Origin: a virus
Lineage: Duplodnaviria > Caudoviricetes
Virus record (IMG/VR): IMGVR_UViG_3300032208_000014
Span: 1-57,328 of that record
DNA length: 57,328 nucleotides
Direction: 5' to 3' (one strand)
Positions 1-57,328 of the stretch are shown here, one piece after another. Both the position numbers and the translations under genes were made by a program. How positions within the stretch are numbered: the stretch's first letter is position 1; each line of letters starts with the position of its first letter. The notes beneath the pieces are model-generated. The model did not search any database, was not told the origin of the DNA, and saw nothing but the letters and a program-made list of their open reading frames with translations.

Positions 1-71
1 AATATAAAGTGCCTGTAGGAGTCCCTAGGGGGTCTAAAAAATTTCAATTCTAATTTCGTTTGGAGGTTCAG

Positions 72-542
72 GTGCCGAGGTACAAGGTCATGGAGGAGTG
101 GGATATAGACCCAATGATCGAGTTGGGTGCAGCGATGCACGCGGAGAGTGCCTTTCGTGACTTGGACTATAGTCGTGACAAGTGTTTTCAGTTAGGTGTG
201 CGTTGTATCTCGCACCCTGATCGTTACTTTGGATACTGCGCGTATGAGGGTGACGAGTTGACGGGTATGTTGATTGGTCAGCTGGTGCCTTACTATTTTG
301 GAAATGACCTTCTCGCAAACGACATTCTCTGGTATGTTAGGGAGGACAAGCGTGGTTCGATGATGGGTATTCGTTTGTTGAATGCCTTTAGGGACTGGGC
401 AAAGGAGCGAGGTGCGAGTGAGGTTTGCATTGGCGTTTCGACTGCGTTAGACTTGGATAGGACGCATAAATTGTTGTCACGGATGGGATTTACACATGTT
501 GGTGGCACATTCAAAGAGGCGGTGAAGAATGTTGAAGCTTGA
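72..542 (+). CDS. GNAT family acetyltransferase
   Basis: GNAT-like motif (WYVREDKRGSMMGIRLL...WAKERGA...RMGF). GTG at 72 follows GGAGG, so it is preferred over TTG at 60. Confidence 0.8.
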   Translation: MPRYKVMEEWDIDPMIELGAAMHAESAFRDLDYSRDKCFQLGVRCISHPDRYFGYCAYEGDELTGMLIGQLVPYYFGNDLLANDILWYVREDKRGSMMGIRLLNAFRDWAKERGASEVCIGVSTALDLDRTHKLLSRMGFTHVGGTFKEAVKNVEA

Positions 543-2049
543 TTGGTTGACTCTTGAACCTCGGTTCATTGATCGGAGTGTTTGTTTTTGTACTGGTGGC
601 AGTGATACGAGCGGCGATGAGCCAGACGGCGTAACGTTTACTTCAGGCCCGGGTTACAAACCAGGCGATGGTATTAAGATTAGTTCTGACACGTTGGCTG
701 CAAATTCCACCGATGACACTTATAGAGGGTTTAATACTTCTCCTGCAAGACAAGCTGAGATTTTTGGAACGGGCACTTACAACGATCCGTATGAAACTGG
801 CACGGGGGCTGATCCAAACATTGGATTTGTATCTGGTGTCACGGGCGATGCAGAGTTTACGGGTGCTCCGTCTGTTGCGAGTGCTGCGTTAGCATCATTA
901 GATGATTCTTTCAACTTGTCTCCTGCTGCCTCTCCATCACAGAACCTGACCGCTGAACAAAAGGCTATTGTTGAGACTGCTCTTTCTAGGGGAGAGCAGC
1001 CACCTGACTTTAGTAAGCCAATGACAGTTGCGGAGTTAGCACGCGAAAAAGAACTTGAGGATATTTTCAGTGAAACCAACCTTGACCCAGCAGCAGGTCA
1101 AGAGGAGCAACGCGCAAGAAACGAACAACAAATGGCTGACCGTGCGGTGGCGTTGAACGCAATCAATGACATGCTAGGTATTTCTCGTGCGCAGGATGCA
1201 ACAGCACAGGATGTTCTTGGTGGTGGCATCTCGACTATTACCGGTCCTGTATCTCGTCCGCAGGTGCAGGGTCCGCCTCAAATGCCCGACACGGTATATG
1301 ACTCAGACATGGGGATGGTCGGCTCTGGAACCTCGGCTCCTACTGGAGATTTGTACGGCGGTTATGAGGACGACCCAGCGTATGATGCGGACATTTTTGG
1401 CACACCTCGCTATGCTGGCGGCATTACAGGACTAGACGGCAAGTTGCAGGGCTTTGACATGACAGGTTACACAGGCCGGAGTGACCAGCCTCGTGACCCG
1501 AATGTTTCGAGCATGGGCGATTTTGTGGACACTGCAACAAGAGGCGGGATCCTAGGTAAGGTAACCGATTATGGAATAATCCCGAATGTTGTGTCTCGGC
1601 TCACGGGTCAGACACCTATGGACATGCGCCGCGAGAGTGTCAGAGAGTTCTTTGAAGCGGGTGCGCAGTTTAATCCAGAGTCCGGCAAGATGGAACTGCC
1701 TGCGGGTAAGGGGATGTTGAAGATGAGCGACTCCGGCATGGTTACTTACTCTGGTCAGTCCGATCCAAACTATACGGGCATGTACTCTAACTTGGTTAAT
1801 CCTTCGACAGGTGGAGGCGGAGGCGGCGGTAGCATGACCGATGCGACAGGTGCACCTGTTAATGACCCTTGTCCACCTGGATACAAAATGGTTGATGGTT
1901 CTTGCCAGCCAGACGGCACTAGCACAGATGGTTCACAGGCAGGGGTCGGCAGCACAACCTTCTCGCCTTTCTATACACCGCAGCAGGTTGCTACAATTAA
2001 CCCGTTTGTTCTTCAGCCCTATCCTAATCAAACCATGCCCTTTAGTTAG
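529..2049 (+). CDS. Hypothetical low-complexity acidic G/D/T/P-rich protein, possibly virion-internal
   Basis: 506-aa ORF overlapping the GNAT stop and ending 2 nt before TerL; no recognisable domain. Confidence 0.6.
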   Translation: MLKLDWLTLEPRFIDRSVCFCTGGSDTSGDEPDGVTFTSGPGYKPGDGIKISSDTLAANSTDDTYRGFNTSPARQAEIFGTGTYNDPYETGTGADPNIGFVSGVTGDAEFTGAPSVASAALASLDDSFNLSPAASPSQNLTAEQKAIVETALSRGEQPPDFSKPMTVAELAREKELEDIFSETNLDPAAGQEEQRARNEQQMADRAVALNAINDMLGISRAQDATAQDVLGGGISTITGPVSRPQVQGPPQMPDTVYDSDMGMVGSGTSAPTGDLYGGYEDDPAYDADIFGTPRYAGGITGLDGKLQGFDMTGYTGRSDQPRDPNVSSMGDFVDTATRGGILGKVTDYGIIPNVVSRLTGQTPMDMRRESVREFFEAGAQFNPESGKMELPAGKGMLKMSDSGMVTYSGQSDPNYTGMYSNLVNPSTGGGGGGGSMTDATGAPVNDPCPPGYKMVDGSCQPDGTSTDGSQAGVGSTTFSPFYTPQQVATINPFVLQPYPNQTMPFS

Positions 2050-2051
2050 TC

Positions 2052-3512
2052 ATGAGTCTTGAGACAGTACCAGAGGAAGTAGCACGCGAGATACTTGCTC
2101 TTCAGCAGCAGACGGTAAAGCTGCACATTCGCGAACAAGCGAAAGAAGAGTTCATGCCGTTTGTACACCATGTGTATGACGGCTTTGTTGAGGGAAGACA
2201 CCACCGCGTTATTGCGGAAAAACTGGAACGAGTAGCAAGGGGCGAGTTGAAGAGGCTCATAGTTAATATGCCTCCTCGTCACAGTAAGTCAGAGTTTGCA
2301 TCTTATTTGATGCCTGCTTGGTTCTTGGGTCGCAACTCAAAGCTCAAGATTATTCAAGCAACGCACAACACCGAGCTTGCCGTAAGGTTTGGTCGTAAGG
2401 TTCGTGACTTGTTAGCTACACCAGATTATCGAGTCGTGTTTCCCGATACCAACCTGAAGGCAGACGATAAGGCGGCTGGACGCTGGGGTACGGCAGAAGG
2501 CGGGGAGTATTTCGCGGCAGGGGTGGGCGCGGCGATGACTGGACGCGGTGCGGATTTGTTAATTATTGATGACCCGCACTCGGAACAGGACGCATTGTCG
2601 TCTACAGCATTTGATCATGCTTTTGAGTGGTACTCATCAGGACCACGACAACGTTTGCAGCCAGGTGGTGCGATCATTATTGTTATGACGCGCTGGGGCA
2701 TGAAAGACTTGACAGGTCAGGTTTTGAAGATGCAGGCGCAGGACTCTATGGCTGACCAATGGGAGGTTGTAGAGTTTCCGGCTATTTTGCCAAGTGACAA
2801 GCCTTTGTGGCCTGAGTTCTGGAAAATGGATGATTTGATTAAGGTCAAGGCATCGCTTCCTGTTGGCAAATGGAATGCGCAATGGCAACAAAATCCGACA
2901 GCCGCCGAAGGGGCGATTGTCAAGAAGGAGTGGTGGAATGTCTGGGAAAAGGAAGATATCCCTTCTGTTAAATACATTATTCAATCATACGATACCGCGT
3001 TTAGCAAAAAGGAAACCGCTGACTATTCTGCTATTACCACTTGGGGAGTATTTGAAAACGAAGAGACAGGAGCAGACAATGTTATACTTATGGATGCGCG
3101 AAGAGGTCGCTGGAATTTTCCAGAACTTAAAGGCGTTGCGGCAGAAGAGTATGAATACTGGGAACCAGATATGGTCATCATTGAAGCGAAAGCTTCAGGG
3201 CAACCGCTGACGGACGAGCTGCGTGCGGCGGGTATACCCGTCATGAACTATACACCAAGCAAAGGTCGTGATAAGATAACGCGTATGCACACAGTTGCTC
3301 CGTTGTTTGAGGCGGGTATGGTGTGGGCACCCGAACAGAAGTTCGCAGATGAGGTTATTGAAGAGTGTCTTGCGTTCCCGCATGGGGAGCATGACGACTT
3401 TGTCGATAGCATGACAATGGCACTGATGCGGTTTAGGCAGGGTGGCTTCATCGAACTAGACGGCGAGAACGACAACGAAAATTGGTATCCTAGGAAGAAG
3501 GAGTATTATTGA
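2052..3512 (+). CDS. terL: Terminase large subunit
   Basis: Walker A-like MPPRHSKS, Walker B LLIIDDP, C-terminal RNase H-like nuclease (SYDTA...HDDFVD). Confidence 0.95.
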   Translation: MSLETVPEEVAREILALQQQTVKLHIREQAKEEFMPFVHHVYDGFVEGRHHRVIAEKLERVARGELKRLIVNMPPRHSKSEFASYLMPAWFLGRNSKLKIIQATHNTELAVRFGRKVRDLLATPDYRVVFPDTNLKADDKAAGRWGTAEGGEYFAAGVGAAMTGRGADLLIIDDPHSEQDALSSTAFDHAFEWYSSGPRQRLQPGGAIIIVMTRWGMKDLTGQVLKMQAQDSMADQWEVVEFPAILPSDKPLWPEFWKMDDLIKVKASLPVGKWNAQWQQNPTAAEGAIVKKEWWNVWEKEDIPSVKYIIQSYDTAFSKKETADYSAITTWGVFENEETGADNVILMDARRGRWNFPELKGVAAEEYEYWEPDMVIIEAKASGQPLTDELRAAGIPVMNYTPSKGRDKITRMHTVAPLFEAGMVWAPEQKFADEVIEECLAFPHGEHDDFVDSMTMALMRFRQGGFIELDGENDNENWYPRKKEYY

Positions 3513-3673
3513 TGGCTGACAAGTCAACAAAAAAGAAGCTCAATAAGATTAGTGGGCAACTTAAAAAAGCTTCTAACATGCACGCGGCTCAGTCAAAAAA
3601 GATTGCTACACTCGCTAATTCTTTTAACGGTGGCGGCTTAGTCCGTAAGGGAACATTCAAAGGAACATTCTAA
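3512..3673 (+). CDS. 53-aa basic protein, not in the ORF track
   Basis: Manual translation MADKSTKKKLNKISGQLKKASNMHAAQSKKIATLANSFNGGGLVRKGTFKGTF. TGATG and TAATG overlaps with TerL and portal. Confidence 0.75.
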   Translation: MADKSTKKKLNKISGQLKKASNMHAAQSKKIATLANSFNGGGLVRKGTFKGTF

Positions 3674-6141
3674 TGGTTTTACCTCCACGCCCGATGGGCA
3701 GCTTGACAGACTCTGGTATTGAACCACCAGAGGGAATGGACATCGAAGTGCCGCAGGTAGAAGATTTTGCTGGTGGTGCAGAGGTCATGCAACAGCCTGA
3801 CGGCAGTGCAATGATACAGGCTCTAATGGGCGGCGAGGGAATGGCGGTTGAAGCCGAAGCCTATGACCATAACGCGAACCTAGCCGAAATTATTGATGAT
3901 GCTGTATTGGGTGAAATCTCTAGTGATCTTCGTGCTGCTTATGAAGATGACATGGAGTCAAGAGAAGAGTGGAAAGAAGCATACACAAAAGGTCTTGACC
4001 TTCTAGGTATTCGTTATCAGGAACGCAGTGAGCCATTTCAAGGAGCATCAGGCGTAACTCATCCTCTTATCGCTGAGTCCGTAACACAGTTTCAAGCACA
4101 GTCATACAAGGAACTTCTCCCAGCTGGCGGACCTGTCAAGACACAGGTTATAGGCTCGAAGACCGCCGAGAAAGAAGCACAAGCAAGTCGTGTCAAGAAC
4201 TTCATGAACTATCAGATTACTGAAGTCATGGAAGAATTCGACCCAGATACCGACCAAATGCTTTTCTATCTACCTCTGTCTGGGTCTACCTTTAAGAAAG
4301 TATATTTTGACCCCGCTAAGAATCGAGCGGTATCAGCCTTTGTCCCTGCCGAAGATTTGGTTGTGCCGTACTCCGCAACAGACTTGGCAACAGCCCCACG
4401 AGTGACACATGTTTTGCGCATGGACGACAATCAAGTGCGCAAGATGCAAGTTGCAGGTATCTATAAGGATGTAGAGATAACCGCCACTGACGATGATGAT
4501 GACATTGTTAAGGATAAGGTTGATGAGATTGAGGGTGTAAGTCGTGGATACACCGATGACATACATACAGTTCTTGAGTTTCATGTAGATTTAGACCTAG
4601 AGGGTTTTGAAGACGCAGGACCAGACGGCACGCCAACAGGCATCAAGCTCCCCTACATTGTGACGCTCGACCACGGGTCTGGCGAAATCCTGTCAATCAC
4701 AAGAAACTATGAGCAAGGCGACCAAAGCAAAACTAAGCGTCAATACTTTGTTCATTACAAGTTTTTGCCTGGTCTAGGTTTCTACGGCTTTGGTCTGATC
4801 CACATGATTGGTGGGCTGGGTCGTGCGGCTACAAGTATTCTGCGTCAGTTGATTGATGCTGGTACATTGGCGAACCTGCCATCTGGCTTTAAGGCACGCG
4901 GTATTCGTATTCGTAACGATGATGAGCCTTTGGCACCGGGTGAGTTCCGCGACATTGATGCACCCGGCGGAGACATTCGTAACTCTATCATCCCGCTACC
5001 TTTCAAAGAACCGTCCGGCACACTAGCGTCACTGCTTGGTAGTTTGATTGAAGGTGGACGCAGATTTGTGTCAATCGCAGACCAGCAAATAGGCGACAAC
5101 AAAAGCGGCGACATGCCTGTAGGCACAACAGTTGCGTTGCTTGAGCGTGGCATGAAAGTTATGTCTGCCATTCACAAACGTCTGCACTATGCGCAACGTA
5201 TTGAGTTTCGTTTGTTGGCACAGATTTTGGCACAGAACTTGCCGCCTGTGTATCCATACGAGGTAGCAGGTGCACCGTCCGAAATCAAAGCACAGGATTT
5301 TGATGGACGCGTGGATGTTATTCCAGTATCCGACCCGAACATCTTTTCGATGTCACAGCGTGTTACACTGGCGCAGACACAATTACAGTTGGCGCAGTCA
5401 AATCCACAGATCCATAATCTACACGCTGCGTATAAAAGAATGTATCAAGCCTTGGAAGTGCAGAACATTGATGAAATTCTGCCACCGAAGCCACAGCCAA
5501 AACCCACAGGTCCAAGCATCGAGAACGCGAAAGCGTTGCAGGGTGAAATCATAAATGCGTTTCAAGAACAAAACCATGATGCACACATCATGGCGCATGT
5601 GACATTTATGAAGCTACCAATAGTGCAGACGACTCCAAACATTTATGCTATATTCATGGCTCACCTTCAGGATCACATATCCATGAAGGCGCGGCTTCAG
5701 GTTATGCAACAAGTACAGGCTCAACAGGCTGAAGCACAACAGGCCGCGCTGGCTGCTCAAATGGGAGCAATCGACCCAATGGTTGCTCAACAGGCTATGC
5801 AACAGGCTCAGACGGTAACGCCGGAACAGATAGAGTCCGAAGTGGCTTTGTTGGAGGCACAGTTTACTGAGGAACTAACTCAGATGCTGGCACCCGCACA
5901 AGGTCAACAGGATCCATTAGTTCAAATACGGCAACAAGAACTTGCCATTAAGGCCGCAGAGGCAGAACGCCGTGCACAACAGGATTCAGCGGAACTTGAC
6001 TTAGAACGTCAGAAGCTCCAGCAAAAGGCCATGACTGACGCAGCGCGTATCGAACTCCAAGAGGAGATCGCAGAGGACAGAGCAGACGTTAACAGAGAGC
6101 GCATTCAGACCCAGCGAGAAATGGCGATGAATCGTGGCTAG
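3673..6141 (+). CDS. Portal protein
   Basis: 822 aa after TerL; P22-like portal features (FKKVYFD, GFYGFGLIH) and a Q-rich coiled-coil C-terminus. Confidence 0.9.
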   Translation: MVLPPRPMGSLTDSGIEPPEGMDIEVPQVEDFAGGAEVMQQPDGSAMIQALMGGEGMAVEAEAYDHNANLAEIIDDAVLGEISSDLRAAYEDDMESREEWKEAYTKGLDLLGIRYQERSEPFQGASGVTHPLIAESVTQFQAQSYKELLPAGGPVKTQVIGSKTAEKEAQASRVKNFMNYQITEVMEEFDPDTDQMLFYLPLSGSTFKKVYFDPAKNRAVSAFVPAEDLVVPYSATDLATAPRVTHVLRMDDNQVRKMQVAGIYKDVEITATDDDDDIVKDKVDEIEGVSRGYTDDIHTVLEFHVDLDLEGFEDAGPDGTPTGIKLPYIVTLDHGSGEILSITRNYEQGDQSKTKRQYFVHYKFLPGLGFYGFGLIHMIGGLGRAATSILRQLIDAGTLANLPSGFKARGIRIRNDDEPLAPGEFRDIDAPGGDIRNSIIPLPFKEPSGTLASLLGSLIEGGRRFVSIADQQIGDNKSGDMPVGTTVALLERGMKVMSAIHKRLHYAQRIEFRLLAQILAQNLPPVYPYEVAGAPSEIKAQDFDGRVDVIPVSDPNIFSMSQRVTLAQTQLQLAQSNPQIHNLHAAYKRMYQALEVQNIDEILPPKPQPKPTGPSIENAKALQGEIINAFQEQNHDAHIMAHVTFMKLPIVQTTPNIYAIFMAHLQDHISMKARLQVMQQVQAQQAEAQQAALAAQMGAIDPMVAQQAMQQAQTVTPEQIESEVALLEAQFTEELTQMLAPAQGQQDPLVQIRQQELAIKAAEAERRAQQDSAELDLERQKLQQKAMTDAARIELQEEIAEDRADVNRERIQTQREMAMNRG

Positions 6142-6153
6142 GGAGATTTTAAA

Positions 6154-6600
6154 ATTCTGGCGGAACTCGCGGCTGCAAATGCGGCTTTTACAATTATTAA
6201 GAAGGCTGTTCAAAACACAGGTGACATAGCCAAAGCAGGAAAAGCTATATCAGATTTTGTTATAGCGAAGGAAGAGTTACAACGTAAAGGCAACAAAAAG
6301 AAAAAGACTGGAGTTAGGTCTTCTGATTTGGAAGAGTTTATGGCTCTGGAAAGCATCCGGCAGAAAGAACAACAGTTAAAACAAATTATGATATACACAG
6401 GCAGGCCTGGGCTTTGGCATGATTGGCAAAAGTTTCAAGCAGATGCTAGAAAAGAAAGAAGGGTAAGAGAGGAACTTGCAAAACGCAGAAGAGCTGAAAT
6501 ACTAGATGCTATTGGAATAGGAGCGGTGGTGTTGTTAATATCAGCTATGGTTGCAGGTTTAGTTGCTTGGATTGCGTGGTTGAAGGGGATGTTTGATTAA
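6154..6600 (+). CDS. Coiled-coil protein with C-terminal transmembrane helix, probable ATT start
   Basis: The frame is open upstream of the track ORF (6328) back to the portal stop. AGGGAG lies 8 nt before ATT at 6154; reads (M)LAELAAANAAFTIIKK. Confidence 0.6.
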   Translation: MLAELAAANAAFTIIKKAVQNTGDIAKAGKAISDFVIAKEELQRKGNKKKKTGVRSSDLEEFMALESIRQKEQQLKQIMIYTGRPGLWHDWQKFQADARKERRVREELAKRRRAEILDAIGIGAVVLLISAMVAGLVAWIAWLKGMFD

Positions 6601-6806
6601 TGAGTGCAGAAGACGTAGCAAGAAAGCTATTAGAACTTAAAATACTGCCCAGATTCATGATGTTGTGTATGACAGGCGTGTACATTAGATGCATAGAATG
6701 GGCACTTTCGCAGCCGGATTTAACAACTCAGCAGGCTTCGCTAATTTCAGTGGTCACGGGTGCCATGACAGGCAGTCTGGCAGTTTGGTTAAACTCAGAG
6801 AAGTAA
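6600..6806 (+). CDS. Small two-TM membrane protein (holin-like)
   Basis: 68 aa, two hydrophobic segments, TAATG coupling. Confidence 0.6.
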   Translation: MSAEDVARKLLELKILPRFMMLCMTGVYIRCIEWALSQPDLTTQQASLISVVTGAMTGSLAVWLNSEK

Positions 6807-7202
6807 ATGCCAGCTAAATTAAATGAAAATACTGAAGTAGCTTTGCCGCTTCGGAATATTATCAGCATGGTTGCAGCGGCTAGTTTGGCAACGTGGGCTT
6901 ACTTTGGGTTGATAGAGAGGCTCAATACATTAGAAACCAACCAGACTATGATGCAGGCTGACCTAGAGCAAAACACAGAGTTTCGGATTAAATGGCCTCG
7001 TGGCGAAATGGGCAGTCTACCTGCCGACAGCGAACAGTTTATGCTGATTGAGCATTTAGCAACTGAGTTAGAGAAGTTACAGGTAGAGATAGAAGAAGGC
7101 CGCGCTCCGTATGACCAGCAACAAAAATTGACACTAGAGTTTTACGAAAAACGTATTAGTAATCTTGAAGAAAACTTAGAAAAGATGCGGAACGGTGGTT
7201 GA
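6807..7202 (+). CDS. Membrane-anchored coiled-coil protein
   Basis: N-terminal TM followed by heptad-rich region; directly abuts neighbours. Confidence 0.65.
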   Translation: MPAKLNENTEVALPLRNIISMVAAASLATWAYFGLIERLNTLETNQTMMQADLEQNTEFRIKWPRGEMGSLPADSEQFMLIEHLATELEKLQVEIEEGRAPYDQQQKLTLEFYEKRISNLEENLEKMRNGG

Positions 7203-7404
7203 GTTAACTTTTGTTTTATTGCTGGTTATGGGCGGGGAGAAAGTAGAATACACCCCGTACAAGTCACTTGGTGAGTGCCTTTCTGTGCGCCGCAAGATAA
7301 AACGTAATGTAGGCCACACCAACAATTTTGACCAAAAGTGGTCTTGTAAGGAATTAAAAGTTATGATGTTAAATGGAGAAATCTTAGATTTCATTGAGGA
7401 GTAA
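7195..7404 (+). CDS. Small protein with hydrophobic N-terminus and two Cys
   Basis: 69 aa, YKSLGEC...WSC motif, GTG start overlapping the upstream stop. Confidence 0.6.
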   Translation: MVELTFVLLLVMGGEKVEYTPYKSLGECLSVRRKIKRNVGHTNNFDQKWSCKELKVMMLNGEILDFIEE

Positions 7405-7407
7405 ACT

Positions 7408-7788
7408 ATGTTTCAGGCTCTTATTGGCCCTATCGCATCATTGGCAGGCTCATTTGTTGAGGGGCAGGTATCCAAGCAAAAGGCGAAAGCAACTCTTGCA
7501 CAAACTGAGGCAGAAGCGAAAGCTGAAATAATGAAGACCGCAGCTACCCACGACAGTAAGTGGGAGTTGATTATGGCGGAGTCTACAAAATCCTCAATTA
7601 AAGATGAATTAGTCACGGTGATTATATTGATTCCCGTAATTCTGGTTTTTATTCCCGGCATGGAACAAGTGGTGAAGAATGGCTTTGACCGTTTGAACGA
7701 GTTGCCTGACTGGTATCAATACTTGGTTTTTCTTGTATGCTCTGCGGCACTAGGAATCAAGGGATTGGACAAGTTCCGTAAGAAGTAG
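7408..7788 (+). CDS. Putative holin (3-TM type)
   Basis: Amphipathic N-terminus, KDE then TM, LPDWYQ then TM, basic C-terminus; GAGGAG RBS. Confidence 0.65.
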   Translation: MFQALIGPIASLAGSFVEGQVSKQKAKATLAQTEAEAKAEIMKTAATHDSKWELIMAESTKSSIKDELVTVIILIPVILVFIPGMEQVVKNGFDRLNELPDWYQYLVFLVCSAALGIKGLDKFRKK

Positions 7789-7794
7789 TAATCT

Positions 7795-8196
7795 ATGGCA
7801 AAGGAGACTGTCATGCCAAAGAACAAATATACTGAAAAGCAAATGAAAATTGCTCGTGTAGCAGAACCGCGTGATGAAATCACAGGTGCGGATTTTGAGA
7901 AGCTCAACAATAGTAAAGCTATGGGCGGCATGATAAAGTACGCTGAAGGTGGTGATACACGCCGCGAGATGCTGATGCAATTACGCGAAGACGCTCTAGA
8001 AAAAGGTGACGATGATGCAATTAAAGAGATTGATGCAGAATTGTTTCAGATGGGTGATGATGGCGGTACAAAGAAGCTTCGTTACGGCGGTAAGGTCCAA
8101 GGGTACAAAGATGGTATGTCAGTGTCAGTAAACCCATCCAAAGGTCGTGGTTGTGGTATAGCTGTATCAGGCAAGAGCTTTAGCGGAACCTACTGA
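7795..8196 (+). CDS. Hypothetical protein with repeated xxGG motifs
   Basis: AMGGMI, YAEGG, LRYGGKV; ends RGCGIAVSGKSFSGTY. Confidence 0.65.
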   Translation: MAKETVMPKNKYTEKQMKIARVAEPRDEITGADFEKLNNSKAMGGMIKYAEGGDTRREMLMQLREDALEKGDDDAIKEIDAELFQMGDDGGTKKLRYGGKVQGYKDGMSVSVNPSKGRGCGIAVSGKSFSGTY

Positions 8197-8558
8197 TGAC
8201 GATTAACATCTCCATAAGCATTTTGCCTGATGGGGCGATACCTGTAGATGTAATGGGCGGCGAAAACAACAACTGTCCATTAGCTACGCAGGATGAAGAA
8301 CTTAACGCTGAAAATCGTCAGATAGCGGTTGAAGAAGCGGACTATCGCGAAGCACTTCGCGCAGAATATGTATGTGGAAATTGTTCCGCGTACAACCAAA
8401 CCGATGAAATTAAGAAATGCATCGGTGACGATACAGGCAACACTGGATATTGTCAGATTTGGAAGTTTGTGTGCGAGAGCAAGAACGTGTGTGATAATTG
8501 GGCAGAAGGCGGTCCTATCACCAGTGAAAAACAACCTTCCTACAAAGACAATATGTAA
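8196..8558 (+). CDS. Cys-rich putative metal-binding protein
   Basis: CGNC...GYC...C...C..W pattern; coupled start and stop. Confidence 0.65.
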   Translation: MTINISISILPDGAIPVDVMGGENNNCPLATQDEELNAENRQIAVEEADYREALRAEYVCGNCSAYNQTDEIKKCIGDDTGNTGYCQIWKFVCESKNVCDNWAEGGPITSEKQPSYKDNM

Positions 8559-8770
8559 TGGATGTTGCAGACTTTTCAAAACATGTTTATAACTTACTAG
8601 CAAGACGCGAAGAGCAAATCGCGGAGATGCTAACATCTGGTGGTGTTCAAAACTTTGAGCAGTACCAGCGGCTTGTAGGCGAGGTACAGGGTCTTGTCTA
8701 CGCTAAAGAAGAGATTAAATCCCTGCTGGAGAAACACATAGACGATGCCGAAGACTTTATACGTTCCTGA
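8558..8770 (+). CDS. Small phage protein upstream of GroES-like gene
   Basis: 70 aa with EQYQRLVGEVQGL helix; TAATG coupling. Confidence 0.7.
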   Translation: MDVADFSKHVYNLLARREEQIAEMLTSGGVQNFEQYQRLVGEVQGLVYAKEEIKSLLEKHIDDAEDFIRS

Positions 8771-9206
8771 TCACATCGCGCAGGCAAAAGACAAACCCTC
8801 AGTTGAAACCGCTTATGTTGAGCAGACAGACAGGGTTCTTGACCCAAGTTTAATCGACAAATCTTTGACAGAACGCTTGCCGCAACCAACAGGTTGGCGG
8901 CTTCTTGTTATGCCTTATGCAGGTAAGGCTAAGACAGACGGCGGTATTTACATCCCAGATCAAGCACGAGAGCGGGAAGCATTAGCTACCGTTGTTGCGT
9001 ATGTTCTGAAACTAGGTCCATTGGCTTATCAAGATCCAAATAAGTTTGGAGACAATCCAGAGCCGTGGTGCGAAGAAGGCCAGTGGGTCTGCATAGGCAG
9101 GTATGCTGGGTCTAGATTTAAGATTGATGGCGGTGAAGTTCGCATTATTAATGATGATGAAGTTATCGCAACAATTCTTGAACCTGATGATGTAAAACAT
9201 GTCTGA
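8745..9206 (+). CDS. GroES-like co-chaperonin
   Basis: PTGWRLLV, KTDGGIYIPD, GRYAG, RIINDDEVIA match Cpn10 motifs. Confidence 0.85.
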   Translation: MPKTLYVPDHIAQAKDKPSVETAYVEQTDRVLDPSLIDKSLTERLPQPTGWRLLVMPYAGKAKTDGGIYIPDQAREREALATVVAYVLKLGPLAYQDPNKFGDNPEPWCEEGQWVCIGRYAGSRFKIDGGEVRIINDDEVIATILEPDDVKHV

Positions 9207-10119
9207 GGAGTTAAAAATGGCAGAGGCCGAAACGCAAGTTCAGGAGGACGAAAATGTTGAAGTTACTCTTGATCAGTCTAATGAACCTGATGAAAAGAAT
9301 ACTGAAGAAGTTACTGTTTCGTCTGAAGATACGAGCAGCGATAGTCCAGCTTCATCTGATGATGAGTTGGACAACTACAGTAAGGGTGTTCAAAAACGTA
9401 TTAAAAAGCTGACCGAAAAAGTTCGCTTTGCAGAACGAGACAAAGAAGAAGCGACTCGTCTTGCTAAGACCATTAAGGAAGAAAACGAAGAACTAAAGTC
9501 TCGCCTGACAAGTTTAGATACTGGATATTTAAACGAATACGGCACTCGACTTGAAAGTCAGCTTTCACAGGCTAAAGCCGCATATCGAGATGCTCATGAA
9601 CGTGGCGATGTGGATTCTATGTTTGACGCGCAACAGGCATTGTCTAAAATCTCTATAGAACAGGAGAGATACAGACTTGCAAAACAGCGACAAGAACAAC
9701 AACCCGCCGCGCCAGCCGCAGAAACAACACATAGTCAGGTTCAACCCAGTGCTGCACCGCAGGCGACAGCTCCAGACCCAAAGGCGGAAAAGTGGGCGGA
9801 AAAAAATGAATGGTTTGGTGATGACGAGATTATGACGCAGGCCGCGTTTGTCATTCACAACAATCTTCGCTCTGAAGGGTTTGACGGAACCGAAGATGAG
9901 TATTATACTCAACTTGATACTCGTCTAAAGGAACGCTTTCCTAAAGAGCTTGGATCAAAAGAAAACGAGGGAAGTCCGAGGGTCGCCTCCGCTTCAACTT
10001 CCGCATCTCGCAGTACAAAACAGGGGCGCAGGACCGTCAAGTTGTCACCGTCACAGGTGGCTATTGCTAAAAAACTTGGTGTTCCTTTAGAAGAATACGC
10101 TAAGTATGTAAAGGACTAG
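9199..10119 (+). CDS. Capsid scaffolding protein
   Basis: Acidic N-terminus, long coiled coil, C-terminal IAKKLGVPLEEYAK; lies upstream of the capsid genes. Confidence 0.7.
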   Translation: MSEELKMAEAETQVQEDENVEVTLDQSNEPDEKNTEEVTVSSEDTSSDSPASSDDELDNYSKGVQKRIKKLTEKVRFAERDKEEATRLAKTIKEENEELKSRLTSLDTGYLNEYGTRLESQLSQAKAAYRDAHERGDVDSMFDAQQALSKISIEQERYRLAKQRQEQQPAAPAAETTHSQVQPSAAPQATAPDPKAEKWAEKNEWFGDDEIMTQAAFVIHNNLRSEGFDGTEDEYYTQLDTRLKERFPKELGSKENEGSPRVASASTSASRSTKQGRRTVKLSPSQVAIAKKLGVPLEEYAKYVKD

Positions 10120-10122
10120 ACC

Positions 10123-10584
10123 ATGAATGACGCAAGAAAACCTCGGTCAACACAAACACGCGAAAAATCTTCGCGCCGCAAGCCTTGGGCACCGCCCAGC
10201 CGCTTAGATGCTCCTGAAGCACCTCCTGGATATCAGCATCGCTGGATCAGGACTGCACTCAGAGGTGAAGAAGACAAAATTAACGTTCATTCACGACTTC
10301 GTGAGGGATGGGAACCAGTCAGAGCCGATGAGTACCCCGGATCCGAGTTTGCTTCTATTGATGATGGTAAGCATGAGGGAGTTATTGGAAACGGTGGGTT
10401 AATGTTAGCCCGAATACCTGAAGAGACAGCGCAGGAAAGAACCGAATATTACCGGGGACGGACCCGCGAACAAATGACAGCTGTAGATCAGGACCTTATG
10501 AAGGAACAACATCCTTCTATGCCTATCACTAATGAAAGGCAAAGTCGTGTAACCTTCGGAGGCCGCACTCGCGACTCCGATTAA
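10123..10584 (+). CDS. Head-module protein
   Basis: 153 aa (HRWIR...GWEPV...LMLARIPEE) between scaffold and capsid genes. Confidence 0.7.
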   Translation: MNDARKPRSTQTREKSSRRKPWAPPSRLDAPEAPPGYQHRWIRTALRGEEDKINVHSRLREGWEPVRADEYPGSEFASIDDGKHEGVIGNGGLMLARIPEETAQERTEYYRGRTREQMTAVDQDLMKEQHPSMPITNERQSRVTFGGRTRDSD

Positions 10585-10603
10585 TTAGAGAGGTATTGCT
10601 ATC

Positions 10604-11239
10604 ATGGCAAATTCCAACGGTGCTTTCGGACTTCGTCCGATTGGTGTAGTCGGTCAGGCTGCAAACACCAATGGTGCGACTGAATATCGTATCGCCTCTG
10701 GAAACACAAACGCGATTTACCAAGGATCCCCTGTTATCCCACTGTCAACTGGTTTTATTGACATTGTTGGCGCGGCTGCTGGTGGATCTGTAGGTCTTGT
10801 TGGTGTGTTCTGGGGTTGCGAATACGTTTCGTCCACCACTGGTGAGAAAATTTTCTCAAACTACTGGCCTGGCTCAGGCGCGGATTCTAACCATCCCGTC
10901 AAAGCCTTCGTGTATGACAATCCAATGCAAACATTCGTTATCGCATCAGACGCTTCATTGACAAATGAAAGCACTGCACGCGGTCATGTGTTTGCTAACG
11001 CAAACTTTGCAGCGGGTGCTGATGGTTCAACAACCACAGGTATTTCTTCTGCTAAGTTGGGTGTCAGCACTATCGCAACTACCAACACGTTACATCTGCG
11101 TATTATGGGTATTCAAGACGACCCTGAAAATGCAGACTTTACCGCTGCTGGTATTGGTTTAATTGTTCGATTGAATAACAGTTTCAACTCACCAAACGGT
11201 GCGATTGCGGCTGGTACTCCATCGACTACTGGCGTATAA
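10604..11239 (+). CDS. Putative capsid decoration / minor capsid protein
   Basis: G/A/T-rich beta-type protein immediately upstream of MCP; GAGG RBS. Confidence 0.65.
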   Translation: MANSNGAFGLRPIGVVGQAANTNGATEYRIASGNTNAIYQGSPVIPLSTGFIDIVGAAAGGSVGLVGVFWGCEYVSSTTGEKIFSNYWPGSGADSNHPVKAFVYDNPMQTFVIASDASLTNESTARGHVFANANFAAGADGSTTTGISSAKLGVSTIATTNTLHLRIMGIQDDPENADFTAAGIGLIVRLNNSFNSPNGAIAAGTPSTTGV

Positions 11240-11251
11240 GGAGACTGAGTA

Positions 11252-12163
11252 ATGGCTATTTCACGCGCACAACTCGCGAAAGAGCTTGAGCCTGGTCTTA
11301 ACGCTCTTTTTGGCATGGAGTACAATAGGTACGAAAACCAACATGCCGAAATTTTCACCACTGAGTCCTCAGATCGTGCATTTGAGGAAGAGGTGATGTT
11401 GTCAGGCTTTGGAGCCGCTCCGACTAAGTCGGAAGGTTCTGCCGTCAGTTTTGACGATGCCAACGAAGCATTCACCGCTCGGTACAACCATGAAACCATT
11501 GCACTGGCATTCTCAATCACTGAGGAAGCAGTCGAAGATAACCTGTATGACCGCTTGTCATCTCGTTATACTCGTGCTCTTGCCCGTTCAATGGCTCACA
11601 CAAAGCAGGTTAAAGCTGCATCTATCCTGAACAATGCATTTACCGCTGGCGCGTCAGCTGGTGGTGACGGTGTTGCTCTGTGTGATGCATCACACCCGCT
11701 TACAAACGGCAACACGTTTGCAAACGAACCCGGAACAGCTGCTGATCTGAACGAAACTTCTTTGGAAGACGCTTTGATCAACATCGCAGGTTTTGTTGAC
11801 GAACGTGGCCTGAAAGTTGCACTGCGTGGCACAAAGCTGATCATTCCGCGTCAGCTTCAGTTCATTGCAGAGCGTCTGATGGTGTCTAACCTTCGTGTTG
11901 GAACTGCTGACAACGATGTAAACGCACTTCGGTCAATGGGAATGTTGCCGGACGGCTACGCTGTCAACGACTTCTTGACAGACCCAGATGCGTTCTTCAT
12001 CATGACAGATGCACCTCGTGGCTTCTTGCACTTTGAGCGTGTTCCTCTGTCAACTCAGATGGAAGCAGACTTCGACACAGGCAACATGCGGTTCAAGGCT
12101 CGTGAGCGTTACAGCTTCGGCTTTTCTGACCCACGTTGCGTGTTCGGTTCACCCGGCGCATAA
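11252..12163 (+). CDS. Major capsid protein
   Basis: MAISRAQLAKELEPGLNALFG N-terminus and FKARERYSFG C-terminus are typical of this marine phage group. AAGGAG RBS; followed by a terminator. Confidence 0.88.
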   Translation: MAISRAQLAKELEPGLNALFGMEYNRYENQHAEIFTTESSDRAFEEEVMLSGFGAAPTKSEGSAVSFDDANEAFTARYNHETIALAFSITEEAVEDNLYDRLSSRYTRALARSMAHTKQVKAASILNNAFTAGASAGGDGVALCDASHPLTNGNTFANEPGTAADLNETSLEDALINIAGFVDERGLKVALRGTKLIIPRQLQFIAERLMVSNLRVGTADNDVNALRSMGMLPDGYAVNDFLTDPDAFFIMTDAPRGFLHFERVPLSTQMEADFDTGNMRFKARERYSFGFSDPRCVFGSPGA

Positions 12164-12185
12164 ACAGTTTCCTCCCTGGAGACTT

Positions 12186-12214
12186 AAAGGGCGGCTTTTC
12201 AGTCGCCCTTTTTT
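12186..12214 (+). terminator. Intrinsic terminator after MCP
   Basis: AAAGGGCGGC-TTTTCA-GTCGCCCTTT followed by T-tract. Confidence 0.85.
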
Positions 12215-12281
12215 GTTGTATAGTTACTTATCCCTGACAGTCGCATGGTGCGGCTGACACTAGCCGAGACAGGAGATTAAA

Positions 12282-12764
12282 TTGGCTAATACAACATTTA
12301 ACGGTCCCGTCCGTTCAGAAAACGGGTTCAAGACAATCATCAAAAACTCCACAACTGGTGCTCTCACCAACGAAATGACTTTGTCTACCTACAGCACTTC
12401 AATCACAATCGCTGCATCTGGTACAGATCATAAAGAATCATCTATTGGTATTCCGTCTAACTTTATTCCTATGGGCGTTGCCATCACAGTAACAAGTGCT
12501 GCGGCTAACAACGTGAACTTGGTTGATATTGGCACAGACGCTGACACAGATGGTTTCGTAGACGGCATCGCTGTTGCTATTAACTCAACAGGGTTCAAAG
12601 GTTTCTTCCCTTGTAACGGTGTACTGGGCATGTCTGGTGGAACAACTACCGCTGCTACAGAGACTGCTGACGAAGTTGAAGTTGTGATTTCCGGCACAGC
12701 AGGTGCTGGTGGCGTTGTTGCTCTGAAGTTCTTTGGTATTGCTTCTGATTCACCAACTGCTTAA
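12282..12764 (+). CDS. Virion structural protein (head fibre / decoration-like)
   Basis: MANTTFNGPVRSENGF N-terminus; TTG start with AGGAG RBS. Confidence 0.7.
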   Translation: MANTTFNGPVRSENGFKTIIKNSTTGALTNEMTLSTYSTSITIAASGTDHKESSIGIPSNFIPMGVAITVTSAAANNVNLVDIGTDADTDGFVDGIAVAINSTGFKGFFPCNGVLGMSGGTTTAATETADEVEVVISGTAGAGGVVALKFFGIASDSPTA

Positions 12765-12776
12765 TAGGAGGCTGAC

Positions 12777-13049
12777 ATGGCTGCTTCTATTACAGCAAAA
12801 ACAGCAACAGCTACAGGCACCTTGCTTGGTGGCAGAACTCGTCTAAAAGCGTTCTATGTAAAGACCGCTGGTAGTGGTTCACCTGCGGTTGTTTTTAAGA
12901 ACGGTTCTGGTGGTGCAACATTGTTGTCAATGGTCTTTCACACATCTGATGATAATCAGATAACAATACCCGATCACGGTATTGTGTTTGATGATGAATG
13001 CCATGTTACGTTGACCAACGTAGACTCAATTACAGGGTTCTTCGGCTGA
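12777..13049 (+). CDS. Small structural protein
   Basis: AGGAGG RBS; 90-aa beta-rich protein. Confidence 0.7.
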   Translation: MAASITAKTATATGTLLGGRTRLKAFYVKTAGSGSPAVVFKNGSGGATLLSMVFHTSDDNQITIPDHGIVFDDECHVTLTNVDSITGFFG

Positions 13050-13336
13050 TGGCACGCGCCCCGAAAAAGATGCCGAAACGAAACAAGAAAAATTTCCGCC
13101 CCACTGAAAAAGGGGCGGGAATGACTAAAGCTGGTGTCAAGGCTTACCGCCGTGCCAATCCTGGGTCAAAGTTAAAGACGGCTGTTACGGGCAAAGTAAA
13201 GAAAGGCTCGAAAGCAGCAAAACGCCGCGCATCATATTGTAGCCGTTCAAAAGGGCAGATGAAGATGCATAATATTAATTGTAGTAAAACACCGAAAAAG
13301 CGCATTTGCGCGGCTCGGCGGAGATGGAAGTGTTGA
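13049..13336 (+). CDS. Highly basic Cys-containing protein
   Basis: TGATG-coupled ATG at 13049; K/R-rich, ends RRWKC. Confidence 0.7.
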   Translation: MARAPKKMPKRNKKNFRPTEKGAGMTKAGVKAYRRANPGSKLKTAVTGKVKKGSKAAKRRASYCSRSKGQMKMHNINCSKTPKKRICAARRRWKC

Positions 13337-13557
13337 ACTTGAACAGCATCATAGGTGGCGCAACGTTAGGATTCATTGGTTGGATAGCTTTTAGCGTGGT
13401 TGATTTGAAGACAGAAACGGCTGTTATAGCTGTTAAAGTTGATCAAAATCATAAAATGTTAGCAGAGCTTTGGGATTATTATCTTCAAGACAGGGTGAAT
13501 AATGACAATATCGCGTGGGCAACTCGCAAGCCAGATATCAAAATCACCTCGAACTAA
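13324..13557 (+). CDS. Small membrane-anchored protein
   Basis: N-terminal TM (IIGGATLGFIGWIAFSVV); start uncertain. Confidence 0.55.
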   Translation: MEVLNLNSIIGGATLGFIGWIAFSVVDLKTETAVIAVKVDQNHKMLAELWDYYLQDRVNNDNIAWATRKPDIKITSN

Positions 13558-13744
13558 GGGGAAGAACATGGCAAAAGACGCATGTTACAAAAAGGTAAAA
13601 GCACGTTACAAAGTTTTTCCTAGTGCATATGCTTCAGGGGCTATCGCAAAGTGCCGCAAGGTTGGAGCGAAGAACTGGGGCACAGGTGGCAAGAAAAAGA
13701 AAAGGAAGTCTAGCAGTGGCAAAAGACGAGGTAAGACCTACTAG
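13502..13744 (+). CDS. Basic protein with MCP-like N-terminus
   Basis: MTISRGQLASQI then DACYKKVKARYKVFPSAYASGAIAKCRK. Confidence 0.7.
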   Translation: MTISRGQLASQISKSPRTKGKNMAKDACYKKVKARYKVFPSAYASGAIAKCRKVGAKNWGTGGKKKKRKSSSGKRRGKTY

Positions 13745-13859
13745 ACCAAAACGTAAGTTTCGTGGAAAGTTAGTAAAGGGCACTGCGGTAGCTCGTGGCT
13801 GCGGTTGTGTTTGTGGTCGCAGGCGCAAAAGAACAAAAGGTGCAGTGGAGCAATCTTAA
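13716..13859 (+). CDS. 47-aa basic protein (ARGCG motif)
   Basis: GTG at 13716 after AAGGA, in frame with track ORF 13623; TAATG-coupled to the next gene. Confidence 0.55.
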   Translation: MAKDEVRPTRPKRKFRGKLVKGTAVARGCGCVCGRRRKRTKGAVEQS

Positions 13860-14140
13860 TGGCTGTTCGTAAAACAAAAAAAGGACTAGCACTTAAACGT
13901 TGGTTCAAAGAGGATTGGAAAGATGTTCGCACAGGCAAGCCCTGTGGCAGGAAGAAAGGGGAAAAACGTGGTGTCCCTTATTGTCGCCCGTCTAAGCGAG
14001 TTTCAAGTAAAACCCCGAAGACATCGGGTGAATTGTCGTCAAGTGAAAAAAAGAGTAGAATATCTCAAAAGAAACGGTTGGGTCAGCCAGCTGGTAAACC
14101 TCGCCGTGTCAAAGCTGTTCGGCGAAAAAGGAGAAAGTGA
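13859..14140 (+). CDS. Highly basic Cys-containing protein
   Basis: LKRWFKEDWKDVRTGKPCGR...YCRPSKRVSSKTPKT; coupled ATG at 13859. Confidence 0.7.
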   Translation: MAVRKTKKGLALKRWFKEDWKDVRTGKPCGRKKGEKRGVPYCRPSKRVSSKTPKTSGELSSSEKKSRISQKKRLGQPAGKPRRVKAVRRKRRK

Positions 14141-14340
14141 TGGGTCATTGTGTTTCAAAGAAATCCAAAAAACGGCAGGGCTTAAAAGATGGCGGTTTCG
14201 TCAGCCCTCGCAAAGCTATGGCTATGGGTTACCAGATGGGTGGGAATGTAGATGTGAAAAGAGCACAAGTATTTGCGCAGAATCTTGGAAATATGATGCG
14301 GGGTTCTGTTCCAATGCGTAAGCCCAAAGGCATGATGTAA
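14137..14340 (+). CDS. Small basic protein with xxGG motifs
   Basis: LKDGGFV, YQMGGNV; coupled on both sides. Confidence 0.6.
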   Translation: MMGHCVSKKSKKRQGLKDGGFVSPRKAMAMGYQMGGNVDVKRAQVFAQNLGNMMRGSVPMRKPKGMM

Positions 14341-15008
14341 TGGCTACTTCAGGTTCAAGAGATTTTGACCTAGACTTTGCTGAACTGGCAGAGGAAGCCT
14401 ACGAGAGATGCGGCTTAGAGTATCGAACAGGATACGATGCTCGTACAGCAAGGCGTTCTCTAAATCTAATGTTTGCCGACTGGGCAAATAGAGGAGTAAA
14501 TCTCTGGACGGTGAAGCAGGGCACTCAAGCCTTGACTGCGGGTACAGCAACCTACACACTCAACAGCAGCTATTCAGATTTGCTTGAAGTTGTTCTTCGT
14601 AGGAGTGGCACAGACTACAATTTGTCTAGAATGTCTCGTTCTGACTACATGTCTCTGCCTAACAAAACCACACAGGGCAGGCCAAGTCAGTTTTTCTTCA
14701 ATCGACAAATAACGCCTGAGATAACACTTTGGGCGACCCCTGAAAACTCAACTGATACGTTGGTTTTTTACTATATACAACGCATTGAAGATGTTGATAC
14801 TTTGGCAAATACAACGGACGCACCTTTTAGGTTTTTGCCGTGTATGGTTGCTGGTTTGGCTTACTACCTTGCTATAAAACGAGCACCAGAGCGTGTTCAA
14901 CTATTAAAAGCCGTGTATGAGGAAGAGTTCCAACGTGCAGCTGATGAGGACGAGGATCGAGTACCGCTAAAGTTACAGCCAAGTATTAGTTATCTTCGTA
15001 TTGTGTGA
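14340..15008 (+). CDS. Head-tail adaptor-like protein
   Basis: EEAYERCG, WANRGVNLW, LWATP, GLAYYLA; position after the head genes. Confidence 0.65.
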   Translation: MATSGSRDFDLDFAELAEEAYERCGLEYRTGYDARTARRSLNLMFADWANRGVNLWTVKQGTQALTAGTATYTLNSSYSDLLEVVLRRSGTDYNLSRMSRSDYMSLPNKTTQGRPSQFFFNRQITPEITLWATPENSTDTLVFYYIQRIEDVDTLANTTDAPFRFLPCMVAGLAYYLAIKRAPERVQLLKAVYEEEFQRAADEDEDRVPLKLQPSISYLRIV

Positions 15009-15583
15009 TGGCAAGATACGCATCTGGCAAAAACGCATACGGTATTTCTGACCGTTCTGGGTTTCGCTATAGACTTTCGGAAATGATCACCGAATGGAAC
15101 GGCGCAAAAGTTGGTCCAGATGAGTACGAGTCAAAGCATCCTCAATTAGAACCAGCTTTTCCTGGGGCTGACCCGCAAGCCCTTTTCAAACCTCGTCCAG
15201 ACACTACTAATGAGGTGGCTGGTCAAGTTCTTTTAATACTAAATCCCTTCCAGTCAGGTGCTTTAGGCTCTAATGTAATTACAGTGTACGAACCCTCTCA
15301 TGGTCGTAGTACATCTGATGTTGTTGTCTTTCGTAAAACGGAGGGATTTGATGGGTTTACAAAAACGTCTTTGGAAAAAGCTACAGGATATGCGATTACT
15401 GTTCTTAACGCTGACTCCTACACAATCGCAATCACTGGAGGTGAAACAGCAACAGTCGGAAACGCACGAGGCGGTGGTGGTCATGCGACCGCTGGGCCAG
15501 GCACAGCGTCAACAACAGCATCGACCTTTGATTCAACAAGTGTTACACTCGATTCGACAAGCAAGACTTATGATGAGGCTTAA
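15005..15583 (+). CDS. Structural protein
   Basis: ISDRSGFRY...KHPQL N-domain plus HG...V.F beta insertion. Confidence 0.6.
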   Translation: MMARYASGKNAYGISDRSGFRYRLSEMITEWNGAKVGPDEYESKHPQLEPAFPGADPQALFKPRPDTTNEVAGQVLLILNPFQSGALGSNVITVYEPSHGRSTSDVVVFRKTEGFDGFTKTSLEKATGYAITVLNADSYTIAITGGETATVGNARGGGGHATAGPGTASTTASTFDSTSVTLDSTSKTYDEA

Positions 15584-16234
15584 ATGGCAAAGCAAACAGT
15601 AGGAATTGGTTCAAACGCGAATGACGGCACGGGTGATACTCTGCGTGACGGCGCAGATAAGATTAATGATAATTTCACCGAAATCTACAATGCGTTGGGG
15701 AACGGCACTACACTAACTGACATCATTGATACAAACGGTGTTATTGACGTTAGTTCTGGTGCAAACAAAATTGTTTTTTACTATGCTGCTTTGACTGATT
15801 TGCCTAGCGCATCAACTTATCATGGTGCGATTGCACATGTCCACGCAAATGCTGGCATGTACTTTGCTCATGGCGGTAATTGGATACGAATAAACGATGA
15901 AGTTAGTGGTCCTATAACTAAATATACAGTAACAGCGGCTACGGGTTCTGCCTATACTTTTTCCGGTCCTGGGGCTACTGCTGGCAACAATCCTAACTTT
16001 ACCTTTTATAAAGGTCACACATACTTAATAGACAACTCTTCCTATGTTACTAGCCACCCTTTGCAGATACGGACATCTAATGGCGGCTCTGCTTTTACAA
16101 CAGGGGTCACAGAAAACTATAACAGCACCGCTGGGCTGACTCAGTTTATCGTGCCACATGAGCCTAGTGATACTTCGCTAGTATATCAATGCACTGTTCA
16201 CAGCAGCATGGTTGGAAACATAACAATAGTATAG
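15584..16234 (+). CDS. Fibre-like protein with T4 baseplate-type N-terminus
   Basis: MAKQTVGIGSNANDGTGDTLRDGADKINDNFTEIY; C-terminal HPL...YQCTVHSSMVG cupredoxin-like motif. Confidence 0.7.
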   Translation: MAKQTVGIGSNANDGTGDTLRDGADKINDNFTEIYNALGNGTTLTDIIDTNGVIDVSSGANKIVFYYAALTDLPSASTYHGAIAHVHANAGMYFAHGGNWIRINDEVSGPITKYTVTAATGSAYTFSGPGATAGNNPNFTFYKGHTYLIDNSSYVTSHPLQIRTSNGGSAFTTGVTENYNSTAGLTQFIVPHEPSDTSLVYQCTVHSSMVGNITIV

Positions 16235-16246
16235 TGAGCAAGTGAC

Positions 16247-16894
16247 ATGTCATTTACATATACACAGCTACAAGATGCAATAAAGGATTTCGCGGAAAAC
16301 ACCGAAACATCGTTTGTTACAAATTTGCCCGTGTTTATTCGTGGTGCAGAAGATCGTATTTTTACGATGGTTGATTTAGAACTGTTTCGTAAAAACGCCA
16401 CCTCTGCCCTAACGAGCAGCGATCCGTATCTAAGTGTTCCAACCGATTATTTGTCACCGTTTTCATTACAGATTACTAGCACGGGCAATAAAGCATTTTT
16501 ACTCCAAAAAGATGTAAATTTTGTTCAACAGTATGCGATTGATTACGGCAGTAATGCGGTGCCTCAATACTACAGTGTTTATGATGTTGACAATTTTATT
16601 GTTAGTCCAACTCCTGATAGTAATTACACCGTAGAACTTCACTACTACTACAGACCAGCTAGTATCACCGCTGGTTCTGGATCTGGTACGTCATGGCTGA
16701 GTGAGAACGCCCCTAATGCTCTTCTTTACGGTTCACTTGTGGAAGCGTATACTTACATGAAGGGTGAACAGGACATGATGCAGCTGTATGAGCAACGATT
16801 CTTACAGGAGATTCAACGTCTGAAAGATTTGGCAGAAGCTAGAGAAAATTCAGATGCGTATCGTAGGGGTTTACCCGATAGGCCAAGGACTTAG
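16247..16894 (+). CDS. Tail adaptor / tubular protein
   Basis: PTPDSNYTVELHYY, LLYGSLVEAY pattern. Confidence 0.65.
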   Translation: MSFTYTQLQDAIKDFAENTETSFVTNLPVFIRGAEDRIFTMVDLELFRKNATSALTSSDPYLSVPTDYLSPFSLQITSTGNKAFLLQKDVNFVQQYAIDYGSNAVPQYYSVYDVDNFIVSPTPDSNYTVELHYYYRPASITAGSGSGTSWLSENAPNALLYGSLVEAYTYMKGEQDMMQLYEQRFLQEIQRLKDLAEARENSDAYRRGLPDRPRT

Positions 16895-16903
16895 GAGTAA
16901 CAA

Positions 16904-17332
16904 ATGGCAACAAGTAACGCAGCAACCACTTACCTTGAGAATAAAATACTTAGTTTTATTTTCAAGAATAATGCTGGTTCATTCGCAACACCGGGCGACA
17001 GTATATATGTTGGCTTGGCAACGGCAGTTTCTGACGCAGAGGCTGGTTCATTAACAGAAGCAACCTTTGGTTCGTATGCACGACAGCAAGTGACCGCAGC
17101 TAACTGGACACTGGCTTCTGCAAGCACGGATCAACAGACAGTTACCAACGCAGCTAATATTGAGTTTCCGGCATCAACTGGAACCAGCAATACTGTGACA
17201 CATGCATTTCTTGTAGATGCGGCTTCAAGCGGTAACATTCTGTTTGTTGGTGCGCTGGACGCAAACAAGACTATTGCTACGGGGGATATCTTCCGCATTA
17301 ACGCTGGGAATCTTACAGTCGAGTTGAAGTAA
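16904..17332 (+). CDS. Tail structural protein
   Basis: YLENKIL...YARQ...IEFP...GNILF pattern; AGGAG RBS. Confidence 0.7.
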   Translation: MATSNAATTYLENKILSFIFKNNAGSFATPGDSIYVGLATAVSDAEAGSLTEATFGSYARQQVTAANWTLASASTDQQTVTNAANIEFPASTGTSNTVTHAFLVDAASSGNILFVGALDANKTIATGDIFRINAGNLTVELK

Positions 17333-17712
17333 TGGCTCTTGTTCTGAAAGACCGCGTGAAAGAAACAACCACCACAACGGGCACTGGCACATATACTCTT
17401 GCTGGTGCTGTAGGTGGCTTTGAGGCGTTTAGTCAAATAGGTAATGGTAACACTACCTATTACGCTTGCACGGATGGAACCGACTTTGAGATAGGTATTG
17501 GAACCTACACTGCATCTGGTACAACCTTGGCTCGTACCACAATTTTGCAGTCTAGCAATTCTGATAATGCTGTTAGTTGGTCATCAGGCACCCGCACTAT
17601 CTTCTGTACGTTGCCAGCAGAGAAGATGATATTTAATGACGCGAGTGGAACCGCGCAGAACTTTACAGAACAAGACCCGAATGCGTTGGCATTCGCAATA
17701 GCATTGGGATAG
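17332..17712 (+). CDS. Tail fibre proximal / attachment protein
   Basis: DRVKETTTTTGTG...EIGIGT N-domain; ends ALAFAIALG. Confidence 0.7.
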   Translation: MALVLKDRVKETTTTTGTGTYTLAGAVGGFEAFSQIGNGNTTYYACTDGTDFEIGIGTYTASGTTLARTTILQSSNSDNAVSWSSGTRTIFCTLPAEKMIFNDASGTAQNFTEQDPNALAFAIALG

Positions 17713-17716
17713 AAAA

Positions 17717-18046
17717 ATGGCTAACGCATTTAAAACATTTACAGACACCGCAGTGGGGACAGCCAACGCAGATGTTTATACCTGTCCTAGTTCAACGGAA
17801 ACAACAATTATCGGATTGAACATTGCCAACATCCTAACTGTTTCTATCACGGTAAACGTACAGCTAATCAACAATGATGGCGACAATGTGCATATTGTAA
17901 AGTCAGCTATTGTCCCTGTTGGCTCGTCACTGGTAGCAGTTGGCGGCGATCAGAAGATTGTGATGAACGCTTCTGACATTTTGAGAATAACAGCCAGCCA
18001 AGCATCAGCGGCGGACGTTACCCTGTCTGTATTGGAGATTACCTGA
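17717..18046 (+). CDS. Tail fibre hub / adaptor protein
   Basis: MANAFK...VYTCP...KIVMNASD...SVLEIT small beta protein at the head of the fibre array. Confidence 0.65.
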   Translation: MANAFKTFTDTAVGTANADVYTCPSSTETTIIGLNIANILTVSITVNVQLINNDGDNVHIVKSAIVPVGSSLVAVGGDQKIVMNASDILRITASQASAADVTLSVLEIT

Positions 18047-18258
18047 TGGCACTTAGCACGATTGATACAAATCAGATTAAGGACGGTGGTGTGCATAACG
18101 CAGACATTGCGGCATCAACTACCACTAACCCGTTTCGCACAAACGCTACCAGCATTACTAGCGACCTGACTGTGGCTTCCACAGAAAACGCAGGGGCTTT
18201 TGGACCAATAACCATCTCCGCAACAATCACTGTTAATGGAGTGTTGACCGTTGTCTAG
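18046..18258 (+). CDS. Short fibre connector (hub A)
   Basis: C-terminal FRTN...GPITI..TITVNGVLTVV module, shared with 22022-22750. Confidence 0.7.
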   Translation: MALSTIDTNQIKDGGVHNADIAASTTTNPFRTNATSITSDLTVASTENAGAFGPITISATITVNGVLTVV

Positions 18259-18787
18259 TCGTATTCTTGTAGATGAAATATATGGCAAGACTTCTAACTC
18301 GTCTGCACTAACGATTGGCAGTAATGGTCTTGTTACGCCTAAAGCTGTAGCCTTTCAAGTTGAAGCCACTGACACAGACCAAAGTTATACAGCAAGTGCC
18401 TATGCGAAGATAACTTGGGAGACAGTTACATTAGATACTGGAAGTTATTGGGACACCACAAATAATAGATATACGCCACAGGTTGCTGGTTGGTATTTAT
18501 TTGGTGGCACAGTCAGAGTTCAATTTCCCAGTCTTGTAAACTTTGTTGCTTTTAACATAGCAAAAAACGGCAACACAAGTGATGGCACGGCTTTAATGTC
18601 ACAAATTCAAAACTCTTCTACGGATACTTTTGGCAATGGTGAGTATGCAATGCCCACTGGCATGATTCAACTGAACGGTTCTACCGATTATGTTGAGGTA
18701 TACTTTCAATCTGATGAAGCCGCAACTATTCACGACCACGCTACCAGAAAGTCGTATTTCTGGGGACATCTTGTTCACGCAACTTAG
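18251..18787 (+). CDS. Receptor-binding module, C1q/TNF-like head
   Basis: AF...YTPQVAGWYLF...LNGSTDYVEV...YFWGHLV; TTG start after GGAG. Confidence 0.7.
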   Translation: MSSRILVDEIYGKTSNSSALTIGSNGLVTPKAVAFQVEATDTDQSYTASAYAKITWETVTLDTGSYWDTTNNRYTPQVAGWYLFGGTVRVQFPSLVNFVAFNIAKNGNTSDGTALMSQIQNSSTDTFGNGEYAMPTGMIQLNGSTDYVEVYFQSDEAATIHDHATRKSYFWGHLVHAT

Positions 18788-18795
18788 GAAAAACA

Positions 18796-19275
18796 ATGGC
18801 ATCAGAACTGGGCGTACAAACAATACAGCACACTAATGGCACAGATGCTATGACCATAGATAGCAGTGGTCGTATTCTTCAGCCAACTAAACCAGCGTTT
18901 ACAGCACACAGAACAAGTAATCAAAATTCAGGAATAATTATATTTGACACTGCTTTGGTAAACCAAGGTTCGCATTACAACACAAGCAATGGAAAATTTA
19001 CTGCGCCTATAGCAGGTCTTTATCATTTTTCATTTCAGGCTTTAAGCGATAATGACGGAACAGACGCTTATTATAGTGTGTCTTTATATATCAACGGGTC
19101 TTCGTATGCTGTTGAACAAAGTTACACTTACGAAGATAATGATTCAACTGCTGGAGGTTCTATTGTAGCGTCTCTTTCTGCTAACGATTATGTTCAAGTT
19201 CATAGTAGTAAAAAGGTATATGGGTACGCGGCAACCTTTAATTGTACATATTTTTCAGGCTTTCTAATAGGATAG
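18796..19275 (+). CDS. Receptor-binding module, C1q-like head
   Basis: PAF...FD....NQGSHYNTSNGKFTAPIAGLYHFSF...FSGFLIG. Confidence 0.8.
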   Translation: MASELGVQTIQHTNGTDAMTIDSSGRILQPTKPAFTAHRTSNQNSGIIIFDTALVNQGSHYNTSNGKFTAPIAGLYHFSFQALSDNDGTDAYYSVSLYINGSSYAVEQSYTYEDNDSTAGGSIVASLSANDYVQVHSSKKVYGYAATFNCTYFSGFLIG

Positions 19276-19284
19276 AGTAACAGG

Positions 19285-19845
19285 ATGACTAGCATAATAA
19301 AAGCTGACCGTGTTCAAAGTACATCCGATGGGTTTGTTCTTCCTCCTGCTGGCGGCGTTATTCAAACGCAGTATTTACAATATACAAGCACAACTAGCAC
19401 TTCTTGTCCAAATGCCACTAATGTATCACTTGACCACTTAGCGGTGAGCATTACACCTATATCAACCAGTAGCATTATAAGAATTGATGCAATGGTAAAC
19501 GGTGAGTGGTCTAATCAAGGTTCTGCCTATAACTCAGTTTGGTTTTTTTACAGAGGTAGCACAAAGCTGGGTCATGTCAGTGCTGACCACTTACCTGTAG
19601 GTGTTCTTATGGGTACAAGTATAACTTATGATGCCGCAAACAACGCCTCGACACCAGAACACGCAGTTTACAGTTACTTTGATACGCCTTCGACAACCAG
19701 CCAGATAACTTACAAGGTAGGTGTTTATCAGGGTCAGAGTGCTACTCAAACGTGGTACACTAATAGAACTGTAGGTGATAGTACTAATAATTCTCAGTAT
19801 GAAAGAGGCACATCGTTTATTAGCGTGACGGAGATAGCTGGATAA
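19285..19845 (+). CDS. Receptor-binding module, ITP/TYK/EIAG-type head
   Basis: GGVIQ...SITPISTSS...DTPSTTSQITYK...TEIAG. Confidence 0.7.
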   Translation: MTSIIKADRVQSTSDGFVLPPAGGVIQTQYLQYTSTTSTSCPNATNVSLDHLAVSITPISTSSIIRIDAMVNGEWSNQGSAYNSVWFFYRGSTKLGHVSADHLPVGVLMGTSITYDAANNASTPEHAVYSYFDTPSTTSQITYKVGVYQGQSATQTWYTNRTVGDSTNNSQYERGTSFISVTEIAG

Positions 19846-20750
19846 TGGCATACATCGGCGCACAACCAAATAAGCAGTTAACAAAGACAACGAGTCAGTC
19901 CTTCAACGGCACAGGTTCGGCGACCGCGTTTACACTTAACCGCGCCGTGAACACTGGTGAGGAGCTAGAGGTGTTCGTTGACAACGTGCAGCAGGAGCCT
20001 GGGGTTGGCAAGTCATACACAGCCACAGGAACTACACTGACGTTTGACGAAGCCCCGCCGTCTGGTACAGGTAACGTGTACGTTATCTATCGCGGTCAGG
20101 CAGAGGTAACAACACGGCTGGAAGCACCAGACCTTTCTATTACAACTGCGAAGCTGGCGGCTAGTGCGGTGACTACAGCGAAGATAGCTGATGATGCTGT
20201 AACATCTGACAAGCTAGCGCATGACCTAACTGTGCAGACCAGCCTAAGTGTGCCAACAATCAAAGACAGCAGCGGTTCAAATACTGCTATGACGATTAAT
20301 AGCAGTGGGATTATTTCTACGCCAGCAAGGCCAGCATTTTACGCTTATGGTGACGATGGTTGGACAGGGCTGGCCGCTATTAATACTTATTACATAGGTG
20401 GTTTTGACCACACTGAGTTTAATATTGGCAGTCATTATAATACAAGCACTAAACTTTTCACTGTGCCTGTGAGTGGTGTTTATCTCTTTAGGTCGCAAGT
20501 TTATTTTAACGACAGTGGCAACCCGACAGTGCAAATTGCTTTTCAACAAACCAGTAGCGGCTCTACTACGCTTATAGCTTTTACGGCTCAACAGCAAGCT
20601 GGAGACGGAACTATTGGTATAACAAGAATTTATAATGCAGTGGCTGGTCAACAAATCGGTGCTTATGTTTACAAGTCCGCTCTTACTGCAAACACTGATT
20701 ATTTCTTAGGTATAAATCATTCTTATTTTTCTGGCGTATTTTTAGGGTAG
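19845..20750 (+). CDS. Fibre with MAYIG N-domain, VTTAKIAD repeats and C1q-like head
   Basis: N-domain paralogous to 22022; C1q motif FTVPVSGVYLF. Confidence 0.75.
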   Translation: MAYIGAQPNKQLTKTTSQSFNGTGSATAFTLNRAVNTGEELEVFVDNVQQEPGVGKSYTATGTTLTFDEAPPSGTGNVYVIYRGQAEVTTRLEAPDLSITTAKLAASAVTTAKIADDAVTSDKLAHDLTVQTSLSVPTIKDSSGSNTAMTINSSGIISTPARPAFYAYGDDGWTGLAAINTYYIGGFDHTEFNIGSHYNTSTKLFTVPVSGVYLFRSQVYFNDSGNPTVQIAFQQTSSGSTTLIAFTAQQQAGDGTIGITRIYNAVAGQQIGAYVYKSALTANTDYFLGINHSYFSGVFLG

Positions 20751-20759
20751 GAGTTTGAA

Positions 20760-21848
20760 ATGCCATTAAGCAAAATTAAAACAAACTCTGTAGCTGACGA
20801 GGTTTTTGAAACAGGGCCTAATCTTATTCAAAACGGATCTATGGCTGTTAGCCAACGCGGAAGTAGCTTTAGCTTTGCACATGACGGAACGAGGTCAGCT
20901 TACACTTTAGATAGGTTTTCTTTTTCTATGAGAAGTACATCAGATGAGTTTGACTGTACAGTTGCACAAGTGACTGATGCGCCTGCTGGTTTTTCAAAGT
21001 CTCTAAAACTGACAACAGGCACTGCTGAAAGTGCTGTTGGTTCAGATGAATATTACAATTTCTATCACCCAATCGAGGCACAAAACTTACAGCACTTACA
21101 ACACGGCACATCAGGCGCAAAAAAAGTAACTGTATCTTTTTATGTTAAATCTTCAATAACAGGAACTTTTGGTTTTAGTGCATACAAAGCAGACAACACC
21201 CCGCGAGTTATAGCAAAAACTTACACAATAAGCAGTGCGAACACATGGGAAAGAAAAGAAATTACGATAGAGGGCGACACGAGCCAATCTATTGATAATG
21301 ATAATGGCGGAGGAATGTGGCTTTATTGGATGATGGGGGCGGGTACAGACTTTAACAGTGGTGCTTCTACAACAACTTGGGCAGATTATGGAAGTGGCAC
21401 AACATGGTTTCAAGCTAGTGCTACAAATAATGTTGTTACAACAGCAAGCGCAACTTGGCAACTAACAGGCGTACAACTTGAAGTAGGCGAAAAGGCAACG
21501 CCTTTTCAGCACGAGAGCTATGGGGCAACATTACGCAAATGCCAACGCTATTATTTCCCAGCGCAAAACTACAATATTTACTCAGGATGGGCTATGACAT
21601 GGGGCAGTGGTACGCAGTATCCAAAAGTTAACGCTGATTTTCCTGTCCCTATGAGAGCCGCGCCTAGTATTACTTACGGGCAGTCTAACAGCGGCACTGC
21701 GAATCAAATTGAATGGGTTGACGGTTCAACCACAGGCGCGAGTTCATGGGGTGTAGGCGTAAATGGTATCTATTACGTTTTTACCCCCTCAAACATAGCT
21801 GCAAATATTTCGGGTCAGTTTAGATATACAGCAGATGCGGAGATATAA
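20760..21848 (+). CDS. Tail fibre with carbohydrate-binding-like domain
   Basis: NLIQNG...QRG, VSFYVKS, GVQLEVG..ATPF...CQRYY motifs typical of phage fibres. Confidence 0.75.
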   Translation: MPLSKIKTNSVADEVFETGPNLIQNGSMAVSQRGSSFSFAHDGTRSAYTLDRFSFSMRSTSDEFDCTVAQVTDAPAGFSKSLKLTTGTAESAVGSDEYYNFYHPIEAQNLQHLQHGTSGAKKVTVSFYVKSSITGTFGFSAYKADNTPRVIAKTYTISSANTWERKEITIEGDTSQSIDNDNGGGMWLYWMMGAGTDFNSGASTTTWADYGSGTTWFQASATNNVVTTASATWQLTGVQLEVGEKATPFQHESYGATLRKCQRYYFPAQNYNIYSGWAMTWGSGTQYPKVNADFPVPMRAAPSITYGQSNSGTANQIEWVDGSTTGASSWGVGVNGIYYVFTPSNIAANISGQFRYTADAEI

Positions 21849-22022
21849 ATGAACATCACAAGCGCAAAGTACGGGACAGACCAGAACGGAAACAATATTG
21901 GGGTCATGGCAGTTATTGACGGCGGAACAATGTGGGTTCCAAATGACCCTGATAACCGACATTGGGAAGCTGTTGTTGAGTGGGAAAAGAAAGACGGCAA
22001 TACAATACAGGACGCTGACTAA
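21849..22022 (+). CDS. 57-aa tail fibre assembly chaperone-like protein, not in the ORF track
   Basis: Manual translation MNITSAKYGTDQNGNNIGVMAVIDGGTMWVPNDPDNRHWEAVVEWEKKDGNTIQDAD; P.DP.NRH..W...GNT motif. Confidence 0.75.
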   Translation: MNITSAKYGTDQNGNNIGVMAVIDGGTMWVPNDPDNRHWEAVVEWEKKDGNTIQDAD

Positions 22023-22750
22023 TGGCATATATAGGCATTGACCCAAACGTAGGTGACATCAGCTTTCAGACCTTTACAGGCACTGGAAGCGCAACTGCGT
22101 TTACACTGGCACAAAGCGTTGTCAGCGGCGAAGCCATTATGGTTGTTATTGGTAACGTCATTCAAGAGCCAGGGATAGGCAAGGCGTATACAGCGCAAGG
22201 CACAACTCTCACCTTCTCCTCACCGCCAGCTAATGGCGATGTAATACAGGTGCGCTACTTTGGTCGTGCCGTGGATCAGCCTACCAGTTTTGCAATGCAG
22301 TTGTTCAGGTACACAGCAACAGCAAGTCAAACCGCCTTTACAGGTGCGGATGCTAACGGTGCAATACTGGCCTTCTCTGGTAACGATGTGGATGTATATC
22401 TAAACGGTGTGCATCTTGACAGTTCAGACTTCACTGCCAGCAATGGTGATACAATCACACTTGGTTCTGGTGCAGCGGTAAACGATGAGTTAGTTATCCG
22501 CGCTTTTCGTGCATTTACTGTGACAGATACAGTCAGCAAGTCTAGCGGCGGTACATTCGCGGCTGAGATTACAGCGACACAGTTTCAGACTACAAACACC
22601 ACAGTTGATACCGCTGTATTCCGCACCAATGGACAAACAGTAGACGAGGATACTACAATAGCATCGACCAAGAACGCATTGGCGATTGGTCCGTTGACCA
22701 TAGACACATCAACTGCGATTACCGTCAATGGTAATCTGACAATACTGTGA
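22022..22750 (+). CDS. Fibre connector (hub B)
   Basis: Two TATA.QT.F / VYLNGV-type domains plus C-terminal FRTN...GPLTI...ITVNGNLTIL module. Confidence 0.75.
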   Translation: MAYIGIDPNVGDISFQTFTGTGSATAFTLAQSVVSGEAIMVVIGNVIQEPGIGKAYTAQGTTLTFSSPPANGDVIQVRYFGRAVDQPTSFAMQLFRYTATASQTAFTGADANGAILAFSGNDVDVYLNGVHLDSSDFTASNGDTITLGSGAAVNDELVIRAFRAFTVTDTVSKSSGGTFAAEITATQFQTTNTTVDTAVFRTNGQTVDEDTTIASTKNALAIGPLTIDTSTAITVNGNLTIL

Positions 22751-22757
22751 GGCACAG

Positions 22758-23291
22758 ATGGCTTCAATACTGAATGTAAATAAGATTAGGGCGGCGGGTT
22801 CGACAGCAGACGGCCTTACGATTGACAGTAGTGGACGCATTAATACACCTGCCAGACCTTTATTTAGAGTTGGCATGACAAATACTACTTCAGGTTCAAC
22901 TGGCGGTATAATTATATTTGACACTGCTATAAACAATGTTGGTAATCATTACAGTACTAGCACGGGTATTTTTACTTGTCCTGTTGCTGGATTTTATCAA
23001 TTTGGGCATAGCATCTTATTTCAAGATGTAGCTACTTCAGATGACAGTATTCATACTTATTACAGGGTAAACAGTAATTCAGCTACTGGTTATCTTTTTG
23101 ACCGAGCAGATGGATTAGATGCAAATGGCTATTCAGGCACAGGCGGTTATTTAAATTCTAGAGGTAATGGTATAATGCAGCTCGCGGTTAACGATACGGT
23201 TGACTTGTATTTTACCTGCACTGGTTCAATTCAAATTCATGGAAACTCGAATTCAAATTGGAGTCAGTTTTACGGATATTTAATAGGATAA
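22758..23291 (+). CDS. Receptor-binding module, C1q-like head
   Basis: NVGNHYSTSTGIFTCPVAGFYQF...FYGYLIG. Confidence 0.8.
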   Translation: MASILNVNKIRAAGSTADGLTIDSSGRINTPARPLFRVGMTNTTSGSTGGIIIFDTAINNVGNHYSTSTGIFTCPVAGFYQFGHSILFQDVATSDDSIHTYYRVNSNSATGYLFDRADGLDANGYSGTGGYLNSRGNGIMQLAVNDTVDLYFTCTGSIQIHGNSNSNWSQFYGYLIG

Positions 23292-23294
23292 ATC

Positions 23295-23837
23295 ATGTCA
23301 ACATTATTCGTAGATACAATAAATGAGAAGACCACAAACAACGGGGTGGAGATTCCGGGTCATGTTATCAATGTTCAGTCTGTAAAGTTTAGTGGTACTC
23401 AAACTACAACCAGTAGTTCGTTTACAGATGTTACAGATTTAAGCATAACTATGACACCAAAATCATCTAGTTCTAAATTTTTTGTATCTTGTTCTATGGC
23501 TGTAGGTTGTGACAATTATTTTGTTTATCTTAGATTGGTAAGAAATGGAGTAGCTTTACTAACCCCTGACGACACAGGTAGCAATAGAAGTACGTCTCAT
23601 TTTCAATATATGAGTGATGTTGTTGGCTCAAGTGCTTATATACTTTTGCATCTTCCAGCGCAACATCTTGATTCACCTAATACTACATCTGCTGTTACTT
23701 ATAAAGTTCAATTTGCTATAAGGTCAGATACTAGTATGTCAGGCTATATTAATAGAACCCATAGAAATTTAGATAATGCAGGCGGCTATGATGCTAATGG
23801 TGTATCAACACTTACTGTTATGGAGATTGGCGGATGA
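23295..23837 (+). CDS. Receptor-binding module, ITP/TYK/EIGG-type head
   Basis: GHVINVQS...MTPKSSSSK...DSPNTTSAVTYKVQ...VMEIGG. Confidence 0.7.
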   Translation: MSTLFVDTINEKTTNNGVEIPGHVINVQSVKFSGTQTTTSSSFTDVTDLSITMTPKSSSSKFFVSCSMAVGCDNYFVYLRLVRNGVALLTPDDTGSNRSTSHFQYMSDVVGSSAYILLHLPAQHLDSPNTTSAVTYKVQFAIRSDTSMSGYINRTHRNLDNAGGYDANGVSTLTVMEIGG

Positions 23838-24358
23838 CCAGCATATTAAAAGTCACCGAAATCCAAGACCCAACGAACTCGAACAGTGCGCTATCGATTG
23901 ACAGCACTGGACGCATCACTACCCCAGCTAGACCAGCGTTTAGAGCGGGGTTAACTGCCAATTATTCTCACGGAAGTGGGGGTGTTGATATGTCGGCTAA
24001 CGGAACTTGGGGCGTGCTTTTTGACATAGGTGGAAACTTCAACACTTCCACTGGACTGTTTACCGCCCCTGTAGCTGGCATTTATATGTTTACTGGAGTT
24101 TGGGGCACTAATTCAATGACCAACACTATGACTTATGCAAGTTGGGAGTTTACGGTTAATGGCTCAAGAACAAACACATTTTGGCATGGCCATGACCTTG
24201 ATGGTTCGGCATCATATCACGGTCACGCTAACACTGGCGTTTACCAGTTATCAGCAAATGATACAGTTGGTATATATTCCGAAATATCACAATCAGTAAC
24301 AATAAATGGTAACGCTAGTATGACTTACAGTAACTTCTGCGGGTTTTTGGTGGGGTAA
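23834..24358 (+). CDS. Receptor-binding module, C1q-like head
   Basis: PAFRA...GGNFNTSTGLFTAPVAGIYMF...FCGFLVG. Confidence 0.8.
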   Translation: MTSILKVTEIQDPTNSNSALSIDSTGRITTPARPAFRAGLTANYSHGSGGVDMSANGTWGVLFDIGGNFNTSTGLFTAPVAGIYMFTGVWGTNSMTNTMTYASWEFTVNGSRTNTFWHGHDLDGSASYHGHANTGVYQLSANDTVGIYSEISQSVTINGNASMTYSNFCGFLVG

Positions 24359-24361
24359 ATA

Positions 24362-24760
24362 ATGGCATCAGTATCAGAAGCAATTCAAGCACTAGACCCA
24401 AACTGTCAGTTTGTACTGCGTGGCGAACCCACAGACGCGATTAGTTTTAACGCGGCCTTTAGTCTTGTAGTGGGCGTAGATGAGAGTGGTTCAGCTATAC
24501 TATCTGATGACTCAAATGATTGGGAAAGGGCAGGAATAACATGGGGCACGGTCAAAACAAAACTGAACGAACTTAACGAACTAGAGCCAATGAAGCGGTT
24601 GCGCGAGGAGCGTAACCGCCGTATCGCTGAGACAGATTGGTGGGCATCGTCTGACCTTACCATGTCCGCAGAACGCACAGCCTATCGTCAGGACTTGCGC
24701 GACATAACTAAAATCTTCTCATCACTTGACGATGTGGTGTGGCCTGATAAGCCGGAGTAA
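24362..24760 (+). CDS. Tail fibre assembly chaperone
   Basis: LREERNRRIAETDW...YRQDLRDIT...WPDKP signature. Confidence 0.8.
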   Translation: MASVSEAIQALDPNCQFVLRGEPTDAISFNAAFSLVVGVDESGSAILSDDSNDWERAGITWGTVKTKLNELNELEPMKRLREERNRRIAETDWWASSDLTMSAERTAYRQDLRDITKIFSSLDDVVWPDKPE

Positions 24761-24763
24761 GCT

Positions 24764-25282
24764 ATGAGTAACGCCCGTAATCTTGCTAATCTGTTAGGTA
24801 CAAGCACTACAGTTCCGTCTTCTAAACAGCCTGCTGGTTCTGTGTTGCAGGTAAAAAGTGATGTTTTAACAGGAGCTGCATCCACTTCAGGCACAACTTT
24901 TGTTGACACTGGGCTGTCTGTTGATATTACACCAAGCTCTACGTCCAGTAAATTTTTAATTATAGTAAATTTGGGTCTTGTCGGTGTAAATTCAAGCGAT
25001 GGTGTTATGACCAAACTTTTTAGAGATTCTACTGAGATAGCTTCTGCAACTGGTGCAGATACACGAAATCTTTTTACACAGAGTTACTACGGTGCTACAT
25101 CCAATTATTATGTAGGAACTAGCAATCACTTTTTTGATACGCCTTCTACATCATCACAAATTACTTACAAGCTACAATTTGCAATGACAGGCTCAACAAA
25201 CACAGGCTACATAAATAGAAGACCCAGTGATAATTTTGCTAGAACAAGCTCTAATTTTACTGTTATGGAAATAGCAGGCTGA
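24764..25282 (+). CDS. Receptor-binding module, ITP/TYK/EIAG-type head
   Basis: MSNARNLANL N-terminus; GSVLQV...ITPSSTSSK...DTPSTSSQITYK...MEIAG. Confidence 0.7.
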   Translation: MSNARNLANLLGTSTTVPSSKQPAGSVLQVKSDVLTGAASTSGTTFVDTGLSVDITPSSTSSKFLIIVNLGLVGVNSSDGVMTKLFRDSTEIASATGADTRNLFTQSYYGATSNYYVGTSNHFFDTPSTSSQITYKLQFAMTGSTNTGYINRRPSDNFARTSSNFTVMEIAG

Positions 25283-26001
25283 TGTTCGGCGAACTGTCGA
25301 TATCAGAAAACCCGCTTGCCACCCAAGGCATTGTGCTTTTTGGGTCTGAATCGCTTGACGCAAACTTCACGCAGTCAACAGACTTATCCGCCATACTTAA
25401 CGGTAGTATGTCGGTTGATGCTTTCTTCTCAAAGGTGTCCGCAGCGGCGGGGACGCTGGTTGCTGAAATAGAAATTACATCTGACTTTACACAGACCACA
25501 CAGGGGCTGCGTTTTGCTACTGGCGTGGCTGACTTAGATTTTCAGTTTGACCAGACAACAGCGGCAAACCTTACAGCGTCTGGTGACGCATCAGTTGATG
25601 CTAACTTCACACAGACAAGCACCGCAGTCAAAGTAGCCTCTGGCGTAGCTCAAGTAGACTTTAACTTCACACAAACATCCGCTGCTATAGCTATACTTTA
25701 CTTGCTCAGTGACCAAACTGCACAATTTGATTACGACCCACTAGGTGGTTTGCTGCTTAGAACAGGGCTGAGTATGGATTCTCAGTTCGACATTACGCAG
25801 GCTCTGGGCGGGTTCTTGCGCTTTGCGGCGCAGACAATGGACAGTGTGTTTATTATGACGGCAGATGGTGCTATACTCTGGGTAAAGGTTGACGCAGGTG
25901 GTACACCAGAAAGCTGGACACAGGTGACACACACAGGCGATAGCTGGACTGAAATAAACGCAGGCACATCGTCTGAAACATGGACAAACAAGGTGGTATA
26001 A
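25282..26001 (+). CDS. Tail protein with DANFTQT-type repeats
   Basis: Periodic D.NFTQT repeats and C-terminal WT repeats. Confidence 0.65.
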   Translation: MFGELSISENPLATQGIVLFGSESLDANFTQSTDLSAILNGSMSVDAFFSKVSAAAGTLVAEIEITSDFTQTTQGLRFATGVADLDFQFDQTTAANLTASGDASVDANFTQTSTAVKVASGVAQVDFNFTQTSAAIAILYLLSDQTAQFDYDPLGGLLLRTGLSMDSQFDITQALGGFLRFAAQTMDSVFIMTADGAILWVKVDAGGTPESWTQVTHTGDSWTEINAGTSSETWTNKVV

Positions 26002-26793
26002 ATGGCAAGTACATTTACTTCAAACTCAGGTATTGAAAAACCGGGATCTGGTGAACAGGCTGGGGCTTGGGGGACAACTGTCAATACAAACTTTGACATC
26101 ATTGACCGTGTCTTAAACGGCGTTGTTACGCTTACTTTGACAGGTACAACCACAACACTTACCACAACAGACGGGGCTTTGTCAGACGGTCACTATAAAG
26201 TGTTGGTGTTATCTGGTTCTCCGTCAGGCACAAATACAGTTACTATTACTCCAAATGACCAGTCAAAGCTGTATCTTGTAAACAACACCACCTCACAATC
26301 TGTTGTGTTCACACAAGGCTCTGGCGGTAACGTTACTATTTTAGCAGGAGCATCCGCTTGGATTTATGGCGATGGCGCGGGTTCTGGCGCACAGGTTCGT
26401 GTGTTGCCCTCTGATGTTGTTGGGGACACGACCCCACAGCTTGGAGGAGATTTGGACGTTAATGGAAACTCGATTGTCTCTACCAGCAACGGAAATATTA
26501 ACATTACACCCAACGGCACAGGCACAGTTGCCATATCTAAGTTGCAGGCAGCAAGCTTAAACTATCCTACGGCTGACGGCACAAACGGTCAGTATCTGCA
26601 AACAAACGGATCTGGCACTCTAAGTTTTTCTACTGTGCCGATCAGCGGCACTACCTTTACACTAGGTAGTTGGACTATAAGTGTAGTTAGTAATGAACTG
26701 GTATTTAGCTACAGCGGCACGGGTGTAGCTAAAATAAAAACCACAGGTGAAATTGTATCTGCGGACGACATCACAGCTTCAGGAACAATCTAA
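26002..26793 (+). CDS. Tail fibre / needle protein
   Basis: GEQAGAWGTTVNTN N-domain, DTTPQLGGDLDVNG, PTADGTNGQYLQTNGSGTLSF. Confidence 0.75.
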   Translation: MASTFTSNSGIEKPGSGEQAGAWGTTVNTNFDIIDRVLNGVVTLTLTGTTTTLTTTDGALSDGHYKVLVLSGSPSGTNTVTITPNDQSKLYLVNNTTSQSVVFTQGSGGNVTILAGASAWIYGDGAGSGAQVRVLPSDVVGDTTPQLGGDLDVNGNSIVSTSNGNINITPNGTGTVAISKLQAASLNYPTADGTNGQYLQTNGSGTLSFSTVPISGTTFTLGSWTISVVSNELVFSYSGTGVAKIKTTGEIVSADDITASGTI

Positions 26794-27519
26794 ATGGCTC
26801 TTCCAAGTTCTGGCGCAATTAGTTTAAGCGAAATAGCTTCACAGTATGGCGGAACCGCACCGCACAGCTTGAAGGATTATTATCGTAATGGCACAGAAGG
26901 TGTTCCTGATACAGCATCAACGCAAAGCATACCGACAAGCGGTGAGATTGGAATTAAGGACTTTTATGGTAGTTCTGAATCCAGCAACAGAGACATACGG
27001 GTTTGGATGTCTTATTTGTTTAACGAAAACGGATTTGGCGTAACCTCACAAAGCAGCACAGCCGCTCCTTCGAGCATATCCGCCGTTGCAAATGCTGTAG
27101 CTTGGCAACCTGTGTTTCGTGCGGGGCTAGGCTATATAACCAGTGCAAGTATTACAATTTCACAAAACGAAGATACATCTGCCTACAACAACAATGTGGT
27201 TTTGTACGGCGGCACAAGTGACAGCACCGTGACTAATGTAGTTGCGGCTTGGAACGCTGGATCTAGCGGCAGCACTGGTGGAGCTAGAAGCTACAGCATA
27301 GCATGGACTAATGCGGGGCTTATAAGCTCTATTACTTACACAGGTGGAAGCTATAACACGGGCATTATTGTTTGGGCTACCGATAATGTAAGCTCCGCAA
27401 ATAGCTCTGGATATACATGGTTTGGATTTAAAGTTACCAACCCTCCTAGCTTTGGTAAGGGTGCCCGTGTTCTGGGCGGTACTTTCTATAGTTCTTCTTC
27501 ACAGCCGCAACCGTCATAG
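26794..27519 (+). CDS. Distal tail fibre / adhesin
   Basis: MALPSSGAISLSEI...SL.DYY...IPTSG.I...DFYG N-domain with a variable C-terminus. Confidence 0.7.
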   Translation: MALPSSGAISLSEIASQYGGTAPHSLKDYYRNGTEGVPDTASTQSIPTSGEIGIKDFYGSSESSNRDIRVWMSYLFNENGFGVTSQSSTAAPSSISAVANAVAWQPVFRAGLGYITSASITISQNEDTSAYNNNVVLYGGTSDSTVTNVVAAWNAGSSGSTGGARSYSIAWTNAGLISSITYTGGSYNTGIIVWATDNVSSANSSGYTWFGFKVTNPPSFGKGARVLGGTFYSSSSQPQPS

Positions 27520-27526
27520 GTGGTAC

Positions 27527-29668
27527 ATGCCCTTAACTAAGTTACAGTTTAAGCCAGGTATTAACAGAGAGGTCACTTCGTATTCAAACGAAGGGGGCTG
27601 GCGCGACTGTGACAAAATTAGATTTCGGTTTGGCTATCCTGAAAAAATGGGTGGTTGGGAAAAGTACACAGAAAGTACCTATGATGGCTCTGCTCGTGCG
27701 CTGCATAACTGGATTGCGCTAGATGGCTCTGACTATCTGGGCATAGGCACTCACCTTAAATACTATATTGAAGAAGGTGAAAGCCTGAACAACATAACCC
27801 CGCTTCGCAACACCACTGCGGCAGGAGACGTTACATTCGCTGCAACAAATGGTTCTGCTACTATTACTGTTACAGATGTAGGACACGGTGCTTTTCAGTT
27901 CGATTTTGTTACTTTTTCCGGGGCAGTTAGTCTTGGAGGTGTAATTACCGCTACCGTTCTTAATCAGGAATATCAAGTTGCACGAGTTGTAGACGCTGAC
28001 ACATACGAGATTACCAGCGCAGTAGCCGCTAACTCGTCAGACTCAGGTAACGGTGGTTCAAGCACCGTAGGTGCGTACCAAATAAATGTAGGTCTAAACA
28101 CCTCTGTTGGCGGTACAGGTTGGGGTGCGGGTCTTTACTATGGTGTAACTAACGGCGCATTGCAGACAACACTCAACGAAGGCGGCACACTGTCCGCAGC
28201 CGACACAACAATTACCGTAACAAGCACCACAGGCATTGTAGCTAGTGATGTTGTGTTAATTGGCAATGAACTTATTCTAGTTGGTGGTATATCAAGCAAC
28301 GACCTGACAAGTTGTACACGCGGTCACTCTGGCACTACAGCTACAACACATGCTGATGGTTCTGTTGTAAGATTAGCACTAGGTAACGCTGACCCAGCAA
28401 ATGACTTTTCAGGCTGGGGACAAGCGGCATCAGGTGGTTTGACAACGACCACACAGATACGTTTGTGGTCACATGATAACTTTGGGGAAGATCTGCTTAT
28501 CAATCCACGCGATGATGAAATCTACTATTGGGACAGAACAAACAACCTGTCCACTCGTGCTGTAAAGTTGAACACAATCACAGGCACAAAGCGAAGTGTT
28601 CCGACTGTAGCCAAACAGGTTCTTGTTTCTGACCGTGACAGGCATGTTATTGCTTTTGGAGCAGACGGTTTGAACGCTAGTGCATCAGCAACAGATGGCA
28701 ATGGCACACAAGACCCTTTGCTCATCCGCTTTTCTGACCAAGAGAACCCAACTGAATGGTATCCTACGGCAACCAACACAGCGGGTGATTTACGTTTGGG
28801 TGCAGGATCAACCTTCATGCAAGCCGTAGAAACAAAGCGTGAGATACTGGTGTGGACGGACACCGCCCTTACTTCCATGCGTTTTATTGGTCCGCCATTT
28901 ACTTTTGGCCTACAGCAACTGTCCAGTAACATCACAATCATGAGTCCAAATGCGGCTGTAGCGACAGAAGATTTTGTTTTCTGGATGGGTATTGATACGT
29001 TCTATGTCTATGCTGGACAGACACAAACACTTCCCTGCACAGTTAAGGACAAGGTTTTCCTAGATTTTAACCTTACACAAAAAGACAAGGTTGTCGCAGG
29101 CATCAACTCTGAGTTTAGTGAAGTAACATGGTTCTATCCGTCCGCTAGTTCTAGTGAAAACAATCGATATGTCACATACAACTACAGTGAAAAGGTATGG
29201 TACTTTGGTACGCTTGAAAGAACGGCATGGTTGGATCGTGGAACTCGAACCTTCCCTATAGCTACAGGGGACGGATACATTTACAACCATGAGCTTGGTT
29301 ATGATGACGATGGCTCTGCTATGAGTTCATTTATCGAGTCGGCGGCGATAGATATTGGTGACGGCGATAGATTTACATATTTGCGTAAAGTCATACCTGA
29401 CCTAACTTTTGACGGGTCAACTAATCTTGCTTCACCGCAAGCTACGTTTACAGTCAAGGCGCGTAATAATCCTGGGGCAGACTTTGACAGCACGCAGTCC
29501 GGCACAACCAGTCGTACACAAACCACACCAGTGGAGGAGTTTACAGAACAGCTTGATTTAAGAGTGCGTGGACGTTCTTTTGCTCTTCGTGTAGAATCAA
29601 GTGCATTAGGGTCTAAATGGAAGTTGGGCAGTCCTCGCGTAGATATAAGACAAGACGGTAGAAGATAA
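27527..29668 (+). CDS. Tail nozzle / stabilisation protein (beta-propeller-like)
   Basis: ATG at 27527 (MPLTKLQFKPGI), IRFSDQE, ends DIRQDGRR; precedes the ejection genes. Confidence 0.7.
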   Translation: MPLTKLQFKPGINREVTSYSNEGGWRDCDKIRFRFGYPEKMGGWEKYTESTYDGSARALHNWIALDGSDYLGIGTHLKYYIEEGESLNNITPLRNTTAAGDVTFAATNGSATITVTDVGHGAFQFDFVTFSGAVSLGGVITATVLNQEYQVARVVDADTYEITSAVAANSSDSGNGGSSTVGAYQINVGLNTSVGGTGWGAGLYYGVTNGALQTTLNEGGTLSAADTTITVTSTTGIVASDVVLIGNELILVGGISSNDLTSCTRGHSGTTATTHADGSVVRLALGNADPANDFSGWGQAASGGLTTTTQIRLWSHDNFGEDLLINPRDDEIYYWDRTNNLSTRAVKLNTITGTKRSVPTVAKQVLVSDRDRHVIAFGADGLNASASATDGNGTQDPLLIRFSDQENPTEWYPTATNTAGDLRLGAGSTFMQAVETKREILVWTDTALTSMRFIGPPFTFGLQQLSSNITIMSPNAAVATEDFVFWMGIDTFYVYAGQTQTLPCTVKDKVFLDFNLTQKDKVVAGINSEFSEVTWFYPSASSSENNRYVTYNYSEKVWYFGTLERTAWLDRGTRTFPIATGDGYIYNHELGYDDDGSAMSSFIESAAIDIGDGDRFTYLRKVIPDLTFDGSTNLASPQATFTVKARNNPGADFDSTQSGTTSRTQTTPVEEFTEQLDLRVRGRSFALRVESSALGSKWKLGSPRVDIRQDGRR

Positions 29669-29898
29669 TGTCAAGTAATCAAGTTGCACCACCAAGGCTC
29701 CCCGAACCGCCAGTTGAATACACACAACAATATATGGCGGATCTAACCCGCTCGTTACAAACTTTTATTGAGCAGGAGCGTAACCCCGGTGAAATGCGCG
29801 GCACTAAATTAACCTTAACAGACCTGCCAACGTCAGCGACTGGACTTGAGGTGGGAAGCCTATATAATGATAGTGGCACAGTGAAGGTTGTAACATAA
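29668..29898 (+). CDS. Small tail protein
   Basis: Coupled ORF; LPTSATGLEVGSLYNDSGTVKV. Confidence 0.65.
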   Translation: MSSNQVAPPRLPEPPVEYTQQYMADLTRSLQTFIEQERNPGEMRGTKLTLTDLPTSATGLEVGSLYNDSGTVKVVT

Positions 29899-30707
29899 TG
29901 TTAAAAGGTCTGAAAAGTTTATTACCAATAGCAGGAGCCGCCGCTGGATACTTTCTTGGCGGTCCTGCGGGTAGCGCGGCTATAAACGCGGCTCTCGGCT
30001 CTGGTATCGGCACACTAGCAGCTGGTGGGGATCCTGAAGACGCAATCAAAAACGCTATTCTAGCTGGCGGTGCTGGTGCTGGCCTTAGTTCTTTGGGTAT
30101 TGGAACAGGTGCAACAGGTGTCGCGGCACAGTCCGCAGGCGCAAAAGCCGCAACTCAGGCGGCGGCAACAAAAGCGGCGGCAACAAAAGTGGCGGCTGGA
30201 GAGGCAGCAAAAGGCGGCTTGTTTGGTTCAGGGATTAGTGCTGGGGACGTAGCTCTTGGTAGTTCTCTCTTAGGTCTGTTGAGTGGCGCAGAGGACGAGG
30301 ACATTACAGACGAACCTGTCGGAGAAACAAACCCTGATTATGAGGGAATACCATATAAAGGCTTGTTTGTAGACCCAGATACAGGAATAGCGTATGATAC
30401 AATAGAAGAATTAGAGGACGCAGTAAATGCGCGGAAGAATCTTGCCTCTGGTGGTATTGTTGCTTTGAAAGAAGGTGGCACAGCTACTCCCGGTGAAGCA
30501 GGGTACATCGAAGGTCCTGGTACTGGTACATCGGACAGTGTCGATGCAGCAATATTCCAAAATGGAAAACGGGTATCAGAAGCCGCACTATCTGATGGTG
30601 AATTTGTATTTAGGGAAAAATCTGTTGTAGGCGCAGGAAATGGAGACAGAGAGCTAGGTGCCAAACGTCTGTACGCTATGATGGATCATTTTGAAAGGAT
30701 GGCTTGA
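29898..30707 (+). CDS. Internal virion / ejection protein
   Basis: Gly/Ala-zipper hydrophobic N-terminus; GPGTGTSDS...LSDGEFV motif. Confidence 0.65.
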   Translation: MLKGLKSLLPIAGAAAGYFLGGPAGSAAINAALGSGIGTLAAGGDPEDAIKNAILAGGAGAGLSSLGIGTGATGVAAQSAGAKAATQAAATKAAATKVAAGEAAKGGLFGSGISAGDVALGSSLLGLLSGAEDEDITDEPVGETNPDYEGIPYKGLFVDPDTGIAYDTIEELEDAVNARKNLASGGIVALKEGGTATPGEAGYIEGPGTGTSDSVDAAIFQNGKRVSEAALSDGEFVFREKSVVGAGNGDRELGAKRLYAMMDHFERMA

Positions 30708-31576
30708 TGTCAACCGTTACTTCAACCTCACAATCTCTTCCTGCGTATCAGGAAGAGTATTTAAAAAACTTACTGTCTAGTGCAGAAGGGTTAGCCAATC
30801 AGCCGACCACAATTCCCGATTATCAAGTTGCGGAGATGACACCCGCCCAACAACGGGCTATTCAACTTGGTATTGATGGCATAGGCGCGTATCAGCCTAT
30901 GATGCAGGCAGGTGCTACGACACTAGGTCAGGGCGTAGCCGCCCTAACACCATCTGGCTACCAGCAATTTATGAATCCATACATCGACCAAGTTGTAGAT
31001 CAAAGTATGCAGGATTTACAGCGTCAGGCAGACATTGAGCGTCAGCGGATTGGTTCTGGTGCCATACAAAGCGGTGCTTTTGGTGGCTCTCGTCAGGCGG
31101 TGGCAGAACAAGAACTACAGAGAAATACAGCCGATGCAATGGCTCGTCAGTCTGGACAGCTTCGCTCACAAGCGTTTGAAAGCGCACAGAACAGAGCACA
31201 GCAAGCAGGAGAACTGTTTGGTAAGCTCGGACTCCAACAAGCTGCGCTAGGCGAATCCGCGCAAGCTGCACAACAACGAGATATCGGCATCTTGTCTCAG
31301 TTAGGTGGTCAAGAGCAACAACAGATGCAGGCCGAGATTGACGCACAACGTGCCACGAGCCTTGAACGCCAGTACGAACCATATCAGCGAATTGGCTTTA
31401 TGTCTGACATTTTCCGTGGTGTACCAACACAAACACAGACACTGACTTCCACAACTGCACCTAAACCAAGTCTGTTTTCACAAATAGGTGGTATCGGCAT
31501 GGGTATCGCGGGACTTCAACAAGCAGGTGCGTTTGGTGAGGGCGGGTTGTTCAGTAGCATATTTAATAGAGGTTAG
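30704..31576 (+). CDS. DNA pilot / ejection protein
   Basis: Q-rich; FMNPYIDQV, GAFGGSR; Gly-rich hydrophobic C-terminus. Confidence 0.7.
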   Translation: MMSTVTSTSQSLPAYQEEYLKNLLSSAEGLANQPTTIPDYQVAEMTPAQQRAIQLGIDGIGAYQPMMQAGATTLGQGVAALTPSGYQQFMNPYIDQVVDQSMQDLQRQADIERQRIGSGAIQSGAFGGSRQAVAEQELQRNTADAMARQSGQLRSQAFESAQNRAQQAGELFGKLGLQQAALGESAQAAQQRDIGILSQLGGQEQQQMQAEIDAQRATSLERQYEPYQRIGFMSDIFRGVPTQTQTLTSTTAPKPSLFSQIGGIGMGIAGLQQAGAFGEGGLFSSIFNRG

Positions 31577-31579
31577 GAC

Positions 31580-33760
31580 ATGAGCGTATACAATCGTAAG
31601 ATGTTTAAGCGGAATGCCCGTAACGCTTTAAATCAATCAGCAGGGGTACAAAACTTCCGACTTGGTGGACAGGTAGGACCGTATCAAACATTTACTGACC
31701 CCACATCTGGTAGAACCTACGGCGGAATCAGCCCGTCAAGTGGCGGTGTTAGATCTCTTCAACCGTTTAGTCTCGCGCAAAGATATCTTCAAGGTGGACG
31801 CAGTGCTGGTTATGGAAGAGGTTCTGCTATCAGTCCGGGTGAGTTTGCTGCCTTGCAAGCCTATGAAAGCGCGAACATGGCGGGGCGGAGAATAAAAGAT
31901 CCAACAGGTACAAGAATTGGTGGGGTGTTTGAAAGTATCTTAAATCCCGCTGGTAGAGTTGCGGCAGGTGGTGGCGCATTTGCTCGTAGCCTTGCTAGTT
32001 CGGCAACACAGGGGATTTTAGGTTCTGGAAAAGAAGGCGATGCTACATTTGGTGATCGCGTATCTTCAATGCGCGGACCTGAGCTTGATAGAGATTTTCT
32101 TGCTGACCAAGGAATCGCAGAACTTATAGACGCTAGAAATATGCAAACGGCATCTTCTCGTGGTCGTGGGTTTCCTGTCACTCGCATACCTGAAGGTGGT
32201 ATGGCGGCAGATCGAATTAAGCAAGAACAACTTAATCGTAATACTATGGATAACAGCCCAGAAGCCATTGCGCGTAGAGAAGCAGAAGCAGAAGCACGCA
32301 AGCAGATGGAACAACAAGGCATTGTTTTCTCAGATCAAGAGACTGGTAAAGTTGGTGACAAAAGCGAAACCGAATTTATGGCTGGTTTGATTATGGATGA
32401 CATTCAAGCCGCCCAGCAAGACCAGCGTAAAGAAGATGAGTATCTAAAAGCAGTAGAGGCGGCAGATCGTGACGAAGCTGATGTGGATCTAGCAGAGTAC
32501 AAAAAAGAAGAGGATAAGTCTGGTGACGGTGCATCTGGTGGCGGCGGTCAAGAGGGTGGTGATGCCGCCCCCTCCGCCAAAGAGGAAATCGAAAGAGTTA
32601 TTAATAGCGGAACAAAAGAAGAGCAAGAAAAAACTCTAGACGGGTTTATTCAGGAGTTCATGGATAAGGCACCGGGTTACGAAGGTGCAGACAGCGGTCT
32701 TATTCTTGCCAAGATTGGTTTTGCTATGGCGGCGGGTAAGAGTCCGAACGCTATCGAGAACATCGCTTCTGCCATGAGCGATGGTGCGGATATGCTGATT
32801 AAAGACAAAGCAAAACGAGACGAGTTTGACCGTCAACTTAAATTATCGGCAATGCAGTATGGATTAACTGAAACAAGTAAACTAAGAGCACAAGAAAGAC
32901 TTGATGATCGTAACTTCTTGAGTTTAGTAGACAAGGACGGAAAACCTGCACGCATAAGCATGACAGAGTTAATGGCAAATGACGGTAAAATCCCAGAAGG
33001 GCTACTGGATAAAGATGTGTACTTAGCTCAAGAAAAAGCAGCTTTAGAAAGATTAAGGAATGTAAACGCTCAAACGAAGGCACTAAGATCAGAACTTTTG
33101 TTATCGGATGAGGCTGCTCGTAAGATACAAGGGGATTATGGGAAAGAGGCGAAACGTTACATAGATGCTGAAGTGGGTATTGAGTTTACGGAAAAGGCTT
33201 TACTTAACATAGCGGATGATGGGTCTGTTGTAGGTCTTAAAGGTGGTGCAAAAGATTTAGCAAACAGACTGGCAAACGCAGGTGGAATTGATCTTGGAAC
33301 AAGCTTTGAAACAAAAGCCGAATTTGAAGCAAACGTAAGACAGGCTTTTCAAAAATTAATTCCTGTTTCTTTGGCTGGGGTACAATCTGCAAATTCTATT
33401 TCAAACAAAGATGTTCAATTTCTAGCTGATGCCTATATTGAGTCAGCAATTTTACAAGGCGGAGTCTTTAATTTAGCGATGATTGACGAAGACGTTTTAG
33501 CTAAAAAGTTAGGTGGAGTTATAAACGAGTTTAGAAGAAATCAAGCTCTTGCTGCAGGAAACATGCGGGGTATTGAAGAAAGACTTACAAATCGTATTTT
33601 ACCGGGTCAAGGTCAAGGTTCGGCGGTAACGCTTTTAGCAGAGTCAAAGAAGTCGCTTGAACCGTTTGGTGTTGGTCAAAGAACTACATCAGGGTTGGTT
33701 GACACTGGTGAGAAAAACTCTCAAGGTATGCCTATCTTTAAACTACCGTCCGCTGGTTAG
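31580..33760 (+). CDS. Internal virion / ejection protein
   Basis: 726-aa helical protein between the pilot and the largest virion gene. Confidence 0.6.
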   Translation: MSVYNRKMFKRNARNALNQSAGVQNFRLGGQVGPYQTFTDPTSGRTYGGISPSSGGVRSLQPFSLAQRYLQGGRSAGYGRGSAISPGEFAALQAYESANMAGRRIKDPTGTRIGGVFESILNPAGRVAAGGGAFARSLASSATQGILGSGKEGDATFGDRVSSMRGPELDRDFLADQGIAELIDARNMQTASSRGRGFPVTRIPEGGMAADRIKQEQLNRNTMDNSPEAIARREAEAEARKQMEQQGIVFSDQETGKVGDKSETEFMAGLIMDDIQAAQQDQRKEDEYLKAVEAADRDEADVDLAEYKKEEDKSGDGASGGGGQEGGDAAPSAKEEIERVINSGTKEEQEKTLDGFIQEFMDKAPGYEGADSGLILAKIGFAMAAGKSPNAIENIASAMSDGADMLIKDKAKRDEFDRQLKLSAMQYGLTETSKLRAQERLDDRNFLSLVDKDGKPARISMTELMANDGKIPEGLLDKDVYLAQEKAALERLRNVNAQTKALRSELLLSDEAARKIQGDYGKEAKRYIDAEVGIEFTEKALLNIADDGSVVGLKGGAKDLANRLANAGGIDLGTSFETKAEFEANVRQAFQKLIPVSLAGVQSANSISNKDVQFLADAYIESAILQGGVFNLAMIDEDVLAKKLGGVINEFRRNQALAAGNMRGIEERLTNRILPGQGQGSAVTLLAESKKSLEPFGVGQRTTSGLVDTGEKNSQGMPIFKLPSAG

Positions 33761-33768
33761 GAGAGGTT

Positions 33769-36700
33769 ATGGGTTCTATTATTGTTGAAACCGCTCAAGG
33801 ACCTGTTCAGGTAGACATTGCTGGAGACACTCCAACAGAAGAAGAACAGCAAGCTATTATTTCACAGTTTAGCGGACCACAACCGACTCAGTCCGAAATT
33901 GATTTTGCAACAGCCTCTTTGGATGAAATCAGAGACTATGCACGCGCCAAACGCATGGCAGGCATAGACCCAAAAACAGGGGAACAAATCACTGAAGAAG
34001 AGTATGTCAGCAAGTACAAAGAACCTGGTGTAGATTATACCTCTGGGGTTGACAGTATTGGTGGTTTCTCACGCTTCCAGTTTGGTCGTATGGACACGGC
34101 TGATGAAAAGTCCAACTATCTGCGCACTGTTGTGGGCAGCGATGGTTATCGTGTAGACCCGCTAGGCAGGCATATTCTGACACAAGAAGGTCGCACCAAA
34201 CTCGGTCTTGGTGAAGGTCGTGAACTTGCCATCGATGAAGAAGGTTTCTCATTTAACGATGTCAAAGAGTTTGCAGGAGCGACTGCACTACCTATCGCTA
34301 CAGGCATAGGTGCGAGTCTTGTTGCATCTGGCGTAGGATTCTTACCCGGCGTGTTAATTGTCGGCGGGGCAACCGCCGCAGGTAAACTTCTTGACGAAGG
34401 CATCGAAGCAGCAGAAGGTCTGCAAATGCAGTCGGCTGGTGAGATTGCTCGTGACGTTGCAATGGAAGGTGTGTTTGGTGGTCTTGGTGAAGGCGTTGGA
34501 CGAGGCATATCAAAGCTGTTTGGTCGCATCATCAAAGGTCCAGGGGGCGAAGCAAACGAAGCATTGCGTGCACAGGCTCGTGACGTAATTAATCGCGGCT
34601 ACCGTCCAACCGTAGCAGGCGCAACCAGTGAAGAGTTTCGCCCTATCCTGAACCGTTTGCAAGCGGTGTACGAAGGGGTCTTTCCGAATCAAAAGGCCGC
34701 GATGCAAAACCTACAGCAAGTGGTCGCTGACCTTCGAGCCGCTGGTATTGCAGATGACTCAGCAATCAACAACCTTGATGAGATTGTGAAAAAAGACATT
34801 ACCGATTTCTTTGCATCTGGAGATGAAACGCTTGCTCAAGCACAACGCCGGATGGATGATGCTGTGCGCAATGAAATAGATCAAGTCATGCGTAACTTGA
34901 AGGATGGCAAGAGCATACCAAAAAATCTACAGGACATGATTCGCCAGCGCAAAGCTGTCTTTGATGAGGACGTAGACCGTTTGTACACAATGGCAACGAA
35001 TGCGTTGCGCGGCAAAAAAATCATTTCAACAAAAGGTATTAAAGAAGAACTCGCTCGTCTTGAAACTGATAGCATCGCTGATATTGCGAGCACAGGGTTT
35101 GCTGCAAAAGTGCGCGCACTTGGAGAGTTTGCTACACCTCAAGAAATAGGTCGTCTGCGTAAAGGTTTGACAGATGCAACGTACAATCCGTCAATTATGA
35201 ATGATGTCAACGTAGGAGCACTTGGTTCATTAAAAGCCTCAATCAATGACGCTTTTACACAAGCCGAAATAAATCTGGGTTTAATGCAAAATCCTGCATT
35301 GATACCCGCCGATGCAACGGTGACTTTACCAAAAGGGTTTACGTTAGGTGACATTTCCGCTGAACAGGGTAAAGAAGCACTCGGTCTGTTGCGTAGAACA
35401 AACCTGTTGTATCGCACTGGAATAAAACGTTTTGACAACGTGGTGGTGCAGGACATCGTCAAGCAAGCGCAGAACGGTCAGATGAATATGAAGTTCATCT
35501 TTGACAAGATTGTGCAAGAAGATAATCCAGAAGCACTTGATCAACTATTGAAAGCTATTCGTGGTGCGCCAACAAACAAGGCACTTGGCGCAGAAGCAGG
35601 TATAGCAGACTTGGACGCTGGTGCTCGAATCTTGAAACAGCAACAGATTGGCGGACGGAGCGTTGAACAAGCTCTTAAAGATGTAGAGGGTCTTGCACCA
35701 AACGACCCAACCAGACGATTCGTGGAAGGTGAAGCGGCACGTTTGGAACGGGAAGCCTTTGAACGCGCAAAAATACGCGGCAAGGGTTCAGAGATGGCGG
35801 ATCAAGTTCGTCAGGGTCTAGCCAAGATGTATCTTGAAAAACAACTCCGTGCATCTCGAACCATTGACCCCGCAACGGGGGAGGCTGTTATCGACCCTAT
35901 TGAACTTGTCGCAAACCTACGTCAAAAAGGAACAACGGTTGACAAACTGTTTGGCGATGACATGAAAGCACTCGATGATGTTATTAGTGTTCTTGAGCGC
36001 GGCAAGGCAAACCTTTCACCAGGGGTAGCAGAAGCACTGCGAAGCAAGCCACTTGGTCAGGCACTTAAAGACTTTCAAGCCGCACAGACTGCACGTTCTG
36101 CTTTAAACAGAGACAGGCTAATAAACACTTTACAACAAACAGATGACCCTGAAGTCATCGCACAGACAGTGTTTAATTCACCTAGTTCTATTCGTCAGGC
36201 ACAAAAGTTCTTGTCCCCTGAGAGAATGAATCAGGTGAAAGATGCTGCAATGGGCAGAATCCTTAAACAGATTGGTGCCACTGTCGATGAGGCTGGCGAA
36301 ATTCGCATGACGGACGACTTCATAGAGTCCTTTAAGTCTGGCAGGCTTGGTAACAAACTGCAATCTGTATTGCGGTCTTATGGTGACGATACACTAAACG
36401 CAATGTTTGGACCTAACGGTGCAGAAGGTTTGACAGCTATGGCGGAGACAATGGTTAAAGCTTCTAACGCATCAATCAAAGGCAAAGGCGGTTTGGCGGC
36501 ACCAAATATCGCCCTTGGTCTGGGCTTGTTTCAGCTTATGGGCAACCTAACTACGGCGTTGCCAACTGCCGTCATGTACGCGGGAATGTCTAAGGCATTG
36601 CGTAATCCAAAGGTTCTTCGTATGATGATGGCTTCTCGCAAGCCGAATAGTGTCAAGGAATTTATGTCTGGCAAGTTCAAGGCGAATGACCCCATCGCGC

Positions 36701-36963
36701 AAGGTTTTCAAGCATTCTGGCAAATCATGTCCGCAGCAACTGTTCAAGGTGGTCGGATGGCTACTGAGCAAGCAACAGAAGAAGCAAGACCCGCAACACA
36801 ATTAGCAATGCAAGAATTACAGCCACAGATACAACAAACAATAAGTCAGATACCACAGGTGCAACCAGCACAGGCAGGCACAACGGCACAGGTATCTCCA
36901 ATCTTGAATCCTAACCCCGCCACGCAGGCACTTGCGCAGGCACTTGGGAGAACTAATCCATGA
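33769..36963 (+). CDS. Large internal virion / DNA ejection protein
   Basis: 1064 aa, helical, with Gly-rich hydrophobic segments; AGGAG RBS; podovirus-type position. Confidence 0.65.
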   Translation: MGSIIVETAQGPVQVDIAGDTPTEEEQQAIISQFSGPQPTQSEIDFATASLDEIRDYARAKRMAGIDPKTGEQITEEEYVSKYKEPGVDYTSGVDSIGGFSRFQFGRMDTADEKSNYLRTVVGSDGYRVDPLGRHILTQEGRTKLGLGEGRELAIDEEGFSFNDVKEFAGATALPIATGIGASLVASGVGFLPGVLIVGGATAAGKLLDEGIEAAEGLQMQSAGEIARDVAMEGVFGGLGEGVGRGISKLFGRIIKGPGGEANEALRAQARDVINRGYRPTVAGATSEEFRPILNRLQAVYEGVFPNQKAAMQNLQQVVADLRAAGIADDSAINNLDEIVKKDITDFFASGDETLAQAQRRMDDAVRNEIDQVMRNLKDGKSIPKNLQDMIRQRKAVFDEDVDRLYTMATNALRGKKIISTKGIKEELARLETDSIADIASTGFAAKVRALGEFATPQEIGRLRKGLTDATYNPSIMNDVNVGALGSLKASINDAFTQAEINLGLMQNPALIPADATVTLPKGFTLGDISAEQGKEALGLLRRTNLLYRTGIKRFDNVVVQDIVKQAQNGQMNMKFIFDKIVQEDNPEALDQLLKAIRGAPTNKALGAEAGIADLDAGARILKQQQIGGRSVEQALKDVEGLAPNDPTRRFVEGEAARLEREAFERAKIRGKGSEMADQVRQGLAKMYLEKQLRASRTIDPATGEAVIDPIELVANLRQKGTTVDKLFGDDMKALDDVISVLERGKANLSPGVAEALRSKPLGQALKDFQAAQTARSALNRDRLINTLQQTDDPEVIAQTVFNSPSSIRQAQKFLSPERMNQVKDAAMGRILKQIGATVDEAGEIRMTDDFIESFKSGRLGNKLQSVLRSYGDDTLNAMFGPNGAEGLTAMAETMVKASNASIKGKGGLAAPNIALGLGLFQLMGNLTTALPTAVMYAGMSKALRNPKVLRMMMASRKPNSVKEFMSGKFKANDPIAQGFQAFWQIMSAATVQGGRMATEQATEEARPATQLAMQELQPQIQQTISQIPQVQPAQAGTTAQVSPILNPNPATQALAQALGRTNP

Positions 36964-37412
36964 ACTTAGATAAACTACGCGAAGAGCTTGCAGAAGATGA
37001 AGGCTGCAAGTATGAAATTTATTTGGACCACCTTGGTCTGGAGACATTCGGAATTGGTCACCTCGTGACAATGGACGACCCTGAGTACGGTAAACCCGTA
37101 GGTTCGCCTATCACGCAAGAACGTGTTCAGTCTGTGTTTCGGCGCGACATCGCCATAACAATGGACGACTGCAATCGTATGTATGACAACTTCGAGGACC
37201 TGCCGGAAGAAGCACAATTAATCCTAGCAAACATGATGTTCAATCTTGGTTACAGCCGCATGAGCAAATTTAAAAAACTTCGTGCCGCTGTAGAGTCACG
37301 GAACTGGGATGAATGTGCCGCTCAGATGGAAGACTCGAAGTGGTATACGCAGGTGCCGAATCGCGCACGGCGTTTGATTTCCAGGATGCAGGATTTATCC
37401 GAACAAAAGTAG
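36960..37412 (+). CDS. Lysozyme (GH24, T4-like)
   Basis: DEG...YLDHLG..TFGIGHL, NMMFNLG, SKWYTQVPNRA. Confidence 0.9.
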   Translation: MNLDKLREELAEDEGCKYEIYLDHLGLETFGIGHLVTMDDPEYGKPVGSPITQERVQSVFRRDIAITMDDCNRMYDNFEDLPEEAQLILANMMFNLGYSRMSKFKKLRAAVESRNWDECAAQMEDSKWYTQVPNRARRLISRMQDLSEQK

Positions 37413-37420
37413 GACAGGCA

Positions 37421-37453
37421 GGCTTCCCCTGCAATACTCATGCGGGGGGAGTC
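37421..37453 (+). promoter_or_regulatory. Hairpin sequestering the nuclease RBS
   Basis: GGCTTCCCCTGCA / TGCGGGGGGAGTC form a 13-bp stem (3 G-U) ending 1 nt before the ATG. Confidence 0.6.
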
Positions 37454-37864
37454 ATGTTTGCACGAGAACTTCACACAGGCAAAATTGGAGAGCACATATG
37501 TGCTTTGCGTATGCTCAAGGCAGGAATCAGCGCATCTATTGTTAATTTAGAAACAGTTGATGTCATAGCTTGGGACAGAAACAAGGTCTGGCGTGTGCAA
37601 GTTAAGTCTGGGCATATTCGATATGAAAAGGATCGGCAGGCAGGATATCAGTTTAACATAGCGGTGGGGGGCAAGCAAAAACGCCCCCTTACTTATGAGG
37701 ACTGTGACATCGTTGCTTTGGTTGCTATTGAACACGAACAGGTTTGGTTTTATCCAGTCGATACGCTGCGCAGAGCAAAATCAAAACGCGTCAAAACATC
37801 TAAGTTTGATGACCCGCATCTATGTCTGAAAACATGGGAACGTGCACTAGACCACTACTCATGA
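37454..37864 (+). CDS. PD-(D/E)XK endonuclease
   Basis: GKIGE...VDVIA...RVQVKS...DIVALV; ATG at 37454 after GGGAG. Confidence 0.75.
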   Translation: MFARELHTGKIGEHICALRMLKAGISASIVNLETVDVIAWDRNKVWRVQVKSGHIRYEKDRQAGYQFNIAVGGKQKRPLTYEDCDIVALVAIEHEQVWFYPVDTLRRAKSKRVKTSKFDDPHLCLKTWERALDHYS

Positions 37865-37910
37865 AAAAAAAGACTGCGTTGATCAGGGTTGCCTGCACAG
37901 TCTTTTCTTT
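37864..37910. terminator. Probable bidirectional terminator between convergent arms
   Basis: A-tract AAAAGACTG...CAGTCTTTT T-tract. Confidence 0.6.
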
Positions 37911-37934
37911 CGTGGTGACTATATAGATATGATC

Positions 37935-39839
37935 CTAGCCTACTTCACCCCAGTTGTCACCAAGTTCTTGATCAACTTTGCTAGGAATTTTTAACTCTAG
38001 GCTCGTTTCCATAATCTCTGTAATACGCGATGCCTGTTGCTCGGACTCGACATTGAAGCATAGTTCGTCATGCACCGTGAGCAACGGCACTAGTCCCTCC
38101 TTGTAACACTCTACCATCGCCTGTTTGGTTTGATCGGCTGCCGAACCTTGGATCAATCTGTTCAATGCCTTGTATGTAAACGCACGCTGCAACGGTTGCA
38201 TGGGATATTCTTTACGCGCCTTGTCTAACGGCAGAGGCTTATTGTACCCAAACTTCTTTGGTTCCCACATATCAAATCTGCATAACCTGCCAAGTATCGT
38301 TCTAATCTGTCCGTGGGCATCGGCTCTTTCCGCCACCATGTCCGCCAAGCCTTTAACAAACGGAACCCTGTTATGGTACTGCTTCAATAGGTCTGTAGCT
38401 TCATCTTTGGTGATATCCATCGTGTTTGCCAGCTTGCCCTTGCCCATACCGTACATGATACCAAGGTTTACCGTCTTAGCCTGTTTGCGCGTAATACCTG
38501 CAAGGTCTGCCACCATTTGATGGAAGTCAGCATCCCCTTTCTTGTATTCTTCAACCACTTCATCAATAGCATAGTGCCTTTGATCGTTTGGTAGGGATGC
38601 ACAGTAATGCACCAAGAGCCTCGGTTCTTGGCTCGAATAGTCGAAGCTGCCCCATTTGCACCCATCATCCGGCACAAACAGGCCACGAATCATGGACTTA
38701 ATCTCTGGGTCACGCGCAGGGATTTGCTGGAGGTTTGGATTACTGGACGAAAATCTACCTGTCACAGTTCCGCCATCATCTGACCGCAGTGGATGAAACT
38801 CGCAGTGTATCCGCCCTTTGTACGAGAACTTTAAAATGTTGTCGATGAATGTATTGCTTGCCTTATCTAGTTCGCGCAGCCTAAGTATGCGTCCTGCAAT
38901 CTCATGTGGGTGGTTCTGTAAAAACTCTTTTCTGAAAGACGGCTGTTTAGTGTCTTCTGTCCGGCTGTAGTAAAGACCATAGTGGTCAAATACTTTTGCC
39001 ACACTGGTTGCTACCCACGGCTGTACCTCGATTCCTGTGTCGTGCTTAATGCCCGAAACAAGTTCTTTCTTTGCCTTAATTAAGCCAGCTTTTGCCTGCT
39101 CGGCTTTGTCTAGATCTACAGCCACACCCTTCTCGCGCATGTCAAGCAGGACAGGTATCAACGCTGTTTCAATGTCAAAGATTGTCATCAGGCTCTGCTG
39201 TTCCAAATCGATACGCATCTGGTTCCACAGCTTTAAGGTAAGTTCTGCATCTTTCTCGGCGTATGCACCCACAAAGCTAGAGTTTAGCTTCCACATCTCA
39301 GCCTTGGGGTCGATGCCAAAGTCCGCCGCTGCGGCTCGAAGAGTGCGCTCATCCTTACGCTCGTTCAGATAATCTTTTGCCAGATTGTTCAGGCTGTAGC
39401 TGAAGCGGTTCTCGTTCAGTAGCGGCGCGGCAATCATGGTGTCGATTATCGTGCCTTGAACCTTGACTCCTGCCCACCGTAGCCAGCCAGCATCGTATGT
39501 GGCGTTGTGCATAATTTTAGGAATGTCTGGTGTAGCCAACTGATCCTTCAGCCAAGACATCACACGCTTCTTTGAAATGTTGCCCCCGCCCTCGTGTGCG
39601 ATTGGGTAGTATCCAACAAAGTCACCAGCTGCGATAGCCACACCTACAATAAAGCCATCGCCCCTTGCCCAGCCAGGACCTAGCGTCATGATGTTGGGGT
39701 CACTTGTTTCCAAGTCAATGGCAATGTAATCCGCGTTACGCAGATCAGGGAAGTGGTCAGGTGGGAACCAATCTTTCTCGATTGTGTCCAAGTCCAGCCT
39801 GTTCAGATAACTAATCTGACTGCTTTCTTTCGAGGTCAT
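37935..39839 (-). CDS. polA: DNA polymerase family A with 3'-5' exonuclease
   Basis: IDLET, HNATYD, TGRFSSSNPNLQQIP, DYSSQEPR, KTVNLGIMYG, LIQGSAAD, TVHDEL. Confidence 0.95.
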   Translation of the reverse strand: MTSKESSQISYLNRLDLDTIEKDWFPPDHFPDLRNADYIAIDLETSDPNIMTLGPGWARGDGFIVGVAIAAGDFVGYYPIAHEGGGNISKKRVMSWLKDQLATPDIPKIMHNATYDAGWLRWAGVKVQGTIIDTMIAAPLLNENRFSYSLNNLAKDYLNERKDERTLRAAAADFGIDPKAEMWKLNSSFVGAYAEKDAELTLKLWNQMRIDLEQQSLMTIFDIETALIPVLLDMREKGVAVDLDKAEQAKAGLIKAKKELVSGIKHDTGIEVQPWVATSVAKVFDHYGLYYSRTEDTKQPSFRKEFLQNHPHEIAGRILRLRELDKASNTFIDNILKFSYKGRIHCEFHPLRSDDGGTVTGRFSSSNPNLQQIPARDPEIKSMIRGLFVPDDGCKWGSFDYSSQEPRLLVHYCASLPNDQRHYAIDEVVEEYKKGDADFHQMVADLAGITRKQAKTVNLGIMYGMGKGKLANTMDITKDEATDLLKQYHNRVPFVKGLADMVAERADAHGQIRTILGRLCRFDMWEPKKFGYNKPLPLDKARKEYPMQPLQRAFTYKALNRLIQGSAADQTKQAMVECYKEGLVPLLTVHDELCFNVESEQQASRITEIMETSLELKIPSKVDQELGDNWGEVG

Positions 39840-40092
39840 ATATCTCTCCACCCAGTGCTGCGTAACCTGCGATATCAACCCATGTGTCTGTATGTTCTGG
39901 GCTGTTAATTAAACGCGATAGTTTCAAAGAAATCATTGCCTGTACGACCTGCGCAACAGTAACTTCTTGTCCGAATATGGGACTCCATAAGTCTGCTACA
40001 CGCTGGAAATTTTCAGCAGCATCACCATAGTCCTCGGCTCTCGGACCATTGACCAGTCCCTCGGCTTTTTCTAGAAGTTCTTTTCTGTTCAT
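39811..40092 (-). CDS. DUF6378-like protein
   Basis: R..DYG...ENF.RVA.LWS...LKLSR...DTWVDIAGYA. Confidence 0.75.
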   Translation of the reverse strand: MNRKELLEKAEGLVNGPRAEDYGDAAENFQRVADLWSPIFGQEVTVAQVVQAMISLKLSRLINSPEHTDTWVDIAGYAALGGEIYDLERKQSD

Positions 40093-41612
40093 ATGTCGTA
40101 CCTGTATTTAGCCTCGTGGTCTACGATGTGTAAGTTTTCTTTTGCGCGAGTGATGCCTGTGTAAAACACTCGATGTTCATCGTCTTGGTCAGGGTTGTTC
40201 ACGGCAGGCCAACAAGACTCCGTAAACAACATGATATTATCGTCCTCACCACCTTTCATGCGGTGAATTGTAGACAGCTTTATGCGTGGGGTTTTAAGCG
40301 ATTCGCCTCGGAGTTGCAGAGCAGCAACATACCTTCTATCCTCCTTGGACATATTAACTATGTCCGCCGCTGGAGTGTCCATCCCAGCTATAAGTCCATG
40401 ATTTTCAACAAGTATATCATAGCCGTATAAACCCTCTGGGTCTAGTGCAGACAATGATTTTATAGAACCACGCTTGACAACGGCATTATCACCCGCCTTG
40501 GGCACTGCCTCATACAACTTAATCAGTGCGTCATGACTAACAACCTTGCCTTCCGCCAAGGCGTTCCAAATGTTCATGACCTCTAGCATTGTTTCGTTGA
40601 TGCTAAGTTTGTTGTTGATTCTAAAGAGATAGCCGTCATCCCGAAGCTGATGCGCTATCTTTGTAATGATTTTGTTAGTCCGCCCCATGATAGTCCACGA
40701 ACCCTGATCTACATCAATGTCATACCAGCTGCTATGAAACTGCACATCTCCGTGTCGCTCCATTGGGTTCCAGTCTTTTTGATAACGGTAGTCAATCCGC
40801 CTCACGACACTGTTAGCTAGAGAAAACACAGATTGCGGTACGCGATAGCTTTGCGTCAGAACGGTCTTGTTATCACAAGCGTTCATAAACTGCCCTACAT
40901 CTACGCCGTTCCAACGGTGGATACACTGGTCATCGTCACCTGCATACCAGACACGCTCGGCATTCTCTTTAACAACCTGAACCTGCTTCCACTGCAACGG
41001 TGTCAGGTCCTGGGCCTCGTCTACAATCAGAACATCTAACTGAGGTGCTGTGCCTTGCTCCACAAACAATTCAATCATGTCTGTAAAATCATACTTGTTG
41101 TTGTCGGCCTTGTAGTCAGCGTACACATGGTCAATATGAAGCAACTGTTCCCAATGTAGGTCGTAGTCGGCTCTGTCGTTAAACTCATCCTCTATCAAAA
41201 TGCACCGCATCTTGGCTCTGGATATTATTGACAAATACTTATTGCCCATCTGGTGCGACATAGGTATCAGCCCCTCGCCCATTTGTTCGGACGTACTGGA
41301 ATCAAACCTAACCCCAAGATCCCATTCTAATGCTTGCAAGTCTGTAGGTCCGATAACGTTTTGTTTTTCCATGCCCAACCACGCAAAGCCTAATGCGTGT
41401 AGTGTCTTGAACCACGGCAAGTCGTTGATCTCCAGATTAAACTTGCCCATAGCCCTGTCTCTTGCTTCCTCGATTGATTTCTTAGAGAAAGAAACAAAAC
41501 CTATGCGGTCAGGAGGCGTACCATTATCAAGCTCCTTCTGCATGATTTCCATCAAGGTATGGGTCTTACCGCATCCAGGTGGTCCGAATATAAGAGTTTC
41601 AGTCGGCATCAA
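40089..41612 (-). CDS. Superfamily 1 (UvrD/Rep-like) helicase
   Basis: GPPGCGKT, VDEAQD, GDDDQCI, QSYR, STIHRMKGGE, YTGITRAK. Confidence 0.9.
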   Translation of the reverse strand: MMPTETLIFGPPGCGKTHTLMEIMQKELDNGTPPDRIGFVSFSKKSIEEARDRAMGKFNLEINDLPWFKTLHALGFAWLGMEKQNVIGPTDLQALEWDLGVRFDSSTSEQMGEGLIPMSHQMGNKYLSIISRAKMRCILIEDEFNDRADYDLHWEQLLHIDHVYADYKADNNKYDFTDMIELFVEQGTAPQLDVLIVDEAQDLTPLQWKQVQVVKENAERVWYAGDDDQCIHRWNGVDVGQFMNACDNKTVLTQSYRVPQSVFSLANSVVRRIDYRYQKDWNPMERHGDVQFHSSWYDIDVDQGSWTIMGRTNKIITKIAHQLRDDGYLFRINNKLSINETMLEVMNIWNALAEGKVVSHDALIKLYEAVPKAGDNAVVKRGSIKSLSALDPEGLYGYDILVENHGLIAGMDTPAADIVNMSKEDRRYVAALQLRGESLKTPRIKLSTIHRMKGGEDDNIMLFTESCWPAVNNPDQDDEHRVFYTGITRAKENLHIVDHEAKYRYDI

Positions 41613-41820
41613 CCTTGTCCCGTGGCCTGTTTGCTAACCAATCCTCAACCTCGGAACGCAACCAACGTGTGGTGCTGTTCTGGTCTGCTTCTGGTCCTAG
41701 CACTACTGGCTTTGGGAAATGATCTTGGTCTACCCATCGGTAGATTGTGGAACGGGCAACGCCCAACCAATCTGTCAGGTCACCCACCTTCAGGTAACGA
41801 TCATCAGAATGGGATGTCAT
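41599..41820 (-). CDS. AlpA / excisionase-like HTH protein
   Basis: LGVARSTIYRWV...FPKPV...RWLRSEVEDWL. Confidence 0.85.
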   Translation of the reverse strand: MTSHSDDRYLKVGDLTDWLGVARSTIYRWVDQDHFPKPVVLGPEADQNSTTRWLRSEVEDWLANRPRDKVDAD

Positions 41821-43336
41821 TTTCTATCTCCTTCTTTGGAATATGAACTTCGTTATCGTCAAACTCTGGAACAAACCAAACGCGGACATTTTGCCATCGC
41901 CCTGTCTTGTCATCCTTGAGCTTGTAGTATGTGTTACAGTCACCACCGTTGTTTAAAATCTTCAGTCGTTCCTGTATCTGTGGCCTGTTAAGCTGCACGA
42001 AGTTTCGTGATCGTAAAAACTCTTGCAACCCCTTCATCGTAAAGAACGTCAAATCGTTCTCTGTCCACGGCTTACCAAGCCGTAGTTCTTCTGGTGCTCT
42101 CGCACGAATCCTGCTTGTACAAAAGATTTCCAAAAGTTCTTCAAACTGACCTGTGGTAGTCAGTTCTTTCGGCACCTCAATCGCCGTAGCAGTAGACATC
42201 AGATTGTTTACAAGCTGTTGCCAATCCGCTGGCTTCATGGTCGGAGGCATAAAATCAATTTGCTCCATACACGCACGTTGAAACTGCAACGGCATTTGCA
42301 GTTGTTCAGTAGACAACTCCAACCGCTGACCATTGACATCCAAGAAGTACAGGCGCGGGTCAGACTTCAGAATAGTAAGACCGCCCATAGATGGAGCCGC
42401 AGCGGAACCGCCCACACCATGTTCCATCGTCCGGCATTGGTCACGATTACAATAACTAGACATCGGCTCTTCCTTACATTTGTAGCCGTACTTGTCTTTT
42501 TCGATTGACTTCTGCAACGTGACCACTTCGTCCGCTGGCATCGGTGGTTTACATATCTTCTGGTTCCACGACTCTAGCTTCTTTTTCCAGTCGTCTGGAT
42601 ACTTCTTGCGTAAGAACACACCTGTATGAAACATAGCGTTGTTCCGCATACCCTGTGGTATGCCCATCAATACAAGGTTCTTGATACATGGTATCAGGCC
42701 GTCAAACTCATCGCTCTTAGTCTCAAACTTCAAAGCGTTCAACGCATCCAATGTAGTGCGTTTCTTTTCAATAACCTTCAAGAAATCAAGTAACTCAAGT
42801 TCTTCCCCCTTATCATCAAAAGCATATCGCACAGTGTTCTCGCTATCGAAGTATGGCAGGTTGATAAAGTTACCAACATCGCCACGGTCAGCGAGGATCT
42901 GATCTTGTTTTGGAAATATTTCACAGCCAGAAAAGCCGAGCACCGCAGAGAACTCGGTCAGACAGTCGCGCATGTCTACAGCCCTAATCCACTCTTTTGT
43001 GAACAGGTAGAGATGTGCACCACCAGATTTAGAACGACAAACTACAAACGGTATCTTGAGTTGCTTGCACTTCTTGGCTATCTCGGCATGGTCGATAGGG
43101 TACTTGTCAATGTCCAATACACCGAACTTACACATATTCTTATCATTAATAGGAATTGATCCCACACCTTTTTCACCATTGATATGTTGTGCAATTAACT
43201 CCTTTGTAAGCGGCTGTTTGACGATAAAACTTTTAGCTTCTGTTTTACCATTACGGCGTTGCTGTCCGATTGTGGTTTGACCGTGGGCGGCATCCGATCC
43301 CTCGAATGCCGCCGCAAAACGATCAACAATATCCAT
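41804..43336 (-). CDS. Primase-polymerase (AEP) with PriCT-like domain
   Basis: LDID, RSKSGGAHLYLF, EIFPKQ, NFINLPY, G.RNNAMF. Confidence 0.8.
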   Translation of the reverse strand: MDIVDRFAAAFEGSDAAHGQTTIGQQRRNGKTEAKSFIVKQPLTKELIAQHINGEKGVGSIPINDKNMCKFGVLDIDKYPIDHAEIAKKCKQLKIPFVVCRSKSGGAHLYLFTKEWIRAVDMRDCLTEFSAVLGFSGCEIFPKQDQILADRGDVGNFINLPYFDSENTVRYAFDDKGEELELLDFLKVIEKKRTTLDALNALKFETKSDEFDGLIPCIKNLVLMGIPQGMRNNAMFHTGVFLRKKYPDDWKKKLESWNQKICKPPMPADEVVTLQKSIEKDKYGYKCKEEPMSSYCNRDQCRTMEHGVGGSAAAPSMGGLTILKSDPRLYFLDVNGQRLELSTEQLQMPLQFQRACMEQIDFMPPTMKPADWQQLVNNLMSTATAIEVPKELTTTGQFEELLEIFCTSRIRARAPEELRLGKPWTENDLTFFTMKGLQEFLRSRNFVQLNRPQIQERLKILNNGGDCNTYYKLKDDKTGRWQNVRVWFVPEFDDNEVHIPKKEIENDIPF

Positions 43337-43338
43337 GA

Positions 43339-44166
43339 CTAGAACGGAATATCGTCTTCGTGGTCTATGTTGGTGGTTCCTTGCGCGATATCAGAGCCAG
43401 TTGACTCCTCTTCCTGTTGGGCTTTTGCTTCGCCCTTTAGAACCATCTCACGGAACGCTTTTGCCTCTGCAAAGACATTAGCACTGTCAACCTGACCAAT
43501 CCTTGAGATTGACCAAGACGACCAGCTACCACGGTCATTGGACTCGTCAATACCTGTAAAGTTCCACATAATCCCGAACAGCGGTGGGGTACGCATGTTA
43601 CCCTGCGAGTCCGGCAGCTTTTGCATCGCAATTTGTGTCTTCCAACGGCGGCTCACCTTCAGACCTGTAGAACGGAAGTCAATCACAGCCTTTTGTGTAG
43701 TTCCGTCTTCATTGAGGATCATGCAGTAAAAATTGTCAGACTTTACCAACTCACCTTCTACATTGCCGCCTGCGTCCATGACCCATTCCTTCGCACCATC
43801 ACGCTTCACACGCTTCAACAAGGGCTGAAGCTTTGGGTCAGAGAGATTGTATCTTTCATACCCACCTGCGTCAGTCTTAAACGCATAAATAGTTTCTTGG
43901 TGGACTGGAATAACAGTGATGCCTTTCTCTGGATCCCAAATCTGCTTCGTGATGGTGTTATAGATTTCACCCGCACGAAGTTCTTTGATGAAAGCAGGTT
44001 TCGCTTTCTGCATGGCCTCCGACATTGGATGCGCTAGACGGACATACGGGATTTCCATTTCACTAACATCAAAGTTAACACCCGCTCCCTCTTCCTCAAA
44101 CATTGCATCCATAAGATCATTGGTTGCGACAGCGGTTTCTTTTTTCTTTGCTACTTGTGTGCTCAT
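43339..44166 (-). CDS. Putative single-stranded DNA-binding protein
   Basis: Replication-module position and acidic tail EDDIPF. Confidence 0.6.
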   Translation of the reverse strand: MSTQVAKKKETAVATNDLMDAMFEEEGAGVNFDVSEMEIPYVRLAHPMSEAMQKAKPAFIKELRAGEIYNTITKQIWDPEKGITVIPVHQETIYAFKTDAGGYERYNLSDPKLQPLLKRVKRDGAKEWVMDAGGNVEGELVKSDNFYCMILNEDGTTQKAVIDFRSTGLKVSRRWKTQIAMQKLPDSQGNMRTPPLFGIMWNFTGIDESNDRGSWSSWSISRIGQVDSANVFAEAKAFREMVLKGEAKAQQEEESTGSDIAQGTTNIDHEDDIPF

Positions 44167-44736
44167 TTATTTATTCCTCTTTACATCGGCAGTTCTTGCA
44201 ACATAGGCTCCAAACATATCCAAATCTATTGGTAGATTTTTCTCGACACGTTCTTTTACAAACGCCTTCAAGGTCATTGCGTGGATATGTGTTTTCTTTT
44301 CGGGGTGAAACCCCTTCTGCTCAAGGTCGTACATCACATCACCTGCAACGTTATCTTCACCTCGACCAAAAGAAACGATGACATCGTTCTTTATAATGTC
44401 ATCCAGACCGTGTTCACGGAGCCATGCAAAGGCTTCCTGCCTGCGGTCAGCAGGGATAGACGCAGATACAAAAGGTTTCAGCTGCACGGTTGCACCGTCA
44501 ACGTCCACACGCTCGATACCCATTTCATCCATGAGCATCGGTATTTGTTCCGTAGCTATCCGCTGTTTCTCTGCTTTTAGTTGCTTGAGATATTCTTCAC
44601 ACTGAATGATTTGCTCATTCTTATCCCTCAAGTCTTTAACCAAATCAGAAAGTGTTTTGCCTGTGTCGGCATTTACACCAGATAATGACGAGGGGTCTAC
44701 GACCTCATCGTCAAAGATGTCGATTACTTCTTTCAT
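44167..44736 (-). CDS. Phage replication-module protein
   Basis: Coiled coil, AFAWLREHGLDDIIK, IHAMTLKAFVKE. Confidence 0.7.
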   Translation of the reverse strand: MKEVIDIFDDEVVDPSSLSGVNADTGKTLSDLVKDLRDKNEQIIQCEEYLKQLKAEKQRIATEQIPMLMDEMGIERVDVDGATVQLKPFVSASIPADRRQEAFAWLREHGLDDIIKNDVIVSFGRGEDNVAGDVMYDLEQKGFHPEKKTHIHAMTLKAFVKERVEKNLPIDLDMFGAYVARTADVKRNK

Positions 44737-44764
44737 ACAAGTATATCCTCTTCAGGTTTATGGG

Positions 44765-44793
44765 TTGACGGAACCACTCCGAACCTCTATGTT
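44765..44793 (+). promoter_or_regulatory. Sigma70-type promoter for the SNF2 operon
   Basis: TTGACG-17 nt-TATGTT, then AGGAGG at 44803. Confidence 0.7.
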
Positions 44794-44814
44794 GTACCAT
44801 ATAGGAGGACATGT

Positions 44815-46272
44815 ATGGAAGTCAACTACAAATTTAAAACGACACCATATGTACACCAGAAGGAAGCCCTAGACCGTAGTATTCACAAGAACCTTTACGG
44901 GTTCTTTATGGAGATGGGGACTGGTAAGTCGAAGGTGTTAATAGATACCATTGCGTATCTTAGCGACACAAATCAGATTAACTTTGCTTTTATTATCGCG
45001 CCCAAGGGCGTGTACCGTAATTGGGTAAACAAAGAAATACCTGACCACTTTTGTGAAGATGTCCCCCATCATGTTTGCTACTGGCAAGCCAAAGACACTA
45101 AGGCTTATCGCAAAGAGCTAGAACAATTCTTCATGAATACCGAACCAGGTGTCAAGATATTTGTTATGAATGTCGAAGCATTTAGTTCAGGCAAAGGCAA
45201 GAAGATCGGGGAATGGATTGCCCATAAATTTGGCTGTCAAGGATTGATTGCTATTGACGAATCCACAACTATTAAAACCCCCACTGCCAAACGCACGAAG
45301 GTGCTTACAAAGATAGCGTCCAGCTTCAAGTATCGCAGGCTGCTGACAGGTTCGCCTGTAACTAAATCGCCTATGGATCTTTATACTCAATGTGAGTTTC
45401 TTGAACCTCGGCTCTTGGGTTATGATTCCTACTATGCGTTTCGGGGTCGGTACGCAATCCTGCGCAAACAGAAGATGGGCATTAAAGAGTTTCAAACGAT
45501 AGTCGGGTTTCGTAACTTAGAGGAGTTAACAGACAAGATTGCTCCGTTTACTTATCGGGTTCTGAAAAAAGATTGTCTGGACCTGCCGGATAAAAACTAC
45601 ACCGTGCGCTATGTGGATATGACGCTAGAACAGGTGCGCATGTACAAGGACATTCAGAAAGAGGCGATGGTGTTGCTGGAAAACGGCGACATCGTGACAG
45701 CTATGCAGGTGATGACGCAGCTTCTGCGGCTCCAGCAAATACTTTCGGGACACCTGAAGACAGATGATGGCGATATAGTTGAGGTGGACACTAACCGCAT
45801 ACATGCGCTGCTTGAATGTGTTGAAGAAGTTTCGGGTAAGATAATCATCTGGTCGCGCTTCCGTTACGATATCAAGAAAATTTTTACTGCCCTGCAACGT
45901 CAATTCGGGAACAATTCTGTGGTATGCTATTATGGAGACACAAGTGACGAAGATCGTCAGAAAGCGATACATCAGTTCCAGAACGGTGACGCTCGATTCT
46001 TTGTAGCTAATCCTGCAACAGCTGGTTATGGCCTCACGCTGACTGCGGCAAACACCGTGATATATTATGCTAATGACTTTAATCTTGAAACTCGGATCCA
46101 GTCAGAAGATAGATGTCACCGAATAGGTCAGAAGAACGCGGTCACATACATAGACCTGATTACAGAAAAAAGCATTGATGAAAAAATTGTGAAGTCGTTA
46201 CGAAACAAGATTGACATCGGGGCGAAGGTACTCGGAGAGGAGGCGAGAGAATGGCTACAGATCCAAAAATAA
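44815..46272 (+). CDS. SNF2-family (SF2) helicase
   Basis: MEMGTGKS, IDES, LTGSP, GYGLTL, QSEDRCHRIGQ. Confidence 0.9.
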   Translation: MEVNYKFKTTPYVHQKEALDRSIHKNLYGFFMEMGTGKSKVLIDTIAYLSDTNQINFAFIIAPKGVYRNWVNKEIPDHFCEDVPHHVCYWQAKDTKAYRKELEQFFMNTEPGVKIFVMNVEAFSSGKGKKIGEWIAHKFGCQGLIAIDESTTIKTPTAKRTKVLTKIASSFKYRRLLTGSPVTKSPMDLYTQCEFLEPRLLGYDSYYAFRGRYAILRKQKMGIKEFQTIVGFRNLEELTDKIAPFTYRVLKKDCLDLPDKNYTVRYVDMTLEQVRMYKDIQKEAMVLLENGDIVTAMQVMTQLLRLQQILSGHLKTDDGDIVEVDTNRIHALLECVEEVSGKIIIWSRFRYDIKKIFTALQRQFGNNSVVCYYGDTSDEDRQKAIHQFQNGDARFFVANPATAGYGLTLTAANTVIYYANDFNLETRIQSEDRCHRIGQKNAVTYIDLITEKSIDEKIVKSLRNKIDIGAKVLGEEAREWLQIQK

Positions 46273-46475
46273 GTGGATGTATTGATATCCTGATTGAATA
46301 CAAAAAGGGCGGGTATACTTTAGACCAAGCAGTAGACAGATTTAGAAAGCTTTCGGGAATGCGAGAGGATGTCGCAAGAGAGTATATCCGAAGCATGTCT
46401 CGTGATAATATTATCTCTCTAAACACGAAACGAAAAGCATTGGAGAATGATAATGAGCCAGATATTGCAGGGTGA
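46251..46475 (+). CDS. Small hypothetical protein
   Basis: GAGGAGG RBS; 74-aa helical ORF. Confidence 0.6.
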   Translation: MATDPKISGCIDILIEYKKGGYTLDQAVDRFRKLSGMREDVAREYIRSMSRDNIISLNTKRKALENDNEPDIAG

Positions 46476-46659
46476 CGGGAAGATGCAGCAAGATTTAAAA
46501 ATGGGACTTTGCCCAAGATGCCGGACAAATATGCCACCCGTAAATGTACACGGGCACACGCAGTGCACTGTATGCCACTTGGTTATAGACGAGTGCTGTC
46601 AAGGCGAAACTGCATCTTGCAACTTTGACACAACAGACAAGGCTGGGTCGCTGTCGTGA
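46447..46659 (+). CDS. Zinc-ribbon protein
   Basis: CPRC...HGHTQCTVC...CC. Confidence 0.65.
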   Translation: MIMSQILQGDGKMQQDLKMGLCPRCRTNMPPVNVHGHTQCTVCHLVIDECCQGETASCNFDTTDKAGSLS

Positions 46660-47108
46660 AACTGGAGGTTGTCCCTGTAACTACACGCGAGGCGAATGAG
46701 TTTGTTGCTAATTTTCACAGACACAACAAACCAACTAACGGCGGAAAGTTTTCAATCGGGGCAATTTACGGTGATGAACTTGTCGGAGTTGCTATAGTCG
46801 GGCGACCCGTGGCAAGGATGCTCGATGATGGGTTGACTGTTGAGGTTACCAGAGTTTGCGTTGTAGATCACGCACCCAAAAACACTTGCAGTTTTTTGTA
46901 CGGACGGTGCTGGCGCATCTGGCAACAGATGGGCGGCAAGCGCATGATTACATATACTTTGCAGGAAGAGTCGGGGTCTTCGCTTCGGGGTGCTGGCTGG
47001 AAAATAGTCGGGGAAGTAAAACCCACAGAGCGGGGCTGGGACAGGGATAACCGCAAACGAAATTGGCAACCAATCTACGGACAGATGAAGTTCAGGTGGG
47101 AAGCATGA
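46656..47108 (+). CDS. Mom-like / XF1762-family GNAT-fold protein
   Basis: FV..FHRH, GVAIVGRPVAR, EVTR, CSFLYG, ITYT...ESG.SLRGAGW. Confidence 0.75.
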   Translation: MKLEVVPVTTREANEFVANFHRHNKPTNGGKFSIGAIYGDELVGVAIVGRPVARMLDDGLTVEVTRVCVVDHAPKNTCSFLYGRCWRIWQQMGGKRMITYTLQEESGSSLRGAGWKIVGEVKPTERGWDRDNRKRNWQPIYGQMKFRWEA

Positions 47109-47887
47109 TTTTATCTTGGTGGTCGGCAGGCGTGACCAGCGCGGTAGCAACTAAACTTGCAATCGACAAATACGGGAAAGACAGAGTGCTGCCCGTCTAC
47201 TTCCATATCGACTCGGCTCACCCAGACAACGAGCGGTTCATTCGGGAGTGCGAGGAGTGGTATGGTCGGGACATCATGATCACCAAGTCGCACAAGCATA
47301 ACAACCAGTTCGAGGTCATCGAGAAAGACAAGTATGTAAACGGTCCTGGGGGTGCACGCTGCACTCTGGTTTTGAAGAAACGGGTTCGGGAGCGGATTGA
47401 ACGGGAGATGGAGTATGAGGCACAGGTCTTCGGGTTCGAGTTTTCCAAGAAAGAAGTCAATCGGGCGGTGCGGTTCAAGGAACAATATCCTGGGTCAAAG
47501 CCCATCTTTCCGCTCATCGAGAAGAAGCTGACCAAGCCGGAGTGTCTGTATTATCTTGAGGCGGCTGGCATCGAGCGACCAGAAATGTATAAGCTTGGCT
47601 ACGGCAACAATAACTGCATCGGTTGCGTAAAAGGCGGCAAAGGGTACTGGAATAAAATCCGCAAAGACTTCCCCGAATATTTTGACCGCATGGCTGCAGC
47701 AGAGCGGCTGGTTGGTAACTCATGCCTGCGTGGTGTGTATCTGGACGAGCTAGATCCAAACTCTGGACACAAGCAGAATTATGTCATGCCTGACTGCGGA
47801 AACTTTTGTGAAATAGAATTTGCAGATATCATGCACAAAGATATAGACTTAATAATGAAGCAACCAGAACAGTTGAGTTTATTCTAA
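47105..47887 (+). CDS. PAPS-reductase-like (PP-loop) protein with Cys clusters
   Basis: WWSAGVTSA PP-loop, CT..LK, FPLI, NNCIGCVKGG, CGNFC; ATGA coupling at 47105. Confidence 0.7.
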   Translation: MILSWWSAGVTSAVATKLAIDKYGKDRVLPVYFHIDSAHPDNERFIRECEEWYGRDIMITKSHKHNNQFEVIEKDKYVNGPGGARCTLVLKKRVRERIEREMEYEAQVFGFEFSKKEVNRAVRFKEQYPGSKPIFPLIEKKLTKPECLYYLEAAGIERPEMYKLGYGNNNCIGCVKGGKGYWNKIRKDFPEYFDRMAAAERLVGNSCLRGVYLDELDPNSGHKQNYVMPDCGNFCEIEFADIMHKDIDLIMKQPEQLSLF

Positions 47888-48093
47888 TGTATGAGGCGGC
47901 ATTACTTGCCTGCTTGATGGGCAACCCAAAACACTGCATGGAAGCAACGGATATCAGAGGACCTTATCCAACGGCTGAACAGTGCGAAGAACGATTGGTC
48001 GAAATGACTCGCGACACAATAAAAATGTGGAAGGAGTTTGGTGCGCCTATCTTAATTGTCCGCACAGGTTGTAAAGAAAGAAAAAGTATTTGA
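47887..48093 (+). CDS. Small Cys-containing protein
   Basis: Hydrophobic N-terminus, GPYPTAEQC motif. Confidence 0.6.
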   Translation: MYEAALLACLMGNPKHCMEATDIRGPYPTAEQCEERLVEMTRDTIKMWKEFGAPILIVRTGCKERKSI

Positions 48094-48118
48094 CTTGTTA
48101 AATCCTGGATATTATAAA
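48090..48118 (+). promoter_or_regulatory. Sigma70-type promoter
   Basis: TTGACT-17 nt-TATAAA, upstream of AGGAGG and the ATG at 48145. Confidence 0.75.
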
Positions 48119-48144
48119 CAAGTATAAATAGTCAGGAGGACAAT

Positions 48145-48327
48145 ATGACAATCAAACATGAAATCCGTAAAATGAAAGAAACTCGTGAAGATGAGAGCGG
48201 TATCACCTATCTATATAGCTTTGGCAGATACAAGTATCTCACATATAAAGAGGCCAAAGAGATAGAAGAGAAGTATCACATTTGTAAGTCTCAACTTTGG
48301 CAAGGTGAAAAGTTGATTTCATATTAA
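48145..48327 (+). CDS. 60-aa monocistronic hypothetical protein
   Basis: Own promoter, AGGAGG RBS and downstream terminator. Confidence 0.7.
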   Translation: MTIKHEIRKMKETREDESGITYLYSFGRYKYLTYKEAKEIEEKYHICKSQLWQGEKLISY

Positions 48328-48435
48328 AGAAAAGGGGCGGTTCTTCCGCCCCTTTCTCGTATAGTGTTTTTTGGATTTAACGACCCGCATCTTGAACCTC
48401 GGATCTCGGATCTTTATCGGGTTACGTTTTGCCAT
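48319..48435 (-). CDS. ArfA-like 38-aa peptide, not in the ORF track
   Basis: Manual translation MAKRNPIKIRDPRFKMRVVKSKKHYTRKGRKNRPFSLI; DP.F..RV.K.KK..Y.RKG resembles the ArfA core. Confidence 0.6.
   Translation of the reverse strand: MAKRNPIKIRDPRFKMRVVKSKKHYTRKGRKNRPFSLI
48326..48356. terminator. Bidirectional intrinsic terminator inside the ArfA-like ORF
   Basis: AAAGGGGCGG-TTCTT-CCGCCCCTTT stem; on the minus strand it is followed by TTTTCTTT. Confidence 0.85.
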
Positions 48436-48601
48436 ATTCCTTTCGGATAAGCACCGCCAACTGCCGTGCTATTGTCCGCTCCTCTTCCTCTGCTGCGCTG
48501 CGCAACAAATTATAGGCATCAATCGGGACAGCCACATTTCGGAACTGTGCCTTATTCTCAACAGGGGGTCTACCCCTTTTTACTGCTTGAACCGCTTCCA
48601 T
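48422..48601 (-). CDS. 59-aa ribbon-helix-helix-like DNA-binding protein, not in the ORF track
   Basis: Manual translation MEAVQAVKRGRPPVENKAQFRNVAVPIDAYNLLRSAAEEEERTIARQLAVLIRKEYGKT; ATG directly after the upstream TAA. Confidence 0.7.
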   Translation of the reverse strand: MEAVQAVKRGRPPVENKAQFRNVAVPIDAYNLLRSAAEEEERTIARQLAVLIRKEYGKT

Positions 48602-49163
48602 TTATGCCGCCTTTCTTGGTCTGCCGCGCTTTTTCTTTTTGTTTGCGTGGTACTTTTCCCGAGCCTTCCGATTTCTTTCCAGTCGGGCTTTTTCCTCTTG
48701 GTCGTATTCCGTTCCGAACAGGGCGTTCAACCCTGGCTCTAGCTCCCTTGCTAGTTGAGCGCGAGGGATGTTCCGAGCCTTCCCCCGTGTCTCGCGATGC
48801 GGATCCACATAAATCATCTTCTCTTGGTCGTACACGAGATCCATTTCGTCTATCATGTTCACTAAGTTTCTGATCATCCGCAGGTCGCAATCCTCCAGAA
48901 TGAACCTGACGCTTTTTCCGCGCAGCAGGTTTAGTGTGTCGTTTATGACATTCAGTTGTGTTGACATCCTTGTGCCTCCTTACTTCTACTTCGATATAAT
49001 ACCCATGATGACCATCGCCTCTCCTCGGCACGCTGGCTTGCTGGTCCAGCTGGTCAATCACGGCCTCCAACTCGGTGGGCTTACAGACCACCTCCTTCAC
49101 AATCGCTTTCCTGTTTGAGTACAGCGTAATTGTGAAATCTAATATTTTATTTTCGTTCTTCAT
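48570..49163 (-). CDS. Hypothetical protein; first ~65 aa plausible, remainder overlaps the next gene
   Basis: Start overlaps the upstream gene; no stop until 48570. Confidence 0.45.
   Translation of the reverse strand: MKNENKILDFTITLYSNRKAIVKEVVCKPTELEAVIDQLDQQASVPRRGDGHHGYYIEVEVRRHKDVNTTECHKRHTKPAARKKRQVHSGGLRPADDQKLSEHDRRNGSRVRPREDDLCGSASRDTGEGSEHPSRSTSKGARARVERPVRNGIRPRGKSPTGKKSEGSGKVPRKQKEKARQTKKGGINGSGSSSKKG
48602..48967 (-). CDS. Protein with MCP N-terminal-like peptide and C-terminal AT-hook
   Basis: AAGGAGG RBS; IPRAQLARELEPGLNALFGTEY; KKRGRPRK. Confidence 0.75.
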   Translation of the reverse strand: MSTQLNVINDTLNLLRGKSVRFILEDCDLRMIRNLVNMIDEMDLVYDQEKMIYVDPHRETRGKARNIPRAQLARELEPGLNALFGTEYDQEEKARLERNRKAREKYHANKKKKRGRPRKAA

Positions 49164-49356
49164 GTTTGTAGCTTGTTATTACACAATCATCAAGAACTAT
49201 TTTTTGATTACGAGGCAACTCATAGAGCCGCCACTGGTTTAGTTGAACATTACATTCTTGCACAGACTGGAAAGTTTTTGGATAAAATTCAGTCGTGCAC
49301 TTACTGTCGCCGCCAGCATAAACTGTGCAGACGAGTGCCATCGCTTTAACAATCAT
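49147..49356 (-). CDS. Small Cys-containing protein
   Basis: Hydrophobic N-terminus, FQSVQEC motif. Confidence 0.6.
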   Translation of the reverse strand: MIVKAMALVCTVYAGGDSKCTTEFYPKTFQSVQECNVQLNQWRLYELPRNQKIVLDDCVITSYKHEERK

Positions 49357-49582
49357 AATTATCGTCAGCCTCTGTATAACTTATAATTTTTAAATTTATG
49401 ACTTCGCTGTCCGTGGGGTGCAGTTCAGGATCTTCTTCAATCAGCTCAACTGCCTTCCCCATCGTTTCCGCCTTGACAATGAAATAGTGCGTACCATGAA
49501 CGATATATTCTTGGGCTACTAAAAATTCTTTCATAAAGTGCGCCGCCGTTGCATCGTGCGTTTTGTTATCGGACTGCCCCAA
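49346..49582 (-). CDS. Small hypothetical protein
   Basis: Part of an overlapping minus-strand gene chain. Confidence 0.55.
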   Translation of the reverse strand: MGQSDNKTHDATAAHFMKEFLVAQEYIVHGTHYFIVKAETMGKAVELIEEDPELHPTDSEVINLKIISYTEADDNYDC

Positions 49583-49701
49583 TCATTCTTCCGCCACTTC
49601 GCACCAACATCCTTGCGCAGCGGGGAGGCATACAGCTCTTCCCGCTTGCGCTTCAGATAGTTTTCAAATTCTTGGACGGTCATTTCAGCCGCTGTTTTCA
49701 T
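49531..49701 (-). CDS. Small hypothetical protein
   Basis: AAGGAG before ATG 49701 (MKTAAEMTVQEF). Confidence 0.5.
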   Translation of the reverse strand: MKTAAEMTVQEFENYLKRKREELYASPLRKDVGAKWRKNDWGSPITKRTMQRRRTL

Positions 49702-50008
49702 TTTCGCGCTCCTTGTCATAGTCCATCCATGATTTGACGATGGGGTCATCTTTTTTGATGTCCACAAAAATTTCCATCCTTACGGTATCGTCACTCCCAC
49801 AGTACGGGTCTTCCTTACTGTGTTCTTTCAACTTAGCCTTCCAATGACCATACGGAGCAAAGTGATCAAAAAAATCTGCCACATCTTCAAACGTGAGATA
49901 ATACATTCCGCACTCATGGTCGCGACAACTAGCTTTAATCACCTCAGTCGCACCGCCACGCCTTTGCGTAATTATCGCTTGATATGTGCTATGTGGTTCA
50001 TACGGCAT
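49685..50008 (-). CDS. Hypothetical protein
   Basis: GGAGAGG before ATG; in the gene chain. Confidence 0.6.
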   Translation of the reverse strand: MPYEPHSTYQAIITQRRGGATEVIKASCRDHECGMYYLTFEDVADFFDHFAPYGHWKAKLKEHSKEDPYCGSDDTVRMEIFVDIKKDDPIVKSWMDYDKERENENSG

Positions 50009-50216
50009 CCTCTCCATCCTCCCTTTTCAATATATCGCGGATCACATGAAACTCGGTGACCTTGCCATCGACCATCCATTCCAATTCCCTATCGGGTTGG
50101 GCTTTGCTTTCCCATATCTGGAACGCTTCTTCACGTTCGTCTGCGGCATCATCGCTGACCTGCATCTCGAACATATAGGTAACCTGTTCGGTCACCTCGA
50201 CCCTATATTTCCGCAT
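49998..50216 (-). CDS. Small hypothetical protein
   Basis: GGAGG before MRKYRVEV. Confidence 0.55.
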   Translation of the reverse strand: MRKYRVEVTEQVTYMFEMQVSDDAADEREEAFQIWESKAQPDRELEWMVDGKVTEFHVIRDILKREDGEDAV

Positions 50217-50427
50217 CTTCATCCTCCACATAGCCATCGCCATCGCACTTCTCGCAAGTGTCCATGTAGCCTTCGAGATAGCCACCGTTCATCCAATCAA
50301 CGACTGGACGTTCATATTCCACTTCACCATAGCCACCGCATTCAGGGCAGAGTTTCATCCCTGCCTGAATTTGTGCTGCGTGGTACTGCTCACGCCAATG
50401 TTTCGTGATGTCTGACAAATTGCCCAT
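50203..50427 (-). CDS. DnaJ-type zinc-finger protein
   Basis: CPECGGYG...CEKCDGDG. Confidence 0.7.
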   Translation of the reverse strand: MGNLSDITKHWREQYHAAQIQAGMKLCPECGGYGEVEYERPVVDWMNGGYLEGYMDTCEKCDGDGYVEDEDAEI

Positions 50428-50578
50428 CCTGGACCTCCAACTGCTCAAGTTCCATTAAACGCCTGACATCCTCCCAGACCCTAACGCACGACATACCATG
50501 CTTCGCGACCCACGCTTCTCGGCTCATGTCCATCGCGTCCTCTTCCATATCCATCAGCCATGCCTTGACTTTTCCCAT
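50390..50578 (-). CDS. Small hypothetical protein
   Basis: GGAGGT before MGKVKAWLMDMEE. Confidence 0.65.
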   Translation of the reverse strand: MGKVKAWLMDMEEDAMDMSREAWVAKHGMSCVRVWEDVRRLMELEQLEVQDGQFVRHHETLA

Positions 50579-50684
50579 TTTTACCTCCGTAAATTTGAAA
50601 CCAATGGTCAGTGCAGTACGCCCGATTTCCATCGAGCGCATCCGCCTTTTTATCGCATTTATCGCATTTTCTGATACTAAGCAT
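50481..50684 (-). CDS. Small zinc-finger-like protein
   Basis: CDKC...YCTDHW; GAGGGG RBS; 3' part overlaps the next gene. Confidence 0.5.
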   Translation of the reverse strand: MLSIRKCDKCDKKADALDGNRAYCTDHWFQIYGGKNGKSQGMADGYGRGRDGHEPRSVGREAWYVVR

Positions 50685-51813
50685 TCATCCCCCTCATCAA
50701 GTGACAGATAACATCAACCGTCCATCCATTACCAAGCATACGATACCGCTGGGTATTTGACACATGATTTGTGTAATTTTCTGGAACGGTCTGTAAACGC
50801 TCACATTCTAAAGGCGTAAGCTTACGCCATTGAAGCTGGTCAATGTCAGCCACAATGCTGTCCTTATATATGGTGGACAGACAATTCGACTTCTCATCTT
50901 CTCGCACCTCGACCCTTGATTTGAGGGGAATGGACTTGTCGTTATCTTTGCGCTTGCCATTCTCATCGAGCCTGCGTTTCACGATCCTCGCACCTCGAAG
51001 CAACACTTTTGGTTCAAGATTGCCACCAGATGCCGCGCACAAACTTGGGGCTTTGCCGTCTGGATCATAAACCCTGCGATTATAATCGTGACCCTTCAAG
51101 TCTGCGTGCCCAGCCAATATCAAGCCTGTGCCATCCAACTCCATGTCGAACACAAGCTGTCTGCGATTTTTCTGAAAATATGACTTCAGATTACCGCCCT
51201 TGAAATAGTTCGCATCTATGCAATGCGACTTGTCACGGTCAGTCCAGCCATCTTCGAGAATATCTTTGAGCATGATATTTCGGTTGCGTGGTGCACCCTC
51301 GACAGGGATGTTTGTCCAATACAGGCGGTCACGATTTTGCGCTGACACCAGATTAGAATTTATCCTGATAGGTTCGACCCCAAGCTGACTGGAAATTACA
51401 TCCTGATATTCCTGTTTCATATTAACATTCTCAAGCAGGAAATATTTTGGCTTCAACTCCCTCAACAGGCGCACATATTCAAAAAACAATTTACTGCGTG
51501 GGTCGTCAAAGTTCAGTTGCTTGCCAGCAAACGAAAACCCCTGACAGGGCGAACCGCCAATCAATATGTCTATCGTGTGTCGAAAGAAACCCTTTTCGAG
51601 GTCAACACCATTATGAGCGACACACAAACGCCCATCCTTGGTTTTAAGTTTGGTCACATCGCCCATGTGTATCGTGTCAGGATAATTGGCCTTCGCAACT
51701 TGGATTGCATATTTGTCAATTTCTGACGCGAAATAATTTTCGACCTTGAAGCCGCACCGCTCAAGAGCGATGCGACCACAAGACATTCCATCAAATAAAC
51801 TAAGAACGTTCAT
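50677..51813 (-). CDS. C5 DNA cytosine methyltransferase
   Basis: LSLFDG, GGSPCQGFS, LLENV, QNRDRLYW, ECERLQ, LGNGW. Confidence 0.9.
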   Translation of the reverse strand: MNVLSLFDGMSCGRIALERCGFKVENYFASEIDKYAIQVAKANYPDTIHMGDVTKLKTKDGRLCVAHNGVDLEKGFFRHTIDILIGGSPCQGFSFAGKQLNFDDPRSKLFFEYVRLLRELKPKYFLLENVNMKQEYQDVISSQLGVEPIRINSNLVSAQNRDRLYWTNIPVEGAPRNRNIMLKDILEDGWTDRDKSHCIDANYFKGGNLKSYFQKNRRQLVFDMELDGTGLILAGHADLKGHDYNRRVYDPDGKAPSLCAASGGNLEPKVLLRGARIVKRRLDENGKRKDNDKSIPLKSRVEVREDEKSNCLSTIYKDSIVADIDQLQWRKLTPLECERLQTVPENYTNHVSNTQRYRMLGNGWTVDVICHLMRGMNA

Positions 51814-52235
51814 GCCGCTCCCCTTCCATATTCTTCCATCATCTCATCGTGAGTGCCTTCCCAGATAGTTTCCCATTCAGTCGAACCATCCTTGTAATAT
51901 CTGGACTCTTGAACCTCGACACATAAAGCCTGAACACCATCTAAACGATTAAAGTAAATGGTGTAATAATAGTCGCACCAATGATGCTCCTCTAAAACAT
52001 CATCCTCACCATTCAAATGATTTGACACCAGCCGAACCTCGCCACCACGCTTATTCTTGTTGGCGGCAACAAACGCGGACGCAAATTCGTCCGCCTCGAA
52101 CCTCGGCAGTTTCCATGCGAAACCCTTCGCGGCCTCGATGAAATGAACCGCACCCTGCGGATAATTGTCGTAATGCTTGTACACAAAGCACTCGCCATCA
52201 CCATCCCGAAATTTATAAATTGCTCTAGTTCCCAT
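51810..52235 (-). CDS. Hypothetical phage protein
   Basis: ATGGAGG RBS; MGTRA...YKHYDNYP motif. Confidence 0.7.
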   Translation of the reverse strand: MGTRAIYKFRDGDGECFVYKHYDNYPQGAVHFIEAAKGFAWKLPRFEADEFASAFVAANKNKRGGEVRLVSNHLNGEDDVLEEHHWCDYYYTIYFNRLDGVQALCVEVQESRYYKDGSTEWETIWEGTHDEMMEEYGRGAA

Positions 52236-52419
52236 TTTCGTCCTCCATAGTATAATGAAACTTGAACCCCGAACCCGAACACTTGTGACAATCAACAACG
52301 TCACCATAGTTATCAGCCTCGAAACCGTGGCCGCAGCACCAATCACAGTACACACCAAACTCGATGCGTGAACCTTGAACCACGAGCCTTGTATCTTGAA
52401 CCTCGCTTACATAAGCCAT
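52225..52419 (-). CDS. DnaJ-type zinc-finger protein
   Basis: ATGGAGGT RBS; CDWCCGHG...CHKCSGSG. Confidence 0.65.
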   Translation of the reverse strand: MAYVSEVQDTRLVVQGSRIEFGVYCDWCCGHGFEADNYGDVVDCHKCSGSGFKFHYTMEDENGN

Positions 52420-52451
52420 TTTTACCTCCATGTAATAAGACTTTATATAAT

Positions 52452-52480
52452 ATACTACTACAAGACAACATAGGACACAA
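52452..52480 (-). promoter_or_regulatory. Promoter of the 52419-48319 operon
   Basis: TTGTGT-17 nt-TAGTAT on the minus strand. Confidence 0.6.
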
Positions 52481-52498
52481 GATATAATATGCAAATGT

Positions 52499-52785
52499 TT
52501 GTCACGTTTGTCACATATATAGAAGGATTTCCTGAAAAAAAAAAAATAAAAAAAATATTTCCAGACGGTGTGACAAGTGTGACAAGTGTGACAAGGGGGG
52601 TTAAACACATGAAAAACAACAATACTGCTTGTCACGTTTGTGTCACGTTTGTCACGGTACTAAGGGGGTTTTGGTATTTTCCCATATATATAGCTTGTGG
52701 AATTATGTCTAAGTTTTTGCTAAAACAGGGGGAGAAGTGTGACAAGTGTGACAAATTGAGAGGACAACCGTGACAAGTGTGACAA
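52499..52785. repeat. Iteron-like (GT)GTGACAA repeat block with A-tract
   Basis: 12 copies of GTGACA(A) in five clusters of mixed orientation with mostly 9-nt period; A-rich tract near 52535-52557. Confidence 0.85.
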
Positions 52786-53321
52786 CAATAGAAGAGGACG
52801 ACAAACAGGTAAATAATCGCCAGCGCGAATTTGCTCGTTATTATGTGGAGGGCATATATTCAAATGCTGAATGTGCTAGAAAAGCTGGTTACTCTCCTGC
52901 CTCTGCCATGTCGATGGCATCTAAATTATTGAACGGCTCATATGCTCCTCATGTTGTGGAGTATATACAAGAACTCCGACAGGAACGTGAAAGGCGATAT
53001 GGCGTGACCGTCATTGGTCAGCTGAAAAGACTGGACGAACTTTCGAGAGGGGCTGAAGATGCTGGTCAATTCTCAGCTGCAATCAACGCTGAAAAAATCC
53101 GTTCCGCTCTGGGTGGGTTGACTGTCGATAGACGAGAACAAATCCACCAGCTTGACGATATGACAAAAGAAGATATCGCCCTGCGGCTCAGTGAACTTCG
53201 GAAGCAATATCCGCAGGCGTTTATCGAGGGTACATATACGGAGAAAACGGATGCTAGAGAAAAACTTTTGGTCAGCAGTAAAGAAGAACCTGCCACCGAA
53301 ATCCTTTCCGACACGGATTGA
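52770..53321 (+). CDS. terS: Terminase small subunit
   Basis: RQREFARYYV...NAECARKAGYS...ASKLL...V.EYI HTH signature. Confidence 0.8.
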   Translation: MTSVTTIEEDDKQVNNRQREFARYYVEGIYSNAECARKAGYSPASAMSMASKLLNGSYAPHVVEYIQELRQERERRYGVTVIGQLKRLDELSRGAEDAGQFSAAINAEKIRSALGGLTVDRREQIHQLDDMTKEDIALRLSELRKQYPQAFIEGTYTEKTDAREKLLVSSKEEPATEILSDTD

Positions 53322-53712
53322 AAACAGGCATGGGGGTGGTGTTCCTGATGTTCATGTTGTGTGGGATTGTTTGCCCTTCTGGGTAGAATTAAAAGTAAGC
53401 AAAGGAAAGGGTGTAAATCTCTCGCCCCAACAAATTGCGTGGAATACCGCATATTCTCGTTGTGGAGGGGTTTCATTCATCTTGGTTAAAGGGACAAGGT
53501 CGGGCGACCTATTTTTATTTGAGGGCAGTCGGGCGGCTGAAATCGGGGAAATCGGGCTTGCAGCGGAACCTTTGTATCGGGGTCGGGACTGGACAGAGCT
53601 ATGGGACAGGGTTCGGGACTCGTGGTTCGGGGATCGGGGTTCCAGGGTCGGGGCTATCGGGTCGGGGGTCCAGGCCCAGGACTCACCAGTCCAAGGGGTC
53701 AGTATGAACTGA
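53251..53712 (+). CDS. VRR-NUC / Holliday-junction-resolvase-like nuclease
   Basis: E..FW, RIEN...GVPD, WVELK, LSPQQIAW; C-terminus is encoded by a G-rich repeat. Confidence 0.75.
   Translation: MLEKNFWSAVKKNLPPKSFPTRIENRHGGGVPDVHVVWDCLPFWVELKVSKGKGVNLSPQQIAWNTAYSRCGGVSFILVKGTRSGDLFLFEGSRAAEIGEIGLAAEPLYRGRDWTELWDRVRDSWFGDRGSRVGAIGSGVQAQDSPVQGVSMN
53579..53668 (+). repeat. G-run cluster of TCGGG units
   Basis: About 10 GGG runs within 90 nt. Confidence 0.75.
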
Positions 53713-53884
53713 CCTCTCGGAGGATCTTGATCAGCTGGTCGGGAGTGTCCGCAGCGAGAGTGTTGTCGTGCTCCCCTACGTTGTTATCGAAAATGACCAC
53801 ATGGTAGCGGTCACCTTCATAGTTTTCTGTCACCTGGACCTGCCACCCATTAGGCAGGTCCGCGTCAAATGCAAGGTCGGTCAT
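53699..53884 (-). CDS. Small early protein
   Basis: GGGAGG RBS, ATGA coupling. Confidence 0.6.
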   Translation of the reverse strand: MTDLAFDADLPNGWQVQVTENYEGDRYHVVIFDNNVGEHDNTLAADTPDQLIKILREVSSY

Positions 53885-54090
53885 TCAAATGCCTCCCTTG
53901 CTATCTGTCTTAGTTTTGCTGCGTGCTTCCTTTCCTCTAAGGTCGCTTCCCTTGCCTGATCATCCCATTCGAGAAGATCCTCTAAACTATCAAAGCCTAG
54001 ATCCGCGTCTTTTGGATCAGGCGTGTCTGTTAACGTGCCATCCGGCTGTAGGTAAAAAGGCCAGCTGTCACTCATTACATACATTTTCAT
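53881..54090 (-). CDS. Small early protein
   Basis: GGAGG RBS, ATGA coupling. Confidence 0.6.
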   Translation of the reverse strand: MKMYVMSDSWPFYLQPDGTLTDTPDPKDADLGFDSLEDLLEWDDQAREATLEERKHAAKLRQIAREAFE

Positions 54091-54689
54091 TTTACCGCCT
54101 CCACAATTTGAGAAACTCCGTTATTAGGAATGTAGCAAAGCAAACAGTCTTTGCATTTTTGACCTGTGCAATTCTGCACTGTCTCACTGTCAGGTGACAC
54201 GTTGTTAAATGTTCTGTCGAAGAATCGCGGTGGTGTGTCCATAACCGCATCAATGCGCGGATTGGAATAGATAAGGATTAAATTGTCCGGCTTGTCGTTC
54301 TGTAAATAGAACTTGCGGATGAATCCCTTGCGCTTAGTCCATAGCGCGAACTTTGTATGCGGATTGTGTAACGCGATGTTGTGCAAGTTTTCAAGATGCG
54401 TCATATTGATTAATTCGCCATGACCTTGAAACCGAACAAACGCTTGTAGGAATGTTGGCAATAAATGAGTTGGAATGATGCCAAGTGATAAAGCTTGGCT
54501 ATTCCGTTCCCATGCCGGAATGCATCCCTTGCGGAATGTTTCTAACATCTCGACTGAATAGCATTTTGTGCAGATGATATCATCCGAGCCGCACGCGTGC
54601 ATTTTTTGGCAATAAGGATTCGATAGCGTGTTAGTATTAACAGCTTTGAAATCCTCAAGCTTGCCTGTCATATTTGAAATTGTAAGCAT
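54087..54689 (-). CDS. Gp88-like Cys-rich (radical-SAM-related) protein
   Basis: C...ICTKCY, VRFQGHGEL, WTKR, NLIL, C...C..C..CY. Confidence 0.6.
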   Translation of the reverse strand: MLTISNMTGKLEDFKAVNTNTLSNPYCQKMHACGSDDIICTKCYSVEMLETFRKGCIPAWERNSQALSLGIIPTHLLPTFLQAFVRFQGHGELINMTHLENLHNIALHNPHTKFALWTKRKGFIRKFYLQNDKPDNLILIYSNPRIDAVMDTPPRFFDRTFNNVSPDSETVQNCTGQKCKDCLLCYIPNNGVSQIVEAVK

Positions 54690-54718
54690 TTAACCCTCCA
54701 TAGTTTTGCTTATAATTT

Positions 54719-54748
54719 AGTTTACCATATCCAGGATGATAAAAACAA
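54719..54748 (-). promoter_or_regulatory. Early promoter
   Basis: TTGTTT-18 nt-TAAACT with extended TG. Confidence 0.6.
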
Positions 54749-54760
54749 GTAAAAAGATAT

Positions 54761-54804
54761 TCGGGTCGGGCAGCACTAAGACCGGGGTCGGGGTCGGGGT
54801 CGGG
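54761..54804 (+). repeat. (GGGGTC)n tract, G-quadruplex-compatible
   Basis: GGGGTCGGGGTCGGGGTCGGG at 54784-54804 plus TCGGGTCGGG at 54761. Confidence 0.8.
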
Positions 54805-54807
54805 ATT

Positions 54808-54838
54808 AAAAATAGCCCAGGAGCTGCAGCCCCTGGGC
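54808..54838 (-). terminator. Intrinsic terminator
   Basis: GCCCAGGGGCTGCAGCTCCTGGGC-TATTTTT on the minus strand. Confidence 0.8.
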
Positions 54839-54899
54839 CTCTTGTTATATGGAGGACTAACAAGAATTATTAACATATACACCTGGACCAGCTGCGCAG

Positions 54900-55004
54900 T
54901 CAATCATCAAACTTAATCGCGTAGATGAGACTGGAGATAATGGCGACTAGATAAAAGATAACCAGCCCGATGTTGATCAGGCTGGTTATATCAAAGTTGT
55001 TCAT
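54900..55004 (-). CDS. 34-aa single-TM peptide, not in the ORF track
   Basis: Manual translation MNNFDITSLINIGLVIFYLVAIISSLIYAIKFDD; ATG 1 nt after the upstream stop. Confidence 0.55.
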   Translation of the reverse strand: MNNFDITSLINIGLVIFYLVAIISSLIYAIKFDD

Positions 55005-55005
55005 G

Positions 55006-55383
55006 CTACCACCAGCAATCGTAAAACACTCTGGCGTTGTCTGACAATTCTTGTCTCGCCCATTGGCAAAACTCTAAATCCCTGTCACGGTATTCCTCTT
55101 GCGACTCATCTTGAAATTGATGACCCCAAAAACATCCGCCTTCTGAGTGTGGTAAAGTTTTAGTTTTAATTGCTTCTTCCAGCTGGTCGATATCATCAAG
55201 AGACAGTTCAACAGGGTTGCAATTAAAATCGCGCTCACCATTAACTCCACCTTTCTTGTTGAATACATCCACCATAAACTCGTGAAGTTTAGCGTGTTTG
55301 CGCCATTGAAATTGGAAGTGAACATTCCCTTCCTTTACATCATCCATATCATCTGCTGAAAATGCATATTGGTCTAAACCCAT
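55006..55383 (-). CDS. Early phage protein (MGLD/WRK type)
   Basis: AGGAGG RBS; MGLDQY, WRKH..LH, FNC, YDCWW. Confidence 0.75.
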   Translation of the reverse strand: MGLDQYAFSADDMDDVKEGNVHFQFQWRKHAKLHEFMVDVFNKKGGVNGERDFNCNPVELSLDDIDQLEEAIKTKTLPHSEGGCFWGHQFQDESQEEYRDRDLEFCQWARQELSDNARVFYDCWW

Positions 55384-55392
55384 TTTGTCCTC

Positions 55393-55761
55393 CTATGCTA
55401 CGATTTCTAATTGTGTTTCAGATAAGCCAATTTCTAGTTCGCATGTTTCCATCATACGCTGAACCTGTTTCTTGGCTAATGGGATAAACTCCGCAAAGTC
55501 ATCACGACTAACCGCGTAAGTCTTGTCCCAAATGTCAGGCTGGTTTCTGTCATAGCCCTTAGCATAAATGACATGAACACCATCTGCGCCATCTATGTCA
55601 CGCTCGGCAGATGGTGACATAACATAAATGCCATCATCTTTAACCAACCACAATCCATAGTCGTCTGTTGTTTCGTCAACGTATGGAATCTTGCGATCAT
55701 GTTTCATCATGTGCGTTAGCATACGCTGAAACTCTTTACTCTTAAATTTTAGTCTATGCAT
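55393..55761 (-). CDS. DUF3085-like protein
   Basis: LWLVKDDGIYVMS...YAKG...DDFAE; ATGGAGGT RBS. Confidence 0.7.
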   Translation of the reverse strand: MHRLKFKSKEFQRMLTHMMKHDRKIPYVDETTDDYGLWLVKDDGIYVMSPSAERDIDGADGVHVIYAKGYDRNQPDIWDKTYAVSRDDFAEFIPLAKKQVQRMMETCELEIGLSETQLEIVA

Positions 55762-55794
55762 TATTACCTCCATATAGACTGTTGTTGATGTCTC

Positions 55795-55823
55795 ATCATA
55801 CCATAATAACAAGTATAAAACAA
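55795..55823 (-). promoter_or_regulatory. Early promoter
   Basis: TTGTTT-17 nt-TATGAT with extended TG. Confidence 0.7.
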
Positions 55824-55825
55824 AC

Positions 55826-55853
55826 AAAAAGGGCGGCATTTCTGCCGCCCCTT
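55826..55853 (-). terminator. Intrinsic terminator
   Basis: GGGCGGCA-GAAA-TGCCGCCC-TTTTT on the minus strand. Confidence 0.85.
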
Positions 55854-55872
55854 CCGCATCCTATGGAGGAAT

Positions 55873-56154
55873 TTATGGATGAACATAGTCCCATCGTCTA
55901 GGATTGTCTCTATGATTTTCATCAAACGGTGGGTTGTCCACAATCTCGACCTTATCGCCCATGCTCTCTAGTTTGTGGATGAACTTAGGAAGATCAACAT
56001 CCTCTTCAAGAGCATAGATTTCTCGGTTAGGCGTGCAATAAGAAAACTTGCTGATATCGTTTTCTGTCATTCTCGCATGAGCGAGCTGATGTTTTGTGAC
56101 AAGTCCCCATCCATGCGATGGGTCAGATACAAATGTTACGGTTGTGGTGTGCAT
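55873..56154 (-). CDS. Early phage protein (DP.HGW / LEED motif)
   Basis: ATGGAGG RBS; SDPSHGW...IS.FSY...LEEDVD. Confidence 0.7.
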   Translation of the reverse strand: MHTTTVTFVSDPSHGWGLVTKHQLAHARMTENDISKFSYCTPNREIYALEEDVDLPKFIHKLESMGDKVEIVDNPPFDENHRDNPRRWDYVHP

Positions 56155-56186
56155 ATTATCCTCCATTAGACTGTTAGCAATAATTT

Positions 56187-56215
56187 ATATTATCACATCA
56201 AGACAGAATAAACAA
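56187..56215 (-). promoter_or_regulatory. Early promoter
   Basis: TTGTTT-17 nt-TAATAT. Confidence 0.6.
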
Positions 56216-56227
56216 ATAAAATTAATC

Positions 56228-56262
56228 GGGTTCGGGTCGGGATTGTTCGGGTCGGGTTCGGG
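56228..56262 (+). repeat. TCGGG cluster, G-quadruplex-compatible
   Basis: Six GGG runs: GGGTTCGGGTCGGGATTGTTCGGGTCGGGTTCGGG. Confidence 0.8.
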
Positions 56263-56340
56263 ACTGGTGAGACTGGTGACATGGTCGGCAGGCCATGTCT
56301 TTTATATAGTAAGAACACTATTTGAACAAAACTCCAGTCG

Positions 56341-56368
56341 AAAAAAATGGGCGGATTGCTCCGCCCAT
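56341..56368 (-). terminator. Intrinsic terminator
   Basis: ATGGGCGGA-GCAA-TCCGCCCAT-TTTTTT on the minus strand. Confidence 0.85.
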
Positions 56369-56372
56369 CCTA

Positions 56373-56633
56373 TTAGTCCAGCAGTACCATGTAGGCACGC
56401 GGCTCATGCTGCCTGAACCAATCCAGACCAGCGCGTACAATTTGCCAATGCTCTTCGCGTCCAGATTTTTCTGCTAACATTTGCGTGCCCATGATAACGT
56501 CATAGACTGCTACTGCATCTGGTGAGAGCATTACGCTCTCACCTGTAAAAATGTTTGATACCTCTTCTGGCTCATCAAGAACCATGCATTTAAATGGTAA
56601 TTCTCTTTTCATATCCACAATGCTCCGTCCCAA
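56373..56633 (-). CDS. Early phage protein
   Basis: NIFTGES.ML...AVYD.I.G...GLDWFR...YMVLLD; start uncertain (56612 also possible). Confidence 0.65.
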   Translation of the reverse strand: MGRSIVDMKRELPFKCMVLDEPEEVSNIFTGESVMLSPDAVAVYDVIMGTQMLAEKSGREEHWQIVRAGLDWFRQHEPRAYMVLLD

Positions 56634-56791
56634 TAATCTTCATTAGCGCAATTGATTGCCTCTTTTGGAGACAGGCCGTCCTGATAGTAATCATACCAGC
56701 TGGCATCAGGTAGATCATCGATGCCTAGACCAATAAGAGAAGACACGATTTTGTCGCACTGCTCATACCATTTCATGAATTTATTTTCCAT
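56609..56791 (-). CDS. Small acidic early protein
   Basis: ATGGAGGT RBS before MENKF; DDLPD..W.DYY.DG.SP. Confidence 0.65.
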   Translation of the reverse strand: MENKFMKWYEQCDKIVSSLIGLGIDDLPDASWYDYYQDGLSPKEAINCANEDYWDGALWI

Positions 56792-56806
56792 TGTTACCTC
56801 CATAGG

Positions 56807-56835
56807 AAAATTGGCTAGGCCATGATGGCCTAGCC
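56807..56835 (-). terminator. Hairpin / weak terminator
   Basis: GGCTAGGCCA-TCA-TGGCCTAGCC followed by AATTTT. Confidence 0.55.
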
Positions 56836-56842
56836 TAGGTGA

Positions 56843-57085
56843 TTATTTCCAAGTAAACATTTTGCGTGTTTGCGTGTATGCCTCTTTAGCGGCATATTGA
56901 AAATCCTGCTCTTGATAAAAAGCATAGCCTGCGTCAACCGCTAGCGACTGCGTGTCTTTCAAGCGAGCTTGTGTTTTCTTGATAATTTCCTTCAGGTGAT
57001 AAACCTCAGCCTGCATGGCCTCTTTGTCACCTGAAGTAGCTAATTTCTTAGCGGCAGTTAAGTCTTTTTGGATTTGATGTAACAT
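56843..57085 (-). CDS. First early gene, coiled-coil protein
   Basis: ATGGAGGT RBS and own promoter. Confidence 0.7.
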   Translation of the reverse strand: MLHQIQKDLTAAKKLATSGDKEAMQAEVYHLKEIIKKTQARLKDTQSLAVDAGYAFYQEQDFQYAAKEAYTQTRKMFTWK

Positions 57086-57122
57086 AATCTTACCTCCATA
57101 GTTTGGTTATGTTTACCTAGTA

Positions 57123-57151
57123 AACATAATACTTAAACATATAAAAAACAA
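57123..57151 (-). promoter_or_regulatory. Early promoter
   Basis: TTGTTT-17 nt-TATGTT. Confidence 0.65.
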
Positions 57152-57172
57152 GTGATAAGCAGCTTTTTTTGT

Positions 57173-57313
57173 GTCAAACGTTTGACAGGCTCGGCTGGTC
57201 CTGGCGTCAAATTACTGACGCGTTTGTCAAATTATTGACTTGACAAGGGGTTACTTGGGGTATTTCGGACGGGTCGTCAAATTATTGACACCCCACCCCG
57301 TCAAATTTTTGAC
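57173..57313. repeat. Five GTCAA-N4-TTGAC palindromes at the right end
   Basis: Copies start at 57173, 57206 (one mismatch), 57226, 57276 and 57300. Confidence 0.85.
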
Positions 57314-57328
57314 GGGTCTGTGCCGCCC

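Follow-up and report, generated by a model that had tools for sequence, protein, structure and literature searches.

The final gene of a minus-strand operon in a seawater phage encodes a 38-residue peptide related at the profile level to the ribosome-rescue factor ArfA, and its open reading frame (ORF) passes through a conserved G+C-rich hairpin before reaching a stop codon. Because the ORF runs through this hairpin, the message probably ends before the stop codon. We lean modestly towards a model in which the ORF encodes a minimal ArfA-like rescue factor that would be made from a non-stop mRNA and would be sensitive to tmRNA. A rescue factor with tmRNA-sensing control had been proposed in an earlier note on this DNA. 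The comparative evidence (a profile link to ArfA, the conserved hairpin and the lack of a prior stop) supports that proposal, and the mechanism is one that we infer.

The window, that is, the whole stretch of DNA analysed, is a whole IMG/VR virus record of 57,328 bases with an estimated completeness of 98%. Its gene content is that of a tailed phage, with a terminase, a family-A DNA polymerase, UvrD-type and SNF2 helicases and a primase, and it also encodes a Mom-like and PAPS-reductase-like pair. ARAGORN found no tRNA and no tmRNA gene in the window. Near-identical DNA was present in 18 marine or seawater runs from at least six studies, and the phage is common in seawater. No RNA runs were listed among the holders of near-identical DNA. 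The four runs compared with the window consist of contigs, from which RNA ends cannot be read. Two contigs labelled metatranscriptomic came from a relative less than 90% alike to the window. Megablast of window positions 47000-50000 against GenBank phages gave no match, and tblastn with proteins P0078 and P0244 gave none either, possibly owing to the low-complexity filter.

Translation of 48319-48435(-) bore out the earlier description of a 38-aa ORF closing the minus-strand operon, and the hairpin GGGGCGG-AAGAA-CCGCCCC with its U tract was likewise located ahead of the TGA, at 48352-48326 (Table 1). The last 14 nt of the upstream ribbon-helix-helix (RHH) gene overlap the start of the peptide ORF, and the end of the ORF overlaps the convergent plus-strand gene by 9 nt. 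The hairpin can be extended by A-U pairs to 48330-48356. A 66-nt stretch containing it folded at -20.5 kcal/mol (z-score -5.1), with none of 200 shuffles as stable. Among terminator-like sites in 46000-52000 it ranked first, and 7 of its 11 pairs are G-C. An intrinsic terminator would be expected to act within 48322..48333, between stem and TGA, which would place the TGA beyond the expected transcript end. On the plus strand, the hairpin lies a few bases past the stop of the convergent 60-aa gene; lying between convergent genes, it occupies the place expected of a bidirectional terminator.

Table 1. Features of the locus, in window coordinates.
Feature	Position	Strand	Remarks
38-aa DUF7230 / ArfA-like ORF	48319..48435	-	translation MAKRNPIKIRDPRFKMRVVKSKKHYTRKGRKNRPFSLI; final gene of the minus-strand block
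G+C hairpin GGGGCGG-AAGAA-CCGCCCC	48334..48352	-	inside the ORF (codons K28-P34)
Hairpin stem, GGGGCGG	48352-48346	-	
Hairpin loop, AAGAA	48345-48341	-	
Hairpin stem, CCGCCCC	48340-48334	-	
U tract UUUUCUUU	48333-48326	-	followed by AAUA, 48325-48322
In-frame TGA (UGA) stop	48319..48321	-	within the last codons of the convergent plus-strand gene
RHH gene, 59 aa	48422..48601	-	upstream; RHH_5 E 1.2e-5
121-aa gene	48602..48967	-	upstream, same operon; basic AT-hook-like C-terminus; syntenic homologues found
Convergent 60-aa gene	48145..48327	+	strong AGGAGGA Shine-Dalgarno

Comparative evidence indicates that the window ORF is a conserved protein-coding gene. The earlier claim depended on its being conserved, and conservation was found: a profile built from 121 relatives gave the ORF a score of 51.1 bits (E 7.5e-15), the runner-up among the 1668 open frames in the window reached E 1.3, and dN/dS was ~0.23 across 26 core codons in 12 distinct close relatives. 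It is scarcely credible that the RNA hairpin alone is conserved and the ORF is there by chance. The Shine-Dalgarno-like AAGGA, just 2 nt from the peptide's ATG, would suit such a reading, but the protein family matched at 51 bits numbers hundreds of proteins, dN/dS falls to ~0.15 in the 18 codons ahead of the hairpin, and the start overlaps the upstream gene in relatives as it does in the window.

On profile comparison the peptide probably belongs to a large family of small phage and bacterial proteins, Pfam DUF7230 (PF23876). The Pfam DUF7230 model was not among the matches of the window peptide at E<=10, and the peptide matched phrog_20887 at E 0.014; by the 121-member profile it would belong to the same family as DUF7230, phrog_2701 and phrog_20887, which are annotated as of unknown function. 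At E<=1, PF23876 was matched by 44 of 45 wider-family members and by 9 of 16 close relatives. The first relatives found were annotated hypothetical proteins beside rIIA in T4-like Acinetobacter phages, with DUF7230 E-values down to 1e-13. For the wider family, searches used degenerate DNA patterns and an alignment with a 43-aa homologue (locus L021) at its head. A profile of eight phage sequences gave at least 591 protein clusters at E<=1, most of which carry PF23876, and relatives are encoded by at least 337 viral contigs and by 47 bacterial-genome contigs. The family consensus is KRNPIAKALRTPxFKxRVVKSKKxYxRK. The window peptide keeps the core motif RNP[IV]AKx[LV]R[TS]PxF[KR]x[RQ]VV minus two residues (NPI--KIRDPRFKMRVV; NPI--KIR), and P6, R10, P12, F14, K15, V18, V19 and K20 are invariant in an eight-sequence family alignment.

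The link to ArfA was assessed at several levels. The only Pfam match of the window peptide was PF03889 (ArfA), which scored 10.8 bits (E 0.36) against a gathering score of 25.5. In a PDB search, all six matches listed at E<=10 were ArfA (E ~0.8). Among 16 close relatives, six matched PF03889 at E<=1 (best 0.16), and 12 of the 45 wider-family members did so, the best at 4.5e-7. Comparison by hhalign of a 16-sequence subfamily alignment with 11 ArfA sequences, a set of low diversity (eight enterobacterial and three others), gave 86.6% and P 4.4e-6 over 41 columns. The peptide by itself gave P 2.5e-4, and 43 family members, with two bridging sequences left out, gave 79.5% and P 1.5e-5. Sequences that bridge the two families include P0102, which has KKGRGSYSRK within an otherwise DUF7230 protein, and L076, a 38-aa ArfA from a sampled genome (PF03889 E 9.7e-9) that resembles a DUF7230 protein plus a GKGS insert. 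These alignments point to homology between the DUF7230 family and ArfA over ~36-41 columns, at the profile level. The ArfA likeness claimed in the earlier note therefore stands as a profile relationship (P 4.4e-6) and fails as Pfam membership (10.8 against 25.5 bits). Since the peptide falls below the curated ArfA threshold and lacks KGKGS, we file it as a DUF7230 member and ArfA-like variant, not as ArfA proper.

The shared core can be aligned residue by residue. It reads N-x-I...DP-x-F-[KR]-x-R-V-x-K-x-K-K...Y-x-R-K-G-[KR]. The ArfA core given in the earlier note matches residues 14-44 of ArfA in NC_000913.3, and the pattern DP.F..RV.K.KK with Y.RKG is present in the HMMER alignment. Alanine 18 of ArfA is important and has no conserved counterpart in the peptide family. 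Residues 4-20 of the peptide align with the RF2-contact segment of ArfA, with F14 at F25 and M16-V19 at Q27-E30; in the excerpts consulted, F25 is described as a hydrophobic anchor and Q27-E30 as a strand docking on RF2 (PMC8012679, PMC6299226). The RF2-contact Phe is invariant in both the eight-sequence family alignment and the close-relative alignment. Residues 20-35 are Lys/Arg-rich (9 Lys/Arg among 16 in K20-F35). In ArfA, the basic tail threads the empty mRNA channel, and the tail of the peptide would correspond to it by alignment, minus three residues of KGKGS. The absence of this segment had been pointed out before, and a three-residue gap at GKG does appear in every ArfA alignment. No single residue of the ArfA tail is essential, according to the portion of PMC6299226 consulted. 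ArfA has 72 aa (~55 when mature) and the window peptide 38; compared with ArfA, the peptide lacks the first ~10 N-terminal residues, two residues of the helix before DP, and GKG. ArfA (PF03889; E. coli YhdL) is bacterial, whereas the window peptide is phage-encoded.

A different ribosomal partner was suggested by one search. In PDB, the eight-sequence family profile matched residues 1-19 of B. subtilis-type uS14 (MAKKSMIAKQQRTPKFKVQ; E 0.0025), which outranked every ArfA chain. This match raises the prospect that the peptide mimics, or derives from, the N-terminal end of the ribosomal protein uS14 in its type-Z form, and acts on the head of the 30S subunit instead of together with a release factor. 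We regard this as very improbable. The match spans just 19 residues of biased composition, and the window peptide itself matched only ArfA chains in the PDB search. When 45 members were compared with Pfam at E<=1, only DUF7230, ArfA and T7SS_EccA1_N were matched and Ribosomal_S14 was absent. Five genomes searched hold long-type uS14, which lacks such an N-terminus.

The differences from ArfA bear on whether the peptide would rescue ribosomes or act against them. As an antagonist, the alternative offered in the earlier note, it would fill the mRNA channel, or bind RF2 without activating it. Instead of releasing peptides, it would then dampen rescue or termination in the host, or shield ribosomes. 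The missing GKG insert and the two missing N-terminal helix residues are consistent with such a role. So is the existence of family branches in which an acidic tail replaces the basic one (L160/L161 and a Hydrogenophilales-type branch); these branches imply that the conserved N-terminal module can work without channel insertion. The chromosomal members argue otherwise. Short basic members on Pelagibacterales and SAR86 chromosomes, and a family member in a Parasulfuritortus genome, have housekeeping genes as neighbours (LptC/LptB, TatC/UbiB, IspD), and ArfA was above its cut-off in none of the five genomes that carry chromosomal family members. The housekeeping context and the missing ArfA fit, without proving, a cellular rescue role for the family. 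In a sample of 300 genomes, ArfA was found in three, DUF7230 in seven and both in none, numbers too few to show exclusion. The window peptide also appears to keep the RF2-contact Phe and strand, and taken with the chromosomal members this indirect evidence makes an antagonist rather improbable in our estimation.

The hairpin is shared by the closest relatives of the peptide. A full-library peptide search returned six representatives at E<=0.001, five of which share ...Y[TS]RKGRxxRPF, have wholly different sequences after it and are 44-83 aa long overall. Scanning viral contigs with the amino-acid pattern KKxYxRKGRxxRPF gave 21 loci. All 21 carried GGGGCG[GC]-5 nt-[CG]CGCCCC and none had a stop ahead of the hairpin; the stem is followed by a TTY codon, with the in-frame stop another 24-210 nt on, and the window had the shortest tail of the set. 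In 17 aligned sequences (16 distinct), a ten-pair helix was paired in 160 of 160 cells, with compensatory changes at the innermost pair (GC to CG in two sequences) and at another pair (GC to AU in one); the search pattern itself imposed four of the ten stem pairs, and the remaining six lie at codon positions that are free or half-free. In the hairpin codons synonymous divergence was 0.29, versus 0.85 in the 18 codons before them.

Because the pattern scan was blind to relatives with an early stop, a second scan was anchored on the RHH neighbour. A scan with a single RHH protein found just two distant loci, both lacking the peptide gene, and the later scan used an alignment. It recovered 67 loci, 15 of which had a family ORF, and all 15 ORFs read through the hairpin. 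In these 15 loci, the RHH homologues (56-67% identical) lie upstream of the peptide gene, and the peptide start overlaps the RHH gene there too.

These loci bear directly on the possibility that the overlap is incidental: a functional DUF7230 peptide would be made from read-through or complete transcripts, with no sensing of tmRNA, and the hairpin would merely be the bidirectional terminator of convergent operons. The hairpin lies exactly between the convergent genes with an A tract before it, and since it also serves the convergent gene, its conservation by itself is no proof of a role in the peptide ORF. The TGA is just 12 nt past the stem in the window, so that a read-through product would be almost the same peptide. 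U tracts are also short in many syntenic relatives (UUUCAU). We nevertheless consider an incidental overlap unlikely, because a stop before the hairpin was seen in none of the 15 neighbour-anchored loci and because the arrangement recurs in other surroundings. Six loci have a different genomic context, in which the next gene is on the same strand and overlaps the tail out of frame. A 57.8-kb contig (L158) has a different hairpin sequence within the ORF, with the stop 19 nt past the stem. On bacterial chromosomes, the ORF of one DUF7230 gene (L259) contains a terminator, and at two loci (L255 and L256) the stop lies within a long hairpin. The tails past the hairpin are unconserved as well: beyond RPF they do not align and range from 3 to ~70 residues.

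The arrangement is also rare among ordinary genes. Among ORFs of at least 100 aa, none of 78 in the window and 7 of 621 in viral loci had a terminator at least 8 nt ahead of the stop under a strict rule, a base rate of about 1%, and a strict terminator was found at the hairpin in 20 of the 21 subfamily loci. The wider family differed: among 89 distinct ORFs, the window alone had a terminator before the stop by this rule, which misses hairpins with bulges or long loops, L158's among them. Most wider-family members examined have ordinary stops, as in the T4-like Acinetobacter phages, or overlapping downstream genes, as several do, and this distribution is in keeping with an incidental overlap. 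In the marine MKKQNPIAKDL... group, folded tails gave weak A+U-rich hairpins only. As the wider family mostly lacks a terminator before the stop, non-stop control would be a trait of the subfamily. The expectation that homologues keep a terminator before the stop was thus upheld for the closest subfamily (21 of 21 and 15 of 15 without a prior stop) and not for the wider family. A relaxed hairpin screen (dG <= -12) was uninformative: a hairpin contained or preceded the stop in 101 of 150 controls and in 49 of 89 family ORFs.

Canonical ArfA genes show the same design. ArfA is itself a small basic peptide whose ORF has a hairpin ahead of the stop, and its tail past the hairpin is unconserved; the window subfamily is alike in these respects. 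Two canonical ArfA genes among our loci (L075 and L077) have this arrangement, L077 with the terminator inside its ORF. E. coli arfA has a long RNase III stem, whereas the window hairpin looks like an intrinsic bidirectional terminator. In the excerpts consulted, the arfA stem-loop is reported to lead to termination or RNase III cleavage, and brfA of B. subtilis to have a rho-independent terminator ahead of its stop codon (PMC8012679).

The mechanism that we propose for the ArfA-like rescue factor is inferred, step by step, from the analogy with arfA and brfA as presented in the consulted part of PMC8012679. Transcription would end, or RNase III would cut, at the hairpin, leaving most mRNAs without a stop codon. 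Ribosomes would stall at the mRNA 3' end, and the peptide, tagged by tmRNA-SmpB, would be degraded. A product of ~30-36 residues would escape only under saturated trans-translation; such saturation could come from infection or from a defence system that cleaves much mRNA. The escaped peptide would bind vacant mRNA channels, recruit a release factor and free stalled ribosomes for phage protein synthesis.

Other rescue systems resemble the window gene in part. BrfA is alike in regulatory design: its rho-independent terminator precedes the stop, its mRNA is non-stop and trans-translation holds its level down, and it is RF2-dependent, as far as the excerpts of PMC8012679 describe it. It has 72 codons (~62 when mature) and a Gram-positive host, and is likened to the window peptide by this design alone. 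ArfT of Francisella tularensis, compared by description, is a rescue factor of 40 aa whose C-terminal stretch is basic. According to the portion of PMC6299226 consulted, it has no hydrophobic residue at the F25 position, where the window peptide has F14; it carries a KKGGSTNKK motif that is absent from the window peptide; its regulation is unlike that of ArfA; and it acts with RF1 or RF2. Phage-borne genes annotated as ArfA in genome and transcriptome papers include gp30 of pelagiphage HTVC027P (PMC12753301) and g10 of Citromicrobium phage RXM (PMC8953757), which we set beside the window peptide by description only; in the excerpts available, both accounts give the annotation, with no hairpin, non-stop arrangement or test. 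In the literature searched, 'DUF7230' returned no paper and 'ArfA-like' only the ArfT work, and the excerpts seen did not describe any phage gene with a hairpin inside its ORF.

A broader proposal, which we put forward tentatively and regard as possible rather than probable, is that DUF7230 may be a widespread and unrecognised branch of release-factor-dependent rescue. In streamlined marine bacteria and in those of candidate phyla it would be the counterpart of ArfA, captured hundreds of times by phages, and in the present phage it would be joined to an arfA-style non-stop switch that senses exhaustion of trans-translation and serves as a translational counter-defence. Such exhaustion could follow abortive-infection defences that cleave mRNA or tRNA, and the phage would then restore the supply of ribosomes while gauging its own need. 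Under this proposal, the acidic-tail branches may be release-factor modulators of another kind.

If these readings are correct, DUF7230, with its hundreds of protein clusters and viral contigs, would gain a function as a testable ArfA-like rescue factor. About 35 residues without KGKGS would suffice for rescue, which would be useful for structural work on RF2 activation without a stop codon. Phages would follow the arfA/brfA rule, deploying a back-up factor only when tmRNA is overwhelmed, and ribosome stalling would be a pressure during infection of marine bacteria.

Chromosomal relatives of the 38-aa peptide gene showed two arrangements at the gene end. Among genomes of the class sample (300 genomes), two chromosomal DUF7230 genes (L255 and L256) had their stop codon enclosed by a very long hairpin, and in a third (L259) the reading frame ran through an intrinsic terminator and ended at a stop 39 nt further on. 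Both of them resemble the arrangement of arfA.

DUF7230 genes were also present in T4-like Acinetobacter phages, where tblastn matched 61 records. In phages Acj9 and Ac42 the gene was flanked by rIIA on one side and a putative glutathionylspermidine synthase gene on the other, and an ordinary stop was followed by a terminator. The operon holding the peptide gene differed between the window and the viral locus L158, in which a TGATG stop-start overlap joined a 1332-aa ORF to the peptide gene behind it.

The immediate surroundings of the gene differed as well. A relative less than 90% alike, found in contigs of sequencing runs X19 and X20, had 236 additional nucleotides between the ribbon-helix-helix (RHH) gene and the peptide gene (window 48426-48432), and several viral loci likewise showed a distance of 200-400 nt between these two genes. 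The adjoining gene at the convergent end varied from relative to relative.

The Mu-gpT-DE RNA was the sole Rfam match over the gathering score in the whole window, and this match points to a putative Mu-like head gene module. The Mom-family, PAPS-reductase-like and cytosine-methyltransferase-like genes may form a DNA-modification module.

Features of the window and of viral locus L158
Feature	Location	Strand	Remarks
1332-aa ORF (L158)	6-4004	+	57.8-kb contig; upstream of peptide gene
Mu-gpT-DE RNA (Rfam)	12232-12284	+	65 bits, E 7.5e-13
Primase-like protein	41804-43336	-	PF22548, AEP domain of TOTE conflict system, E 1e-18
Mom-family protein and adjoining PAPS-reductase-like protein	46656-47887	+	E 5.7e-8 and E 6.8e-6
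Cytosine-methyltransferase-like ORF	50677-51813		

When the family profile A1, built from eight phage DUF7230 sequences, was compared with the PDB, the first 19 residues of uS14 type Z (MAKKSMIAKQQRTPKFKVQ) resembled the DUF7230 N-terminus (E 0.0025). Nothing resembling this N-terminus was seen in long-type uS14 from five genomes.

One DUF7230 branch, comprising Hydrogenophilales/Thiobacillus-type genomes and some phages (genome contigs L026-L069; viral loci L160 and L161), kept the motif RRPRNPVAKAVRTPAFKxxVVPDKR and carried a long acidic tail in place of the basic one. This replacement suggests that the N-terminal module of DUF7230 may have a second use.

Follow-up and report, generated by a model that had tools for sequence, protein, structure and literature searches.

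A small early-operon protein of an uncultured marine podophage carries a copy of the N-arm of the phage's own major capsid protein

Short peptides that address proteins to the interior of a capsid are known from phage T4 and from encapsulins and have been widely engineered in P22 particles, and some of the T4 internal proteins act upon entry into the next host. Bacterial immunity triggered by the capsid is known from Lit/Gol, and in the case of CapRel a short part of the major capsid protein reportedly acts as a molecular pattern for immunity. The internal proteins of T4 are described as diverse, dispensable and partly DNA-associated, and as being directed into the scaffolding core of the prohead by a common short peptide (PMC3012670). 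In the procapsid of P22, the C-terminal helix-loop-helix of the scaffold binds acidic residues of the coat protein N-arm helix (PMC9965877); in 80alpha the C-terminal helix-and-hook of the scaffold binds chiefly the N-arm helix, and the SaPI1 protein CpmB competes (PMC5644958).

The window, that is, the whole stretch of 57,328 nucleotides analysed here, represents a complete or near-complete phage genome of about 57 kb, which encodes terminase, portal, DNA polymerase, helicases and primase, and its source is an uncultured marine HTVC023P-like podophage. The features discussed below are collected in Table 1. The major capsid protein (MCP) matches Phage_capsid_4 (1.2e-11) and Mu-like_gpT (2.9e-5) in Pfam and the major head protein family phrog_371 (2.5e-22) in PHROGs, and shares 72% identity with the HTVC023P (Pelagibacter phage) capsid protein; its nearest solved relatives in a profile search of the PDB are the Mu GpT-domain capsid proteins 9jod and 8rkc. 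The gene with which this work is concerned, here called gene A, lies outside the structural module, in a minus-strand early/regulatory operon.

Table 1. Gene A, its parts and neighbours, and the head genes with which it is compared, by position in the window.
Feature	Position	Strand	Basis or remark
Gene A (121 aa)	48602..48967	-	ORF; 182 family matches; syntenic in 14/14 related loci
Ribosome-binding site AAGGAGG	48975..48981	-	7 nt ahead of the gene A ATG; read from sequence
N-domain, residues 1-55 (alpha-hairpin + beta-hairpin)	48803..48967	-	AF2; eleven invariant columns
MCP N-arm copy, residues 67-88, IPRAQLARELEPGLNALFGTEY	48704..48769	-	BLASTP, codon comparison, profile-profile match
Conserved basic block RLERNRKAREKYHANK, residues 95-110	48638..48685	-	Ten invariant columns; pN/pS 0.17; within predicted helix H86-113
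Lys/Arg tail with AT-hook-like RGRPRK, residues 111-121	48605..48637	-	Pfam AT_hook, sub-threshold
ORF B (197 aa)	48570..49163	-	Conserved 65-aa N-terminal part; frame -1 relative to A, open past the end of A
Ribbon-helix-helix (CopG-like) gene	48422..48601	-	ATG abuts gene A stop; after gene A in 14/14 loci
Terminator-like hairpin, 11-bp stem + T run	48330..48356	-	3' end of minus-strand operon
Putative scaffolding protein (306 aa)	9199..10119	+	Two genes upstream of MCP gene; position, synteny, weak coiled-coil-type Pfam matches
MCP (303 aa), Mu gpT-like HK97 fold	11252..12163	+	Pfam, PHROGs, PDB profile search
MCP N-arm coding stretch	11258-11323	+	Matches gene A copy

All the forms of gene A that were compared occupy the same slot, after a DNA methyltransferase gene and small genes, and directly upstream of the ribbon-helix-helix (RHH) gene, whose product matches Pfam RHH_5 with E 1.2e-5 and 25.4 bits, just below the 26-bit cut-off. 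Variability within gene A is highest at the third codon position, 0.358 as against 0.199 at the first and 0.116 at the second, and the translation immediately upstream, GG(T/I/L)(R/K)M, is kept in related loci. The conservation of gene A, this codon-position pattern and the ribosome-binding site identify it as a real gene, and rule out an artefact of gene calling. The original prediction had placed it, with an AAGGAGG ribosome-binding site, in an opposite-strand small-gene operon about 37 kb from the MCP gene; this placement is borne out in full, the operon being closed by a terminator-like hairpin. A 1101-bp region was found without any difference in contigs of three studies, possibly including the source, and among the 24 runs listed there were no RNA runs containing the stretch.

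Frame B is open throughout gene A, when 3.4 stops would be expected from synonymous shuffles (P 0.011). The same frame in 33 other genes of the window is interrupted by a stop 4-13 times per 100 codons, and there the ratio of observed to expected stops is 0.97. Depletion of stops was also seen in diverged relatives (L009, one against 7.6 expected; L016, none against 4.5), and the stop codon of B falls 0-6 nt ahead of the RHH start in nine of the 16 loci with B; the three loci that have no B show a closed frame. Codon-position variability identifies frame A as the frame under amino-acid selection, and no family for ORF B was found in Pfam or PHROGs. Elsewhere in the window, an 80-aa basic protein (13502-13744) begins, from a putative start, with MTISRGQLASQI. 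Its relatives begin similarly, (V)AISRSQMSKQ or MTISRSSIAKQ, and the homologue in the related genome G022, which has no gene A, is without such a start. Given a conserved internal methionine and an overlap with the upstream gene, the start at MTISRGQLASQI is only a candidate.

The stretch of gene A that resembles the capsid protein is internal to its 121-residue product, and agrees with MCP residues 3-24 in 19 of its 22 residues. The original prediction had drawn attention to this match, and to the use of different codons for 13 of the 19 identical residues. Both counts were reproduced exactly, 47 of the 66 nucleotides being identical, and the match was recovered independently by BLASTP of the gene A product against the MCP (21/31 identities, E 5e-11) and by hhalign comparison of the small-protein family profile with the MCP alignment (28 columns, probability 96.9%, E 1.6e-10). 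Weaker similarity continues to about MCP residue 30. As only 28 profile columns or 31 BLASTP residues align, the small protein carries a fragment of a capsid protein and is not itself one: it has no match to a capsid family in Pfam or PHROGs, homology to the A and P domains is absent, and on these comparisons it is not a member of the HK97-fold, Mu gpT-like capsid proteins. The copy is predicted to be helical (H69-84, pLDDT about 63-65). The motif matches the MCP of its own clade (RAQLAKE...), not that of HTVC023P or DSL-LC04 (RSQLVKE and RAQLVKE, respectively). That a phage protein should mimic, at the level of its sequence, the capsid protein of the same phage is unusual, and here it is well supported. 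A further short string, KARE[KR]Y, occurs in six-frame translation only at the MCP C-terminus and in the basic block of the small protein; as a second MCP-like stretch it was rejected as probable chance (BLAST E 0.66; unaligned by hhalign).

The copied segment is the N-arm of the HK97 fold. Of 80 MCP relatives from IMG/VR (87-98% identical overall), 78 have residues 1-24 unchanged, while residue 25 is hypervariable, with at least seven different residues, so that the copy, comprising residues 3-24, corresponds to the invariant segment. The pattern K-x-L-x-P-G-[LI]-N...F/Y-G-x-x-Y is still present in more distant Mu gpT-like capsid proteins. Co-variation of the copy with the cognate MCP is uninformative, since the four cognate genomes all share one N-arm sequence, as do 78/80 relatives. 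The putative scaffolding protein has an acidic N-terminus and a near-invariant basic C-terminus, GRRTVKLSPSQVAIAKKLGVPLEEYAKYVKD, which is helix-turn-helix-like (29 homologues); in PHROGs it falls in phrog_28737, function unknown, and no family match names it a scaffold. HTVC023P and DSL-LC04, which differ little in the N-arm, retain the C-terminus GRRTVKLSPSQVAIAKKLGVPLEEYAKYVKD; in CRP-901, QDWS535 and GB2A the homologue has a different helix-turn-helix-like tail and the N-arm is different. Tail and N-arm are thus conserved together, which would fit the docking of a scaffold tail on the N-arm. A complex prediction for residues 190-306 of the putative scaffold with residues 58-121 of the small protein, run with no controls, scored 0.01 against a mark of 0.32 and has no bearing on binding either way. 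None of the head-module genes that were scanned against PHROGs and Pfam matched a prohead protease.

The history of the copy was approached through 15 motif-bearing genes (105 pairs; 20 motif codons and 46 N-domain codons). In the motif codons pS is 0.50 and pN 0.069, giving a pN/pS of 0.14, compared with 0.28 for the N-domain and 0.17 for the basic block, so that constraint within the protein is strongest at the motif. The linkers on either side of it range from 0 to about 80 residues, and strong constraint on a motif set between such variable linkers is a pattern that fits a peptide buried in an interface. At the DNA level (66 nt), the motif is 55-82% identical to 87 MCP N-arm coding stretches, with per-gene averages of 61-76%; the five cognate pairs of gene A and MCP gene, at 67-71%, are no closer than others. 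Recent capture or gene conversion was rejected on these values. The presence of the motif across the family, the low pN/pS at saturating synonymous divergence and the ceiling of 82% on DNA identity argue for an old capture, the identity of which has been held at the protein level. Protein-level selection rather than a fresh duplication was what the original prediction had proposed, and the dN/dS-type comparison, which points to purifying selection, agrees with it. It had also named two findings at the DNA level that would tell against the proposal, a segment unique to this genome and DNA nearly identical to another MCP gene, and neither is seen, since 111 of 128 family members carry the motif and DNA identity does not exceed 82%.

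The small protein is modular, with an N-domain, the N-arm copy, and a basic helix and tail. Modelled alone by AF2, the N-domain (pLDDT 91.6, pTM 0.73) has two long helices that run antiparallel, and a beta-hairpin (H2-20, H26-41, E45-47, E52-54), and the helical hairpin of this model suggests that the domain is perhaps an oligomerisation module. In the PDB, Foldseek found nothing at E <= 0.001 for either the whole protein or the N-domain (best E 0.64 for the whole-protein model; N-domain rows at 1.2 or above, including some winged-helix entries at probability <= 0.18). The best Z scores in a wide VIA-align search, 4.8 for the whole protein and 5.7 for the N-domain, are both to generic helical hairpins, and the best score in the ESM Atlas was 0.78, to unnamed clusters. 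The invariant columns of the basic block are R95, E97, N99, R100, R103, E104, Y106, H107, A108 and K110. The tail that follows in gene A is KKKKRGRPRKAA, in which the original prediction had recognised an AT-hook. The RGRP core with its flanking basic residues is indeed present; but the Pfam AT_hook match (PF02178), at 14.0 bits (E 0.048), falls short of the gathering score of 17.4, and is therefore a resemblance and not a threshold match, and [RK]GRP is found in only 27 of 134 family proteins, about a fifth, what is conserved being a basic tail instead. A strongly basic C-terminus, apparently of DNA-binding type, follows the motif in every case. No other family match to the small protein was found in Pfam or PHROGs.

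The 182 relatives of the small protein detected at E <= 0.01 come from marine metagenomes, and 27 loci encoding it were located in IMG/VR. A tblastn search of a collection of 50,697 records found no cultured phage with such a protein, and only MCP genes matched, via the motif. When 29 members are aligned, three conserved blocks stand out, joined by linkers of very variable length: the N-domain (NDxLNLLRGKxVRFILEDxDLRMIxNLV...Y), the motif (RAQLAKELEPGLNALFGxEY) and the basic block (RLERNRKAREKYHAKKK). After seven rows had been dropped (P0001, which hardly differs from the window; three frame hybrids, P0006, P0129 and P0121; and P0126, P0133 and P0134, which have no N-domain), 128 N-domain-bearing proteins were examined, of which 111 have the motif, nine have the basic block without the motif and eight are short forms; motif-bearing forms are over-represented in this count because the query that started the search itself had the motif. 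The IMG/VR loci divide into 18 with the full motif, one with a partial motif (L017), six short forms and two cut by contig ends. In the six short forms, which lie at the same locus in records that are fragments without an MCP, the N-domain leads directly to KRGRPRK and there is no copy. Longer forms are limited to three proteins of 216-221 aa, all of them acidic-insert variants and none fused to another domain.

Within the clade of the window, alleles with identical N-domains carry either the motif or a short acidic linker (P0003 versus P0011; P0002 versus P0009), and some of the linkers in motif-less alleles resemble remnants of the motif (AAQL..GLMETL; RSQLAAE); the motif-less alleles of this clade are all on contigs of 14 kb or less. 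The near-complete sister genomes G022, which has terminal repeats, and G023, which is 98% complete, have MCPs 90-91% identical to that of the window, and gene A is absent from both: the full-family profile matches only the MCP N-arm there, and the N-domain profile, which recovered 5/5 positives in a control, matches nothing. Gene A is likewise absent from HTVC023P and DSL-LC04. In G022 an unrelated 156-aa gene precedes the RHH homologue. Gene A sits in a variable early region, and the short orthologues without the copy, the alleles that have lost the motif and the sister genomes without the gene together mark it as accessory. The modular build, the motif-less orthologues and alleles, the gene-less sister genomes and the second open frame all go beyond the original prediction.

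The roles conjectured in the original prediction were a capsid-epitope decoy, a DNA-to-prohead tether, and an assembly timer or competitor. It is tempting to suggest, and this is the explanation that we tentatively place first, that the N-arm copy is a docking tag which brings a DNA-binding protein to proheads, for encapsidation or tethering. The copy would serve as a docking peptide in the site that is normally taken, in the procapsid state, by the genuine N-arm helix. That both have the same partner is the simplest reading of an N-arm identity constrained above the folded domain, of the free linkers and of the DNA-binding-type tail downstream. By analogy with P22 and 80alpha, the likeliest partner would be the scaffold C-terminal tail, here probably the near-invariant helix-loop-helix of the 306-aa putative scaffold, and otherwise the partner surface of the N-arm on neighbouring MCP subunits. 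Docking would then place the DNA-binding protein in or on proheads during assembly, where it might become cargo, encapsidated and carried along with the DNA, or might tether the DNA to the prohead; the Lys/Arg-rich helix and tail, AT-hook-like in this genome, may be suited to charge-based DNA binding. Partner, binding and consequence are all what we infer from these comparisons. The docking reading is favoured by solid mimicry statistics, by a copy that spans the invariant N-arm and is the most constrained part of its protein, by the agreement of the motif with the MCP of the cognate clade, and by the basic C-terminus that always follows it; the Mu gpT-domain relatives, N-arm docking in P22 and 80alpha and the co-conserved scaffold tail point the same way, and the T4 internal proteins offer a precedent for a short shared capsid-targeting sequence (PMC3012670). 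It is weakened by the position of gene A in an early/regulatory operon next to an RHH regulator and not in the structural module, and by the dispensability of both gene and motif, evident from the gene-less sisters, HTVC023P and DSL-LC04, from the short orthologues and from the motif-less alleles. The copy is also internal, unlike the N-terminal arm of the MCP or the targeting sequences of T4, the head-module genes scanned gave no prohead protease match and the scaffold assignment is itself putative. The more elaborate version, in which the protein is a label packaged with the genome via the scaffold tail and delivered into the next cell, and the locus is in addition a nested gene pair in two frames, we consider unlikely. 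The early-operon position and the dispensability of the gene disfavour a core role in assembly, and both are compatible with all of the accessory readings.

Ranked next, and in our view improbable, is an interaction without encapsidation, in which the copy binds the partner of the MCP N-arm, be it scaffold or MCP, and the small protein acts as an assembly competitor, a timer or an assembly-sensing regulator. An early protein might titrate scaffold or MCP and so delay the formation of heads, or free scaffold might sequester or release a DNA-binding regulator that reports on assembly to transcription. Such a role would share with docking all of the evidence for mimicry and selection, the early operon and the abutting RHH regulator are in keeping with it, and the DNA-binding-type tail would suit a regulator; SaPI1 CpmB, which contends with the 80alpha scaffold at the N-arm interface, is a precedent (PMC5644958). 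However, competition for an essential, invariant interface should be costly, the motif-less alleles and gene-less sisters imply that control of this kind is unneeded, and no operator or target is known. That the motif is present in some alleles and absent from others with the same N-domain, and that the gene comes and goes among sister genomes, could also be taken as the pattern of conditionally useful arms-race genes, as could the location of gene A in the variable early region. The protein would then be an anti-defence decoy, displaying the N-arm epitope early so as to occupy or mislead a host immune sensor before capsid protein appears; capsid proteins do reportedly trigger bacterial immunity in the case of CapRel. 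Yet a trigger copied into an early protein should set off the sensor sooner and not block it, a decoy leaves the need for the N-domain and the conserved basic, DNA-binding-type tail without explanation, and no defence system that senses the N-arm is known for such hosts. A limited full-text literature search found no published N-arm mimic or capsid-epitope decoy.

We regard the decoy as more doubtful than the competitor, and give the same low standing to the view that an old capture from the MCP now functions as a generic amphipathic helix, a linker or a self-association element with no capsid link. The predicted helicity of the segment, its replacement in close alleles by an unrelated short acidic linker, the resemblance of the N-domain to an oligomerisation hairpin and the location of gene A outside the structural module would all be consistent with such exaptation. 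A generic helix would, however, be expected to drift, whereas about 20 consecutive residues stay identical to the N-arm at saturating synonymous divergence; the motif is, moreover, more constrained than the folded domain, and the boundaries of the copy are those of the invariant segment of the MCP. For choosing among these possibilities, nature has provided motif-plus and motif-minus alleles with identical flanks, which allow a clean test at the locus. If the docking reading is true, a tag copied from the scaffold-docking arm would give phages a new way of loading accessory proteins into heads, or of coupling them to heads, and would offer a ready handle for loading cargo into the capsids of an abundant group of marine phages. 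Were the small protein a competitor or a decoy instead, it would be a rare instance of a phage mimicking its own capsid, whether to time assembly or to evade capsid-sensing immunity.

Comparison with described systems shows how far each of them resembles the gene A protein. The likeness to CapRel and to Lit/Gol is conceptual only, no sensor, host or decoy precedent being known here. With AT-hook and HMGA tails, the protein of the window and about a fifth of its family share an R-G-R-P core with Lys/Arg flanks, and in the short orthologues the hook stands directly after the N-domain; the differences are that the family match is sub-threshold, that there is a single hook, and that most members are basic without GRP. 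The T4 internal proteins (IPI-III, Alt) are similar in being accessory proteins with one short conserved peptide in common. Their targeting sequence, though, is N-terminal, is cleaved by the prohead protease and is no copy of a capsid arm, whereas the peptide described here lies inside its protein, duplicates the MCP N-arm and belongs to a genome with no protease among the head-module genes scanned, and encapsidation is proposed. The motif therefore departs from T4-type targeting in its position, and apparently also in not being removed by a protease. The gp8-gp5 interface of P22 and the corresponding scaffold-capsid interface of 80alpha, together with CpmB, resemble the present case in that a second protein exploits an interface by resembling one side of it (PMC9965877 and PMC5644958). 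CpmB, a satellite protein, is similar to the scaffold side, while the small protein resembles the capsid side and is the phage's own non-structural protein; and the interface in this phage group is a proposal made from sequence. Of the described systems, the copy in gene A stands nearest in type to capsid-targeting peptides and to proteins that mimic one side of the interface between scaffold and N-arm.

Upstream of the small gene (gene A), whose 121-aa product carries the copy of the N-arm of the major capsid protein (MCP), lies ORF B, a conserved 65-aa gene that has no stop codon of its own and whose reading frame remains open across the whole of gene A. No stop occurs in frame B over this region, against 3.4 expected from synonymous shuffles, and the same frame in the other genes of the window contains about 8 stops per 100 codons. 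The equivalent open frame is also present in the related loci L002-L016, L018 and L026, while in loci that lack B the frame is closed across the small gene. In 9 of 16 loci the B stop falls 0-6 nt ahead of the start of the putative ribbon-helix-helix (RHH) gene that follows gene A. From this pattern of stop codons, it is likely that B and gene A constitute a nested or overlapping gene pair, or that there is a requirement for read-through coupling.

Coordinates of the features discussed, in window positions
Feature	Position	Strand	Description
GroES-like co-chaperonin gene	8745-9206	+	inside the head module
306-aa protein	9199-10119	+	putative scaffolding protein; phrog_28737 (function unknown)
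KARE[KR]Y	12095-12112	+	within conserved C-terminal strand of MCP
80-aa basic protein	13502-13744	+	head module; putative start MTISRGQLASQI
RHH protein gene	48422-48601	-	protein start MEAVQAVKRGRPP
ORF B	48570-49163	-	frame -1 relative to gene A
KARE[KR]Y	48650-48667	-	within invariant basic block of small protein

Because the RHH protein begins MEAVQAVKRGRPP, the RGRP at the end of gene A is followed 11 codons later by a second RGRP. The start of the RHH gene overlaps gene A's 3' end by 31-79 nt in many relatives.

Two database proteins of the small-protein family, P0006 (from a 57,466-bp contig) and P0129 (with no recorded contig), are hybrid translations of the A and B frames, encoded by DNA near-identical to the window in the region of 48704-48760. 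The frame switches at a G-run within the motif and at an A-run past it. In contigs from three studies this region contains no indel, so the switches are probably homopolymer sequencing errors.

Other sequences resembling MCP or the motif were also found. The putative N-terminus of the 80-aa basic protein, MTISRGQLASQI, resembles that of MCP, MAISRAQLAKEL; a conserved internal Met and an overlap with the upstream gene make the start codon uncertain. Similar starts are kept in its relatives, and a homologue without such a start occurs in a genome without the small gene. KARE[KR]Y occurs just twice in the six-frame translation of the window, once in MCP and once in the small protein; BLAST assigns the match a non-significant E of 0.66, and hhalign leaves it unaligned. 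A 608-bp metagenome contig (run X1, record 2) matches the window only at 48714-48745 (32 nt, 2 differences). The sequence flanking this match looks like the beginning of an MCP gene from another phage, so the same samples also contain related MCP genes, whose DNA sequence occasionally approaches that of the motif in the small gene. The MCP gene of one relative (G004, 97% complete) is split into three frames (L031, L041 and L046) with several in-frame stops, probably through assembly or sequencing errors.

In the head module, the 306-aa protein looks like a scaffolding protein: an acidic N-terminus and a putative coiled-coil middle are followed by a near-invariant, helix-turn-helix-like C-terminal tail, and this tail and the MCP N-arm are conserved together across phage lineages. 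The GroES-like gene is kept at the same place in phages HTVC023P, DSL-LC04, CRP-901 and QDWS535.
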